The notes under the pieces were generated by a model, which saw nothing but the letters and a program-made list of their open reading frames with translations, ran no database searches and had not been told where the DNA came from. A stretch of DNA of 64,000 nt from Microbotryum violaceum (Eukaryota), in assembly GCA_001244265.2 (NCBI GenBank), contig CDLV01000010.1, positions 1 through 64,000 of the forward strand. Direction: 5' to 3'. How positions within the stretch are numbered: the first letter of the stretch is position 1; every line of letters starts with the position of its first letter. The position numbers were made by a program, and so were the translations under genes. This document shows, in pieces, positions 1 to 64,000 of this stretch.

Positions 1-67
1 GGCTCAGGCTTACTCGGTGCACAAAGTTTCACGCTGCACTGCCATCTCGCAATGCCCGAGGAATTCC

Positions 68-917
68 CCGTGCACCTCGATTTGACGGTTTTCGCCTTGT
101 TGGGGCCTTCAGAGTCGAAAAAGTGGATTTCAGCAGTGCACGAGCAATTGACCGTGCACCTCGATTTGACGGTTTTCCACCTGTTCCGCCCTTCAGAGTC
201 GAAAAAGTGGATTTCAGCAGTGCACGAGCAATCGACCGTGCACCTCGATTTGACGGTTTTGGCTTGTGCCGCCCTTCAGAGTCGAAAAAGTGGATTTCAG
301 CAGTGCACGAGCAATCGACCGTGCACCTCGATTTGACGGTTTTTGGCTTGTGCCGCCCTTCAGAGTCGAAAAAGTGGATTTCAGCAGTGCACGAGCAATC
401 GACCGTGCACCTCGATTTGACGGTTTTGGCTTGTGCCGCCCTTCAGAGTCGAAAAAGTGGATTTTAGCAGTGCACGAGCAATCGACCGTGCACCTCGATT
501 TGACGGTTTTTGGCTTGTGCCGCCCTTCAGAGTCGAAAAAGTGGATTTCAGCAGTGCACGAGCAATCGACCGTGCACCTCGATTTGACGGTTTTTGGCTT
601 GTGCCGCCTTCAGAGTCGAAAAGGTGGATTTCAGCAGTGCACGAGCAATCGACCGTGCACCTCGATTTGACGGTTTTTGGCTTGTGCCGCCCTTCAGAGT
701 CGAAAAAGTGGATTTCAGCAGTGCACGAGCAATCGACCGTGCACCTCGATTTGACGGTTTTTGGCTTGTGCCGCCCTTCAGAGTCGAAAAAGTGGATTTC
801 AGCAGTGCACGAGCAATTGACCGTGCACTGTCAATTTTCATTTTCACTGGGAATTTGGGTTCTATTCCAAAACGTATCCCGGAATTGGCCTGTACCCCAC
901 CTATGATACGTATATAC
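68..917. repeat. 84-bp tandem-array element, copy 1 (left end missing; ~9 units plus fixed right terminus)
   Basis: Unit GTGGATTTCAGCAGTGCACGAGCAATCGACCGTGCACCTCGATTTGACGGTTTTTGGCTTGTGCCGCCCTTCAGAGTCGAAAAA repeats head-to-tail (28-aa period in the ORF track). It ends in ...CACTGTCAATTTTCATTTTCACTGGG...CTATGATACGTATATAC, shared with copies 2 and 3. Confidence 0.95.
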
Positions 918-968
918 TGTGGTTGATGTTCTTCACACCCAAAACCATCAAGCGACTCACCACCCCGG

Positions 969-2947
969 GTGTCATCAATCTCGCGGGTTCCTCGAGTAGG
1001 CACCCTCGAAGTCAAGAAAGGACCGCCCGAGCCTCGGAAGGCATCTCATAGTGATGTACGGGCCGCAAAAAAAAACGTCGCATCGGCAAAAGCGGACAAC
1101 TTGCTTGCGCCAGCTGACACCAAACCGCACGCTACGTCAGCCGATGCTGAACCAAACGCTACCTCAATGCATCCAAAGTCGTTCTTGCCTATCATCAACA
1201 AACAAGAGAAGAGTCGTTATGATGCTATGGTAGCGGATTCTTGCAGCTGGGCCTGCATGCCAATGTGGTCCAAGATTCGAGCGGCGTCTGACACCCATTT
1301 TGACTTCTTCCTCAATGATCTCGTCGTTCCGATTGGGTCTCATGCGTACACCAAGAATCTGAAAAATCAGGGTATTAAATGGAGCGGCATCAAGGGGATC
1401 AAAGCCCCCCAGACCATCACCCACTTGATGAAGGAGTGGTTGAACTCCAAGTTCTTGGATATCAATGTGTTCACCGACGAGTTCCTTCCGATCCCGGCCA
1501 ACGTGCGCAACAAATGGTCGGGTGTGGCAAAGAACGCCCGTGACGCACATCACCACACCCCAGCGGCTGCCGCTAAGGCAAATTCCAGTACCAAAGATCC
1601 TCTTCCCAAGCTGCCTCATGTAAGTCAAGTTTATTGTGACAAGGAGTGCACCTGGGCTGCGGATGGGCGCTTCGGCCCTTGCACTCATTCTTGCGCGACT
1701 ACCTCGCTCTTGATCATGTCTCTTGGGCTCCTCTTGCGGTGCAAGATTGCTGACTCGTTCTTGGTGGTTTTGGCCGTGCCTATTAGGCTGTTCGGTTGGA
1801 TAAATATTATCATCACTTTATCAAGGTCATTTTCCGCCAGTCGGCTATGAAGAAGCATGTCTTGGACAACGCCTTTGAGGCCGCCCCTGAGAACACCTCT
1901 GGTTCGGAGGAAGACGCTGGCGCAAAGACATCTTTCAAAGGCAAGGCGAGCAAGGCTCGGGCGATTCAAACGCAGGCGCGCACGTTACTCGAAGATTCGC
2001 GTGCAATCGATCTCGGTGTCTTGGCTTGCGAGTCTTTCACCGTCCGTCCATCTGGGACACAACTCGATGCCGCGCTCCTCGCGTTCCTATCGTCCCTTGT
2101 GGCGAGTGGTGCTGTAGTCAAGTTCAAGGTGGGCACACTTGCTGCCAAATTCCCCCCTAAAGTACTGAGACTAACATCTACTTTCTGTTTGCAGGCGACA
2201 CCAATCACCGTGAAGAAGCTCGATCAACACCTGAAATGCTTCCGTGCAGAGGCAGATGTCATCACCACCATGGAAGGCTACCTTGATTGGGCTGCGGGCC
2301 CTGAGTACAAGAGTGAAGAAGAGGACGAGGAAGTCGTTGCTGGCAAGGGCAAGGGAGCTGTGGTCAAGTCTGGAGGCCGGCATTGTACTGGCGCACCCAC
2401 TCCCACTCGCAAAGGAGGCACGCAGCAAAAGGTAAAACCCATGGACGTTGACTTGTCCAAGGAGGTGGGTACCGATGCCGAAGATTGTCCGGCTGTGTCG
2501 AACAAGAGTGCAGCTTCGGGTCGTCAGTTGCCGGTCAGCAATGCGAACTACGGTGACATCACTGGACTAGCTGTACATGACTCGTCCTCGCCAATGCCGC
2601 TCGAGCCAGAACTCCGTGACGCATCGGAGAGCCCTATCAAGAACTCTGCCTCTGATCCACAACGAGCCAAGGGGGCCAAGGTCGCTCCACCCGTTTCTTC
2701 GCCAATGCCCGTGCGCTTGAACCCCAACCGATTCAATGGGTTGTCCATTGCTGGCCCGTCAAATGACAAGATGGGTAAGGCCGAAAGCGACAGTAGGAAG
2801 AGGAAGGCTGAACGCGACATATCCCCGCCCAAAACCAAGCAGACGACGCTGGCCACGAAGCCGACCACCACTTCCTCTGCCTCCAAACAGTCAAAGTTGA
2901 CTGCCATGCAAAAACGCCGTCTGAACACAGCTCCCTCCGGTAAATGA
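969..2947 (+). CDS. Hypothetical multi-exon protein with K/S/P-rich C-terminus; start uncertain
   Basis: Long ORFs 969-1850 and 1796-2947 joined by plausible introns (GTAAGT ~1620 to TAG ~1787; GTACTG ~2162 to CAG ~2194). No family recognised. Confidence 0.45.
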
Positions 2948-3199
2948 TAATTCATCCCCATTATCTTCCAAAAGCAGTATGTCATGAAACTGTAATCATA
3001 TTCACAATGTAAACCAACCCTGGATGGTACAATTGTGGAAGTCTTCAGCGTAGATTGCAACATTTCATCGTTCAAGGATTTTAATGGACCTGTCAAATAG
3101 TGGTCTTTTTTCTCTAACATGTCGCCCTGTTTTCATTTTTATGTCACTTCACTCAAACTGGATCCGTTCCTTGGATCAGCTTGCAAACTTGGTTCGATT

Positions 3200-4780
3200 G
3201 AGCCCTCAACGCTCAGACCTCAGTGAAGAGTCGACGATCATTCTTCTGGGAGACGGACTGGAAACGGTTGCGAGCGGTTTGGAGTCCAAAGAGTTGAGTT
3301 GAGCGCAGGCGGAAGTCTAAGACCAGGTGGAGCAAATCAACCATCAAACATGAGCAATATTGCACACACTTGCAACATAAGGTGTGGAGGGAGGTAAGGA
3401 CTTCGGTTGAAGGCATGCACTGACCTTGCAGGCGTACGCACGCTTAGTGACTGCTCACCCCAAAGACTTCGTCGACACATGCGTGGTGAGTGCATGAACA
3501 AGCGAAGCGAGAGGGAAAGAAGCACTGTGCGTGGCTGAGCGTATTCCATGACCAAATGACCAGGGTCTGCACGAATGTACAAGTCACAGAGATGGAATGG
3601 TGATCACACGTATCCAGTCGGTCGAGCAAATCGCCGAGGTTGATTGAGAGTGCGGAGGATCGTCAAGGTCCAATGCCGAATTCGAGCGCGGAGTGGTCCG
3701 AAGAAGCCCGAGTCCTGGCTGTATGGATCATTGTGCGCAATGTAGGACGGTGTTTGAGTAAGATGTCAGCGGATGAGGAGGTGTTCCGTGAGAAATCTTG
3801 AGAGCTTTATCAGCAAGTCAATTGGTTGATGCGATCGACAAGGGAAGAACCCAGCATGCAAGTGCGGTCAACTTGAACGGCAAGGAGACGACCGGGAATG
3901 TGGGATGTTTAGAGCGACAAGTTGAGACGTAGTGGCTTTGGACGGATGACTCGAAGAGCTGGATCACGAGTGCGGAAGTTTGAGTGGATCGCGGCGGGGT
4001 TGAGACGGATGAAAGTGCTTGAGCCGATGATGGTCTCGGACTCGACATTGACGAGAACAGTCGGGTCGTGCAACAGATGTTCCAACAAACCCCGAGCTAG
4101 CCGCGTCGATGAGACTCTTCGACTCAATCAAGAAAGAGATGTGAGGGATTGCATTCGTGTGCTTGATTGACGTTGACGACGCGAGGCGATCGTGGTGAAG
4201 CGGTGACCGAATACGTGTCCGACCGAGAACGCTCGAGCGATGCATTGACCTAAGCTTGAAGGCTGCTGAAAGTGACCGCACTCTCTCAGGTTGCAGTCTT
4301 TGTATCGTGTTGAAGACGGCAGTGTTGTTGACCACGTGGTGCGACGTCGCACCGTGCGCAAATCAGTCGGCTTGAAGTGACACGTCGAGCTGTAGTTGGG
4401 AGAGACCGAGTTGCATCTTGCACATTGCATGGCGCATGTGAACGATGTGAAAGCATGTGAAGTCGAGGTGTGGCGTGGCGCGATCAGTGCCGAGTCCGAG
4501 TCGAGTGGTCCGAGTGAGAAGTGAGTGGCGAGAGGGAAAGGAGCGTTGGCGCGCGCGAGTCCGAAGTCGAGCCTATCAGCTAACCGCGCGAGAACCCGAA
4601 GCTCCGAGTCGGCGCACTCGGCGGTGAGATCGGTCTCCGATTGGCTCAGGTCCAGTCAACCTTTAAAGGCGTATATCTTTTTGAAACTCGAAAAGGGATG
4701 CGAGAAAGTTCCAAGGCTAGAGAGAGCGAGTAATTCCGAGGTCAGGGCTTGGCCGGGGTCGTTGAACGAGTGAGTCGGCC
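3200..4780 (-). pseudogene. Degenerate copy of an unidentified repeated sequence/gene family (paralog of 10300-12070)
   Basis: Shares collinear blocks with 11330-12070, e.g. CCGCGTCGATGAGACTCTTCGACTCAATCAAGAAAGA (4101/11353), AACGCTCGAGCGATGCAT (4228/11830) and GCGATCAGTGCCGAGTC (4480/11971). Only short ORFs; strand inferred. Confidence 0.35.
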
Positions 4781-5645
4781 GGCGTCCGCGGCAAACACGT
4801 CGACTCGTCCAGGTCACTGAGCGTGCTTGTACAATTGACATTATTTTAAGGAAGGGCTGTTCTGGGCATTTAGATGAGTTATGTCGGAAGATTGAGGGAA
4901 AGACATCGTATTCGGGAGCACATTTTTGATCCGATTACGGGCGAGATCATCGCGCGATGGTAGACGAGACTCCGAGTCATAGTCACGCCAGGCGTGTCTT
5001 GGAAGCAGGTCTCACTGGGAGTCCCTCGCAGACCGCACTACTATGATATGAATGAAGAGAGAGGTATATCTGGTAGCGTTGAGATTAGGCTTTCTTTAAT
5101 AGAACGTCGGTGACAAGATGAAGCGGTCGGCACTTCGTTTGCGCACAACTTGAAGTTCGGTCACCAAATACACATGCTATCATGTTCTCCTTGCAGATGA
5201 AAAGTGGGTCTACTCATACAATTGTTCAACAGCATCATTATTATCTGATCTCGATGTGTACCTAAAATCAAGTGAACGGACATGTCCGTACAATTATTCT
5301 GGCCCGAGGACAAAAAGCAGTGGACGCGCGGGCGCCCCAAAGTCGTCAAGGCCACAAAGACTAGTGTCCTTGAGTATACTCAAAGCACAATGCATAATAG
5401 CACAAATTAAGCATGTACACATCAGTTGGGATTGGGACAGATTTACAATAAACTTATTTACGTCTACAAGTCCTCAAGTCTGCCGTGCCTCAGCTCCAGC
5501 GATATACCGAAGCCCGAAATGGGTTTCCCATTTCGGAAATCGCGAGCGCCGGTGGCCGAAGGCTGAGAGTGCGGCTGGCCCACCCCTCTCTCCAACTTAA
5601 TACCACAGAATCCTCGCGCGAGCTTCTTTGCAAGCGCCTCGCGGA

Positions 5646-6527
5646 AGTCTGTGCCATGTGATATTTGGCAATGGCCCATATATACAGTGGATTTCAGCAG
5701 TGCGCGAGCAATTGACCGTGCACCTCGATTCGACGGTTTTTGGCGTGTGCCGCCCTTCAGAGTCGAAAAAGTGGATTTTAGCAGTGCACGAGCAATCGAC
5801 CGTGCACCTCGATTTGACGGTTTTGCCAAAAAAGTGGATTTCAGCAGTGCACGAGCAATCGACCGTGCACCTCGATTTGACGGTTTTTGACTTGTGCCGC
5901 CCTTCAGAGTCGAAAAAGTGGATTTCAGCAGTGCACGAGCAATCGACCGTGCACCTCGATTTGACGGTTTTTGGCGTGTGCCGCCCTTCAGAGTCGAAAA
6001 AGTGGATTTTAGCAGTGCACGAGCAATCGACCGTGCACCTCGATTTGACGGTTTTTGGCTTGTGCCGCCCTTCAGAGTCGAAAAAGTGGATTTCAGCAGT
6101 GCACGAGCAATTGACCGTGCACCTTGATTTGACGGTTTTTGGCTTGTGCCGCCCTTCAGAGTCGAAAAAGTGGATTTCAGCAGTGCACGAGCAATCGACC
6201 GTGCACCTCGATTTGACGGTTTTGCCGAAAAAGTGGATTTCAGCAGTGCACGAGCAATTGACCGTGCACCTCGATTTGACGATTTTCGGCTTGTGCCGCC
6301 CTTCAGAGTCGAAAAAGTGGATTTTAGCAGTGCACGAGCAATCGACCGTGCACCTCGATTTGACGGTTTTTGACTCGTGCCGCCCTTCAGAGTCGAAAAA
6401 GTGGATTTCAGCAGTGCACGAGCAATTGACCGTGCACTGTCAATTTTCATTTTCACTGGGAATTTGGGGTTCTATTCCAAAACGTATCCCGGAATTGGCC
6501 TGTACCCCACCTATGATACGTATATAC
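5646..6527. repeat. 84-bp tandem-array element, copy 2 (both termini present)
   Basis: Left terminus AGTCTGTGCCATGTGATATTTGGCAATGGCCCATATATAC, then ~9.5 units (two shortened to 63 bp), then the same right terminus as copies 1 and 3. Confidence 0.95.
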
Positions 6528-6724
6528 TGCCCCGTAACCCATCACGCCCAGGGCCTTCACAGTAAGTTGGCCACAGTGAGTTGGCCCATAATAGACCGAG
6601 CTTGGCCTTGTTTTGATTCGTATGACTGACGCCACTGGCCCACGCCCCAATTGGGGCCGTTGCAGTGACCGCCCGCGCCGACACGAACCTCGCGCGCCCG
6701 AGCGCCGGCGCGTCGACAGGGCCA

Positions 6725-9520
6725 ATGCGCAGGAGCGCGCGCATCGCTGAAAGGAACGCGAAGGCCGTGGCACACGCCGTCGACTCGCCCGCTTAGGCTC
6801 TTGCCTCGACCTCGACCTCGCCCTCTCGAGGGCCGCACAATGTTTTTGGTCCATCTGGACCGCTTCGGAGATCCTCTCGGCTCTGTCGGATGCTCGATCG
6901 TGCGAGGCCGCCTCCCGGGGCGATCGTAATGGGGTCGATTGAGTCGACGATACCAAGGGAGAGACCGCGTCCCTCAGTTCGGCGAGGTCGTACGCGTTGG
7001 CGGTTGCGCTTGAGGCCGGGGCCGAGTTGCAGCCGCTGAAATTGAGGTCGAGGGCGAGGGCGAGGTCGTTGGGGCGTGGGCCAGTGGCGTCAGTCATACG
7101 AGTCAAAACAAGGCGCCGTCGACTCGCCCGCTCAGGCTCTTGCCTCGACCTCGCCCTCGCCCTCGACCTCGCCCTCGCCCTCGCCCTCGCCCTCGCCCTC
7201 GCCCTCGCCCTCGATTTCAGCGGCTGCAAACTCGGCCCCGACCTCAAGCGCAACCGCCAACGCGTACGACCTCGCCGAACTGAGGGACGCGGTCTCTCCC
7301 TTGGTATCGTCGACTCAATCGACCCCATTACGATCGCCCCGGGAGGCGGCCTCGCACGATCGAGCATCCGACAGAGCCGAGAGGATCTCCGAAGCGGTCC
7401 AGATGGACCAAAAACATTGTGCGGCCCTCGAGGCCTACTTCTTCGGCCATCCGACCGCTGACGAGCTCGCTAACAAGATCTGGCCCAAGGAGTTCAAGAT
7501 GGGCACCGAAGAAGCGCTGGGCGAGGTCATAGCAGGTGTCATCAACACGGTGAGTCGACGCCTGGATCGCTTGACATCGAGGGTGTATGTTCCTTCGAGA
7601 GCTGACTCGCCTTCTCACTGCCGTTTGTCTCACTGTTGGACCTCTAGACTGGAGACCGGCGACTGGTCGCCTGCCAGAACTCGCCCCAGTACATCAGCGT
7701 CGCACCTGACCGTGTGGAGACGACCGAGAAGACGGCCGACGTCGTGCTCTTGACCCACGCTGCGGTCGCGCACGACCCAACCCTCCGAATGTATGGGCCC
7801 TTCCCAGTCACGCCGATCCGGCCAAGAAACTCGACGCCGATGCGGGCCCCGCCACCAACGTGAACTCCAACGCGAACGAAAACGGCAAGGGCCAGCCTCA
7901 CGACGAGGACAACAACGCAGAAGAAGACAGCACGAACACGGCCAAGGTCAAGGACAAGGACAAGGTGGGCCTGAACCAGGCCAAACGCTCCTGTACGCAA
8001 GTGGCCGCCGTCGGCGAGACCAAAGCCGGCACCTCCAACGCCGAGCGCCAGTTGTTCCGACGGTTGTCGGCACTCCTCGCAACGCCGATTCGCGAACATG
8101 CGATCGGGTTCACCCTTCGCGGCGAACGTCTCAAGGTCTACGTGATGTCTGCTTGCGGGGTGTTCTCTACCAAATCTAGAACAGTCACCGAAGAGAATGG
8201 AGAGCTGTCGACGTTCTTGTACCGTCTCGTCCAACACAGCGATCGGCTTAACGGCATTCTAGCGACCACAACCTCGCTCGACGACCGCTACGGCCCGTTC
8301 ACGCTCTGCCCCGACTTCTTCCGCCGGCGGCCTCCGAGTTCAGCGGGGAGCAACGACGATGTCCAACGTCAAGATCAAGGAGCTCATCTTTCGTCGACAA
8401 AGAGAGTGCGGCCGCGCAACGTCGACATACGAGGTCAAACTTGCTGAGGGCGCCAACATCAGGACCTTCGCAATGACGATCATCTGGGTCGAGGAGTCGC
8501 GCAACTCGGACTTGGCCGAGATCCGCAACGTGATCCAAGAAAAGAGACCTCGAGGGCTCGCTCCACTGGTCGGCGTCTTTCGCACCGAATATAGGACCCT
8601 CCCCGTGTTCCTACCCGGCAACGAATCCCTTGACGGTGTCACCCCGCGGGCAAGGGAGGTCGTCGTTCACGAAGAACGCTACTACCCACTCGCCACACTC
8701 GAAAACGCGAAGCAGCTCGCGCGCGCTCTCGAGGGTGCGATTGAGGGTGAGTGCTCAGAGCAGAGCGGGACAGCGCGCTGAAGGGTGTGCCAACACTGAC
8801 GACCCTTTGCCTTGCGTGACAGGGCATCGCCAGCTTTGGAATTACGGCTTCATCCACCGGGACGTGTCCTATGGCAACGTCATGGTGGACCGTAAAGGCG
8901 ATGGAGTGTTGATTGATTACAATCTGGCGGTGAAGAAGGCCCGAACGGCGGAAGAAGAGTGTCGCCTCAGCCGCTCGGTACGTTCTTCTCGTGTCCTTGC
9001 TAGCCCTTCACACGTTCTTGGTCTCACCTAACTCCTTTCCATCCTTCCCCTGTACAACGATCAACCACAGGGCACGCTACCCTACATCTCTCGACTCCTG
9101 CTCAGCCCCGCAACCGAGGGTGTGGTGCACGAGCGCTGGCATGATGTAGAATCATTCTTTTATGCGGCGTGCCGTACGGCTTTCCAACCTGAATCTGAAT
9201 CTGCCGACGCGCGACTTTTCGAGAAGCCGGACGCCGCGGATATCTGGAACGCGTGGAATGCCAAGAAGCTCAAAGATGCAGCAGCCAGGAAAAATGGGCT
9301 GTCTACGGAACACGGCTTCGAGGAGCTCCTGAACGCATGCGCATTTCGTTGGTGTGGCGTGGAGAAGGTTCTGAGTGTCCTGCAGCAAAATTGCTCGCTG
9401 GATTGGTCTTTCGCAAGGGTGAGACCCATCAATACAGAGCCAGAACTTGCGTCGCTTTGGAACTCGGGTCAGATGTCGTATGAACATGTCCAGGCGGCTT
9501 TCAATGCCCTTTGCAAGTAG
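6725..9520 (+). pseudogene. FunK1 (fungal-type protein kinase) gene, disrupted
   Basis: Motifs FIHRDVSYGNVM, GVLIDYNLA, GTLPYIS and HERWHDVESFFY, with GT-AG introns (~7550-7648, ~8748-8822, ~8977-9070). Early TAG near 6794, an inverted duplication at the 5' end and a frameshift near 8320-8350. Confidence 0.8.
6826..7432. repeat. ~240-bp near-perfect inverted duplication inside the FunK1 5' region
   Basis: 6826-~7065 is the reverse complement of ~7195-7432. The peptide ATANAYDLAELRDAVSPLVSS...HCAALE appears on both strands. Confidence 0.9.
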
Positions 9521-10299
9521 AACCATGCTCAATATCTGCGTTCCTGTTGTGCAATCTTTATAGACGAATGTGAATGCAATACTAGACTTCGTACTGCGCG
9601 TTATGATCAAACTCCTAGATCCTGCATGCGCAGACCAATCGACATCATCCTGCCGAACCCGATGCGATCGACGACAGGAGTGGGCGACCTTAGGTGGGAT
9701 TGCGGCGAGGCTATAACGAAAGCAAGCCTCCATTGACCAGACAGGAGCACCGAAGCTTCAGTAGTGTTTTTCTTCCTGTTTATATGGGCACTTTTCAAAC
9801 ACCAAATCCCAAATCCCCCGCCAGCTGCCCGCCAGCTCTGCGCGCGCTGTCCAACGCAATCCTTGCAAAGATGATCGGACGAGCACCATCTGGTATTTGA
9901 GATGGCGGCGGCCCCCACTGCCTTCGGCCACTGAGAGCTCTCGCGATCTCTGAAATGGAAAATAATCGAATGCGGTTCATCACGACACATCATACATCCA
10001 TCATCGGAGCGGTAATTCGCCCTGGCGGAGCAATGAACCGCCCACACAATCACGTGTTCGAACGCTCACCCGGAGATGACGGTCAGCGATCATGGAAGCT
10101 GGGCTCTACATGATCATGCGACAATGCGGGTTGGGGTTCACACAATGATGTGACGATTCGATTCATGTTGGGGTTCACGTGCATTACATCACAAAGCGTC
10201 TCTTCCATGTACCCATGCCCTCCTACATCATGTTCCAACACCGTCCACGGACAGCACCATCACAGTTTCATATCGATCATGTCAGCGGTTAGCGCCACG

Positions 10300-12070
10300 C
10301 GGTCGGAGTCGAATCGGTCGAATTGAAATGTATCGACTGGCGTATCGGGTCGCGTTCAAACACGGTGTCAGAGAGATAGGATCGTCGACGTTATAAGTAT
10401 CGTCGAGTTGAAGCTCGAGTTGACCGGACGAGTTGGAGTGGTGATTTGGGCAAGGTGGGCACATCGAGGCGGACACATGTCAGTTGGGGCTTGATCGTTC
10501 ATCGAGTATGGCCGAAGCAAGTTGCCTGGGAGATGGACGGGTCCAGCTGATCATCGATCGTCCGAGTGCCGAACGGTCCGAGTCGAGACGACGCTGCTCG
10601 ATGAAGTGGCTCGAGTGCCGAGCCAGCCGAAAACAGCGCAGAAGAGTCAAGCTGATCGCAAGGAAATGACGGACTTCGGGTCGGGAGAAGTCGTATTCGT
10701 GATGGCAGGATCGAGTCAGAAGCTCGTGGAATCGGGTGTGAGCGATGATGAAGCAAATCGGTGGGAAGCTGACGATGGGTGACCTGCGAGTTCGATCTTG
10801 CGCGCTAGGGATGTCGGGCAATGCTGTGGAAGACAGATGAGCGTTTGCAGTAGTTTCAGTATTGACGGGACTTGCGGAGAGGATGACTGGGCTGGAGAGG
10901 AGAGCATACCAGATTGGGGACCTGGTTGATCGAGCTAATGCGCCGGTGGGGATGCAAAGATCACGGGGAAGTGTCGAGCTGGGTGCGGCGACACAAATCA
11001 AGACGAGGTGAGGTCAAGCGTGGCGATAGGTGAAGTGCCATAGGATTCGAGAAGGGGCCGATTGTGGGATCGGCGCTCATGATGAGTAGGTCAGGTCAGT
11101 TGATGACAGTGAGTCCATGGCGATCGAGCACGAGTGCGGTGGAAGGTTGATGGTCGAGGCGGTCGAGGCGGTCGAGGTGGCCGTCGCGAGGGGCGAGCAG
11201 ATTGTTACTTCGCACGTCGTGGTGATGAGATGGGCACGGGCAGGGGAGACCGAGCTTCAAAGGTTTGTCGGTTCGGTCGGTCGAAGTGCGGATGGGCATC
11301 GGTCAAATATTCGCCGAGTCGAGCAAGAGATGTTCCGACAACCCCAAGCTTGCCGCGTCGATGAGACTCTTCGACTCAATCAAGAAAGACATGTGACGGC
11401 GAGTGACTGCATTCGTGTGATTGGCCTGACGTTGACGACGCGAGTGAACAATGTGGGGGTGGCGGAGGAGATCGTCACAGGTCGACAGTGGTGTTCGGGG
11501 TGGAGCGACGAGGATTGAGTGATGTGTGCATCAATTCGAGAGCTCAGGAAAGCTGAGCATCTCTTCGATGGTGCTGATGAGGGATGCGCAGAGTATGGTC
11601 GTACAAGTCACAGAGCGGTTTGGTGCCAAGCTCGGATGCCAGCGAGTCGGCCAATGTCGAACGCGCGATCTGAACTAGTGGTGGGCAGCAAAGTCGAACA
11701 TGAAGTGAGCAAATGCGGCAAAAGCTGAGGACTATCTGAATGAAGAGCTCACCACACTCATCCGTCGAGTACCTAGTGGGCGATTGAGGTGAACGAGGCG
11801 ATGCGGTGACCGTGCACGTGTCCTACCAAAAACGCTCGAGCGATGCATCGACGCAAGCTAGCACGCTGCTGAAAGTGATCACGCCCTCTCAGGTGGAGGT
11901 GTAAGGCTTATCGTGCCAAAGACGATGATGGAACGATGTGAAAGCGTGTGGGGTCGACTTGCGGCGTGGTGCGATCAGTGCCGAGTCTTGTCAGGTGGTG
12001 CGAGTGAAAAGTGAGTGGGGAGAGGGACAGGGGTGTTGGCACGCGCGAACGTGAAGCCGAGCCTAGCACT
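10300..12070 (-). pseudogene. Second degenerate copy of the unidentified family at 3200-4780
   Basis: Collinear nucleotide matches to 4080-4575; no long ORF; left limit approximate. Confidence 0.35.
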
Positions 12071-12084
12071 GACGTTGGCCCGGT

Positions 12085-12285
12085 CATTTGCGCGCGAGAC
12101 GCTGTTCTACCAGCACGTCTTCCCCCACCTTCCCGACCATCTTCGCAAAAATCTGCCGCAATATCACAGCACGCACCGAAGGACCAATGGCAACGGATAT
12201 GTCATGGTATCTGAAGATTTGGGAACAATGATGAACGAGCTCAGCGACTTCTACGGAACGCCCGGCCAGTTGTGGGAAGTTCCTA
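12085..12285 (+). pseudogene. Inverted, diverged fragment of the adjacent kinase-like gene
   Basis: RETLFYQHVFPHLPDHLRKNLPQYHSTHRRTNGNGY matches RETLFYQHVLPHLPEHLRKHIPQYHGTYRRTNGNGY encoded on the minus strand at ~12770-12875. Confidence 0.85.
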
Positions 12286-12451
12286 AAGGGCGGCGCACTG
12301 AATCCAGCCACAACTACGACGCGGACGAGATGAACGAGATGACGAGCGTTGCGCATTGCAGATGAACCTGAGGGAAAGTGCGTACAAAATATAAAACAAG
12401 CATAGAAGAAAGATAAAACAGAGACCTCAGAAGGAGGAGGAGAGAAAAGAT

Positions 12452-15130
12452 TCACACTCGGAGTTTGAGATACGATCGTCCCCAATCAACGAAGCAAAGA
12501 GGGCCATTGTTGGGTCGAACCAGTACGTTGCCGGCCCTGACATCATTGTGGATGATGCCGAGTTCCCTGAAAGCCGCCTCGATCTCCCTGCACCTCCCGT
12601 GGAAAAAAGAAAAAGACTCAGAGGGTCAGGAATCCGCGCGGCCTCTTGACCGGCTTGCACATGGCTGGATCAGTGCGCCGCCCTGCAGGAACTTACCACG
12701 ATTCGCCCGGCGATCCGTAAAAGTCGGCCTCATTCATCGGTTTGCCCACATTCTCAAGCACCATGGCGTATCCGTTGCCATTCGTCCTTCGATATGTGCC
12801 GTGATATTGCGGGATATGTTTTCGAAGATGCTCGGGGAGGTGGGGCAAGACGTGCTGGTAAAACAGCGTCTCGCGGATGACGGAGCCGACGTATCTACAC
12901 GTCACGAGCTTGAGAAAGTACGTCGTATTCGGAGCAGGGTGATCAAAAAGGGGTGCCTCGGCTTTGGCCGATGAGCACAAAGGTCGGTTGACTTGCACCA
13001 CCTTCGCAAGCCACCCTCCGGCAGTACTTCCCGACCCGACCTCCTTCTCCAGACGAAGATCCGCAGTGGGCTCGAACCGATCCAAGAGTTCGAGGGGGAT
13101 TCGATCGTCCTTGAGCTCTTCCCGGGGGTTTTCGGACAGCCATCGCAAAACCACATCGGACAGATGGAGGCCCCGAATAAAATCGCTGGCTGGGGAAGGC
13201 TTTGACGGCAGACGGGACGCAAGGGGCGAGTCGGAAGGAACCGAAGAGACGATATCAAACCCGATCTCGACCAATTCCACGCGGCTTGTGCCCGTGTACG
13301 ACTGCACAAGAGCAGGAAGTAAACAATCCTTTCTGTGAGCTGGGCTACAAGGGCTAGGACGGGAGCAGCATGGTAGAGCGCGTGACGCACCATCGTAGAC
13401 CAGTACGCGCTCGACAAGCTGGCCTTGATCACGAACCCACGATCTTGAACTATGGTGATCGATTTCGACGGGAGGCCCGAGCCGGAGAGCGGCGAGGTCG
13501 CAGGACTCCAATCCGTCGATGCAGGAGGGGACGAGAAGATGCGAGTCACAGGCGTCAACGGATCAAATGAGGGATCACTTTGCAACCCTACGGAGATGGG
13601 CGGGGTGACCGGTCGATTCGAGTCCTTGGTTTGAGCTCGCGGTGGTTGGCCTGCCAGTCGCCCGAACGACGAGCATCGGTGGCTTCGATCGAAGTCTTCG
13701 AGGCTTTTTGGACCCGCGGGGAGGGTTCATAGTTAGGGTCCAAGTCCGGATCGGAGCGACGACGAGGCAGATTCGGAGGTTGAAATTGAGGATTGAGCAG
13801 TGTATCAATGACGGCTTGGTCCGGCTTAGGGACTTCGATAACGGCTGTGAAAGCCAGGGCGATAAACGACACGATGAGTGACCGTCGTGGAAGATCAGCG
13901 CCAAGTGTTTCGGCCGCGTCTGGGTTCATGGTCGTCGGAGAGGGCTCTACCCATCGGGCCAGTTCTTGTAGAATCAGGCTGTACCTGGCCTTAGGGGCGG
14001 TGCCGGTGAGTACGCGGTCGCAGCCGAGATTGAGGCAGACGCCGCTGAGGTCGACGCTACGGGATCGCTTGCCGTTGCAGCATGCGTCGACTGGTGCTGG
14101 ACTGTGGGCGGGCGAATGGCCAAAGCAAGACCGCATGATCGCATGCGTCAGTGGGGCCCGGAAAGTTTCGACAGGTTTCGGTGAGTTCAAATCTACGACG
14201 TACCCAGTTCACCAATTTGGAAGAACGGAACCGACAGCAGCAAAAAGAATCGACTCTCGCTAGAGACGCATTGGATGATGGCCTTCACGAGCATGAAAAA
14301 TATGAAATGAGTAAACGCAGATATTCGAGGCCGAATCGAGAAAGCGTATGTCCAAGCCTGCAAGAATGCATGCCTCACCTTGGTCGCCACAGCATCTGCA
14401 CCCTTCGACTCTTCTTCCTCTAGTTTCTGAAGTGGCACTGGGGCCCCGTGGTCGAGTGCGGGATACGCGAGAGGCGACCTTTGGCGTACCTTGGCCAAGC
14501 TATGGTGTACGTTGTCCCGCTTGTATTCGATCGAGATATTTGAAACGACGTTGCCAGCCCCACGTTGAATGTAGACGACAGCATCGCCCTGCGTGCGGAG
14601 AGCACTTTCAGGTTGGTCCAACCGAACCGAGTACCTGGGTCTCGTGGCGGAGGTCGATGTGGAAGCGGAAGAAGCTCCGACGGCCTCGATGATCGCGGCA
14701 TAATGGTTGAGCAGCGCCGCCGTCGCAGGTCGTAGACCGTAGCAAAGAGGTCTGCAAACGAAATCTCGACGTTGCGTTCGTTCTTCCGAGCCATCTCGCT
14801 GTAAGGAGCATTGCTGATGGCGTCCACCTTCTCGCGGAACAGGTCCAGCAATGAGGGGTGTTGCTCGAGTATATCGAAGAAAGAGCCGAGAACCCTGGCG
14901 CCAGGTGACGCGGGTGAGTCCCATTTCAATCCTCCCAGCCGGGCGACGCAATCGTAGGCGGTCGTCCCAGCATCGGCTTGAACGCGCGAAGAAGTTGAGT
15001 GACACGCTCCATCATGGTGCGGTGGCGGGAGAAACCAGCTGGATGGAGCACAAGTAGCGAGGAGTCGGGTGAGCGTTGGTGGCCGAGAGTTGGAGGAAAC
15101 AATTGGCGTCGTTTCGTTGGAAGAAGCCAT
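12452..15130 (-). pseudogene. Large protein with C-terminal protein-kinase-like domain and possible N-terminal PD-(D/E)xK nuclease fold; frameshifted
   Basis: FLKLV...RETLFY...MVLENVG, then a last exon IIHNDVRAGNVLV...LCFVDWGRSYLKLRV* read by hand at 12452-12590. The N-terminal part has GDAVV...ISIEYKR. Coding frame changes across ORFs 14420-15130, 14193-15005, 13575-13904, 12902-13585 and 12693-13511. Confidence 0.65.
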
Positions 15131-16649
15131 ACAGAGCGAGATGCTGGAGGTGATCAGGCCCCAAGTGGACGGTGGGAAGTGAAGAGGGCCCCGGCGGGCG
15201 CGGCGAGTGCAGGCGAATGCCGCGCGCCACTAGCCAGATCGGCAGGTCCATTAAGCCGGCCAAATGAACTCGTGCGCTTACGCGCGATATAAGGCAGCTT
15301 TTCTGTTATTTGGCCCGGGGAAAGCTTTGTAAAGAGTTGGCATACCATTGCTGCCCCCTCTTGCCCACCCCGGCACGGGGCACCTCTCTAGACGCCCCAC
15401 AAGCCGTGGAGCAAAATCTTTTTAGCTAGCTAGTCCGTGAAAGACCTATCCTTACAGACAATACCGCGAGGGCGGCCGACTAGGCTCACTGGCAGCGCCA
15501 GCGAATGACCGAAGCCCTGTTTCGGAGATCGGCGAGCGATCTCGGCCGGCCCTCCTCTCAAAACTCTCAAAATCATGGCAAAGGGTGCTCCGAGTCGTAG
15601 CATCCGGTGTGCGAGGATCGTGCTGGACAGCGCGAGATAGCAGTTGGCGAGCAGTTCAAATTGGCGCAACCTTCACAGATGCATTGCAAATGCACTCCGG
15701 AATTACAAATGCGACGTGGGATTTCGAGTAGTCCCGGGATGATCCCGGGATGACTTCACTACAATGAGCGCGCATCGACCCCACATGGGACGCCGGAAGA
15801 GCGCCGAGCTTCGACGCTCGTCCACAGCCTTCGAGCGAACAGTTGTGCACCAAGGGATGCATATTGTTATAGACTTAACAAGTAGTGTTTTTCCTATGGA
15901 GCGATTTGGTGTAGGTGACTTGCTCGTGAGAGAGTGGGTCCTGAAGCTCTCCGAGCCTCGCGCCTCCGCCCTGAACCCCCCATCGCGAGAACATCTTGCG
16001 CCGCTGCACGGATCACGCAAGCGGACGCCACGACCTACAAAACGTTAAGGGTACTCCTAGCATACCCTATTGAGTACGTAGGATGTACTGCGACCTGTAC
16101 TCGTGTGCGAGTTTGACGACGCGGGCGACAATGAGGTCGAACACGTCGGCGGGCACCAACTGAGCAATGAGCAAGTGCAAAGTACCTTAGAGTCGGTATA
16201 TTCATCACCGCGGTGGTTCGATGTCTCAGGCGCATGTAACACCAAAGATAGTATCTGCTCGAGCGGGATGAAAGCAAGAGAGACTGAGGGGAGGAAGGGC
16301 CGAGGGAACAAAACTTCTATGGTGCCAGGTTCGTGAACGCTAAACTTTCATTCCGAAGTCGAAGGGTCCAACCAGATCGCACACATGACTTCGCTGTTCC
16401 ACAGTGGTGTGATATTTCTAACGGATAGCCTTCTGGACTAGGTACTCATCTGGCCTCCTAAATGCGAGGTTGACTAATATGGAAGGTATTGCAAGTAATG
16501 TTTTTCAGGCTCGACCCCCGGCACATTCGATTCCACCGTCACGTCTGCTCATAATGAACGTGATTTTTTGGCAAGCAAAGACGTATGAAAACTACCAGCG
16601 ACGTGGGCAAACCGGTCCACAAGGACCGGATCGAGAAAAGAGAAGCATA

Positions 16650-18043
16650 TCAGGTGATCCCAAGGCGGCTCATTGCAGTGCTGATGACGTCCTGGCGCGA
16701 GCGGCCGTCGTCTTGGGGCAGGACACTAAGCTCCAACTCGATATGACGCCGCTCACACAGCCGGCGCAGGGGATCCCATTGCGACTTGAGGAGGGACTGA
16801 TAGTGTTCCACCTCGCCAAAAGGGATCACGAATCGAAACACGGACCTGTAATCGGGGTTCTGGAGCAGTTGTACAAGATCGTATTGACGACCATTACTTG
16901 CTCGATCTTCAACACCTCGAGCCTCCCGAGCGACGGCAACGCGAGCATCTCGACAGCTTCTTTCGCCGACCTTTCCGAGACGTACTTTTCGCCCGTCTAA
17001 ACTCGCACTTGGATCGTAAGCCGTCAGAGTGGGATCGAAGCTGGGATGCTGGCGACGATCGGCTTAAAAGAAGTGTTGCCAAAGGCCAGAACGAGCATGT
17101 CCAAGGCTTGGCAATGCGACACTCCACGGCTCAAGATGCGCGCAAGTTTCTGGGTTTGGTTCGGATTGAGATCCTCGAGGCAGCCCAATGTTAAGCGCCT
17201 GAAATGAGTGCCGTCGGCCGAGAAGAGGCGCTGGAGAGGTGCATCGAGTGCGTCTCGAGCGAGATCTTTCTCGATAAACGTGATCCAGACCGATTTGAGC
17301 GCCGGAGTGTCGAAGCGACTGAACATGCGCTTGAGTATCGCGGCGCTGACGGGCTCGACGAATATCCAATCGAGCAGATTCGGCAAGACGAGGCGCGTCG
17401 CGGGCAACGAGCGCGGTCTGCGGCGAAGTGCCGCCCCACCCGACACCTCAAATCCTACAAGATCTGGTAGTCAAGAAAACAAGTCCGATCGGAAGAAACG
17501 GCTCAGATCGAACCTAGAATCAGTTTGGCTTCAAGGAATGTGGAGCGTTGCGCACTCGCCTTTCAGATTGTCGGCCATTTCCTGATCAAACTCGAGGTAG
17601 CACGGACCACCCCGAAGGGCCCTGAGGCGCACAACGCTGCAAATGACGGCCTTGCATGTGTGGCAGATCGTATCGCGACTCGCGTGGGAGTCGAATTGCG
17701 AGTCGCGCACCTTGATTGCCCACGCCCTGTCTTGTTTTGGTTTGTAGTTAGGATCGAGGGGATGCAGTTCGAGGCCGAGGACAGTGACCGGGACGCGGTT
17801 CGTAACCGCCGCACTCGATTCGAGAAACATCCTGGCCACTGAATGGTCAGGTAGAATCGCGCGGAGTGCTATGAGGTGGTGAGAGCGAACTTCCCATGCT
17901 TTACAAACATGTGAAAAAGAGCGAATGGCAGCGCACTTCTCCTCGGGTGTGAGCTTGTCGAGGTGGGCAACGATGCGGTTGAACACGTCGGCAGGTATCG
18001 ACTGGGCGAGTGAGTACCTTCGGGTCGTCGTATTCGTCGCCAT
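16650..18043 (-). pseudogene. F-box-like protein with leucine-rich C-terminus; internal stops
   Basis: N-terminus SIPADVFNRIVAHL...IRSFSHVCKAWE has F-box spacing. The downstream frame is interrupted by TGA (~17024) and TAG (~16997). Confidence 0.55.
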
Positions 18044-18863
18044 GGTGATTAGACTCGGCAGAAGAGATCACAAGGAAAAGGTCTCCTGCAGGATAGCGAT
18101 AAAAGGGAGAGCAAGTGAAATGAGAGAGGGGAAGAAGGACGTGTCGAGTTTGCGACAGCCGCCCTCGACGAGATTTGTCCCCCCCCCCTCGCGCATTGAC
18201 CGCGACCTCCTGTGTCTTTCGAAAGCGATCGGTTTGGAGCTTGCTCGTTCCTAAAGTGGCTTCGAGCTCCCTTGAAGGTGATCGCGGATCGTTGATTTTA
18301 GTGATCAGCTGCTATATTGGGTATTACGTCTTGAAATACCAAAGATAAAAATTCCAAGGCATCCTGGGTATCACAATGTCGAGGCATATTCTTCATCTGG
18401 ACCAAAGCGGACCTCGACCTGACCCAGCGACCAATGAACGATAACAATAGCCAAAGCGAAGTGAGTACACACCTTCGACATAAATAGAACACTTTTTAGG
18501 ACATTTGCAGCCTCTACAGCTCAAAACCTATCGCTTTGCTGAGTGTTCCTTCAAGTTAACGACCTGAAAACACAGCCCCGCTTCATTTAATTCGAGCGCA
18601 GGGAGAAAGTGTCGTACCATGTGACAATGAGAGCAGGAACCTCGAGCTTCGAGGATCAGTTGCGATATGTTATTGATGATCGAATCGACTGTGGCGTTAA
18701 AGTCCGTACCACCAGAAACACAGTCGACCTTGATCGACAATTTAATATCGCGCACGGAGCAAATGCGCCTCACAGCAAACCCCCTGAAATGGGATGATCC
18801 GGGATCGGGCCCGATTATAAATCCCGCATCCAATTTGCGAATTGAAAGCCGAATGTGCGTTAT

Positions 18864-19074
18864 ACTTGAAAAAAGTGACAGGCGACGTCGGCAGGGATGA
18901 CGTCGTCTACACGCGAGAGGCGGGGGCGTCGAGGAGTGTCGGCTGTGGCGGCTGCAGTCGACTAGGGAGCGACCGAGGGTGTCGATCGAGAAGCTCGCAG
19001 GAAATTCGACGCCCCCGCCTCTCGCGTGTAGACGACGTCATCCCCGCCGACGTCGCCTGTCACTTTTTTCAAGT
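18864..19074. repeat. 69-bp inverted repeat (1 mismatch) around a 73-bp spacer; MITE/fold-back-like
   Basis: ACTTGAAAAAAGTGACAGGCGACGTCGGC(A/G)GGGATGACGTCGTCTACACGCGAGAGGCGGGGGCGTCGA at 18864-18932 and its reverse complement at 19006-19074. Confidence 0.9.
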
Positions 19075-19849
19075 CCGGCATTGCCGACAACGCTCCTTAC
19101 ATCTACAACCGCTTCGTACCCGCCCTGGACGAGCATTCGCCCCCATCCTTTGATCCCGAGTCGTCAGCCTCCTCTCCGTTGTCGAACTCGTCCCCTACAA
19201 ACGCGTCACTGTCTCTCACGACTTCCCTCAGAGTCCGACGACGAACGCGTTGCTCCTTCTTACCCTTTCTTCCTTTCTTTCAACCATCTCGCCCCCTCCC
19301 CGCCACCGTTCACCCCGAATCGTCGACTGTTGAGTCGAGAGTTCGCCATGGCCGAAGAACGCGACACGTCCTGCGCCCTTGCCGAAGACAGCGTCACCCC
19401 TCTCCGCGACGACGAGGCCGAACGCGCGAAACCGCCTCGCCGCCGCCCTGACGTCGCTCGAAGCTCGCCTCGAAGAATCCAAGGCACGACGTTTCGACTC
19501 CGATAACGAGTTCGCTGTCTGGAGAAGTTGGTGGACGACTTATTTGTCGCAGAAATGTTCTCAAGTGGAAACTGATGATGACCACGACTCAGTCCAATGA
19601 ACAGGGACGAGCACAGAGTGGCCAGAGACTAAGAGACAGACTCGCGGAAGGCTAGAAAGTGAAGCGTAAAGCTAATAAGGAAAGAGGATAGAGACTAGTA
19701 AAGTACTAGTAGGGAGATTGAGTGACTAAAGAGTGAATGACACGCCGCTAGGCTCAATCCCAAGTACCATAACAGGAACGATAATCAGATGAAGGACGGA
19801 ACAACCCATATGACCATATACAAATGACATTAATGAAAAACCTCGCTGA

Positions 19850-20390
19850 ACCAGCTGCGGCGCGGCTGGGTCAACTGAACCAGCCGTGGCGAGGGTCAGG
19901 GAGTTTTCGCCGGTGAGATCGGTCCCCCTGGACGTCCCCCGCACACATTTTTGGGACGCTCCAGCAATACCGCTGACCCCCTTTCTCGTACCCCTGGGGG
20001 AAAATCTCACAGCGGAATCAGGGACGGCCCTTCCTCGGCGGTGATCAACTCTCATTGGAGAGGGACATTGCCCGACCGGGAAGGGTTATGGACCGGGGCT
20101 CACCCGGAAAAATTGGTCAGTTTCACTGCGTTCAGGGAGTCGTATCTTTATCTCTTGTGCGACATCTCCACCTCCGACCTTTTCGACCGAGCCGTGTGAT
20201 CCAGCTTGTGGCGACGTTATTCTCACGTACGACGACCCGACAGCGCCGCCAATCCCCCCATGATTGGGCCGTTGACGCGATGAGGGATGCGATCCGGGAC
20301 GGGAACCCTCTTTGCTGGATGTCGCTTATGACTGCAGTGCGACGTCGTTGGCCGGATTGTAAGGACCTGAACGCCTCCGACTCCTGACAC
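19850..20390 (+). mobile_element. Possible retrotransposon gag-like remnant
   Basis: Frameshifted peptide ...QLVATLFSR...HDWAVDAMRDAIRDGNPLCWMSLMTAVRRRWPD resembles capsid-type W..L...RW spacing; weak. Confidence 0.25.
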
Positions 20391-21969
20391 GAGCGACCGG
20401 GCGCTCTCCTTTGCTCTCGAACAACGCTCTTCTTCCAGGGGTTCACCAGGGGTTCAACGCCTCTTACCATTGGTCTGGATCAGCCCTGTCGTGTATCAAG
20501 TCCGTGTCTCGGGTTTGGGATTCACTGGGATCAAAGACTGGCAGAGGAGAGGTGGTTGGGTCGGAGGAATTGGTCGCTTAGTGGAGTTTATTGAGCATGG
20601 ACCCTTGTTTAGTTTGACTGGCTCTCTTGCATAGCAAAAACAAAACCTGAAATAAGATGATCCCGGGATCGGGCCCCGATTTAATCCTGGATCGCATTTG
20701 AAAGGCATTTGAAATCGCTGCCGATTTCAAATGCATCGGGGCAGCGATTCCGAATGTGTTTCAACTCGCTGTGGATCGCGCGCCGCGATTTGAAACGCAT
20801 TTGAAATCGGCGCCCGGGGGCTTGCGCCGTGACTCGATCGAGCAGGGTTGGATCCTGAATGGCGGCCTCAAGATCCCCTTCTGTGGGCATGCGGCAGAAA
20901 GTGACATTGTCCATGTCCCACGACGGTTCATCAGTGGAGTCGTTTGATGGAGCGAGCGGCGACCGTGCGCGGATCGGTCGGGTTGGCATGTGGGATAACA
21001 CGGAGCTCGAGAATGTCTTGGGAGCGTAGCCATAGAGGTCGTCATTCACGTCACGAAGGGCACTGCATGAGTTGACATCTCTAGGGGGCAAGTTGTACAA
21101 TGGGGCGGCTGTTCTGGGCGGGGTCGGTGATCGCCCGAACGCAGACAGTGGCGTGCGATCTGGAAATTCGGGAGGCGTGACGACCCAGACGTGGAGAAGC
21201 AAGGGGTCATCTCGCGTCAATTGAGGAGTCGTGAGTGCAACTGGCGTTGAACGGCTCGAAACGAGGCGTTACACTATCGGGAGGGCGGAAGTCAAGGTCG
21301 TTATTGGCGAGTCCGATCATAGCATGACATGCAGGACAAGCGAAGCGCGCAGGGACTTTCCCAGTTGGGTCCGATAGTCACTCGATATCCCGGCGCCCTG
21401 AACCGCGTACGATGAAGCACCCTAGCTAGTATCCAGCTCTGATCGGTCCTTTAAGGCTCTGGCCATCAAGTGCGTAAGTAGACAAGTGCAATCTGGAGAT
21501 TTGGCGTCCACCTGCCCATCCATAGCTGAGGAACCGACGTTCGCATTTTCATTGTCGATCACGCTTCGGGTGAAAACCATGCGCCATGAGCTTAAATAAA
21601 TGCCTGACTGACTGTTCCTCCCCGCTCTGAAGTCAGTAGAAAAATCAAGAAGCAAATGCGCAGATTGAAATTGCAGAATCCACAATTAGCGGAGTGGGCA
21701 GACGGGTTAAGCTTGTAGAAATAGTCGGAGAAAATTTGTCGAAATCACATTCAAGTTGAAGCTGAATGAGGTCGACTCGAGCACCTCGGACGTTGATGAT
21801 CGAAGGGCAATGGACTCGTCTTGAGCTGTGGGTAGGTTTCGGATCGAGCAGTTGTTCGTAGGGGATGTGCCTGCCGGTGCCTGCTAGAGCGTGTCTGAGG
21901 GCGACTAATTCGACGGACGCGAAGTAGCGCGAAGCGGCAGGAAGCAGCGCGAAGAGGCAGGAAGAGGCA

Positions 21970-24100
21970 ATGAAAAGGCGCAGAGAGGCGCGCGAAGTAA
22001 CTGCGAAGAGCGCGAAGTTCGTCCCAACACGGCGCCGAAGCGCACGCTCAGGCTCTTGCCCCCGCCTCGTCTACAACCTCGTCGTCGTCCCTAGTCGCAA
22101 CGAACTCGGTCAATATATCGAGCTAGAGCGCTTGTGTCTTGACGCAGCATCTACATCGACGCCCCCCAGCTGCCTTCGTACGACCAGGCTTGCGGCCGGG
22201 AGGGACGCGCTCTGAGCCACTCGACCCTGGTACGAGCGCCCGAGAGGCGGCCTCGGGAGAGCGAGCATCAGCCAGAGCCGAGGGGATCTCCAAGGCGGTC
22301 CAGATGCAGCTCAACTTACAGTCCGGCCCTCAATACGTATTTCTTCAGCCCGCCGACCCCTGAGCAGCTTGCAACAAGCTCGGGCCCAAGGGGCACAACA
22401 TTGGCACCGAGAAAGCGCTGGACGAGGTCATAAAAGGTGTCAACATGGTGAGTCGACTGGGCTATTCGATCGCTTGGCAGCGTGAGCGTGTTAGTTTATT
22501 CCTTCGAGAGCTGAATCGCCTTTCAAAAGTCGTTTTTCACTGCTGGTATTCTCCTCGCGGTCAGTGGCGACGCTAATGTATTGGGGCGAGTTCTTGCCTG
22601 GCGGCCGGGGTGACTGACTGGTCGGTCGCCAGGCAAGAATTCGCCCTAATACATCAGCGTCGCCCTGACCGCGAGGAGACGGCCGAGACGACGGCCGACG
22701 TCGTGCTCCTGACCCGCGCTGTGGTCGCGCACGACCCAACCCTCCCGAATGTCTGGGCTTTTCCCAGTCACCCCGTTCCCCAAGCCGAGAAACCTGACGC
22801 CGATGCGGACCTCGACACCAACGTGAACTTCAACGCAAACGAAAACGGCAGTGGCCAGCATCAGAACGATGAGGCCGAGGCCGAGGACGCCGAGGACAAC
22901 GGGTGCGACCAGTACGACGAGGACGTGGCCAAGGTGGACCTGCTATGGGCCAAACGCTACTTCACGCACGTGGTTCCCATGTGCGAGACCAAAGCGGAAA
23001 AGAGTTCAGGTCCATGGATGTGTAGTTCGGACGATTGTCCGGTGCCGGTCGTCGAGCGAGGTTGTGGTGGCAAGAACGCCGTTTAGCCGATCACTGTCTT
23101 TGACGAGACGGTAGAGAAGGTCGACAGCTCTCCATTCTCTTCGGTGACCGTTCTGGAGTTGGTGACGAACACCCCGCAAGCAGCCATGACGTAGATTTTG
23201 AATCGGTCGCCACACAGGGTGAACCCGATCGCATGTTCTCGAATCGGCGTCGCAAGGGGTGCCGATAATCGTCTGAACAAATGGCCCTCGGCCCTGGAGT
23301 TGCCCGCTTTGGTCTCGTCGACGGCGGCCACGTGCGTGAAGGAGCGCGAGCGCTTGGCCCGGTTCACTTCGCCTCGTCCTCCTCGTCGTACTTGTCGGGC
23401 CAGCCGGTTCTTCACGCACGTGGCTGCGGTGAGCGAGACCAAAGCGGCGAAGAAGTCCAGGGCTAAGGACGTGTCTTTCGGACGGTTGTCGGCACTCCTC
23501 GCGACGCCAATCCGAGAACATGCGATTGGTTCACCCTGCAGGACAACCTTCTAAAAGTTTACGTCAGGCTGCTTGCGGGATGTCCTTTACCAACTCCAGA
23601 ACGGTCACCAAAGAGAATGGAGAGCCGCCGACCTACTCTACCATCTCATCAAACACAGTGATCGGCTAAACGGCGTTCTTGCCACCACGACCTCGCTGGA
23701 CGATCGCCACGGCCGGTTCACGCTCTGACCGGACTTCTTCCTGCCGGCGGACTCAGACTTCCGCTGGGGGGCAACGACGATATCCGACGTCGAGCTCGAG
23801 AAGTTTGTCTTTCGTCGACTCGGAGAGTGCGGTCGCGCGACGTTGATGTACGAAATCAGCGCTGGCGAGGGCACCAGCTGCAAGACCCGCGCAATGACGA
23901 TCACGTGAGTCAAGGAGTCGCGCAACTCGGACTTGGCCAAGATCGTCAACTTCATCCAAGAAAAGAGATCTCGAAGGCTCGGTCCGCTCATACTAGGCGT
24001 CTTCTGCACCGACTACAGGACTCTCCCGCGTTCCTGCCCAGCGATGAATCCTTTAAAGGTATCGTCCCGTGGGCCGAGGAGGTTGCCTTATGGCGGGAAC
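21970..24100 (+). pseudogene. Second FunK1-family copy; N-terminal part only, with internal inverted paralogous segment
   Basis: Collinear with 7120-8650 (TADVVLLTRAVVAHDPT, LATPIREHAIG, RRLGECGRATL). Multiple stops and frameshifts, 23040-23370 inverted, kinase catalytic loop absent. Confidence 0.8.
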
Positions 24101-25104
24101 GAGAACTTGTTCAAATATTACATTGAAGAATGGAATACTGTGTTCGGGTTGTCGTCTTGACGGAATGAAGTGTGTGAGTAGACGCTGCATGACAATGCAA
24201 GTGTTTCATTGTCAAAGGTCAAACTCTTGAGGTGCTTGCGTTTCTGAGTCCTTCCATCAGAAACAATTGCCTATCAGTTGGCGGAATCATATGAGTCAGA
24301 AAATTGATGAGAATAAAGCTACGACCAGAATTTCGGACTTTGAAGAAAAATCTCAAAAGTTAGCAATGAAGTGGAGGTCAGGTGGTGTGATCTTTGCGTG
24401 CCCAAGGGCGAGCCAGCTGGCGAAGCACCTATTCAGGAGTGCTCTGATCTCTAGCAAAAGAATGCTGATTCTAGATCTAGTAAAAGCTGTAACAATTTTA
24501 CTTGGAGATACAAATTACTATCGGAATATCTTAATAATCTCAAGTCGGCAACAACAGTTCTATGCTTAGTAGAAAAGATTGCCATCACTTTTGGTAATGA
24601 ATAGTTCGCGGCCGATCATGTCGACCAGGAGTCGAGCGCCGACGACTGAGCTCGTGAGGGCAATGACGAGGCGGCCATGTTGAAGCAGCGGTCAGTGGCC
24701 TTCACGAGGTTCCTCGAGCGTTGAGGTGAAGCCATTCAGCCACCACCACTCGCCAGAAGCCAGTCTGGATACAACTCGGAGGATGTTGACAGAAGACAAG
24801 CGGAACGGCTCGGAGGAGCTTTGCCGCCGACAAAGGGCGAGGCGCGAACTGCTGTGAAGTACTCACCTCCGGTCTTCCGAACGGATCGCACCTCCACTAA
24901 GCGGAGTCAACGCCTGTTTGGATCCAAAGTTGGGCCCGCTCGTTCAGTTGGTGCGGTAAATGCGGATGGTATCAACTACCATTGCCGAAACGCAGGCGCC
25001 GATCAAAGTCTTCTCGCTAGGCGAATAGCGCGAGGCAAAATCCTAAAAGCAAATTCAAGATGGACCAGTTGGGTGGTAGATTCACATTGCACATCAAGGC
25101 AAAG

Positions 25105-27453
<2,349 letters not shown>

Positions 27454-29662
27454 TTTTTTTTTTTTTGTAGAACTTGTTCATCATATTGCCCCCAATTCCT
27501 GTTCCCCTGATTGGCTTACGGAAAAACTAGATGGAAGTCGACGATGATAACACAAACCGCCCGCAAGATGCGAGAAACGGGCCGGTCTCCACCAATCCGA
27601 TACTTGGGATTCAAGTGCCCCAGCCAAGCGGTTGCTCCCCCCAGGAGACGAATGAGAGAGAGAAGGAGAGAGAAAGAGAAAGAGAAAGGAGTAATAAAAC
27701 AATTTACTAAGCGACAAGAGGCCCACCCTGCCGTCACTTCCCAACTCGGTCGAGACAAAGACAGGAGATCGACTGCGCAACTACCCTGACCCGCGAAGTC
27801 CTAAGTCTATGCGCGGTCACAACAAGACGCGGTGGAGGCCCCTCAAAACCTCCACCTCAGCAGTCCCTGGCCCCTCAAAGCCGACTTTCTGCCTGTGTCT
27901 GCTGATCCCTCCCTTGACTCAGAACCCCGAAGCCAAAGAGCGCGAGTCACCGTCGAGTCAATCTCAAATCGCGAGCCGGTCCATGAGCAACGAAGGCAGA
28001 CCTGTAATAGATGAAAGATGAAAGCAAGATATTTAGTATACAGTGTTTTGTTGGAAGATGAAGCGTGATGGTGTGTGTGTGTGGGGTGTGGTGGGGGGAA
28101 ATCGAACCCAGCCTCTACTGCCCTCGCCCGCCCCTTGCTCCTCCCGCCCTCAACTTCATCCTCTCCTCCAGTACCACCCTCCTCCTCTCCACGCTTTCCA
28201 TCCTCGTCCCGTGCTTCTGCATCCTCCATCTCCCACTGCTGATCATCTCCAAAACCCCCGTGAAGATCTCGATCGTCCAGCCCGCCCCTTCCTGTTCGCT
28301 GAGCTTGGCCTTGAGCTTGGGGAGGCCAAAGAGCCGTTGCAGTGTCGTGTACTGAGCGTCCTCGATCGTGTCGCACCCGAGTGCGTCGCAGAGCACGCCC
28401 TTTGCCGCGATCCAGACGTTCCGCGAGTCAACGCAGCCGAAAAAGTAGTGGTCGGTGTCGTCCACCGGCGCTTCGCAGACGAGGCACGCGGGAGAAGTGT
28501 CGTGATTCTGTTGGTGTTGCAGCTTGCGCGTCGGGGTGAAGCGGAGAATCAGCTTGAACCAAACTTCCCTCTCCCTCGCCGTCAGTGCCTTCGAGTTGAC
28601 CGCCTTCCAAAAGCTCCTGAGGTCGTCCGGCTGCGGTGGTCCCTTGAGCCCGAGCGTGTTGGTAAAGGCCTTCGCGTTCAGGACCCGGCGGATGCGACGG
28701 ATGGTGTACGGTCGAGCCATGTTCAGCAGCTTGTACTGGCTCGCCTGCTGTGGAAGAACCGGGTCCGGAAGGCGCTGCTCCATTGCGAAGCGGGCCACGG
28801 GCTTGGGGAGAATCGCCTCGAGCGGTGCGCTGGTGCAGATCCGGGGAGGCACGTTGAGCCGTCCTGCCGCCACCGCCACCGCCACCGCTAAGGGCGTGTT
28901 CTTGTGTCGATCGACAGTGAACCGGTACCAGGCCGCGATTGCCAGTCGCTGCGGGAGCCCGCGTCGATCGTACTCGCTGTTGTCGCCGAGCACATCCGCC
29001 GGCGGCGTCCAAAGGTGAAACCCCCCACCCGCATACAACTCGCGCCGGTAGAGATCCGCCACCTTCGGGTAGCCCTGGAGACGAAGGTAGTCAGGTATAT
29101 GAACCGCGTCGATGGTCTGTCTCCCTCTGATGGGGGTGTGGAGGCTGCCGAGCAAGGTGGGAAGCGCGAGCAGGTTCGCGGTGGTCAAGGTCCTCGGGTT
29201 GACCTGCGCGTCTTGCTGTTTCGGAACCCCCAATGCTGCTCGCCATCGGGAATGGAGGTCGCTGGGGATGGGAGTGGATGGATGTGGCCAGAGATCGGTG
29301 GCCAGGTCGAGGTCGGACTGAGCTCGCTGGAGTGCCGCGCGCGCAAGTCCTTGCCAGATCGCGCCCGAACCGCCGAGAAGAACGTCCCAGATCCGTGCCG
29401 CAACCGCGTCCACGACGTCCTGCATCCTGATCACCCGAGTCCACCCTTGAGCTTGGCTGTGAACACGATATCTCTGCCGTAGCTGGTCCTGCCCTTGCCC
29501 CACGGACGAAATCGACGAGCATGTCATCGAGCTTCTTGACGACTTCGGGCGGCGGGATGTCGGCTGCAAGGAAGTGCAGGATCTTGGGGATGGCGTACCG
29601 ATTGACGTAAAAGGCACGGGTGTGGTGTGTGAGCCAGCGATGCTGAAACCCTTCCAGCGTCG
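27454..29662 (-). mobile_element. L1/Tx1-like non-LTR retrotransposon family 2, 5'-truncated, with poly(A) tail
   Basis: T13 at 27454-27466, ~650-bp 3' UTR, and ORF2 C-terminus ending at 28115 (YVNRYAIPKILH...; FWKAVN...WFKLILRFTPT...CLVCEAPVDDTDHYFFGC). Confidence 0.88.
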
Positions 29663-31215
29663 TTTTTTTTTTTTGACTGGGGCTCATAAATTGCAATCCT
29701 TCGGGTTGGCTGGGACCGCTACAAAAAGAGCTAAAGGAGGTTATAAAGCAACGACGGCAAGCAGTTGGGTGAAAGTCAAACCCCTGCGCGCAAAGAGCGC
29801 TGCGCAGATCAAAACCCGCCGAGCACCTAACGCGGACTCCAACGGGCGGTGAGTACTGCTGCCGCTTCACGTCCCAAGAGCGGGAGCAAAGATACTCGAA
29901 AACCAGGCAAGAGCGCCTAGAGAAAGAAGGGGGAGAGTATACAGAAAGTCACAACTGGGGATACGGAGAACCAGGAATACTAAGACAGAGAGGAGGGGAA
30001 CACACCCGAGGGGCCAAGGGAGGGGTCGAAGCCGGAGGTAGAGGTCTCCAGGGACTAACAGGCCGCAGCCAAGCCCCAGCTACTCGTCACCCCGACAGCG
30101 CTTGATGTCCTCCCTTGGCTAAATCTCGAGTGCTGGCTGTTGAGCCGTCGGGGCCGAGAGAAGAGCGATCCAGTACAACGAAACGAGCCTCGCCTTGACG
30201 TGAGGATATTGACCAGAAACGAGCGACCTTCCTTCCCGAGCCATGCCGTAGATCTTGACCAACGCGAACGAACGAACCATTCAACGGAATCCAACACACG
30301 GCTTAGGAGTAAAAGGAGAAGTGGCTGAAGCGTAGTCAACAACCGAGCAACAGGAACGAGAAGAGGAAGGGAAGGGAAAAAGGGGGGAAAGGAGAGGGAA
30401 AAACTTCACAAAGCCTCCAACGCAAAGACAATCGACCTGGCTTGCCGATCCATCCAAGAACAAAAAACCGCTACTGCGCAAAGTAGAGAGAGAGAGAGAG
30501 GTGCGCAGCCTTCCACTGCGCAACAAGTTCCAAGACAGTCAGCTCACAAAAGAGGAGTCGACCTCCGAAAAAGAAGGGAGGAAAGGAGGGGAGGAAAATG
30601 GGAAGGAAGGACTTAACTCGGTCATCACACCTCCCAATCTCGAACCCCAGGCACAAAACCCGCTCGAGAGAGAAAATCTCGCTCGAACGCTCTGAGTGCA
30701 CTGGGGAGCGAGGGAGGGGCCACGACCTTGTCCAGCTCGAACCGCTGATGAACGCGCCAGCGGAGCAGGTGCAGCCGCTGGAAGCCGATCGCGCAGGCCA
30801 GCCGAACCCACATCCATCTCGAGGTCGTTCTCCCACGACCCCGCAAAAGGGGGAGCCCCATAGTCAGCTGCTCCGGAGTGAACGTCGACGGATCGACGTC
30901 GGTATCCTCGATGCCCAGCTTGTCGAACAGAATGCGAAGCACCCCACCCCAGAAGCTGGTCGAGTACGCGCACTCGAAGAAGTAGTGCGACACCGTCTCG
31001 ATGACCGCTGCATCGTTGCCGCAGAACAGACACGTCGGCGAAGAGGCATGACCCTGAGTATGCTGCCTCTTGCGCGTCGGCGTCACGTCGTACATGAGCC
31101 GCCAGTGGGTGTCCTGCTCCACAGCAGACGCAAACCGGTCATGAAGCCATCTCCAGAAGCGCTTCCTATCGCTCTGAGAAGTCCCATCACGGAAACGCTT
31201 GACACGATCCTCTCG
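29663..31215 (-). mobile_element. L1/Tx1-like family 1, 5'-truncated, with complete ~950-bp 3' UTR and poly(A) tail
   Basis: T12 at 29663-29674, 3' end ...ATGAGCCCCAGTC(A)n, zf-RVT ORF end with stop at 30625. Confidence 0.88.
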
Positions 31216-31418
31216 TTTTTTTTTTTTTTTTTGACTGGGGCTCATAAATTGCAATCCTTCGGGTTGGCTGGGACCGCTACAAAAAGAGCTAAAGGAGGTT
31301 ATAAAGAAACGACGGCAAGCAGTTGGGTGAAAGTCAAACCCCTGCGCGCAAAGAGCGCTGCGCAGATCAAAACCCGCCGAGCACCTAACGCGGACTCCAA
31401 CGGGCGGTGAGCTCTCGC
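31216..31418 (-). mobile_element. Family 1 3'-terminal stub (~180 bp plus tail)
   Basis: T17, then sequence nearly identical to 29675-29853. Confidence 0.9.
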
Positions 31419-31970
31419 TTTTTTTTTTTTGTAGAACGCCTTTTTTTTTTTTGTAGAAAACGTTCATCATATTGCCCCCAGTTCCTGTTCCCCCTGTTTT
31501 GGCCTACGGAAAAACTAGATGGAAGACTACGATGATAACACAAACCGCCCGCAAAAGTGCGAGAAACGAGCCAAGTCCACCAATCCGAGATTCGGATTCA
31601 AATGCCCTAGCCAAGCGGTTGCTCCCCCCAGGAGACTAATGAGAGAGAGAAAGAGAGATGAAGAGAAAAAAAGAAAGAAAAGAAATGTACTAACGACAGA
31701 AGGCCCACCCCACAGCCACTTCCCACTCGGTCGAGACGAAGACAAGAGCACGACTGCGCAACCACCACGACCCTCGACGCTCCAAGTCTCTGCTCAGTCA
31801 CAACAAGACGCGGTGAAGGTCCCTCAAAACCTCCCCCATCGGCAGTCCCTGGCCCCTCAAAGCCGACTTTCTGCCTGTGTCCGCTGATCCCTCCCTTGAC
31901 TCAGAACCCCGAAGCCGAAGAGCGCGAGCCACACCGAGTCGACGCCAAATCGCGAGATGGTCCAAACGCC
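31419..31970 (-). mobile_element. Family 2 micro-stub (T12-GTAGAACGCC) followed by family 2 3' UTR stub (~515 bp plus tail)
   Basis: 31453-31963 aligns with 27467-27983; both start (T)n-GTAGAA. Confidence 0.88.
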
Positions 31971-32015
31971 TTTTTTTTTTTTGTAGCCTTTTTTTTTTGT
32001 AGCCGTTTTTTTTTT
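31971..32015 (-). mobile_element. Two family 2 micro-stubs (T12-GTAGCC, T10-GTAGCCG) and terminal T10 (putative target tract)
   Basis: GTAG right after each T tract equals the last 4 nt of family 2. Confidence 0.6.
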
Positions 32016-32064
32016 GAAATGTTGATTTTATAAAGGCAAAACAAAGATCACCCTAAGCTTCTGT

Positions 32065-32146
32065 GCTTTCGTGGTGTAGTGGTTATCACATATGCTTTAC
32101 ACTCATTGGACGCATCAGGTCCCCGGTTCGAACCCGGGCGAAAGCA
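32065..32146 (+). tRNA. tRNA-Val(TAC) with ~9-nt canonical intron
   Basis: Acceptor stem GCTTTCG/CGAAAGC, A box TGGTGTAGTGG, anticodon TAC at 32098-32100, intron ~32102-32110, T arm CCCGG-TTCGAAC-CCGGG. Upstream TTTATAAA at ~32027. Confidence 0.92.
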
Positions 32147-32155
32147 TTTTTTTTT
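32147..32155 (+). terminator. Pol III oligo(T) terminator
   Basis: T9 directly after the discriminator base. Confidence 0.85.
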
Positions 32156-33172
32156 GTTGCTTTCTGGCAAGTCCCAACAGCTGACCGGTAGTCTTTCCAT
32201 AGGCCACTATTCCACGACCCTATTGCCATCCTCAGATTCCTTTGCCGGAGGTGACCAAGCAGTATCGCGCAGTTGCGGTCGACGTGACTTGAATGATCTC
32301 GCGAGTGTCACTCGTGTCTTCCTCCTTGCCACCTCAAGGCCTCTGGCATGCGCTTCACCGCTCCCCGTGCCCCCAAGGCCCAGCAGCCTACGAAACGCTC
32401 TACGAGACGCTCTGCCAGCGTTTCCGGTCGTTCACTCTGCACCGACGCACCGTCGCAGTCACCACTTCGCCGACAAAGACTCGCCGGGCGACATGAGTCG
32501 AGGCCTAATTCTCAGACACCCGGCTTCTACGTACTTCGATCGTCCGTATCACGACTCGCAGACTCGAATATGACCGTGTCTATCATCGGGACGGACTTTG
32601 ATGCATCAACTGCAGGCAGCGTCAGGTCCACTCGCTTCGCCACTCCCTGCCACGCCCGACGAGTGCACAGCCCATCTCTCCCACATCTTCGACCCACATC
32701 TTCGACCCACATCCAGCCCACCGGATGTGTACACCCAGTTCCCGTATCTGAGGCCCAGATCGACGCTCAGTAAGCAGGTCCTCCGCTTCGCAGCTTGAAT
32801 CAGCCAGATCGGCCAACTCCCGCTGCCAATCGAATCTGAGCTGAGCTCATTATGCACTGTGAGCAGGCACAGACTCTTCCGGAACACGACGAATGTTGAG
32901 CAAAATTCTTGCACCATCTTTTGACAAGACAGCAGCAGTGTTTGGCTCAATCCGCACTCGTTTGTCGATCCTGTGCTCGTTGAGAACGCCCGACACTCGC
33001 AATAATACGTAACCCCATCCTACCAACACCCCAGGACCCTGCTCAACTCTCCACCGAATCCGTCGAGCTCCGACTAGTTTGCTGTGTTGAGCCCGTCCAC
33101 GACCATCAACACTCGCCACGTTCTGACTCGCTGCCTTGGGACACTGCGACATGAACGAGATCGATGTTGAGG

Positions 33173-33425
33173 AGTCTGTGCCATGTGGTATTTGGCAATT
33201 GCCCATATATACAGTGGATTTCAGCAGTGCACGAGCAATTGACCGTGCACCTCGATTTGACGGTTTTTGGCTTGTGCCGCCCTTCAACGTCGAAAAAGTG
33301 GATTTCAGCAGTGCACGAGCAATTGACCGTGCACTGTCAATTTTCATTTTCACTGGGAATTTGGGGTTCTATTCCAAAACGTATCCCGGAAATGGCCTGT
33401 ACCCCACCTATGATACGTATATACC
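33173..33425. repeat. 84-bp tandem-array element, copy 3 (minimal, ~1.5 units, both termini)
   Basis: Same left and right termini as copy 2. Confidence 0.93.
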
Positions 33426-34265
33426 TGAGTGAAACACTCACCACATTATAGATCGTATAGCGAGTGGACTTTCGGTGATCTCGGTGATCGAGCACGTGTC
33501 GCATTGACGACGCTAGAGCAATGCACCAACGTATGCAAGAGAGAACGTCGCTGAAATTAATATCGGCTTCTCAAATTGGATGTTGAACGAATTATGTTCA
33601 AGACGAGGGGGCCAGAGTCGTTGAAAGCCGTGTTGTACGGTCATACCGTGCCCGCCTCGGGCCTCACTCGACGTGTCCAACACTTGTCGAGAGCGCCCAA
33701 CACGGCCGTTTCCCGAGTGGGTGCTGTGTCATCGTGGAGAGAGGGCTTCGTGTCGGCAAGCCGCGTTGTGGAGAGGGGTGAAGATGAATCGAATCGAGTG
33801 GCGCGAGTGGTGCGAGGGAGAGGCAGGAGGGAAAGGAGCAGCGGCGCGCGCGCAGCCAACGTCGACGATCCGACAGCGACCAGAGTAAGCCAGAGTAATT
33901 GAGTCTATTCAGGATGCAGTATAGCACAAAATAAGGTATAGTCGCAATAAACAAACAGCCGTCTACGCGTCGTCAGGGTCTGCCTCACCTCACCTCCGGC
34001 GACTGTCTGAATCCCGAAATGGTTTTCTGTTTCGAAGATCGCGAGTGTTCTCGGCCGAAGGCCCCTAATAATGCCGCACAAGGATCGGGGACAGCGCGCA
34101 AGAGCAACTGGAGAAGAGCTTGCGGGAGGACTTGGCATTTGGTATTTGGGAAGTGCACAGAATATACAGCCAAAGCTCAAGTCATGCTCACACGACATAC
34201 GAGAAAGAAAAAAGCAAAGTGTCCACCTCATATCACTCATCGCAATCTCATCCTTCTCGGTCAAC

Positions 34266-37200
34266 TCAGGTTCTCATCTCGACGAAATTCGAAGGGAACA
34301 AGCCCTGCCCTTCCCCATTCATCCGCACGCCGTGCCACCACCCATCAGGCTAATTCAACACCGATAACAAGCGAAAAATCAGCGTTCCACTCCCGCTCGC
34401 AAATTCAACCTCTCATCAACTCACCTCCGTCTTGGTGACAGCAATCACATCCCCGGCCCTGAAAGTAAACTCCTCCGCCATAGTCGCCGTATAATCATGC
34501 AACGCATTGACGTAAAACTCAATCGGCTGCCCATCCGCCGTGACCTGACCTGTCGGTAGCGGTCTCCCACCGCCTGCCGAGACGGTCGACATCGCTTGTT
34601 GCGAATGTTGGGGATGTTGTTGGTACGTCCCCTGTTGCTGGAACCCCTGGTGTTGAGGCGCGTACATCGACGCATGCGAAACGGACGAAACACCCGAATG
34701 TGTACTCGCTTTGCGATCCATACTCCCTTGCGCAGGACTGTTCGACGAAACGGACGAGAACGCCGGCGAGGGCGCGTAGCTCGACGGTGAAGCTACAACC
34801 GAAGGTGGGGGTTGGAAATATTGGGAAGGCGCGGGGGAGACGGTCGAGTAGGGTGAAGCGACGGAGACAACTGAGGGGGAGGATCGATAACTAGCTGGGT
34901 AGCCTTGGGCGACGGAGTTGTAATGCGACGCGGAGACAGGTGGAGGGGGTTGGAATTGAGGCATATAGACACCCTGCAACGAAGGCGGAGGCGAGATAGC
35001 GCCGGCGACAGGAGAGAACGCCTGCGGACCTGGACTCGGTGCTCGAGCGGCATACATTGGCTGGGCTTGAGGTGCTCCGAAGCTACCGACGGACGAGGGA
35101 GGAGCACCTGATGGAACGCGATGATGACTTGACGCCGTCGAAGGAGGGTTCGCGTACGACCCCGCTTGACCGAAGTTCGATTGCGAGCCAAAGTGGTGCG
35201 AGTACGATGCGGGAACCATCGAAGGTGGGTTCGGAGGGTGGGCCGCATATCCACGATGCTGAGGCTGCTGCTGCTGCTGTGGCTGAGAGCTATAAACGTA
35301 TCCATTCTGCTGACCAGGTTGAGGCGAGCTCGATCGTTGAGGGTTCGGCGAAGGTGAATGAGGTCGCAACGCATTCGGATGGAAAGGCTGCGGACTAGGC
35401 GATCTACCTCTCGCACCAACACCGGCATTGTTCTGACCCGTCGCAGCTGCAGGAGGCGGTCCAACCGACTGACGCTGCGCCAACCGTTCGTTCATACTCT
35501 GCCTCGACGAAGGTCGCGATGAATGACCAGTCGAAGACGAAGGGGGCGGTTGCATCATCGTCGCACTCGGGGATCGAGATCTCGCTAACGTTGCCGAAGG
35601 GTGATGCGAGCTCTGTCTCGACGAAGGACGAGGTTGAGACCCGGGAGGAGGCTGCATCATCATCGCACTAGGTGATCTCGGTCTCGCGCTCGATGCCGCC
35701 GAAGGTGCTCCATTCGAAGGATGTCCCAAACTCGACTGCGAGTGCGGCTGTCTGCCTCGAAGGTCCGCACTCGACCGAGGAGACGCCAATTGCTGCGCCT
35801 GGCTCTGGCTCGTATGCAACTTCTCCAACGCCTTCAGAATCGGATCCATCTCGTAATCGTCCAAAGGTCCGGGACCTGTCGGCTTGGAAGGTGTCCTCTG
35901 ATGCGTTTGGGAAGAGAGGACTTGAGGCTGCGAGGTCGATCTCGTATACGCCGACGGCGCACTCGGCGCCAGGTTCTCCTTTATCGCCGAAGTCGACATT
36001 GCCTGACCTGGTCCTTCGTATCGAGCAGCGGCATTGGCGGATTCAGTCGTATGCGAAGGCGATCTCTGGAACGCCGAGGCAGGTGCATGGCCCGCCTTCG
36101 CCGAAGATCCCGAAATAGGTCGTTCGGCATTGCTCTTGAGGTTCGCCGAAGGAGAGACGGCAAAGCGAGTTGGCTCGCTGCTCAGTGCGGCATCCCCACT
36201 TCCTCGTGACGGGACCGCATCTTGGTCAGGCATCGAAGGCGTCATCGGCGATGTGGAAAGGGGTACATCGTTGTGCTGTTCTCGAGCAGTCGTCGTCGCG
36301 ATCGGTGCGGGCTCCGGCCGAGCAGCCTGTTGAGGATTACGAATCGCCTCGGGTGCGTTTTGGAACGCTCGTCCAATATCGGTGACGGCTAGAGGAGTTT
36401 GCTGAACACCGGGGATGCGCGTCGACGATCGCTTGAAGTTGGCGATCTTGTAATTCTGTTTGCTGGCGGTGTGCTTTTGCGAAAAGTCGACAAAGGGGAG
36501 CGGGTCTGTTCGATCGAGGAACAATGCGATGGGGGATCAGTTGCACGTTCTTGAGCCATGCCTACTTCCGTCCACGTATGGCGACTCACCCGGAATACAC
36601 CTGCCCGTCGCCGACTGCTGCACAAAGATCTTGATGTCGGTCGTTGCATCGCACTGCTCGAGTGCAGTCCTCAGGCGCTCGGCACCATCATCCTCAGCCA
36701 TCGCAACGACCGAGATACCGTTGGCCCAGTCCCATACGCGGCACTTGACGAAATCGACGCGTTCCTCTTCTTGGTCTTGCGCGATCTGATGAGAACTCGA
36801 GAGGGCTAGATCAGCACTGCTTGCGCAAACAAAACTACCCAAGTTGCACCAACTCACGTCGCAATAGTTCTTCCACGCCTCGTTCCATACGCGAGTCGTA
36901 TCCTTGAGCACGCCGACATAGTTGCGATAATCGCGCTCGTTGACCTGCACGGTCTGCTGTGCCTTGTCGAGCTTGGTCTGAGCCTGTGAGTCAAACCTAA
37001 GTTAGGACACTTTGGCTCCCGACTATGGTGATCGTATACGTAGAATCGGCGCGTCGACGCACCTTGTCCAGTCCACGGCCTTGTAACAACGACGCTTGGG
37101 CGTGGAGGGCGTTGATGCTCATAGCGTCCTCTTCGTACTTGGCTTTGGCCTGCGGGACGAATACACGGCCAGCACATCAGCAGCTTTCACATCCCAATCC

Positions 37201-38067
37201 TCCAGTCCCACTCACCTTGAGCACATGGTTTCGCTGATTCGCCAATGTTTTCCACGTCTTCTCCGTCGTCGCTTGCGCCTGAGCTCGACAGGACCAGAAT
37301 CAGTTTGACCTGCTCGACGACTCGCATTGATCGGATGCACCCTCTCCCTCGCTCACATTCTTCCTCGCACTCTCCCTCTTGGCGACGAAATCGGCGATCT
37401 GGGCATCCTGCTGTCTGAGGAAAGCGGCAAAGTCCTGATGTGCTTTGGACTGTACTTCGAGTTCGGACTTGGCCTGTCGGATCGCTCGTTCGAGATGGCT
37501 GGGGGGTACTCGCGCATAGTCGAGTCAGTTTCGAGTGAAGCTCTGCAGGAACTTGTTTCACGCGGAGCAAACGGTATGTGACATACGCCGTTTCAGCCGT
37601 TCCAAAAGGATGTTTAGCCAACTTGAAGATCCTCTTGGCGTATTCATCCTCGATCGTAGACCTGTTTGTTCCGCCATTCGCCACACAAGACTGCATCAGC
37701 TCCTCTACGCGCCCCGCCTAACCCTGTTCTGTCCCCCCGCTCACCGTTCTTTCAACCAAGCCCTCATATCCTCCAACGATCTAGTTCCCGCCTTGATCCG
37801 TCCCCAAACGACCTCTACACCTTCCTTCCCCCACTCCTCCGCCTCCTCATTAATCCCATTCGTCGTCCTCTTCCTCACTCCCGACGACCAAAAAGCGTTA
37901 CAAAAGTCCAGATCGGATTCTTGAGCCGGGGAAGAGGGTGAGTAAGGTAATTCATGGGACGAGTGGTTCGTCGATGCCGAGTTCGTGTTCGTGTTCTGAG
38001 ACAGGGACAGGGACTGGGTTAGGGGGGTCGATAGGGACGCGGACGCGCTCGAGGCGACGTTGGGCAT
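34266..38067 (-). CDS. F-BAR/SH3 cytokinesis protein (Hof1/Cdc15/Imp2-like), multi-exon
   Basis: DFCNAFW...G...VWGRIKAG...WLKER/STIEDEYAKRI (FCH), QEEERVDFVK...W, a long P/S/Q linker, and SH3 ALHDYTATMAEEFTF...PDGWWHG...GLFPSNFV. Confidence 0.9.
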
Positions 38068-38655
38068 CGTAGAGGCCTCGTCTGGTCTGGTCGGGGGGTT
38101 TGGCCTAGTTCGAGGTGGAGTGAAAAGAGTCTGGTTTCGTGAGAGCGTATTAAGGTGTGCGCAGCCGCGAGTATGTGCAGAGCAAGAGACCAAAAAGGTA
38201 ACTCAAACCTTGACGAGAGAGAGACGCGACCGCCCGCCTCCCCCGCCGTTGCGCGTGACGAACGCCCAACAAAAGCGCGGCCGAGCGCGGCCGACCGAGA
38301 GCCGAGTTGAATGACGCATCCAAATTCAACAGCTTCGACCCTCGGAGAGACAGACGACTTCCTCGCTCCCTCGCACCCTCCGAGTCACCTGCCATAAGCG
38401 TCCACCAACTGACACACAAAACGATCGTCCTTGATTGATGGTGATCTATTTCAAAGCAAAACCCAAACTAATGAAGATGTACGAGGAAAGCAGGACGATG
38501 AAATTCCCCAAGACACTGATGCCGCCCAAGCCCCGCTCGCTCGAAAAAAAATCGGTCACTCGGCGACGACCACTTGACGACAGCCACTCGCGACAGCCAC
38601 TCGGCGACAAGGACTCGACGACGACCCATCCTCTCCCTCCCCCAACACCACCGCT

Positions 38656-41600
38656 CTACATCCCCAAAGCTCTCATAATCCCATACCCCAGCGTAATAAT
38701 CACCGTAGTCGCGACGACGCTCGCCGGAATACCCCTTGTAAAAAAGTCCCTCGGTTCCAAATACCGATCCCCCAAATCGTCCTCGACGTTAATCGCTTGC
38801 AAGTTGGGGAACCCAGAGATGGGTAAACCCATTCCTACTGAACAAATGAAGGCGGTGGCGAGAATCAAGAGGGTTGGATGGGGAGTTTCCATTGCTGCTC
38901 CTATACGAGCGGCGATGGGGACGACGAGAACGGCGGCGATGCTGGGGGTGAGAGCAACCAACGTCCAAAGAGAGAGAGAGAAAGGAAGGAAACAAATTCA
39001 GTTCCCGCTGCTGCTACTTATTCCTTCGGATCGACTTTCAATCCCCTACTCACGTATGACTGATCAACGTTGCGATGACCAACACGATAACGGAAAACAA
39101 GGCAAGGATGGGCCAAATGTCCAGTCCCAAAACGGCGTCCTCGACGATCTGATCCAGGTCGTCCAACAATCCAGAGGAAAGAACGGCTTTGCCTAACGAG
39201 ATACCACCCATCGCGAGGATCACGATCGACCAAGGCGAGTGATCAAAGTCGGCTTTGCGGAGTACGCCAGATCCGTAGAAGAGTACGATGGGAATAATGG
39301 CGATGATGCCTGCGCGCAAACAAGTGCAAAGACCATCAGCAAAGCCGTTAAAGTTCTTGATCGATCAAGAATGTTGAAATACTCGCCCATGTCCCCGACC
39401 AGCCAAGCCAACCTCGTCTCGACGCACCACAAAACGATGGTCATAATCGTCACGAACGAGACGAACCACTGCGTCTTCGTCCACGGATCCCGACTAACCC
39501 TCGTCGGATTAATGATCAACCCCTTACCGGAGCGATACGACCACAGCAAGATGAGCCAAATGCAAAAGATCGTTGTCGTCGCGACGGGGATCGAGACGGC
39601 GAACCAACCGAGCCAGGAGACTTGAGGACTCATGTACTCGAGCGCGATCAGGTTCTGAGGTGACGAGATGGGGGATGCTAGACCACCGATGTTGGATGCG
39701 AGTGCGATACCGAGAATCAGAGCTTTCGAAAAGGGCGATTTCTGAGGCAGCGTTCGGAGGATCGGCTATGTGAGGACAGGAGCGACCCCAGAACATCAGC
39801 ACTGTTATTGATGGTAGCGATGAGTCTGGGTCCAGCCTCACCTGAATCAAAGAATAGCACAACACGGGTGCAGCGACGTTCGAGATCCACATCGACGCAA
39901 AGCACGCGACGAGCATGTACGCCAACAAGACATACTTGGGCTTGGTCCCGGCAAGGGAGAGCACTTTGGTCGCCAAGACCTTGTCAATATTCTGCTTCGA
40001 CAACGCCGCGGCCAGGGTAAATCCACCTAGGAGAAGCATGATGGTCGGACTGAACATTTGACCAAAGATGTACTTGGTCGATTCCGAGGCGGTGAGTCGA
40101 CGGTCCTCGCCGTCGGTCGAACGGATGACGCGAAGGACGACGACGAGGAAGGGGACCATCAGGGCTGTGACGAACAGCGGCACGATCTGCGACTCGTACA
40201 AGACGCTCATGAGTAAGCATACTCAACGCGTAGAGAATGAATTATGTTTCTCACCTCGAGCGCCCAAAAGATGGTGACGAAAGCCAACAACGCCAAACAG
40301 TTGCCCTCCTCGACGCGATCGAAAAGCTCGAGTTTGAGCAACGTCAAGAACAGCAGCGCCGCGAAAGCACCCCCAACAACCTGGGTATTGAGCCACGCAG
40401 ACAGCCAAGACCGACTCGCCACTCCTTCGGCGCTCTTCGTTTCGTCTCCTTTGACGATCGGCATCGCCGTTGCTGCTCGCTTCGGTGCGCCTGTCCCAGC
40501 ACCCCACCCTCGTCGTTCAAGACCAATCATCTCGCGCCAAACGGTGTTGCGTTCCCAAACGACGTGCTCGCGCAAATGGGCATTGAGCTGCTTCGTCGCT
40601 TGATCAATGTCGCCTCCCGTCGCAAGGTTGGCGTAAAGCGGGACGAGCACCTTGATCGCGGACGAGAGACGTTCCTGCGTGGCGGCTTCAAACGGGAAGG
40701 TCGAGTCGACGACCTCGGACATGTACTTGGAACGCAGCTTGGAGTTGGTGATCTTGTCATACCTGTGAAGGAGTACCGCTGCGGTTCAGCTAATGCTCCT
40801 TTTGAGCGGGCCTAGACTTTTGTCCTCACTTTTTCAGGACCTTGCTCAGACCAGTGTAGTTGAGATCGACGTATTGCTTGAGCTCGGAGAGTGACTGTAC
40901 GGGGCTCGACAAAGTGGTGAGCTCATCAGCACTACCTGCGAACCGCGAAGCCGTAATCACCGCAACTCACCGTAAAGAGCGCCGCGATCCTCCTCTTGTA
41001 CATGATTCTCGTATCGATTGCCCAATCGCTCGCCCCACCAAAGACGCCATCATCATCGTCCTCATTGGCCGTACTCCCCGCGATAAAACGACTCGTATCT
41101 CGTTTCCTCGACGGCGTGCCGAACAACTTGGACCCGATCTTCCTCACCGCCCTTCTGCCGGACTCGCTCGAGCGCGCCCCACCATTCTGCCCTTGTCCCT
41201 CTTCCTGAATCTCGTCGATACCCAACAGGTCGCCGGAGGTTGCACTCGCATTCGAAAGCGCTCTTGCCCTCCTTCTCCCTGCCGAGCCTTCCCCACCCGA
41301 AAGCCCCTCGAAGGACCTAGCGAATGAACCGGCTCTCTTCCGCCTCGCCTTCCTCGCCTCCCTATTCGCGGCATCATAATTCCTCGGATTCGAGAAGACC
41401 TGTTCGATCGCGCCTTTGACCATCTTGCTCGTCCTGGCTGCGACGCCTTCCTCCCCTTCCTCGTCGTCGTCCTGACGATCGTCCTCCGAATCGGATGCTC
41501 CGGACGTCATCCCTTGGCCACTCAAATGGGAAGTCTCATCCTCTATCCTCTCGACGTCAGCCTGCAACAAGGCCAAATCACCCAACAACTCTCTCTCCTT

Positions 41601-41971
41601 GGCGACGTAGAATTCAGTAATCTTGTTCAACTCTTGATCGAGCAAACGCGTGAAGAGCTTGTCGTTCGATGCGGGCTTGGCACTTGCGCCATTGCCATTG
41701 CCTAGCAGAGGCGAGTCGGCACCTCGTTCGACATCGGTGTATTCGGTGGGTAGGGGAGCAAGTTGTTGTTTCTCGAAACGATAAATGGCCGCTTTGAGTG
41801 CTTCGTAACTGTAATTGTCCCGATGGAAACGATCAATTTCAATTTGGGAATTTGGGAGAGGCTTATTATCATTGAACTCGGGGACGCGCGGACCTGGACC
41901 TTGACCTACTTTAGATAATGACTCGTCCATTCAGGAACCGAGTTGAACACCAACGAATGCGCAAACTTCAT
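38656..41971 (-). CDS. SPX-domain low-affinity phosphate transporter (Pho87/Pho90/Pho91 family), multi-exon
   Basis: MKFAHSLVFNSVPEW, LDQELNKITEFY, LREHVVWERNTVWREMIGLER, SMWISNVAAPVLCYS, GMGLPISGFPN. Confidence 0.93.
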
Positions 41972-42490
41972 ACTTCCGAACTTCTCGAGTCGTTCGACCA
42001 ATCGGAAGCACTGGAAGTGAGGTGCTGTTGATCGTACGTGGTCGTGGTCGTGCTCGTCGTCGTGGTGATGATGATGGTTGTCGTCGAGCCGAGCAAGTTC
42101 CCAAGCCTGTTGGGGAGGCGACTCGGGAAAAGTGAAGTATCGTACAAGCTGGTGGAACCAAGAGCGAGAAATGACGGAGAGTGGTGGGGACGGCGAGTGG
42201 TAAGGACAATTTGAGGCGTGATTGATGCCGAGTCGAGTGCGCAGTGCGCAGTGAAGCGGGCGGAAACTCAAATTACTCAAAAGCGGCGCCCAAATGAGCC
42301 CCGCACGGCAACCCTCGGCATCGTAATTCGCCAATTAGACTTTTGCTTCGTGTCATTAGCATCGATTCGCATCGAGTCCGCAGACGAAGATCTACAAAAA
42401 CAAACACTCGTTCCCAAACTATCATCATGACCAATACTCTTTCAAATCTCAATCCCATCCTCCTCTCCCCCGCTTTCCAACACACCCTCT

Positions 42491-45400
42491 TCAAATCCCC
42501 TGCGCCAACTCTTTCAAGAACGCCCTATTATCCGGCTCCCGGCCCAAAAAGTCCTTCAACGAATCCATCTCGTCCCTCGAACCTCCAGGACGCAAAATTT
42601 TCTCCCGATAAGCCAGACCACTGTTCGAACAAGAAATTGGAAACGATCAAAGGTCAGTGATACTTTGAAACTTATCGGTATGTATGTGGGCATTCTCGCG
42701 TACCTCTTTGGATTCATCGGATCCTGCTCAAACACCGTCGCAAACATGTCCGCCGAAAACACCTGCGAGTACAAATACCCATAATACCCCGCCGAATAAC
42801 CCCCGGTGATATGCGCTGTGAGGTACCTCCGAACGCTATTCAGCATCGCGTTCGTCTGCATCATGGGACTCGTGATGCTGAAACGTGCGGAACTCACCGA
42901 AGCCGCTTTGCCCACCAACGTATTCGCCTTTAGAGGAGACGAGGGTTACTTGTTCTCGAAGGTCGCACCACAACTTGGTCAAGTCCGAGTCAACGTCGGT
43001 CGTATGCACTTTCACTGCGATCAATATAGTCAAACCATCCGTCAGTATCCCAACCCAACTAAACACCAAGTGTCTCCCTGATCTCCCGACTCACTATCAT
43101 ACAACCCAAAGTGCAACTGCCTCAAATTGAACAACCCCTGATTCATATTCTTACTCTTCACCAAATTCTCAATCACCTCATCGTCCAACCTCTCCCCCTC
43201 CCTCTCGAAATGACTACTCAACTCGCGCAACTGTTCCTTCGTCCAAGTCCAATTCTCCAACATCTGCGAAGGAGCTTCGACGAAATCCCTCGAGACGGCC
43301 GTACCATGGAATCGAGGGAATTGCGTCTCGGAGCATAAACCATGGAAGGCGTGACCTAGTTCGTGCATGAAGGTGACGACGTCACTGTGCTTCATTAACG
43401 CGGGTCGGGTAGGTGTCGGTTTGGCGAGGTTCGCGACCATGCACACAACGGGGTAATTGCGTTCCCCCTTGGCGCCCGTCCATCCGGGGATCAAGCCCCA
43501 CACAGCGGCATGTCCATACCTGGTACATTCGACCCTCGACTATAAATCAGCTCGGAGAAACGAGGCTTCCCACACAGAAAGACAGGGACGCACTTGTTCT
43601 CGCGGGGGTAGAGGTCGAGGTGCATGTAGCCCAAGAACTTGCCGAGCTTGCCGTCTTGACCATTTCCAGCGTCCCAGACGGCGTACCTAATCACAGCGAA
43701 TCTGACATCAGCACTCTAACTCCTCGCCACCCACCGTTTGGAGTTCAACTCGATACTCACATCTCAGCCTCTTCGTGCCACAGATCAGCATTCGGGACAC
43801 GGAAGAACTGCACGTTCAACAGACGGCGATAGAGATCTGTCCGACGACGATCGTACACCATGAGGGTCAGCTTCTTGGGGCATATCCTCAAGTACGGTAA
43901 CGAGTGACGAACCCAGTACGGCCGGAACGACTTTAGCGACGGGGAAGTATTCCTTGATCTTTTCCTCGTCTGCGAGTCCCCCAAATATACACGTCAGTAA
44001 GGTGATCAGTAAAGCGCACCCCAACTGCCCCTGATTCGGAACTCACCAATGTTCAAATTCCTCTCCACAAAAAGCCGATCCAAATACTTTGAATCCCACA
44101 GGTACAACTCGTCCTCGTAAGCCTCGCCCATCCTCTCCGCCACCTCTTTCTTCAACTTCAACAAACTCTCTTTCTCCTTCTTCGCAATAGGCATCAACCT
44201 CTTTTTCAAATCATCCAAAAACTCAAAGACGTTCTCCGGGGTCTTGGCCATTTTTTCTTCGAGGATGTAAGCGGCGTGATTGGGGTAACCGAGCAATTGG
44301 GCCGCTTGTTGACGAAGTTTGACGATTTCGACGAGCAAGGGAGCGTTCGAAAGGGTCTTGCCTTCGTAGCCCAACGTCGCCGCTTTACGCGTCGCTGAAG
44401 AATGAGCGTATTTACTGCGGGTCCGACGATACGACCCTAGCCAGTGTCAGCTCGTTGCTTCGAGACCATCTTCGACAAGTGGCTAGGACTCACAAGACGG
44501 GAATGACGTCGGGAGTCTTGAAGGTGACTTTGTACTTGCCGTCCTCTCCTTTAGGATAACCACTGATGACTTCTTCGGGTACGCCATCCAATTCCTGGGG
44601 TCAATGAAATGCAGATGGTAAAGCGCATCAGTACTCGACGAGAGCGACCACGTTCCCGACCACGAACCTGTACTCACCTCCTTCGTGAAAAACAAGGCGC
44701 CATTTTCCTCATTACACGTCTTTTGGAAATCGACTTCGAGCGCCATGATCTTTTGGCGCAACTTGAGCAACTCGTTCCTCTTGTCCTCAGGGAGACCCAG
44801 ACCTGCCCTTTTGCGATCGAGGATCATCTTATCCAAAAGGCGTTGTTTTTCCGGTTCGAGCTTAAGACCTTGCTTCTTGATATTATCTTGAGTATGAAGC
44901 AGAGCCTGATAAACATCAATCCTAGTCATAGCTTCAAGTGCGAAATCCTGTATCGTGGCGTTCACGGAAAAAAAAAAACTCAATTACCTCGCACCTTCAA
45001 CTGCTTCTAAATCCGAGAAGCGTTACGCACCTGAAACTTTTTATCCGCTTCTACACTCTTGTCCCTCACTTCCTTCTCCCCCGCCACGTACTGTAAAAAC
45101 AACGCTGGTTCCAAAACGCGACTAGTTTCTCCATCTTCGAATTGCATCCTCCTGATCGTCGAATCGAAGGTACAGTCTTCGGGTTTCAAAGAACCAATCT
45201 GATCAAGGGATGACTTGGTTTGGTTTATTTGATCATTGAGGACTTGAGTGATGTAGGAAGGGGTGTAGCGTGACCATTGAGGTGGGGAGACGGGTGGGGT
45301 GGGATAGGAAGTGGTGGACATCGTTCCTGATCCGGCAAGGGACAGGAGGGAGGAGGTGTTATTACTGTGGGTTGCGAAGTTTCGAAAGTGTAGAGCGGTC

Positions 45401-45576
45401 GCGCACCCGAATGCGGCGAGTGTAGAGCTCCAAGTCGGGCTCCGTCGACGAGCACGAACGGCGGCGGGGAAGAACGATGACGTGGACTTGGACTTGGTAG
45501 CAGCAGCGAGCGAGCCAAAGGGGCGAGTAGTGGATGGGGCGACTTGGCTAAGCAGTCGTTTCGAAGTGGGGAGCAT
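42491..45576 (-). CDS. M3A zinc oligopeptidase (thimet oligopeptidase/saccharolysin Prd1-like), multi-exon
   Basis: [52 protein letters not shown]-rich N-terminus. Confidence 0.93.
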
Positions 45577-45923
45577 TCGCTTCTCCGGTAGCAGAAGTGT
45601 CAGAGAGAGGCTCGAAGCGGCGAAGGAGGGGGGGAGAAGGAGAGAAGGAGAGAAAGGGGAACAGGTTGGGACCGCATAGAGTCAGCTTGGAGCCCAGCTT
45701 TCGATTACTAATTCGGCGCTGGGGCGCTCAAGAGGCATTCCCAAGGATGCTAATGCAGAATTGCGCGCCCGGATTAGAACGTCCGAAGCGCCACATTGAA
45801 GCGGCACCTGCGTGATAATGAGCTTGATAGTGCATGATGATAGGGCGCGCTCGGGACCAGGGCGTTTATGATGATCACGGCTTTGCGTCGGTCCGTTCGA
45901 GCGGTCGGGTTGCCGCATGTTCC

Positions 45924-48746
45924 ATGGCCGATCCGTATCTCGACCTTGTTCCAGCTCCCAAACTCAAGAAGAACAAAAGGAAGCGGGACAAGCGACGCAA
46001 GTCCACCGCCCAAGATGACCCTTCTACATCGACCTCGACGACGCTGAACCTCAATGCGCCTCCTACACCGACGACGACCACCACCATCACCACCAACCAT
46101 GGCCAACACAAAAGCTGGCCCCAAAAGGATAAACCGCATTTCGCCATGACGCAAAAGTTCGTGCCGTCGCAGGCCTGGCTCCCGGAGCAGCACGTGGCCA
46201 CGAAGGACGAGCAGGCGCAGCCGAGCAAGGACCCCTCTCCACCGCCACCAGCCGCCGGCCCGGTAGAGGCGTTACCGTCCCCGCCTCGTGCTGAACCCAC
46301 CCCGCTCGAACCTTCGACTCGCCGAACTCCGCCCGACATCACGCTGCTCGACCCTCATCTCGACGACTCGTCCGACGACGAGCTCGTACGGCAAACCTTG
46401 ATACCGATACCAGACACCATTCCAGCAACAGCCGAATCAAGTCGATTACCTACCAAAGAACCACAATTACAGGCTCAGCCGGTGTCGGAGGATATGGACA
46501 TCAGCTCCGATGATCTCCCAGCTGAGCTCAGTCACCTTGAAGAGCACGCCCGCATCCTTAACGCTGACGACTCGAGCCGATCACCGACCCCAGAATCCGA
46601 GCCGACCGTCATTGTCGACCAGTACCCACACTCTCCCGCATCACGCGACGACGACGATGAAGATGATGAAGAGAATTCTCATTCACCGCTGCCTTCCTCG
46701 GACGACTCGGACCAAGACGTCTTCATCTACGATCCGCGCGACGGCACTCATTCCCATCTCGACTCTGTATCCGCTCGATCACGCCGCTTCCAAGACATTA
46801 TTGACCTCGTTGATGTTTCGGATGGCGAATCCTACCTCTACGACTCGTCCGACGACGAAGACCATGACGACGAGATGATCATCGTCGAGCAGCCCGATTC
46901 GACACCTTCCATCGCCTCTGCCCCAGTCCCGAACGACCCCTTCGCCTCGACCCATTTCCCTCCGTTGACCAGTGCCACGTCTCTCTGTGCCCGGGCTCGA
47001 GGGAAGCGACCTCTCGACCCTTCGAGCGACACCGAAGTCAAACGCGCCAAACGCGCCACTCGCGATCCCCCTTCCCTTGTCACGTTGCCAGACACCCCTG
47101 TTGTCTCGGCTTCCACTTCCACATACTCCTTCCAACCCCTCCGCACTCGCCCTACTGTAGGTGCTCTCTATCCATTGCGGCGTCCCATCCCTTTACCATT
47201 TCTTGATCTATCCTCTCCTTCACAATCGCCTTCTGATCTTGCTTCTACGCATGTTCCTCTTCATCATCGGGTGAGGGTCATCCGACGAGCGAGGAGTGCT
47301 TCGGCTGTTCCGGTCGATGTGCCGGATCCAACGTCCGAGGGGGAAGAAGGAGAAGTAGCTACGTGAGCACTCGCCACTCTCTTCTCGTGGCCTGTGAACT
47401 CGTTTGAAATGCTTCCTGAATGCGTGTCCTGAATTCTTCCCCTCTAGCTCACCTGCCCGGTCCCCACACCCCACCACGGCCATCGACCCAGAAACGGGCA
47501 TCCTTGTCAACCCTTCGACAGGCAAAGGCGTCTACGTCCGGTCTCGCCCTTCCCTCGCTCCCAGTACTCCCATCGCCATCGGCGCCTCGCGTCTCAAATT
47601 CCTCAAGCGCCAACTCCGATCCTCAGATGTCACCCCTTCGAGTCCTTCAACGACTTTGGCTCCACCTCCCTCTCTCCATCGCACCGCTTTCGACCGACGA
47701 CTTTCAGCGCATCGCAAGTTGCGTAAATGGTTCCCCGCTGAAGTCGGACCAGTATTGCAAGAGGCCTTCTTCCGTCCCTCGTCATGCATGGCCCTTTCGA
47801 GCGAGGCGTTGAAGCAATCTTTACCTTACCGATCGATTGGATACGGTTTCTGGCCCGGGGCGATCTCGACACCAACGCCTACTGCGCTGTTAACCGCCTC
47901 CCTCCCAATCCCGACCTCAACTACAGCAGGTGGTCTGAACCTCCGCCCCCGCGTTGACATTTTCGTTGACAACTCCAACATCATCCATTCCTTCCATCGA
48001 TGGCTAGGCCAAACCTTCCCTCCTAAGAACGTCTCCCTCGCTTCTCGTCTTGCGCGTCGAGTACAAGAGGACGTCATTGACGGGACAAGGTATTACCTCG
48101 ACTATGACATCCTCTTCGCTTTGCTCGAACGAGGAATGGGAAGTCGCGTTAAGAAGAGGGTTTTGGTAGGTAGCTCGCTCTTGAAACAAGGTGTCGAGGA
48201 CGCCGTCAAATGGGTGAGTTGCTTCAAAAGTCATTCAAGGCATATCAAAATCACCCTACTCAATTAATCATTCTCTCACAGGGCTACGAAGTCTCTATCC
48301 TTCAACGCGTACCTCGTCGCTCAGTCCTTTCCTCCGACCCCGACGGTCCCATCACGACCCTCCAAAAAGAACAAGCCGTCGACGAATTGCTCCATCTCAA
48401 GATGCTCGAGGCAATCCTCGAACATCAATCAACCCCTCACCAACCACCAATCACCACCACCTCCACTTCCTCATCGTCACCGCGTCCGCTGATGATCCTC
48501 GTCTCAGGCGACGCCAAATCATCCGAATACAACCCCTCCGGATTCCTCGGTTGCGTACGTCACGCCCTAGCGCACAATTGGGACATCGAGATATGGGCTT
48601 TCAAGAAATCGACGAACCGGTTTTGGGGGGATTTGAGCAGGGAACAGGGACGAAAGAGGGGGATAGATGGGGAAGAGGTATGGGGATGTGGGGATGTGAG
48701 ATTGGTCGATTTGAGTACTTGGGCGGGGGAGCTGGTGAGGAGGTGA
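45924..48746 (+). CDS. Protein with disordered acidic N-terminus and C-terminal NYN/PIN-like domain
   Basis: IFVDNSNI, KEQAVDELLHLKM, ILVSGDA...GF...AL...WDIEIWAF; introns ~47363-47447 and ~48214-48280. Confidence 0.75.
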
Positions 48747-48879
48747 TCAAAGGGGAATAAAGGATTTCGGGATATTGAGAATGGTTTAGGGAAAATATGT
48801 TGTAACCTGATTATCTGGTCTCTCGTTGTGGCCCCCTCGCATGCATCATCGCTTGACAATTCTTTCATCGTTCATCTTG

Positions 48880-50011
48880 TGAAGATGACTACGCGCGTCT
48901 CCACTTTGTATTATCGCGCGCGCTATTCGCGTCTTTGCTTCCTCTTCTTCACTTGATTATGAACTCATTGGGTCGTCCCTGCCGCCAACTCGTTCAGCAC
49001 ACATCGCTGTTCAGTTTCAATAGGTTATGAGCCCAACCGAGCGGCCAGCCAATTCGAGTCATCAAGACATGACCACTCCTCTCATGGTCACAGGACGAAC
49101 AACCCCTGTCGTCCTCGTCGAACCACGCGAAGTTGACCCATCATGCCATCTGCGAAACACTGGGAGCGGGTCGCAATGGATCGACGACGTGCGGGACGCC
49201 CTTGGCGGCGAGTGCTGTCTGCCGGAATTGCACCCTCGCGACGCCGTCCGATCACCAAACACGCGCACGGACCTCAATCACGCTAATTTCCAAGCGGTCG
49301 CGCTGCTGATGCGTTCTGTCTCACCTGACATCCGCAAGCACATCACAGATGGTTACGATCACACTCCTGCGGAAGTTTTGCAGATGATCAAGAACGCGGT
49401 CGGTACCGGCACGGTGGCTGACATCCTCATCCGTCTCCAAGCGTTGCTCGATGTGGGAGCTCCTCCCACCTCGACGCTGGTGAGACGGGCTTGGGAGCTG
49501 GCGTCTGATCCGCCTGCGTGTGAAGCGACTGAAAGACTTCCGTCGGGCTTGGTAGCTTGTACAAGCCTTGCCTAAGCGTCTGTGTGTAGTACTCACGATA
49601 CATGTCCTTGCCGAAGTGGACAAGGCGGAACGACACGATCTGCTCAAAAGTAAGCCCCGTGTCCCAAGAGCGTGTTAAAGGGCTCGATGGTCGTCGCTTG
49701 GTACTTCGCGAAGGCGTCCATGCCGGTGGGAGGAGGTCCCACGTCGAGCAACGCTTGGAGACGGATGAGGATGTCAGCCACCGTGCCGGTACCGACCGCG
49801 TTCTTGATCATCTGCAAAACTTCCGCAGGAGTGTGATCGTAACCATCTGTGATGTGCTTGCGGATGTCAGGTGAGACAGAACGCATCAGCAGCGCGACCG
49901 CTTGGAAATTAGCGTGATTGAGGTCCGTGCGCGTGTTTGGTGATCGGACGGCGTCGCGAGGGTGCAATTCCGGCAGACAGCACTCGCCGCCAAGGGCGTC
50001 CCGCACGTCGT
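48880..50011 (+). mobile_element. Ty1/Copia remnant: ~140-bp LTR, PBS and gag fragment folded back on itself
   Basis: TGAA...TTCA (48880-49019), then GGTTATGAGCCC (49023-49034), the Copia-type PBS complementary to the initiator tRNA-Met anticodon arm, then a gag-like ORF. 49184-49470 is inverted at 49725-50011. Confidence 0.75.
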
Positions 50012-50638
50012 TGCCCCTACCCGTTCTCGCAAATAAAGCGATCTTCTTACCGAAACGTCATTCGAGCAGCGGTCGGGAGACGCAATCCCAACGGCCAGAA
50101 AGGCGGCCTCAAAGGATGTGGGGGGAATGCCTCCTTTTTCAAAGTAGACGGTTCGTTTCTTTGGGAGCCGTCGGCGTTTCGGGAACCTCGACGTTGGCGA
50201 TCAAGGCCAATTGTCGGGAGTACATGGCATTCTCGTATGAAGAGGGCTTCTTTTCTCTCCTCGTGCATATCATCTCCACCCCCATAGTACCAAACCCATC
50301 CCAAGCCCGCGTGTTCGGAACCTTTCACAGTATTTTCGGACAACCCGGCCGATGGAACTCACCGCAGCGATTTGTCAACTTATTCATTACCTCACGACCC
50401 CCCTTCACCCATTTTGTCGCATTGTCCCTGCTTCCGAAAAGAAAACTCATTCGCGCCTGTGCCCTTTCGCTATGCCTCGGGCATCACAGGGGCCTCTCAG
50501 GCAAACAGCGCATTGGCACCGCATCATCCCCCCCCCCCGCCTCTTGAATCCTCGCTTGCTCCCAAGAGTCTTCAGTACCCTTCTCCGCAACGAAAATCAA
50601 CAATCGTTCCAATGCGATTACCCTTCTCCCCTCCTTCT

Positions 50639-53271
50639 CTAAGCCTCACATACACCCCTAGCCAAACACCTCGCCAAAGCACCCCTGACCACATCCAACT
50701 GCTTCATCCCCATCCTCACCACTTCCTTCCGTCTCTTCTCCTCCCGCATTTCAGCCCCTTTACCACCATTCATCAACTTTCCCAAAGCGTCCAAATGCCC
50801 ATAAACGTCGTCAACGTCCCCGTTACCCGCGAGTATGGGAAGAGCAATATCTTCCAAGCAGCGCATCAACTCGTAGCATTCTTCCACTTCGACTATGGGT
50901 CGGTCCTCGGATTCGTCCAATAACAGACCGACGGAATCCACCAAAAGGACTGCCCAGATGGGTTTGGGAGCGACGTTGGAGCTCAACAAGAGACAGAGGA
51001 GTTTCGCGGCTTGTCTTCGCTCCCCCTTGGCGTAAAGAGCGAAAAAGTCGCGATATCGAGCGAGGAAAGCGAGGCGCGTTGAAAAGGGTGCGAGGGAAGG
51101 CCGGTCCTCTTCTTCTTCTTCGTCGAAATCGTCCTGGTGTATCGTATCAAGATCCGACTCGTCATTCATCTCCTCATCTGACGTGATCTCCTCTCCCAGC
51201 ATCGACGCCTCCTTCCGTCCCCTTCCCCTTCCTTTCCGTCCCTTCGAAGGTCTCAACAGCGACACGGGAATTTCATCAACGCAGCGCACAAACGCATCCT
51301 GTCCGTTCGTGAGGTATTCGTCCAGTATCCGATCGGCGATCCTAGATACGCGCTTGAGGTCGCCTGAACGGATGCAAAATGCAAGCGCAGCGCCGTAGCG
51401 GGAGAGTGAGATGAGGTGCTCAGAGTAGGTCTGTGGGAGAACGGAGGTAGGGCGAGGTCAGCTTTGGGATTACTAACATTCGATAAGACTTATTTCCAGA
51501 GCGCACCTTGCAAATCTCAACGACGTCCTCTTCCAGACCATGCTCTGCCGCCGTCGCCAATACCTCTTCGACGAGTCTCTCCTTCCCATTCCCTTCCTCG
51601 TCCCCACCCTTCCCCTTCCCCTCTCCCTCGATCTCCTTCCCCTCGTCCGGCTCAGTAAAAATATCCACCCCTCTGAGAACCTTCCCCATTCTGACCCTCC
51701 CTTCCTCCCCACACCCACTCCCAAAGTAGTCGACCACGACCCTCCACAGCCCCGCATCGGCTTCCCAAAGTTCCTCCGCGTAACGAATGACGAACCAATC
51801 CCTCAACCTGGTCTGTTCCGTATCCGGATCGTTCGCACCATCCAAAGGCGGAGGCTGCACGACCCCGACTTTGTCCAATAGGTCCGAGAGGTGAGCGGCC
51901 AACCATCCCGAAACGCGATGAACGACCTTCAGAGCCCTCGGCACATCCCCCTTGAACAAAGCGTACTGCACCTCCTCTTCGGCGTCCCTGAACCCTGCCC
52001 CGCCTTCCTCCTCGCCTTTGACGAACGCCGTTTCCGATGCTAGGACTTGATCGACCTCGCTTCGTTTGAAAAGAGGATCGACCCAAACGCCCCAGGTGCA
52101 GACGCGTTCCCTCCAGTCCTCACACTGGTCTAGAACGACCTCTTGATCACCCTGTAGCATCCCAAAGACGACCTCGAAGCCTCGTACCCATCTTTCCCTC
52201 TCCTCGTCATCCTCACCCAATTCTTCCTCAACACCAGAACGGAACTTGGCCGCGACACGAATCGCGTTCGCCCTCCAGTTGCGAAACGCATTTTCGAAGC
52301 CCATCTCGGACTCGTGTTGGGTCGATCGAGGGAAGGAAGCGACGAGGTCGATCGCCCGAGTCGCCGTTCGTTGGACCCATGCCGAAGGGTGGTGAGAGGC
52401 CAAGAGGTTGAGTAGGGCTTGTGCCGAAACGAGGTGGGCACGAAGGATGGACCTGGGGTGGCAGCCCGAGGTAATTCAGAACGTGGCTCTCATTATCGGC
52501 TTGGCTCAAAGCCGAAACAGAACTGACTTGTAGAGATAATCCCAAAACTGGTCGTGCGTCTCCCAAGGTCTTGCGAGATCCGCCAAGGCCTCGCCCTGTT
52601 CCTTGGAAGGACTAGGGTCGAGGGTGTTGAGCCAATCGAGTAGCTCTTCGCCGACGACGCCTTGACCGTGGCCGTCTTGAGGGAGATAGAGGATCTCGGT
52701 CAGGGACAGGGTCGAATGCAAAAGCGCAAGTTCGTGCGGCTGGATTGAGGTTGAAGTGGATCCGTCCTGTAGAAAGAGAGTGGCATGATCATGAGCTTGT
52801 GGGCGCTGCACGCGCTCGATCGAAGCCGATGTGCCTCCCTACCTGTATCGTGTTCCACTCGTTCACAACGGCGCCTCTGTACAGCTTGGAGATGCGATTG
52901 TAGTACTTTGTCGTCTCCTTCGATCGACTGGGTTCATCACCTGCCAAACGACCGTTGGTGCGCCTGATCGCGAGCTGGTTCTGTTGTTCCTGCGTCGCGA
53001 TCTTTTGCAACGAAGCGAAGAGCGTCCATGTGCTGACGACAAAGTTTCTACTGTACGAAGATGATGACGATGCCGTCTGCCCAGCCGAGGTCGAGGCTCC
53101 TTGGGAAGCATAGTAGAGGAGCTGTGGCTGCGGAGTGCTAGCGGCTGGGGTCGCACCACTCTTGGGCGTGGGCACGAGCACGAGTTGGTTCGGCGAGAGC
53201 GGGTTCCATGCCGATTGCAAGGTCGTGTGCGCCGGCGCTGGAGGTTGAAGTTGTACTCGCCGGGAGGTCAT
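50639..53271 (-). CDS. NUP85: Nucleoporin Nup85, multi-exon
   Basis: LTEILYLP...GVVGEELLDWLN, FWDYL, WLAAHLSDLL, LWRVVVDY, RLAFLARYRDF, APKPIWAVLLVD. Confidence 0.85.
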
Positions 53272-53406
53272 CGTCGTCCGCCGGTTGATGTGCAGCGCGG
53301 TGCACGGCAAGAGGGAGCGCGAAGAGCCAGCCTGCGACGCGCTTGTACGACGTTTGGTTAAGTTTGGCCACGAATTCGGTGACCGGACGAATGACGCGCC
53401 TTGGCT

Positions 53407-53450
53407 CGCTCAGCCACGCTCAGCCACGCTCAGCCACGCTCAGCCACGCT
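53407..53450. repeat. (GCTCAGCCAC)x4 minisatellite in the ~240-bp divergent NUP85/APS2 intergenic region
   Basis: Direct 10-bp tandem repeat. Confidence 0.85.
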
Positions 53451-53514
53451 TTTGTCACCTCCTTTCCCCACCTCGGGCTCCCCACCGGTACGACGTCGTA
53501 CGACCTACCTCAAC

Positions 53515-54447
53515 ATGATCCGCTTTATTCTCGTTCAGGTCAGTCGAGCATACCCTCACCTTCACTGGCATCTGAGCCGACAGCTGAAGCTGCTTCGCCC
53601 GCCCATCTCATCGTCATCATCGGCCACTCCGTCGTACGACCTACTGACCTCCTATTCTCCACTTGTTACTACCGACGCAATCGCTCCATCCAGAACCGGC
53701 ACGGAAAGACACGGTTATCAAAGTGGTGTAAGCAGTGGTCACACTCTATCTCGAGTCCCGTGGTCTCCTTTCCCCCCACCTCAGCTCGTGTACGACCTTC
53801 AATTCCAGAGCCCCTGTGGCCGCGAGGATGGAGTCTGCAGGATCTCTTCATCCTGAACTAAAGCTGACCACCAACTAATCTGTCAGATGTTCCCCTGGAC
53901 GACCAAGAGAAACAATCGATGCGGGGCGAGATCCACCGTCTGATCGCGCCGAGGGACCAAAAGTACCAATCCAATTTTGCCGAAGTAAGGACCCAATCCA
54001 CCTTCTATTTCCCCCACAACGTTCTTTTTTTCTTCCTACTGACCTCTCCACTCTTTTTCCCTTTTTCATTCCGACTCATAGTTCCGGAACCACAAGATCG
54101 TGTACCGTCGCTACGCGGGTCTCTTTTTCACCTTCTGCGTCGACGCGAACGACAACGAACTCGTATGGCTCGAGGCGATTCATCTCTTCGTCGAAGTACT
54201 AGGTACGCCCTCCCCATCGATCGAGATATACTTCCCCCAAGTCGTGTAACTAATCCTTCCCCCTCCTCTGACTCACCCGACGTCCGAACCAGACGCTTTT
54301 TTCGGCAACGTCTGTGAACTCGACCTCGTCTTTCACTTTTACAAAGTCTACGCCATCTTGGACGAGATCTTCCTGGCTGGAGAAGTGGAGGAGACGAGTA
54401 AGGCCGTCATTTTGGATCGGTTGGATTATTTGGACAAGTTGGAGTGA
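53515..54447 (+). CDS. APS2: AP-2 adaptor complex sigma subunit, multi-exon
   Basis: [19 protein letters not shown]...[17 protein letters not shown]...[12 protein letters not shown]...[26 protein letters not shown]...LDKLE*. Confidence 0.92.
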
Positions 54448-54685
54448 GCGAGGCGAGGCACCTCATCCCTGGAAGGGAGTAGAAACGTTCGGTGTAGGTT
54501 CGTAAGGTGTATGGCAGTGCATGTATGTATATGTAATAGCAAGCATTACCAAGGCCAATAACCCAAAGATGGCCCTATACCGACCCCTCTCTCGCAAGCC
54601 TTTCAGTTCAAAACCGAGAAGCTGATCAAGAATTGCAAAATTACCCCCTACCAAGATACCTCATCCCACACCCCTCAACCTCCCT

Positions 54686-56064
54686 CTAATTCTTCGCCTC
54701 CCCCTCCTCTCCAAAATACTCCGGCAAGATATACCTATACTTATCCAAGTCCTCCTGCTTGACAAAGTCATGCCTCGTCATCAAGCTCCACTTCATCCCT
54801 CCCCTAGCACTCTCAATCTCCCCATTACTAAGAGCATCATGAACCTTTCCCAAAATCTCCGCCGTAATATGTTTGCTCAACGAAGCGTTGCTCGAAAGTA
54901 TTTTCATCACTTCTTCAACGGTGACGGGTGCGTGGCCAATTCGCCAGGCGTCATAATCCGTCGAAGTACAAACGAGCGCGTAGCTATAAGAAAGACAAAG
55001 GATCAATGACCGCCGTGTTCACCCACCTGAAGTCCCACACAAAAAACCACATTCTCAATCACTCACTTCAACTCTGCCTCCCTAGCCAATTTCGCCTCGG
55101 GAATCGTCGACATGTTAATAATATCCCCACCCCACATACGATAAACGTTGCTCTCGGCCCGGGTCGAGAATTGTGGACCTTCCATCACGATCAACGTCTT
55201 TTCCGAGTGTAGACGTGGTTTCGAATCACCGTCTTGAACGTTGGAAGAGAACGAGTCGATCGCGGCTTCGATATGGGGAACGAGGAATTGGGACAGAGCC
55301 ACGGAGAAGGGTTCGCCGAACATGGCGTGGCCGACTAGAGAAGAGTCAAAGAAGGTTGAGGGGCGGATTCCCTGAAGGGATGTGGAAGGGAGGAAAGAGT
55401 CAGATGAAGTAGTCAAGGAAGGACGAAAACTGGAACCGGACCTTGGTTCGATCGATGATCTGATCGGGCACGACCAAATCTCCACTAGGGAATCCAACCC
55501 AACCAGAGCGAGATCGTCAGCATTTCAAAACGCGGGTCGACCATCCTCCTGACCTTACCAACAGACTCACGGCCTAACCTCCTCCCTCAAGCTCCCAACA
55601 GCAGAAAAAGCGACGATGGCCTGCACGCCCAAATGCTTCAACGCGGCAATGTTGGCCCTCGCAGGGACGTGACTAGGCATGATGGAATGGGTGGGCGAAT
55701 GACGAGCGATGAAGGCGACCGAGACGTCTTGGCCGGGTTGATCGGGCCGCGAGAGGGTCGCGATGGTGATGGGGGACGATGGCTTGCCCCACGGCTGTTG
55801 CGGGAGGGAATATACGAGCATCAGCTCTCATTCAGCAATCATGGGTTCCACGGTCTAGTGAGCTTCACCACACAGTATCAACATCGATCGTCTGCTGGAT
55901 CGTAAAGTTATCGAGCTTGTACAAGCCCGATCCACCGATAACACCTGCCAGAATCCAAGCGAAATCAGTTTTCTGAGCTCCGCAAGCCGTCTCCGTCCAG
56001 GATTCGGCTACGGACCAACCAAAGGCGGGTTCTCCATCAACTTGGGGTAGTTGGCGTAGACCAT
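54686..56064 (-). CDS. MEU1: S-methyl-5'-thioadenosine phosphorylase (MTAP), multi-exon
   Basis: [70 protein letters not shown]. Confidence 0.93.
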
Positions 56065-56494
56065 GTTGGGCGAGAAGGAGTGACGGAAGAGGCTGGAGGG
56101 AAGGAGTGGACGACGAGCGAGTCGCATTCACGAGAGAAGGAAAGCCGGAGAGCAGCCCGGGCCGCGCGCGCACGTTTACTGTTTCCGCTCTCAAGAAAAT
56201 CGCGAGCGCGCCGGCGGATGACATATGACATTATCGCACGACAACTACACTCGCGCAGATAGGGGTTCATGAGTCGGGAGCAATCAGCGCCTTTCACAGC
56301 GGAGCGACCCCATGTACCATAAAGAGTCTAGATTGCATAAGGCAACGGAATCCTTCCAATTTGAAAAAAAGAAACACAATCTATCAAGCCCCCTTCCTCC
56401 ATCCCCTCCGGCGCCGAAAAAATGATCGGCCGACCGAGTTGAGAAGAGAGGAAAGCCGAAGCGACCCAAGTCCCGCCAGACAGCTCCGCGCTCA

Positions 56495-58200
56495 CTTTTC
56501 ACCAGACCACTCTAGATTGACCATCTTCAGGTTTACATCATGACGGCATACGCAGGCAACGAGTCCGGTGTCGACTACTCGTAACGAGGTTGAGCCAGCT
56601 CCATCGTCGGCAACCTTCCCTCTGTGCACGCCTACGAGGGTGAATAGGTGTAGAGGTAAGCGATCCCATTAAGGCAAATGCAAAGCGCGGCATTACTCAC
56701 TATTCTGGTCGGCCGCACCGAAGTTTCAACCTCGGCCTTGATCGCCTGAACTTGTTCCTCACCCAAGAAAATGTCTGGAACGATTCCTTGGACGTCGTGC
56801 TTCGAGTCTTTCTCACGCGTTTGCTGAAAGTTGCCGTCGCATGCAAGCACGCAATCCAATGTGACGTCGTGACAAGGTTGATTTTGTCGTATTGGCCCGA
56901 AGCACGCGGGACACTTGTCGGAATACGAATCGATGGTGCCTACGAGAAGGTCGCCGCTGTTCTTCTCGCATGTTTCAAGAGCGCGGTACTCGTCAATCGC
57001 CCTTTGCAGTTGCTTCCAAAGGTCTTTGTCCTGCATGCGCGGGAAGGCAGGCTTTAAGCATGTGCCCTTGAAACGATGGCGCCGTCCAAAACTCACCCAA
57101 GGATGTCCCGTGTAGTGACCTCGACCCCACCCACAACGGGAGTAATACTCTTTGAGGGAGTCCGCATAGCCGGTGAGAGCGCAGGGGTTGACCTTCCAGC
57201 TCGCGTGGGCCTGCTCGACCAGTCGAAATGAGAAGGCGGTCATCGGCATTGAAGCGGTCGAAGAGATGAACCCTAGTTGGGCCAAGCGCTCGACGTCCGT
57301 AGCACACCGCGACTCGGAGGCACAGAATCTGACCTGCAGTTTGTAGACTGAAGGCACAGGTAAAGAGGGAGACACGCATCAGTGCTCGGTTCGTGACTGA
57401 AACTCCGAGACAGTGAAGCTGAGCTACCTTGTCACGTACATGCCGTCACATCGTACAAGATAATCTCACGAGTGAGTATGCAATTGCACGCACATGGCGG
57501 CGGAGCATTGTGGTCATCAAGATTTTCTGCCGATACGAGCGGTCGTAGATGGAGCTTGCTGTGGTGGCGGAACTCGAGGAAGCGCCCAAACAGCTTGGGA
57601 CGGAGCGATTTCCGAAGCTCAGCGTCAAACGTGACGTATTTGAGATAGCCTTCTGGTTTGGCAGTGTTGGGCGGAGTGAGCGCGGGCTGCGCAGGGCGCG
57701 CAGACTCGTATAGTTGTATAGTTGTCGGTGGGTGGGGTGTGGGGGTGAGTCGGAGATGTCGACACGTGTGTGTACAGTCGATTCCAGCGCATTTTCCGAC
57801 GCAAGGTCGATCCTACCCAAGTCCTCCTTATCCACCCGCACTCCTTCCTGCTTAAAGTCGTCCAGATCTCGGGTGATGTCACTTCCATGAGTGTGATGTG
57901 AGGCCGAAGCGCCTGGGATGAGTTCGTGTTGTGGAGGGGGGAATGTGGACGACGTGGAGCTGGATGTAAGCGTGGGTGCTGTTGACGAGCTCGCATTGGG
58001 TAACTCTTTCTTTTTCCTTTTACGACCACCTTTGTCGACGAAGGTTCTGTAGGGGGTTGAGTAGTTGAGGGCAGAAAGGCATCCTGCAGGTCGAAGTCGG
58101 GGTGGTCGGGGTGGTCCGACGGTTTGGACTTGGGCAGCCGAACGTTGAACACCGAGCGATATCTTCCCGAAGTCCCGCGACCGCTTCAGACATGCAGTGC
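56495..58200 (-). mobile_element. KDZ (Kyakuja-Dileera-Zisupton) transposase remnant with CxC1-like cluster, 3'-truncated
   Basis: RFC...C...LAQLGF...AFSFRL, CPACFG, ACDGNFQQ, and in the next exon DTGLVACVCRHD...SGEK (hand-read 56495-56575). Confidence 0.75.
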
Positions 58201-58765
58201 ATGTGCTTTGACGACACCCGAAAGATGCGAGAAAAAGATGAAGGAAGGAATGCCAATCTAGCAGCTGTGAGAGTGTTGTGTGTACACAGAATCGACTCGA
58301 TGCAGAGAGTTGGCGTAACCTGGACCAAATTTGCTACCTGGGGTAGCAAGGTTGCAATCCGCCGTGATTATGGCTTGGAAGGCATGTGGGGGGCTGCACG
58401 CGCGCCTGTTGAGGCGTACTTTTTATGTTTGCCCGAGGTGATTGGCATTGTGGAATCGGATTTCACTCCAGATGGAACTGAGGATGTTGATGCGTCAGAA
58501 ATTGCTGCAGCGCCAGCCTGGAGTTCGAAAGGAAAAGACAGGAAAAGGGAAAGAAGTTGCTCGTCTGCTGGGAGTGCGATCTGAGGGTACAACGTTGCTG
58601 TTCAAGACCTAAATACGTGCGTCACGTTCGGCCCTGTCCGCTATGCCTCGTGCCCTGTCCACGAATCTAGCATCGCATTGCGAGCTTACCATACAAAGCG
58701 ATGTGTTTCATTCGCCCTACACATAGCTTGATTTAAAAAATAAATAAAAAATGCCCCGGCGATAC

Positions 58766-61355
58766 CTAGATAGGATAAGGGTGCGGTTCATTGACGGTGA
58801 TGGTCTTGAACTGCATGAACTCGCGGATGCCTTCGATGCCATTGAAACTAGGAGACGAGAGGACCGAACTCGCGCGGATCAACACGAAAGTTCCTTGATC
58901 TACTCTGTTGGCACTAGTTTCGTAACTCACCGTCCGTAACCACTCTTCTTCCACACACCATGGGGATGCGCCGCCGAATCATGCACCTGTCATACCGAAC
59001 CAAACCCGTCAGCGATCGGTGTCGCACCTCCCACTGCCCGCCTCGCTTGGCCCGCTGTCCGGCATGTCAGTAGTACTCACCGAAGCGCCATTGATGTGCA
59101 CAGCACCCGAATTAATTTCTTCGGCCAACTTCATTCCTCGTGCGACATCGGTCGTGAAGACCGAAGCAGACAATCCATACTCGTGGTCATTGGCGATACG
59201 GATCGCGTCCTCCTCGTCCTTGAACTGTGCGCATTGCTAGATCAATTTCTTCTACGGAATTCGCTTGATGGTGAAGAAGCACGAATGCGACTTACTGTGA
59301 CGATCGAGAAGACAGGTGCGAACATCTCGGTTTTGTAAATTTCTGCGATATCAGGATTCCGATTTCGAAGAACCAACGATCAGCCAGCCGAAGATCGATC
59401 GAGTATATTCCAACCTCCCACTCACGCATCTTGGGCGTCACACCCTGCAACAAGATCGGCTGCACCAAATTGCCCTCGACCTTCCACTCTCCCGCAGCGA
59501 CTTTCGCGCCCTTACCCAACGCATCATCGACGATACCCTTCGCTCGTTCGGCCGAAGCTTGGGTAAACAAACCACGAAGAGGGGCTCCTTCGCTAGCGGC
59601 GGAGACTTTCTTGGCGTGCGCGTTGAGGAGACCGACAAGTTTGTCGGCGATCGGTTCATGTGCGATAACGGTTTGCGTCGCCATGCATACTTGACCGCTT
59701 TGTGAAATTTCCAACGCAAGACGTGAATATTGAGCTTCTAGTGCGCGGTCACCGTTTATTTACATATGCACTCACGAGTTCAGCCACCCGCCGAATGCGA
59801 TGGCTTGGCAAGCGCTGAGGAGTCAAGAAGCGCAGAGTGTCAACGTTGAGATCACGATGAACCGAAATCAGTCAACTTGGCTGCTCACCTTCTGAGATCC
59901 GCATCGTGACAGACGATAGCAGGAGCCTTGCCACCCAACTCGAGGACAAGAGGCTGAGGTTCCAAAAGACGAGCAAACGTTATTTACAGGAGCACAAAAA
60001 GATGCAGGCTGGAGCGCAGCCAACGGCGTACCTTGATATGCTTTCCAGCGATAGAGGCGATGATGGAGCCGACGTGAGTCGAACCAGTGAAGCTGGGCAG
60101 AAATCCTTGAGTCCGTCGCACCGAAGAAGCAGGCGCCATCGGAAATTCGGCTTACTTGATTTTGCCGACGGCGTCGTGTGCGATGATAGCTTCACAGACG
60201 GCGGGAGCATCCTTGGGAGCGACGTGAACGACATTCAAGACTGGGACGAAATCGAATGGACAACCAGTCAGATCAAGCACAGATACAGTCCTCTTTGAAA
60301 CTGGGAGAACTTCTCACCACCGGCCGGAAGACCGGCGTCGTGCATGAGTTGCGCGAGCGTCAACTGCGTTTTCGGTGACATCTCTGACGTTTTGAGGATG
60401 CAAGCGTTTCCGCCAATGATCTGTTTGCAAGGCGACAGACGTGAAACGAAACTTGTTCAGTAGGAATTCGATGCCGATGGAATTAATCCAATTCCTGCTC
60501 GCCACAAAATCGCCGACGTGAAGACTCACCGGGTTGAGTGCTGCTCGCTGACTCAGCACGAAAGGGGCGTTCCAAGGAGCCATCGCGAACACCACGCCGT
60601 ATGGACACCTCGAGATGTCTAAAATGGGCCTAAGACAATCTTTTCAGCGGATCGAAGCATCATATCCTCGTGAGACTCTGGACCGACCCGAAGCTTACAG
60701 GCTCGTTTCCCGGCCTCGGTCGTTGCGATCTCGCCTCGGTCGTTGCGATCTCGCCTCGGAGTGCAAGAGTGGCACTGGCGGCCGCTTCTTCGATGCTGCA
60801 AATATGACAAGACAAGTTTCAACAAACGTAAGATCTGTACATTCCGCCCTAATATCTGAGACCCACCTGTCGATGCCCATAAAGACCTCGAAGCCGGCCC
60901 ATCCCGGACCTGACGTCGTCTCGGCGACTTCAACCGCGGCATAGTCACCCTGACGTTCCTTTAGCAGAGCCGCGGCCTTGAGAAAGATGTTGCGTCGCTC
61001 GATCACGGGAGTCTAATCGCGTAGAGAGATGTGGATTCGTGAAAAGCGATACAGATGATAACTTGCTTGATCAGTAACCAGACACCTCTGCGAAGACGAT
61101 GTCATCTCCGCCGGTCGGCTTTCGGGCTGCATCTATGATGCTGCTCACCTTCTTCCACGTTTTGAAAGCGCGAGCCGATGTCTCGAGGATCTTGGGCACG
61201 TTATGGACCGTGATGGACGAGACTTGGTGCAAAACCTTGGAGTTGTCGTGAGGGTCCAAAACCTCGTACTGGGACGAGCCGTGGAAGAGCTTCCCGTCGA
61301 CATAGCGAGGGACGATCTGGGACTTGGAGCTCAGCAAGTCGAGCGAAGATGACAA
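58766..61355 (-). pseudogene. Aromatic-type aldehyde dehydrogenase (salicylaldehyde/vanillin DH-like), apparently disrupted
   Basis: MAPWNAPF, FTGSTHVG, LELGGKAP, SGQVCMAT, EMFAP. A 20-bp tandem duplication at 60721-60759 shifts the frame, and TTG stands at the expected start (61355). Confidence 0.75.
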
Positions 61356-62149
61356 GGCTTTTGACTGGTTGATCAACTCGGAGAGTGTGCGCAAGGAGGT
61401 GGCACAAAACAAAAGTAGTGCGACAGTCAAGTGCGTATTTAACTCGTTCTTAGATTTCCCCACACGCCACCCACTTCCCACGCCTGCAGACTTCGATGTC
61501 TCTCCGCCTCCACATAGGTAATGGGGTCCTCCACCCCACTCCGGAGGCCGAGCCGTCGGTGATTGGCGCGTCGATTGCCCGAGCTCGAGCTCGGCAGATC
61601 CAGTTATGCTTCGCTCGACCAAACGTGGCAAAACCTTGAAGCACAGCCCAGGGCCATGAATGACGTGGGTCTCGAAGAGAAAAAAAACCCGGTAGGAACC
61701 ACAAGAATGCCCAATGGCGTGTTTTCGGTATTACCACTCCCAGCTTTGCACCTTCACAAGATCAAGCCTAAGCGTTAATTGTCGCCAGAGCCATCTCGCC
61801 CGGCCTTCGGGCGCTCACGAGGGGCTGCGGCCTCGACTTCGGTGTGGTCACCAAATCGGCCGGATCAAACCCCCTGTTGACAAAACCCCTACTGACTTCG
61901 ATCTCAATAACAGATCAGTCTTAAAAATCCACGATACCAGCGGGCGCCTCCCCTGACGGAGCAAAATTCGCCGGGAGGAGCAGCCTCGGCAATATTGCGA
62001 TTTTTACGATGACAAATCGGGCTTCGCTGATTCTCGAGCGGAAACGGACCGCCTACGTGCAGCTATGTTCATAATGACAAAACTGCGGTTACATAAGCTG
62101 AGAACTACAATTGCGAAATAAACCGGAGACTGCTGAGGGATCTCCCGCT

Positions 62150-63695
62150 TCAGAAGCAGAGGATCGGCTTGATCACCTGTCAAAGGAACCACCGTACAAT
62201 TTTGAGCAACCCAATAGAAGAGTGCGCCAGAAAGGGAAAAGAAAAAACGTACCGATCCATCTTTCATTGCTTTGAAGGCCGCTTCGAACTCGGTGATGGG
62301 GTATTGGGCGGTGAATTTCTCAAGAGGCAAGAAGCCGGCCCTACGCATCTCGAGCAGCTGAGGGATAAACACAGGAGAATGCGAGGCTCCTTCCACTGTG
62401 GTGCCAAATGATTTCGTCAGCGCGATTACTCTACCAAGACGTGAACAGCATAAAAGACTGACCGTTGCCAACAAAGGACAAGTGTCGAACTTGCGCGACG
62501 TTGATCTGAACATGCGAAAAACAAGTCAGTATTTGCTGTTCCCCGAGATATGGCGAATGGCGACCGAGAAAATGCTCACATCCAACGAAAATTCAGTTCC
62601 CTGAGAGAATACTCCGAGCTGGCACAACTTCCCTCCGCTACCCAACAACCCCCAAGCGGCGTACATGCACGCTTTGACACCCGAAGCCTCGATCGCAAAA
62701 TCAAGCATTTCGCCCCCAGTGATTTCCTTGATTCTCGCTTCGACGTCCTCCGTCTTTCCATTGATACAGTGCGTTGCACCGCATTCTCGAGCTAGCTCCA
62801 AGCGACTGGGGACGATGTCGATAGCGATGATGGTCTTGACGCCAAGGTACGCTGCGGCGCAAATCGCAGCGACTCCGACACCTCCGAGACCCCAGACACC
62901 GACGAAGGAGTCCGAAGCGGGTTTGAGGACGTTCAAGACAGAGCCGGCTCTACAAGGAGGACATAACGACGTCAAAAAAGTTCTTGAATTAACGAAACCC
63001 ATATATCCCACTAACCCAGTTTGAATGCCACAGCCCAAGGGTGCCAAGAGTGCAAGCTCGGAGAAAGCAGGAATTTTTACGCACTGGAAAGCATCGACGC
63101 CAATGGCATGTAAGTTCAGGATATCGGACGAGATAGTGTGCCCTCTACTCACACTATTCGCTGCCGCCAAAGTATACTCGGAAAATGAAGACTGCCCGAA
63201 GAACATCCCCGCGATAGGCTCCCCGGTCTCCGAATCTTCGGCGAAATGTGGCTTGCCCTCCCCACTTCGCGCGAGGCTGAAATTGAGCGGAAGCCACGCC
63301 TTGCATTGCGAGGTCTTCTTGGCGTGGCACAAACGACAGTCCGAGCAGAAGTTGAAGCTGAGAAGGACCGAATCACCTTTCTCGAGACCGGTCACGTCTG
63401 GGCCAACGCTTTCGACACTGCCCCGCGATAGGCACGTGACCTCGTGTCAGCGGAGCCACCAGGGGGGATGGACTGAAAGTCACTGCACGTACATTCCAGC
63501 GCCTTCGTGCCCAAGACAAGAAGGGAATTGTCCCGGTAGAACCCCGGATTGCACCGATAAATCAGAGTGACAAACCCCACACGCAATCATCTTGACGAGC
63601 ACTTCTCCTCGTCTCGGATCATCAACGACGACTTCGCGCAATTCGAAAGGGGCATTGACTTCGGATAGGATGAGCGCTTTCGATGTCGTAGGCAT
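62150..63695 (-). CDS. Zn-dependent medium-chain alcohol dehydrogenase (aryl/benzyl alcohol DH-like), multi-exon
   Basis: GVCHSD, LGHEGAG, C..C..C.......C, FFGQSSFS, APLGCGIQTG, GLGGVG, VIKPILCF*. Confidence 0.92.
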
Positions 63696-64000
63696 CTTGC
63701 TTCAGGATCGATGGTTCGAGAGGTGAAAGGGTAGGAGGAGGAGACAAAAAGCGTTGGACGAGTCGTGGGAGTAGGAGCGTGTGAACAAATCACAACAGAG
63801 CCCGTCCGGCCCCTAGCAATTCTCGAAACCCGCCGTCGCGGGGAAGCCACGAGCACCGAAATGCGGGGCCCAACATGTGATGAATCTCGCACGGACTTGG
63901 CACCTGGGGGCCGGAAAATCTATTCCCCGCCTTTAGTATAACCGAGAGCGCGAGTTCTTTTCTCCTGAATCCTGGTCTTTGGCCGTTTACAAGCCAAAAC

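Follow-up and report, generated by a model that had tools for sequence, protein, structure and literature searches.

Elements of the TRE5 group are inserted about 40-90 bp upstream of tRNA genes, in opposite orientation to them, and stack there in tandem. The dictyostelid elements compared here by name are TRE5-A, other TRE5 elements and NLTR-B. Sections of two papers describe how ORF1 of TRE5-A contacts TBP, Brf1 and Bdp1 and how mutation of the B-box abolishes targeting (PMC5911963, PMC5391098). Sections of the latter also describe TRE-TRE tandems, proximal entry and the targeting of non-tRNA loci with A/B-boxes, and state that all TREs together occupy 61% of tRNA genes.

Fungal elements found upstream of Pol III genes are described in part of PMC5911963, namely Ty1/Ty3, Tj1 and Tyl6; these are integrase-based LTR elements, and Table 1 of that paper gives tRNA-targeting non-LTR elements for dictyostelids only. 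Zorro3 of Candida albicans resembles the elements described below in being a fungal L1-superfamily element with A-runs at its junctions (sections of PMC7175516). Its target is poly(A), with no known regional preference, whereas the Pol III gene determines where the present elements lie, and an A-run is missing from most of their first junctions.

We found no paper on tRNA-targeting LINEs in fungi; supplements, Repbase and subscription journals lay outside this search, and an earlier note is possible. The main text of PMC10502011 does not use the word tRNA, and the sections consulted of PMC4469406 give 134 tRNAs and 392 LINE copies with no link drawn between them. The reviews consulted name only social amoebae for tRNA-gene targeting by non-LTR elements. 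Those described here add a further case from a fungus that can be cultured and has many genomes available, in which the contact of L1-type elements with TFIIIB, and how often it has evolved, can be tested.

The Microbotryum elements share with TRE5 the upstream insertion range, the opposite orientation and the tandem stacking. They differ in their fungal host, in the sharing of sites by three families, in stacks of up to seven long units, in the occupancy of tRNA genes (38 of 40, versus 61% for all TREs in the sections cited), in a slightly wider and more distal range (median 64 bp), and in having stubs and a CCHC knuckle in ORF1. No dictyostelid protein was found among 20 relatives looked up. 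We file these elements with TRE5 by function, since they work like it, and not as members of the TRE lineage. Stacking and proximal entry are already known from TRE5-A; the fungal host, the sharing of sites by three families, the near saturation and the decoy LTRs set the present case apart.

The array upstream of tRNA-Val(TAC)

The window analysed, a stretch of 64,000 nucleotides of contig CDLV01000010.1 of the anther-smut fungus Microbotryum violaceum, contains a LINE array at 26670-32015, longer on both sides than the 27454..31970 of the first-pass annotation. The array consists of eight units, 5′-truncated and with poly(A) tails, which belong to two L1-group families and are all on the minus strand; its near end lies 49 bp upstream of a tRNA-Val(TAC) gene on the opposite strand. 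From far to near the features are:

26671..27453, minus strand: u1, old family-1 copy, 5′-truncated, 3′ UTR and tail gone; the most distal unit
27454..29662, minus strand: u2, family-2 copy of an older subfamily, ending AAGTTCTAC, with a 648-bp UTR and A13 tail
29663..31215, minus strand: u3, young family-1 copy, 1541 bp plus A12; zf-RVT E 2.7e-7, above cut-off
31216..31418, minus strand: u4, tip of a family-1 3′ UTR, 179 bp plus A17
31419..31440, minus strand: u5, stub of family 2 made up of TTCTAC and A12, GCG being duplicated (read from the letters)
31441..31970, minus strand: u6, young family-2 3′ UTR, 512 bp plus A12
31971..32015, minus strand: u7 and u8, stubs GGCTAC-A12 and CGGCTAC-A10, plus a bare A10 run
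32016..32064: insertion-free spacer of 49 bp
32065..32146, plus strand: tRNA-Val(TAC) gene, the anchor of the array (ARAGORN; Rfam RF00005, 54.1 bits)

A T9 terminator (32147-32155) directly follows the tRNA gene, and the 49-bp spacer would correspond to the expected TFIIIB footprint. A-runs separate the units and are present at every junction in the window. Three units are mere stubs of 6-10 bp (31431-31440, 31983-31988 and 31999-32005), of which u7 and u8 may be abortive insertions or local duplications.

The presence of two distinct families at this site was borne out, as their ends, UTR lengths and zinc-finger motifs are all as first reported: family 1 has the end GAGCCCCAGTC(A)n, a UTR of 950 bp and the motif CLFC...HYFF(G/E)C, which in family 2 are TTCTAC(A)n, 648 bp and CLVC...HYFFGC, respectively. 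The two UTRs, already judged unalignable by eye, gave no blastn alignment; between the families, blastn found only a 64-bp patch of 70% identity in the zinc finger and a 21-bp low-complexity match. The reported far-to-near order 1,2,1,1,2,2,2,2 is obtained if the eroded family-1 copy at 26671-27453 and the three stubs are counted, with u1 to the left of the annotated start and the last two stubs to the right of the annotated end. Visible divergence between same-family copies was found for u1/u3 (87.9% identity) and u2/u6 (85.4%) but not for u3/u4 (99.4%).

The age of each unit was taken as its divergence, in substitutions only, from the nearest other copy fetched. From near to far the values are 0.0% (u6), 0.6% (u4), 0.2% (u3), 1.6% (u2) and 2.1% (u1), those of u2 and u3 being lowered by a comparison set rich in their relatives. 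The oldest unit is u1, which shows 87% identity to a young family-1 reference and a median divergence of 8.1% from its best three matches; its zf-RVT match (E 1.2e-5) is below the Pfam cut-off. The C-terminal part of ORF2 in u2 (28115-29662) matches zf-RVT with E 9.6e-6. Both u1 and u3 are truncated at one register (5201/5202) though 12% apart, a rare outcome for independent events.

Target duplications within the array are nested. On both sides of u3 stands CGA, the opening bases of u2. The duplication around u4 is CGAGAG and takes in the start of u3, and that around u6 is GGCGTT and takes in the start of u5. At the truncation points, the element sequence does not match these leaders. Since each of the three duplications includes the start of the neighbouring unit on the distal side, they give the order of insertion independently of any clock. 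The relative order of u4 and u5 is left free by them. A reconstruction by hand, in which the units were removed one by one, places every junction 49-59 bp from the tRNA gene at its time.

Contigs of other strains, from four runs of four studies, were compared at the window. Those of runs X7 and X12 diverge from the window sequence at 32015, where X12 joins a family-2 UTR at a truncation point absent here, a weak observation with 26 letters on the short side. The X2 contig continues across the stubs and on into u6, 17 gap letters being left unplaced, and this speaks against an assembly artefact as the source of the stubs. These differences at the proximal end lend slight backing to proximal entry.

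Occupancy and position across the genome

At least 51 tRNA-like places scored above the Rfam cut-off (63 of 950 candidates scored). A box pattern added four genes, chosen by eye among 100 of 149 matches listed, and exposed two tRNA-like repeats, X and Y. With three Rfam matches reassigned to the Y list, 52 sites were inspected: 40 nuclear genes including that of the window, two segmental twins (dropped), five Y copies and five low-GC copies (34-37% GC versus 46-69%), which we take, by their composition, to be mitochondrial insertions.

An upstream element pointing away from the gene was found at 38 of the 40 nuclear tRNA genes, the exceptions being L091 and L103, versus none of the five mitochondrial-type copies (Fisher p 1.7e-5). 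In 35 of the 38 the distance from the gene to the first foreign base is 45-85 bp (median 64), and the orientation is always the same. Among the multi-unit arrays, 33 of 36 mix families and 11 contain all three. The window array is one case of a genome-wide system.

The tRNA-like repeats are also targeted. At least 7 of 25 X copies and at least 10 of 36 Y copies are occupied as judged from coordinates, and five unselected Y copies had no element within 200 bp. Insertions in the flank of X lie at 53-72 bp, in A-poor DNA. Helenus is known for an LTR with a tRNA-like core and a 5-bp target duplication, two such LTRs enclosing a short non-coding interior that has a primer-binding site. Repeat Y, a unit of about 157 bp (TGTTG...CAACA), resembles this LTR in its tRNA-like core and its target duplication; by eye, 6 of 14 copies have exact 5-bp duplications and a purine tract precedes 4 of 14.

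Viewed from the elements, 235 3′ ends were listed (family 1 with 100 of its 108 matches, the other families with 76 and 59). For 87 of them a Pol III-type unit of the list lies on the opposite strand, no more than 12 kb away in the 5′ direction, versus 7, 16 and 8 of 235 in the other three geometries, with about 2% expected by chance. Loci without a listed unit were fetched because the list of Pol III units is incomplete. Of 16 such loci (15 of family 3 and one of family 1), seven had a tRNA gene or X copy that was missing from the list, at a distance of 54-75 bp to the first foreign base, six had no tRNA or tRNA-like unit in range, and three gave no clear call. A strong A-box lay 75-96 nt away in 8 of 20 family-1/2 loci (contigs 1-2, out of 85 unexplained clusters) versus 1.7% of 3490 control windows; these eight are X, Y or A-box-only repeats, some of them duplicates of each other. 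No intact tRNA gene was found beside the junctions of the 20 loci, several remaining junctions are broken by other elements, and an Rfam scan of 17 of the 20 loci gave no match at gathering score, hence no sign of a 5S, U6 or SRP target. Thus tRNA targeting is strong but not exclusive.

Anatomy, position, orientation, occupancy and age order are directly established, the position being counted from an A-box unit while the flanking sequences are unrelated to each other. Beyond these, a tether may be proposed by analogy with TRE5-A. A Pol III factor (the TFIIIC/TFIIIB complex) would hold the protein-RNA complex of the element beside the TFIIIB footprint, probably through ORF1. A dependence on the B box and TFIIIC would fit, indirectly, the hits on tRNA-like repeats and the sparing of mitochondrial-type copies. 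Distance-based targeting by an L1-type enzyme would be relevant to site-directed insertion tools.

Element families and the age of the targeting

In the 33-Mb genome (20 contigs), 108 matches to the 3′ end of family 1, 76 to the older family-2 ends (the young family-2 end being left out of this count) and 59 to that of family 3 were found. The third family ends TTTCATAC(A)n and uses the same tRNA sites. Full-length copies measure 6.7, 7.0-7.1 and 7.6 kb across the families, and their 5′ ends are simple repeats. Copies are 96-99% alike and often frameshifted; ages were calculated from substitutions only because frameshift mutations and assembly errors are indistinguishable.

All three families have a CCHC knuckle in ORF1, which matched no Pfam family; its first Atlas match (0.91) has no name, and zf-CCHC/RRM cluster leads scored below 0.9. 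ORF2 carries endonuclease (APE), RT and zf-RVT domains. Exo_endo_phos is above cut-off in families 1 and 3 and, with none in the family-2c copy scanned, was found in the family-2c homologues P0004-6; RVT_1 is above cut-off in 2c and 3 and partial in a family-1 piece; zf-RVT was found in families 1 and 2. The best solved relative is human L1 ORF2p (E 2e-25, versus 4e-15 for R2), and the hallmarks of the L1 group, a poly(A) tail, frequent 5′ truncation and short target duplications (0-8 bp), are present. Judged by these features, the elements would be non-LTR retrotransposons of the L1 group, from either the L1 or the Tx1 clade.

Among 35 homologues of family 2c, 34 are annotated in Microbotryum species, as are the close homologues of family 1, which identifies the host genus. 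Annotated close homologues of each of the three families exist in M. intermedium, M. saponariae and M. silenes-dioicae. The nearest named relatives are in Microbotryomycetes, followed by Chlamydomonas and Pseudozyma; relatives are also known from Sporobolomyces phaffii, Rhodosporidiobolus ruineniae and Phenoliferia.

The first-pass annotation also held that the target preference is older than the family split. The use of the site by all three families agrees with this, but the tree does not join them into one clade. Trees were built with FastTree (88 rows, all 63 close and 25 of 89 distant) and IQ-TREE (23 rows). The 23-row tree is an open fork of five groups: family 1; families 2 and 3; a fourth Microbotryum lineage; an unnamed pair; and a Sporobolomyces/Rhodosporidiobolus group. 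Constraining the three families together was not rejected (AU p 0.29).

The families could also have come to a common site without common ancestry of the targeting, either by separate evolution or because the proteins of one family carry the poly(A) RNAs of the others. This alternative, which competes only with the claim of targeting older than the split, is a serious one, though we rate it somewhat below an even chance. It agrees with the lack of a BLAST match between ORF1 of families 1 and 2, with an RT identity of 51% between family 1 and the others (67% between 2c and 3), and with monophyly being neither supported nor rejected. Neither of two copies of the fourth lineage is at a tRNA gene, the 3.5 kb fetched having none, though rearrangement seems to have affected the 5′ end of both. 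Against it, the insertion range and the orientation are the same across three families, and in a family-2 relative from a metagenome record, with about 80% protein identity to annotated Microbotryum copies, a strong A-box lies 67 nt away from the 5′ repeats and is cut short by another element. The metagenome scan otherwise returned distant loci (79 of 80, 22-30% identity); ARAGORN found tRNA genes in 4 of the 80, all on the element's own strand, a weak control given the short contigs.

Targeting older than the family split is plausible, and the case for ancestral targeting is evenly balanced. We tentatively propose, with rather less than even confidence, an L1-group lineage tethered to Pol III factors since before the Microbotryum/red-yeast split, its ORF1 diverging beyond alignment, and independent of the amoeba TREs. 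If this were true, each tRNA gene would carry a dated tape of insertions, occupancy would map TFIIIB positions, and tRNA-bearing LTRs spread by other elements would be mobile decoy landing pads.

Order of insertion and alternatives to serial entry

Measuring divergence against distance from the tRNA gene had been proposed as a check. It was carried out, with divergence taken to the nearest other copy fetched, on 34 arrays with at least two units of at least 100 bp, and an age gradient was found. Of 75 adjacent pairs, 55 had the greater divergence in the distal unit, 18 in the proximal one, and 2 were tied; the last unit was above the first in 29 of 34 arrays and below it in 4; and none of 5000 within-array permutations reached the observed order. 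The excess was also found with units of intact 3′ end only (38 versus 12 pairs; last versus first, 23 versus 4), with families 1 and 2 alone (27 versus 8 pairs) and with true tRNA genes alone (34 versus 12 pairs, L110 being excluded as a likely twin). Median divergence by rank (0.43, 1.10, 0.84, 1.56 and 0.77%) is not monotonic, so the age signal is mainly that the first unit is the youngest. Together with the nested target duplications and, weakly, the proximal strain differences, these data support the view, already put forward, of stacks as time-ordered records with the youngest unit beside the tRNA gene. Such stacks also rank the subfamilies by time of activity, with no need of a molecular clock.

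The further claim that families alternate was too strong. The order is mixed, and family switches occur at 65 of 88 junctions in 36 arrays versus 57 ± 4.4 with shuffled labels (p 0.04), a count that excludes stubs and in which merged pieces cause same-family neighbours to be undercounted. Strict alternation was rejected, as the switch rate is near random.

It is highly probable that the stacks arose by separate target-primed insertions of L1-group elements, steered upstream of Pol III genes and entering proximally, so that the stacks are time-ordered. Each unit would be its own insertion of an L1-group non-LTR retrotransposon, directed to about 45-85 bp upstream of a gene with A/B boxes and pointing away from it. 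With this interval measured from the gene, a new copy would enter between the gene and the previous copy, pushing older copies outward and leaving the newest nearest the tRNA. Three families would use the same sites, interleaving almost at random, and many events would abort after the poly(A) plus 0-6 bases, leaving stubs.

Target duplications of at least 6 bp were found in 12 of 109 units (2.5% with swapped flanks) and of at least 4 bp in 34 of 109 (null 18%), so that the majority have none of this length. Stubs, here A-runs without an element body, number 37 at 19 of 56 sites; 21 of the 37 have a flanking repeat of at least 3 bp (null 20%), and where bases are inserted, they are mostly the family-2 and family-3 tips TAC, ATAC, CATAC or TCTAC. 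About eight occur in succession at L235. We read stubs as probable aborted target-primed events; repeated re-priming, or the duplication of an earlier stub, may be another origin.

Identical repeated stubs are common (L079, L235), and at L101 a tRNA-like RNA, from its first base to the T-run, is fused before a truncated family-2 copy. Such structures would be expected if the reverse transcriptase jumped from RNA to RNA within one insertion, in which case a stack would not be serial. That a whole stack was formed in this way is improbable, as units within a single stack differ by up to about 14% in divergence and internal units have their own duplications; chains of this kind may explain some stubs and chimeras.

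Targeting of poly(A), as in Zorro3, would have copies entering each other's tails, the tRNA gene giving only the first A/T run. The A-run at every junction in the window, the several duplications that can be extended into an A-run and the A-run that starts 14 of 38 proximal junctions agree with it. However, no run of seven or more A precedes the element at 24 of the 38, the insertions in the flank of repeat X lie in A-poor DNA, and tail entry predicts that young copies are distal, whereas the youngest are proximal. The A-run-free junctions and the age polarity contradict poly(A) targeting as the main cause, and we consider it very unlikely.

Least credible is that copies inserted at random and selection spared those beside tRNA genes, or that a single array was multiplied by segmental duplication. 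Twin sites of segmental origin do exist (L072/L073, two L097 sites and L121/L137), but selection leaves the 40-bp target interval, the single orientation and the 95% occupancy unexplained, truncation points and family order vary among arrays, and the geometry counts (87 versus 7, 16 and 8) contradict both. Junctions differ between units, which also rejects segmental duplication for the long units, and tandem duplication of long units was rejected since truncation points, ages and target duplications differ among them.

Motifs ahead of the tRNA genes and repeats resembling them

The 40 nuclear tRNA genes examined, most of which carry a stack of 5′-truncated L1-group LINE copies upstream, were searched for upstream motifs. 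The G-rich motif GGGGGCGG was found 48–78 bp upstream of seven of them (e.g. L094, L096, L097, L103 and L105), compared to 3 of 2030 background windows, and CACGTG was likewise found upstream of 7/40, against a background of 3%. Both motifs are frequently located immediately ahead of the insertion point, and the G-rich motif is also present at both genes without a stack (L091 and L103). At L062 (G000:C3:427527), an unusual gene resembling tRNA-Cys(GCA) carries a stack despite its non-standard D arm.

Two tRNA-like repeats serve as secondary LINE targets. Repeat Y (L111, L115, L119, L087, L107, L017 and others; at least 36 copies among the pattern matches listed in contigs 1–8) is an LTR of about 157 bp, TGTTG...CAACA, with a tRNA-like core inside. 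At solo copies 5-bp duplications are seen, and a purine tract precedes other copies. Repeat Y is Helenus-like; according to PMC10886601, no Helenus was found in Microbotryum.

Repeat X is the second (e.g. L112, L114, L116, L044, L124 and L228), with at least 25 copies among the pattern matches listed, some of them paired with about 306 bp between. ARAGORN assigned it the anticodon TTA. About 62 bp upstream of a tRNA-Phe gene (L101:395–490), a copy of repeat X that runs from base 1 through the T-run is joined before a truncated family-2 LINE. This fusion is a template-switch chimera and suggests that repeat X is a Pol III transcript.

Stubs, truncation points and the distal border

Upstream of a tRNA-Leu gene (L235:533–745, minus strand) lie about eight consecutive stubs, i.e. 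A-runs with few or no element bases. In the first 160 bp of the L066 stack, an 85-bp copy of the next unit's 5′ end plus A10 stands ahead of that unit, with an identical truncation point; it would be either a long duplication or an aborted event.

In the window array, the eroded, most distal family-1 copy u1 and the young family-1 copy u3 are cut nearly alike (5201/5202 in the family 1 register; window 27444 and 31212), though 12% diverged. On its far side u1 adjoins:

25105–26646, minus strand: helicase-like gene fragment (Helicase_C, E 0.0077, below the cut-off)

The fragment has an in-frame stop codon and apparently lacks its N-terminal half; a single deletion may account for the loss of both this half and the u1 tail. 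Past 26645, a contig of two-copy depth (four other runs) continues differently.

Other repeats in the window

The window also holds an 84-bp tandem repeat, which is probably subtelomeric, and an inverted repeat:

49–919 (contig start) and 5646–6529 (about 5.7–6.4 kb): 84-bp tandem repeat
33173–33424 (33.2 kb): one unit only of the 84-bp repeat
49184–50011: inverted repeat, 287 bp, 99.3% identical
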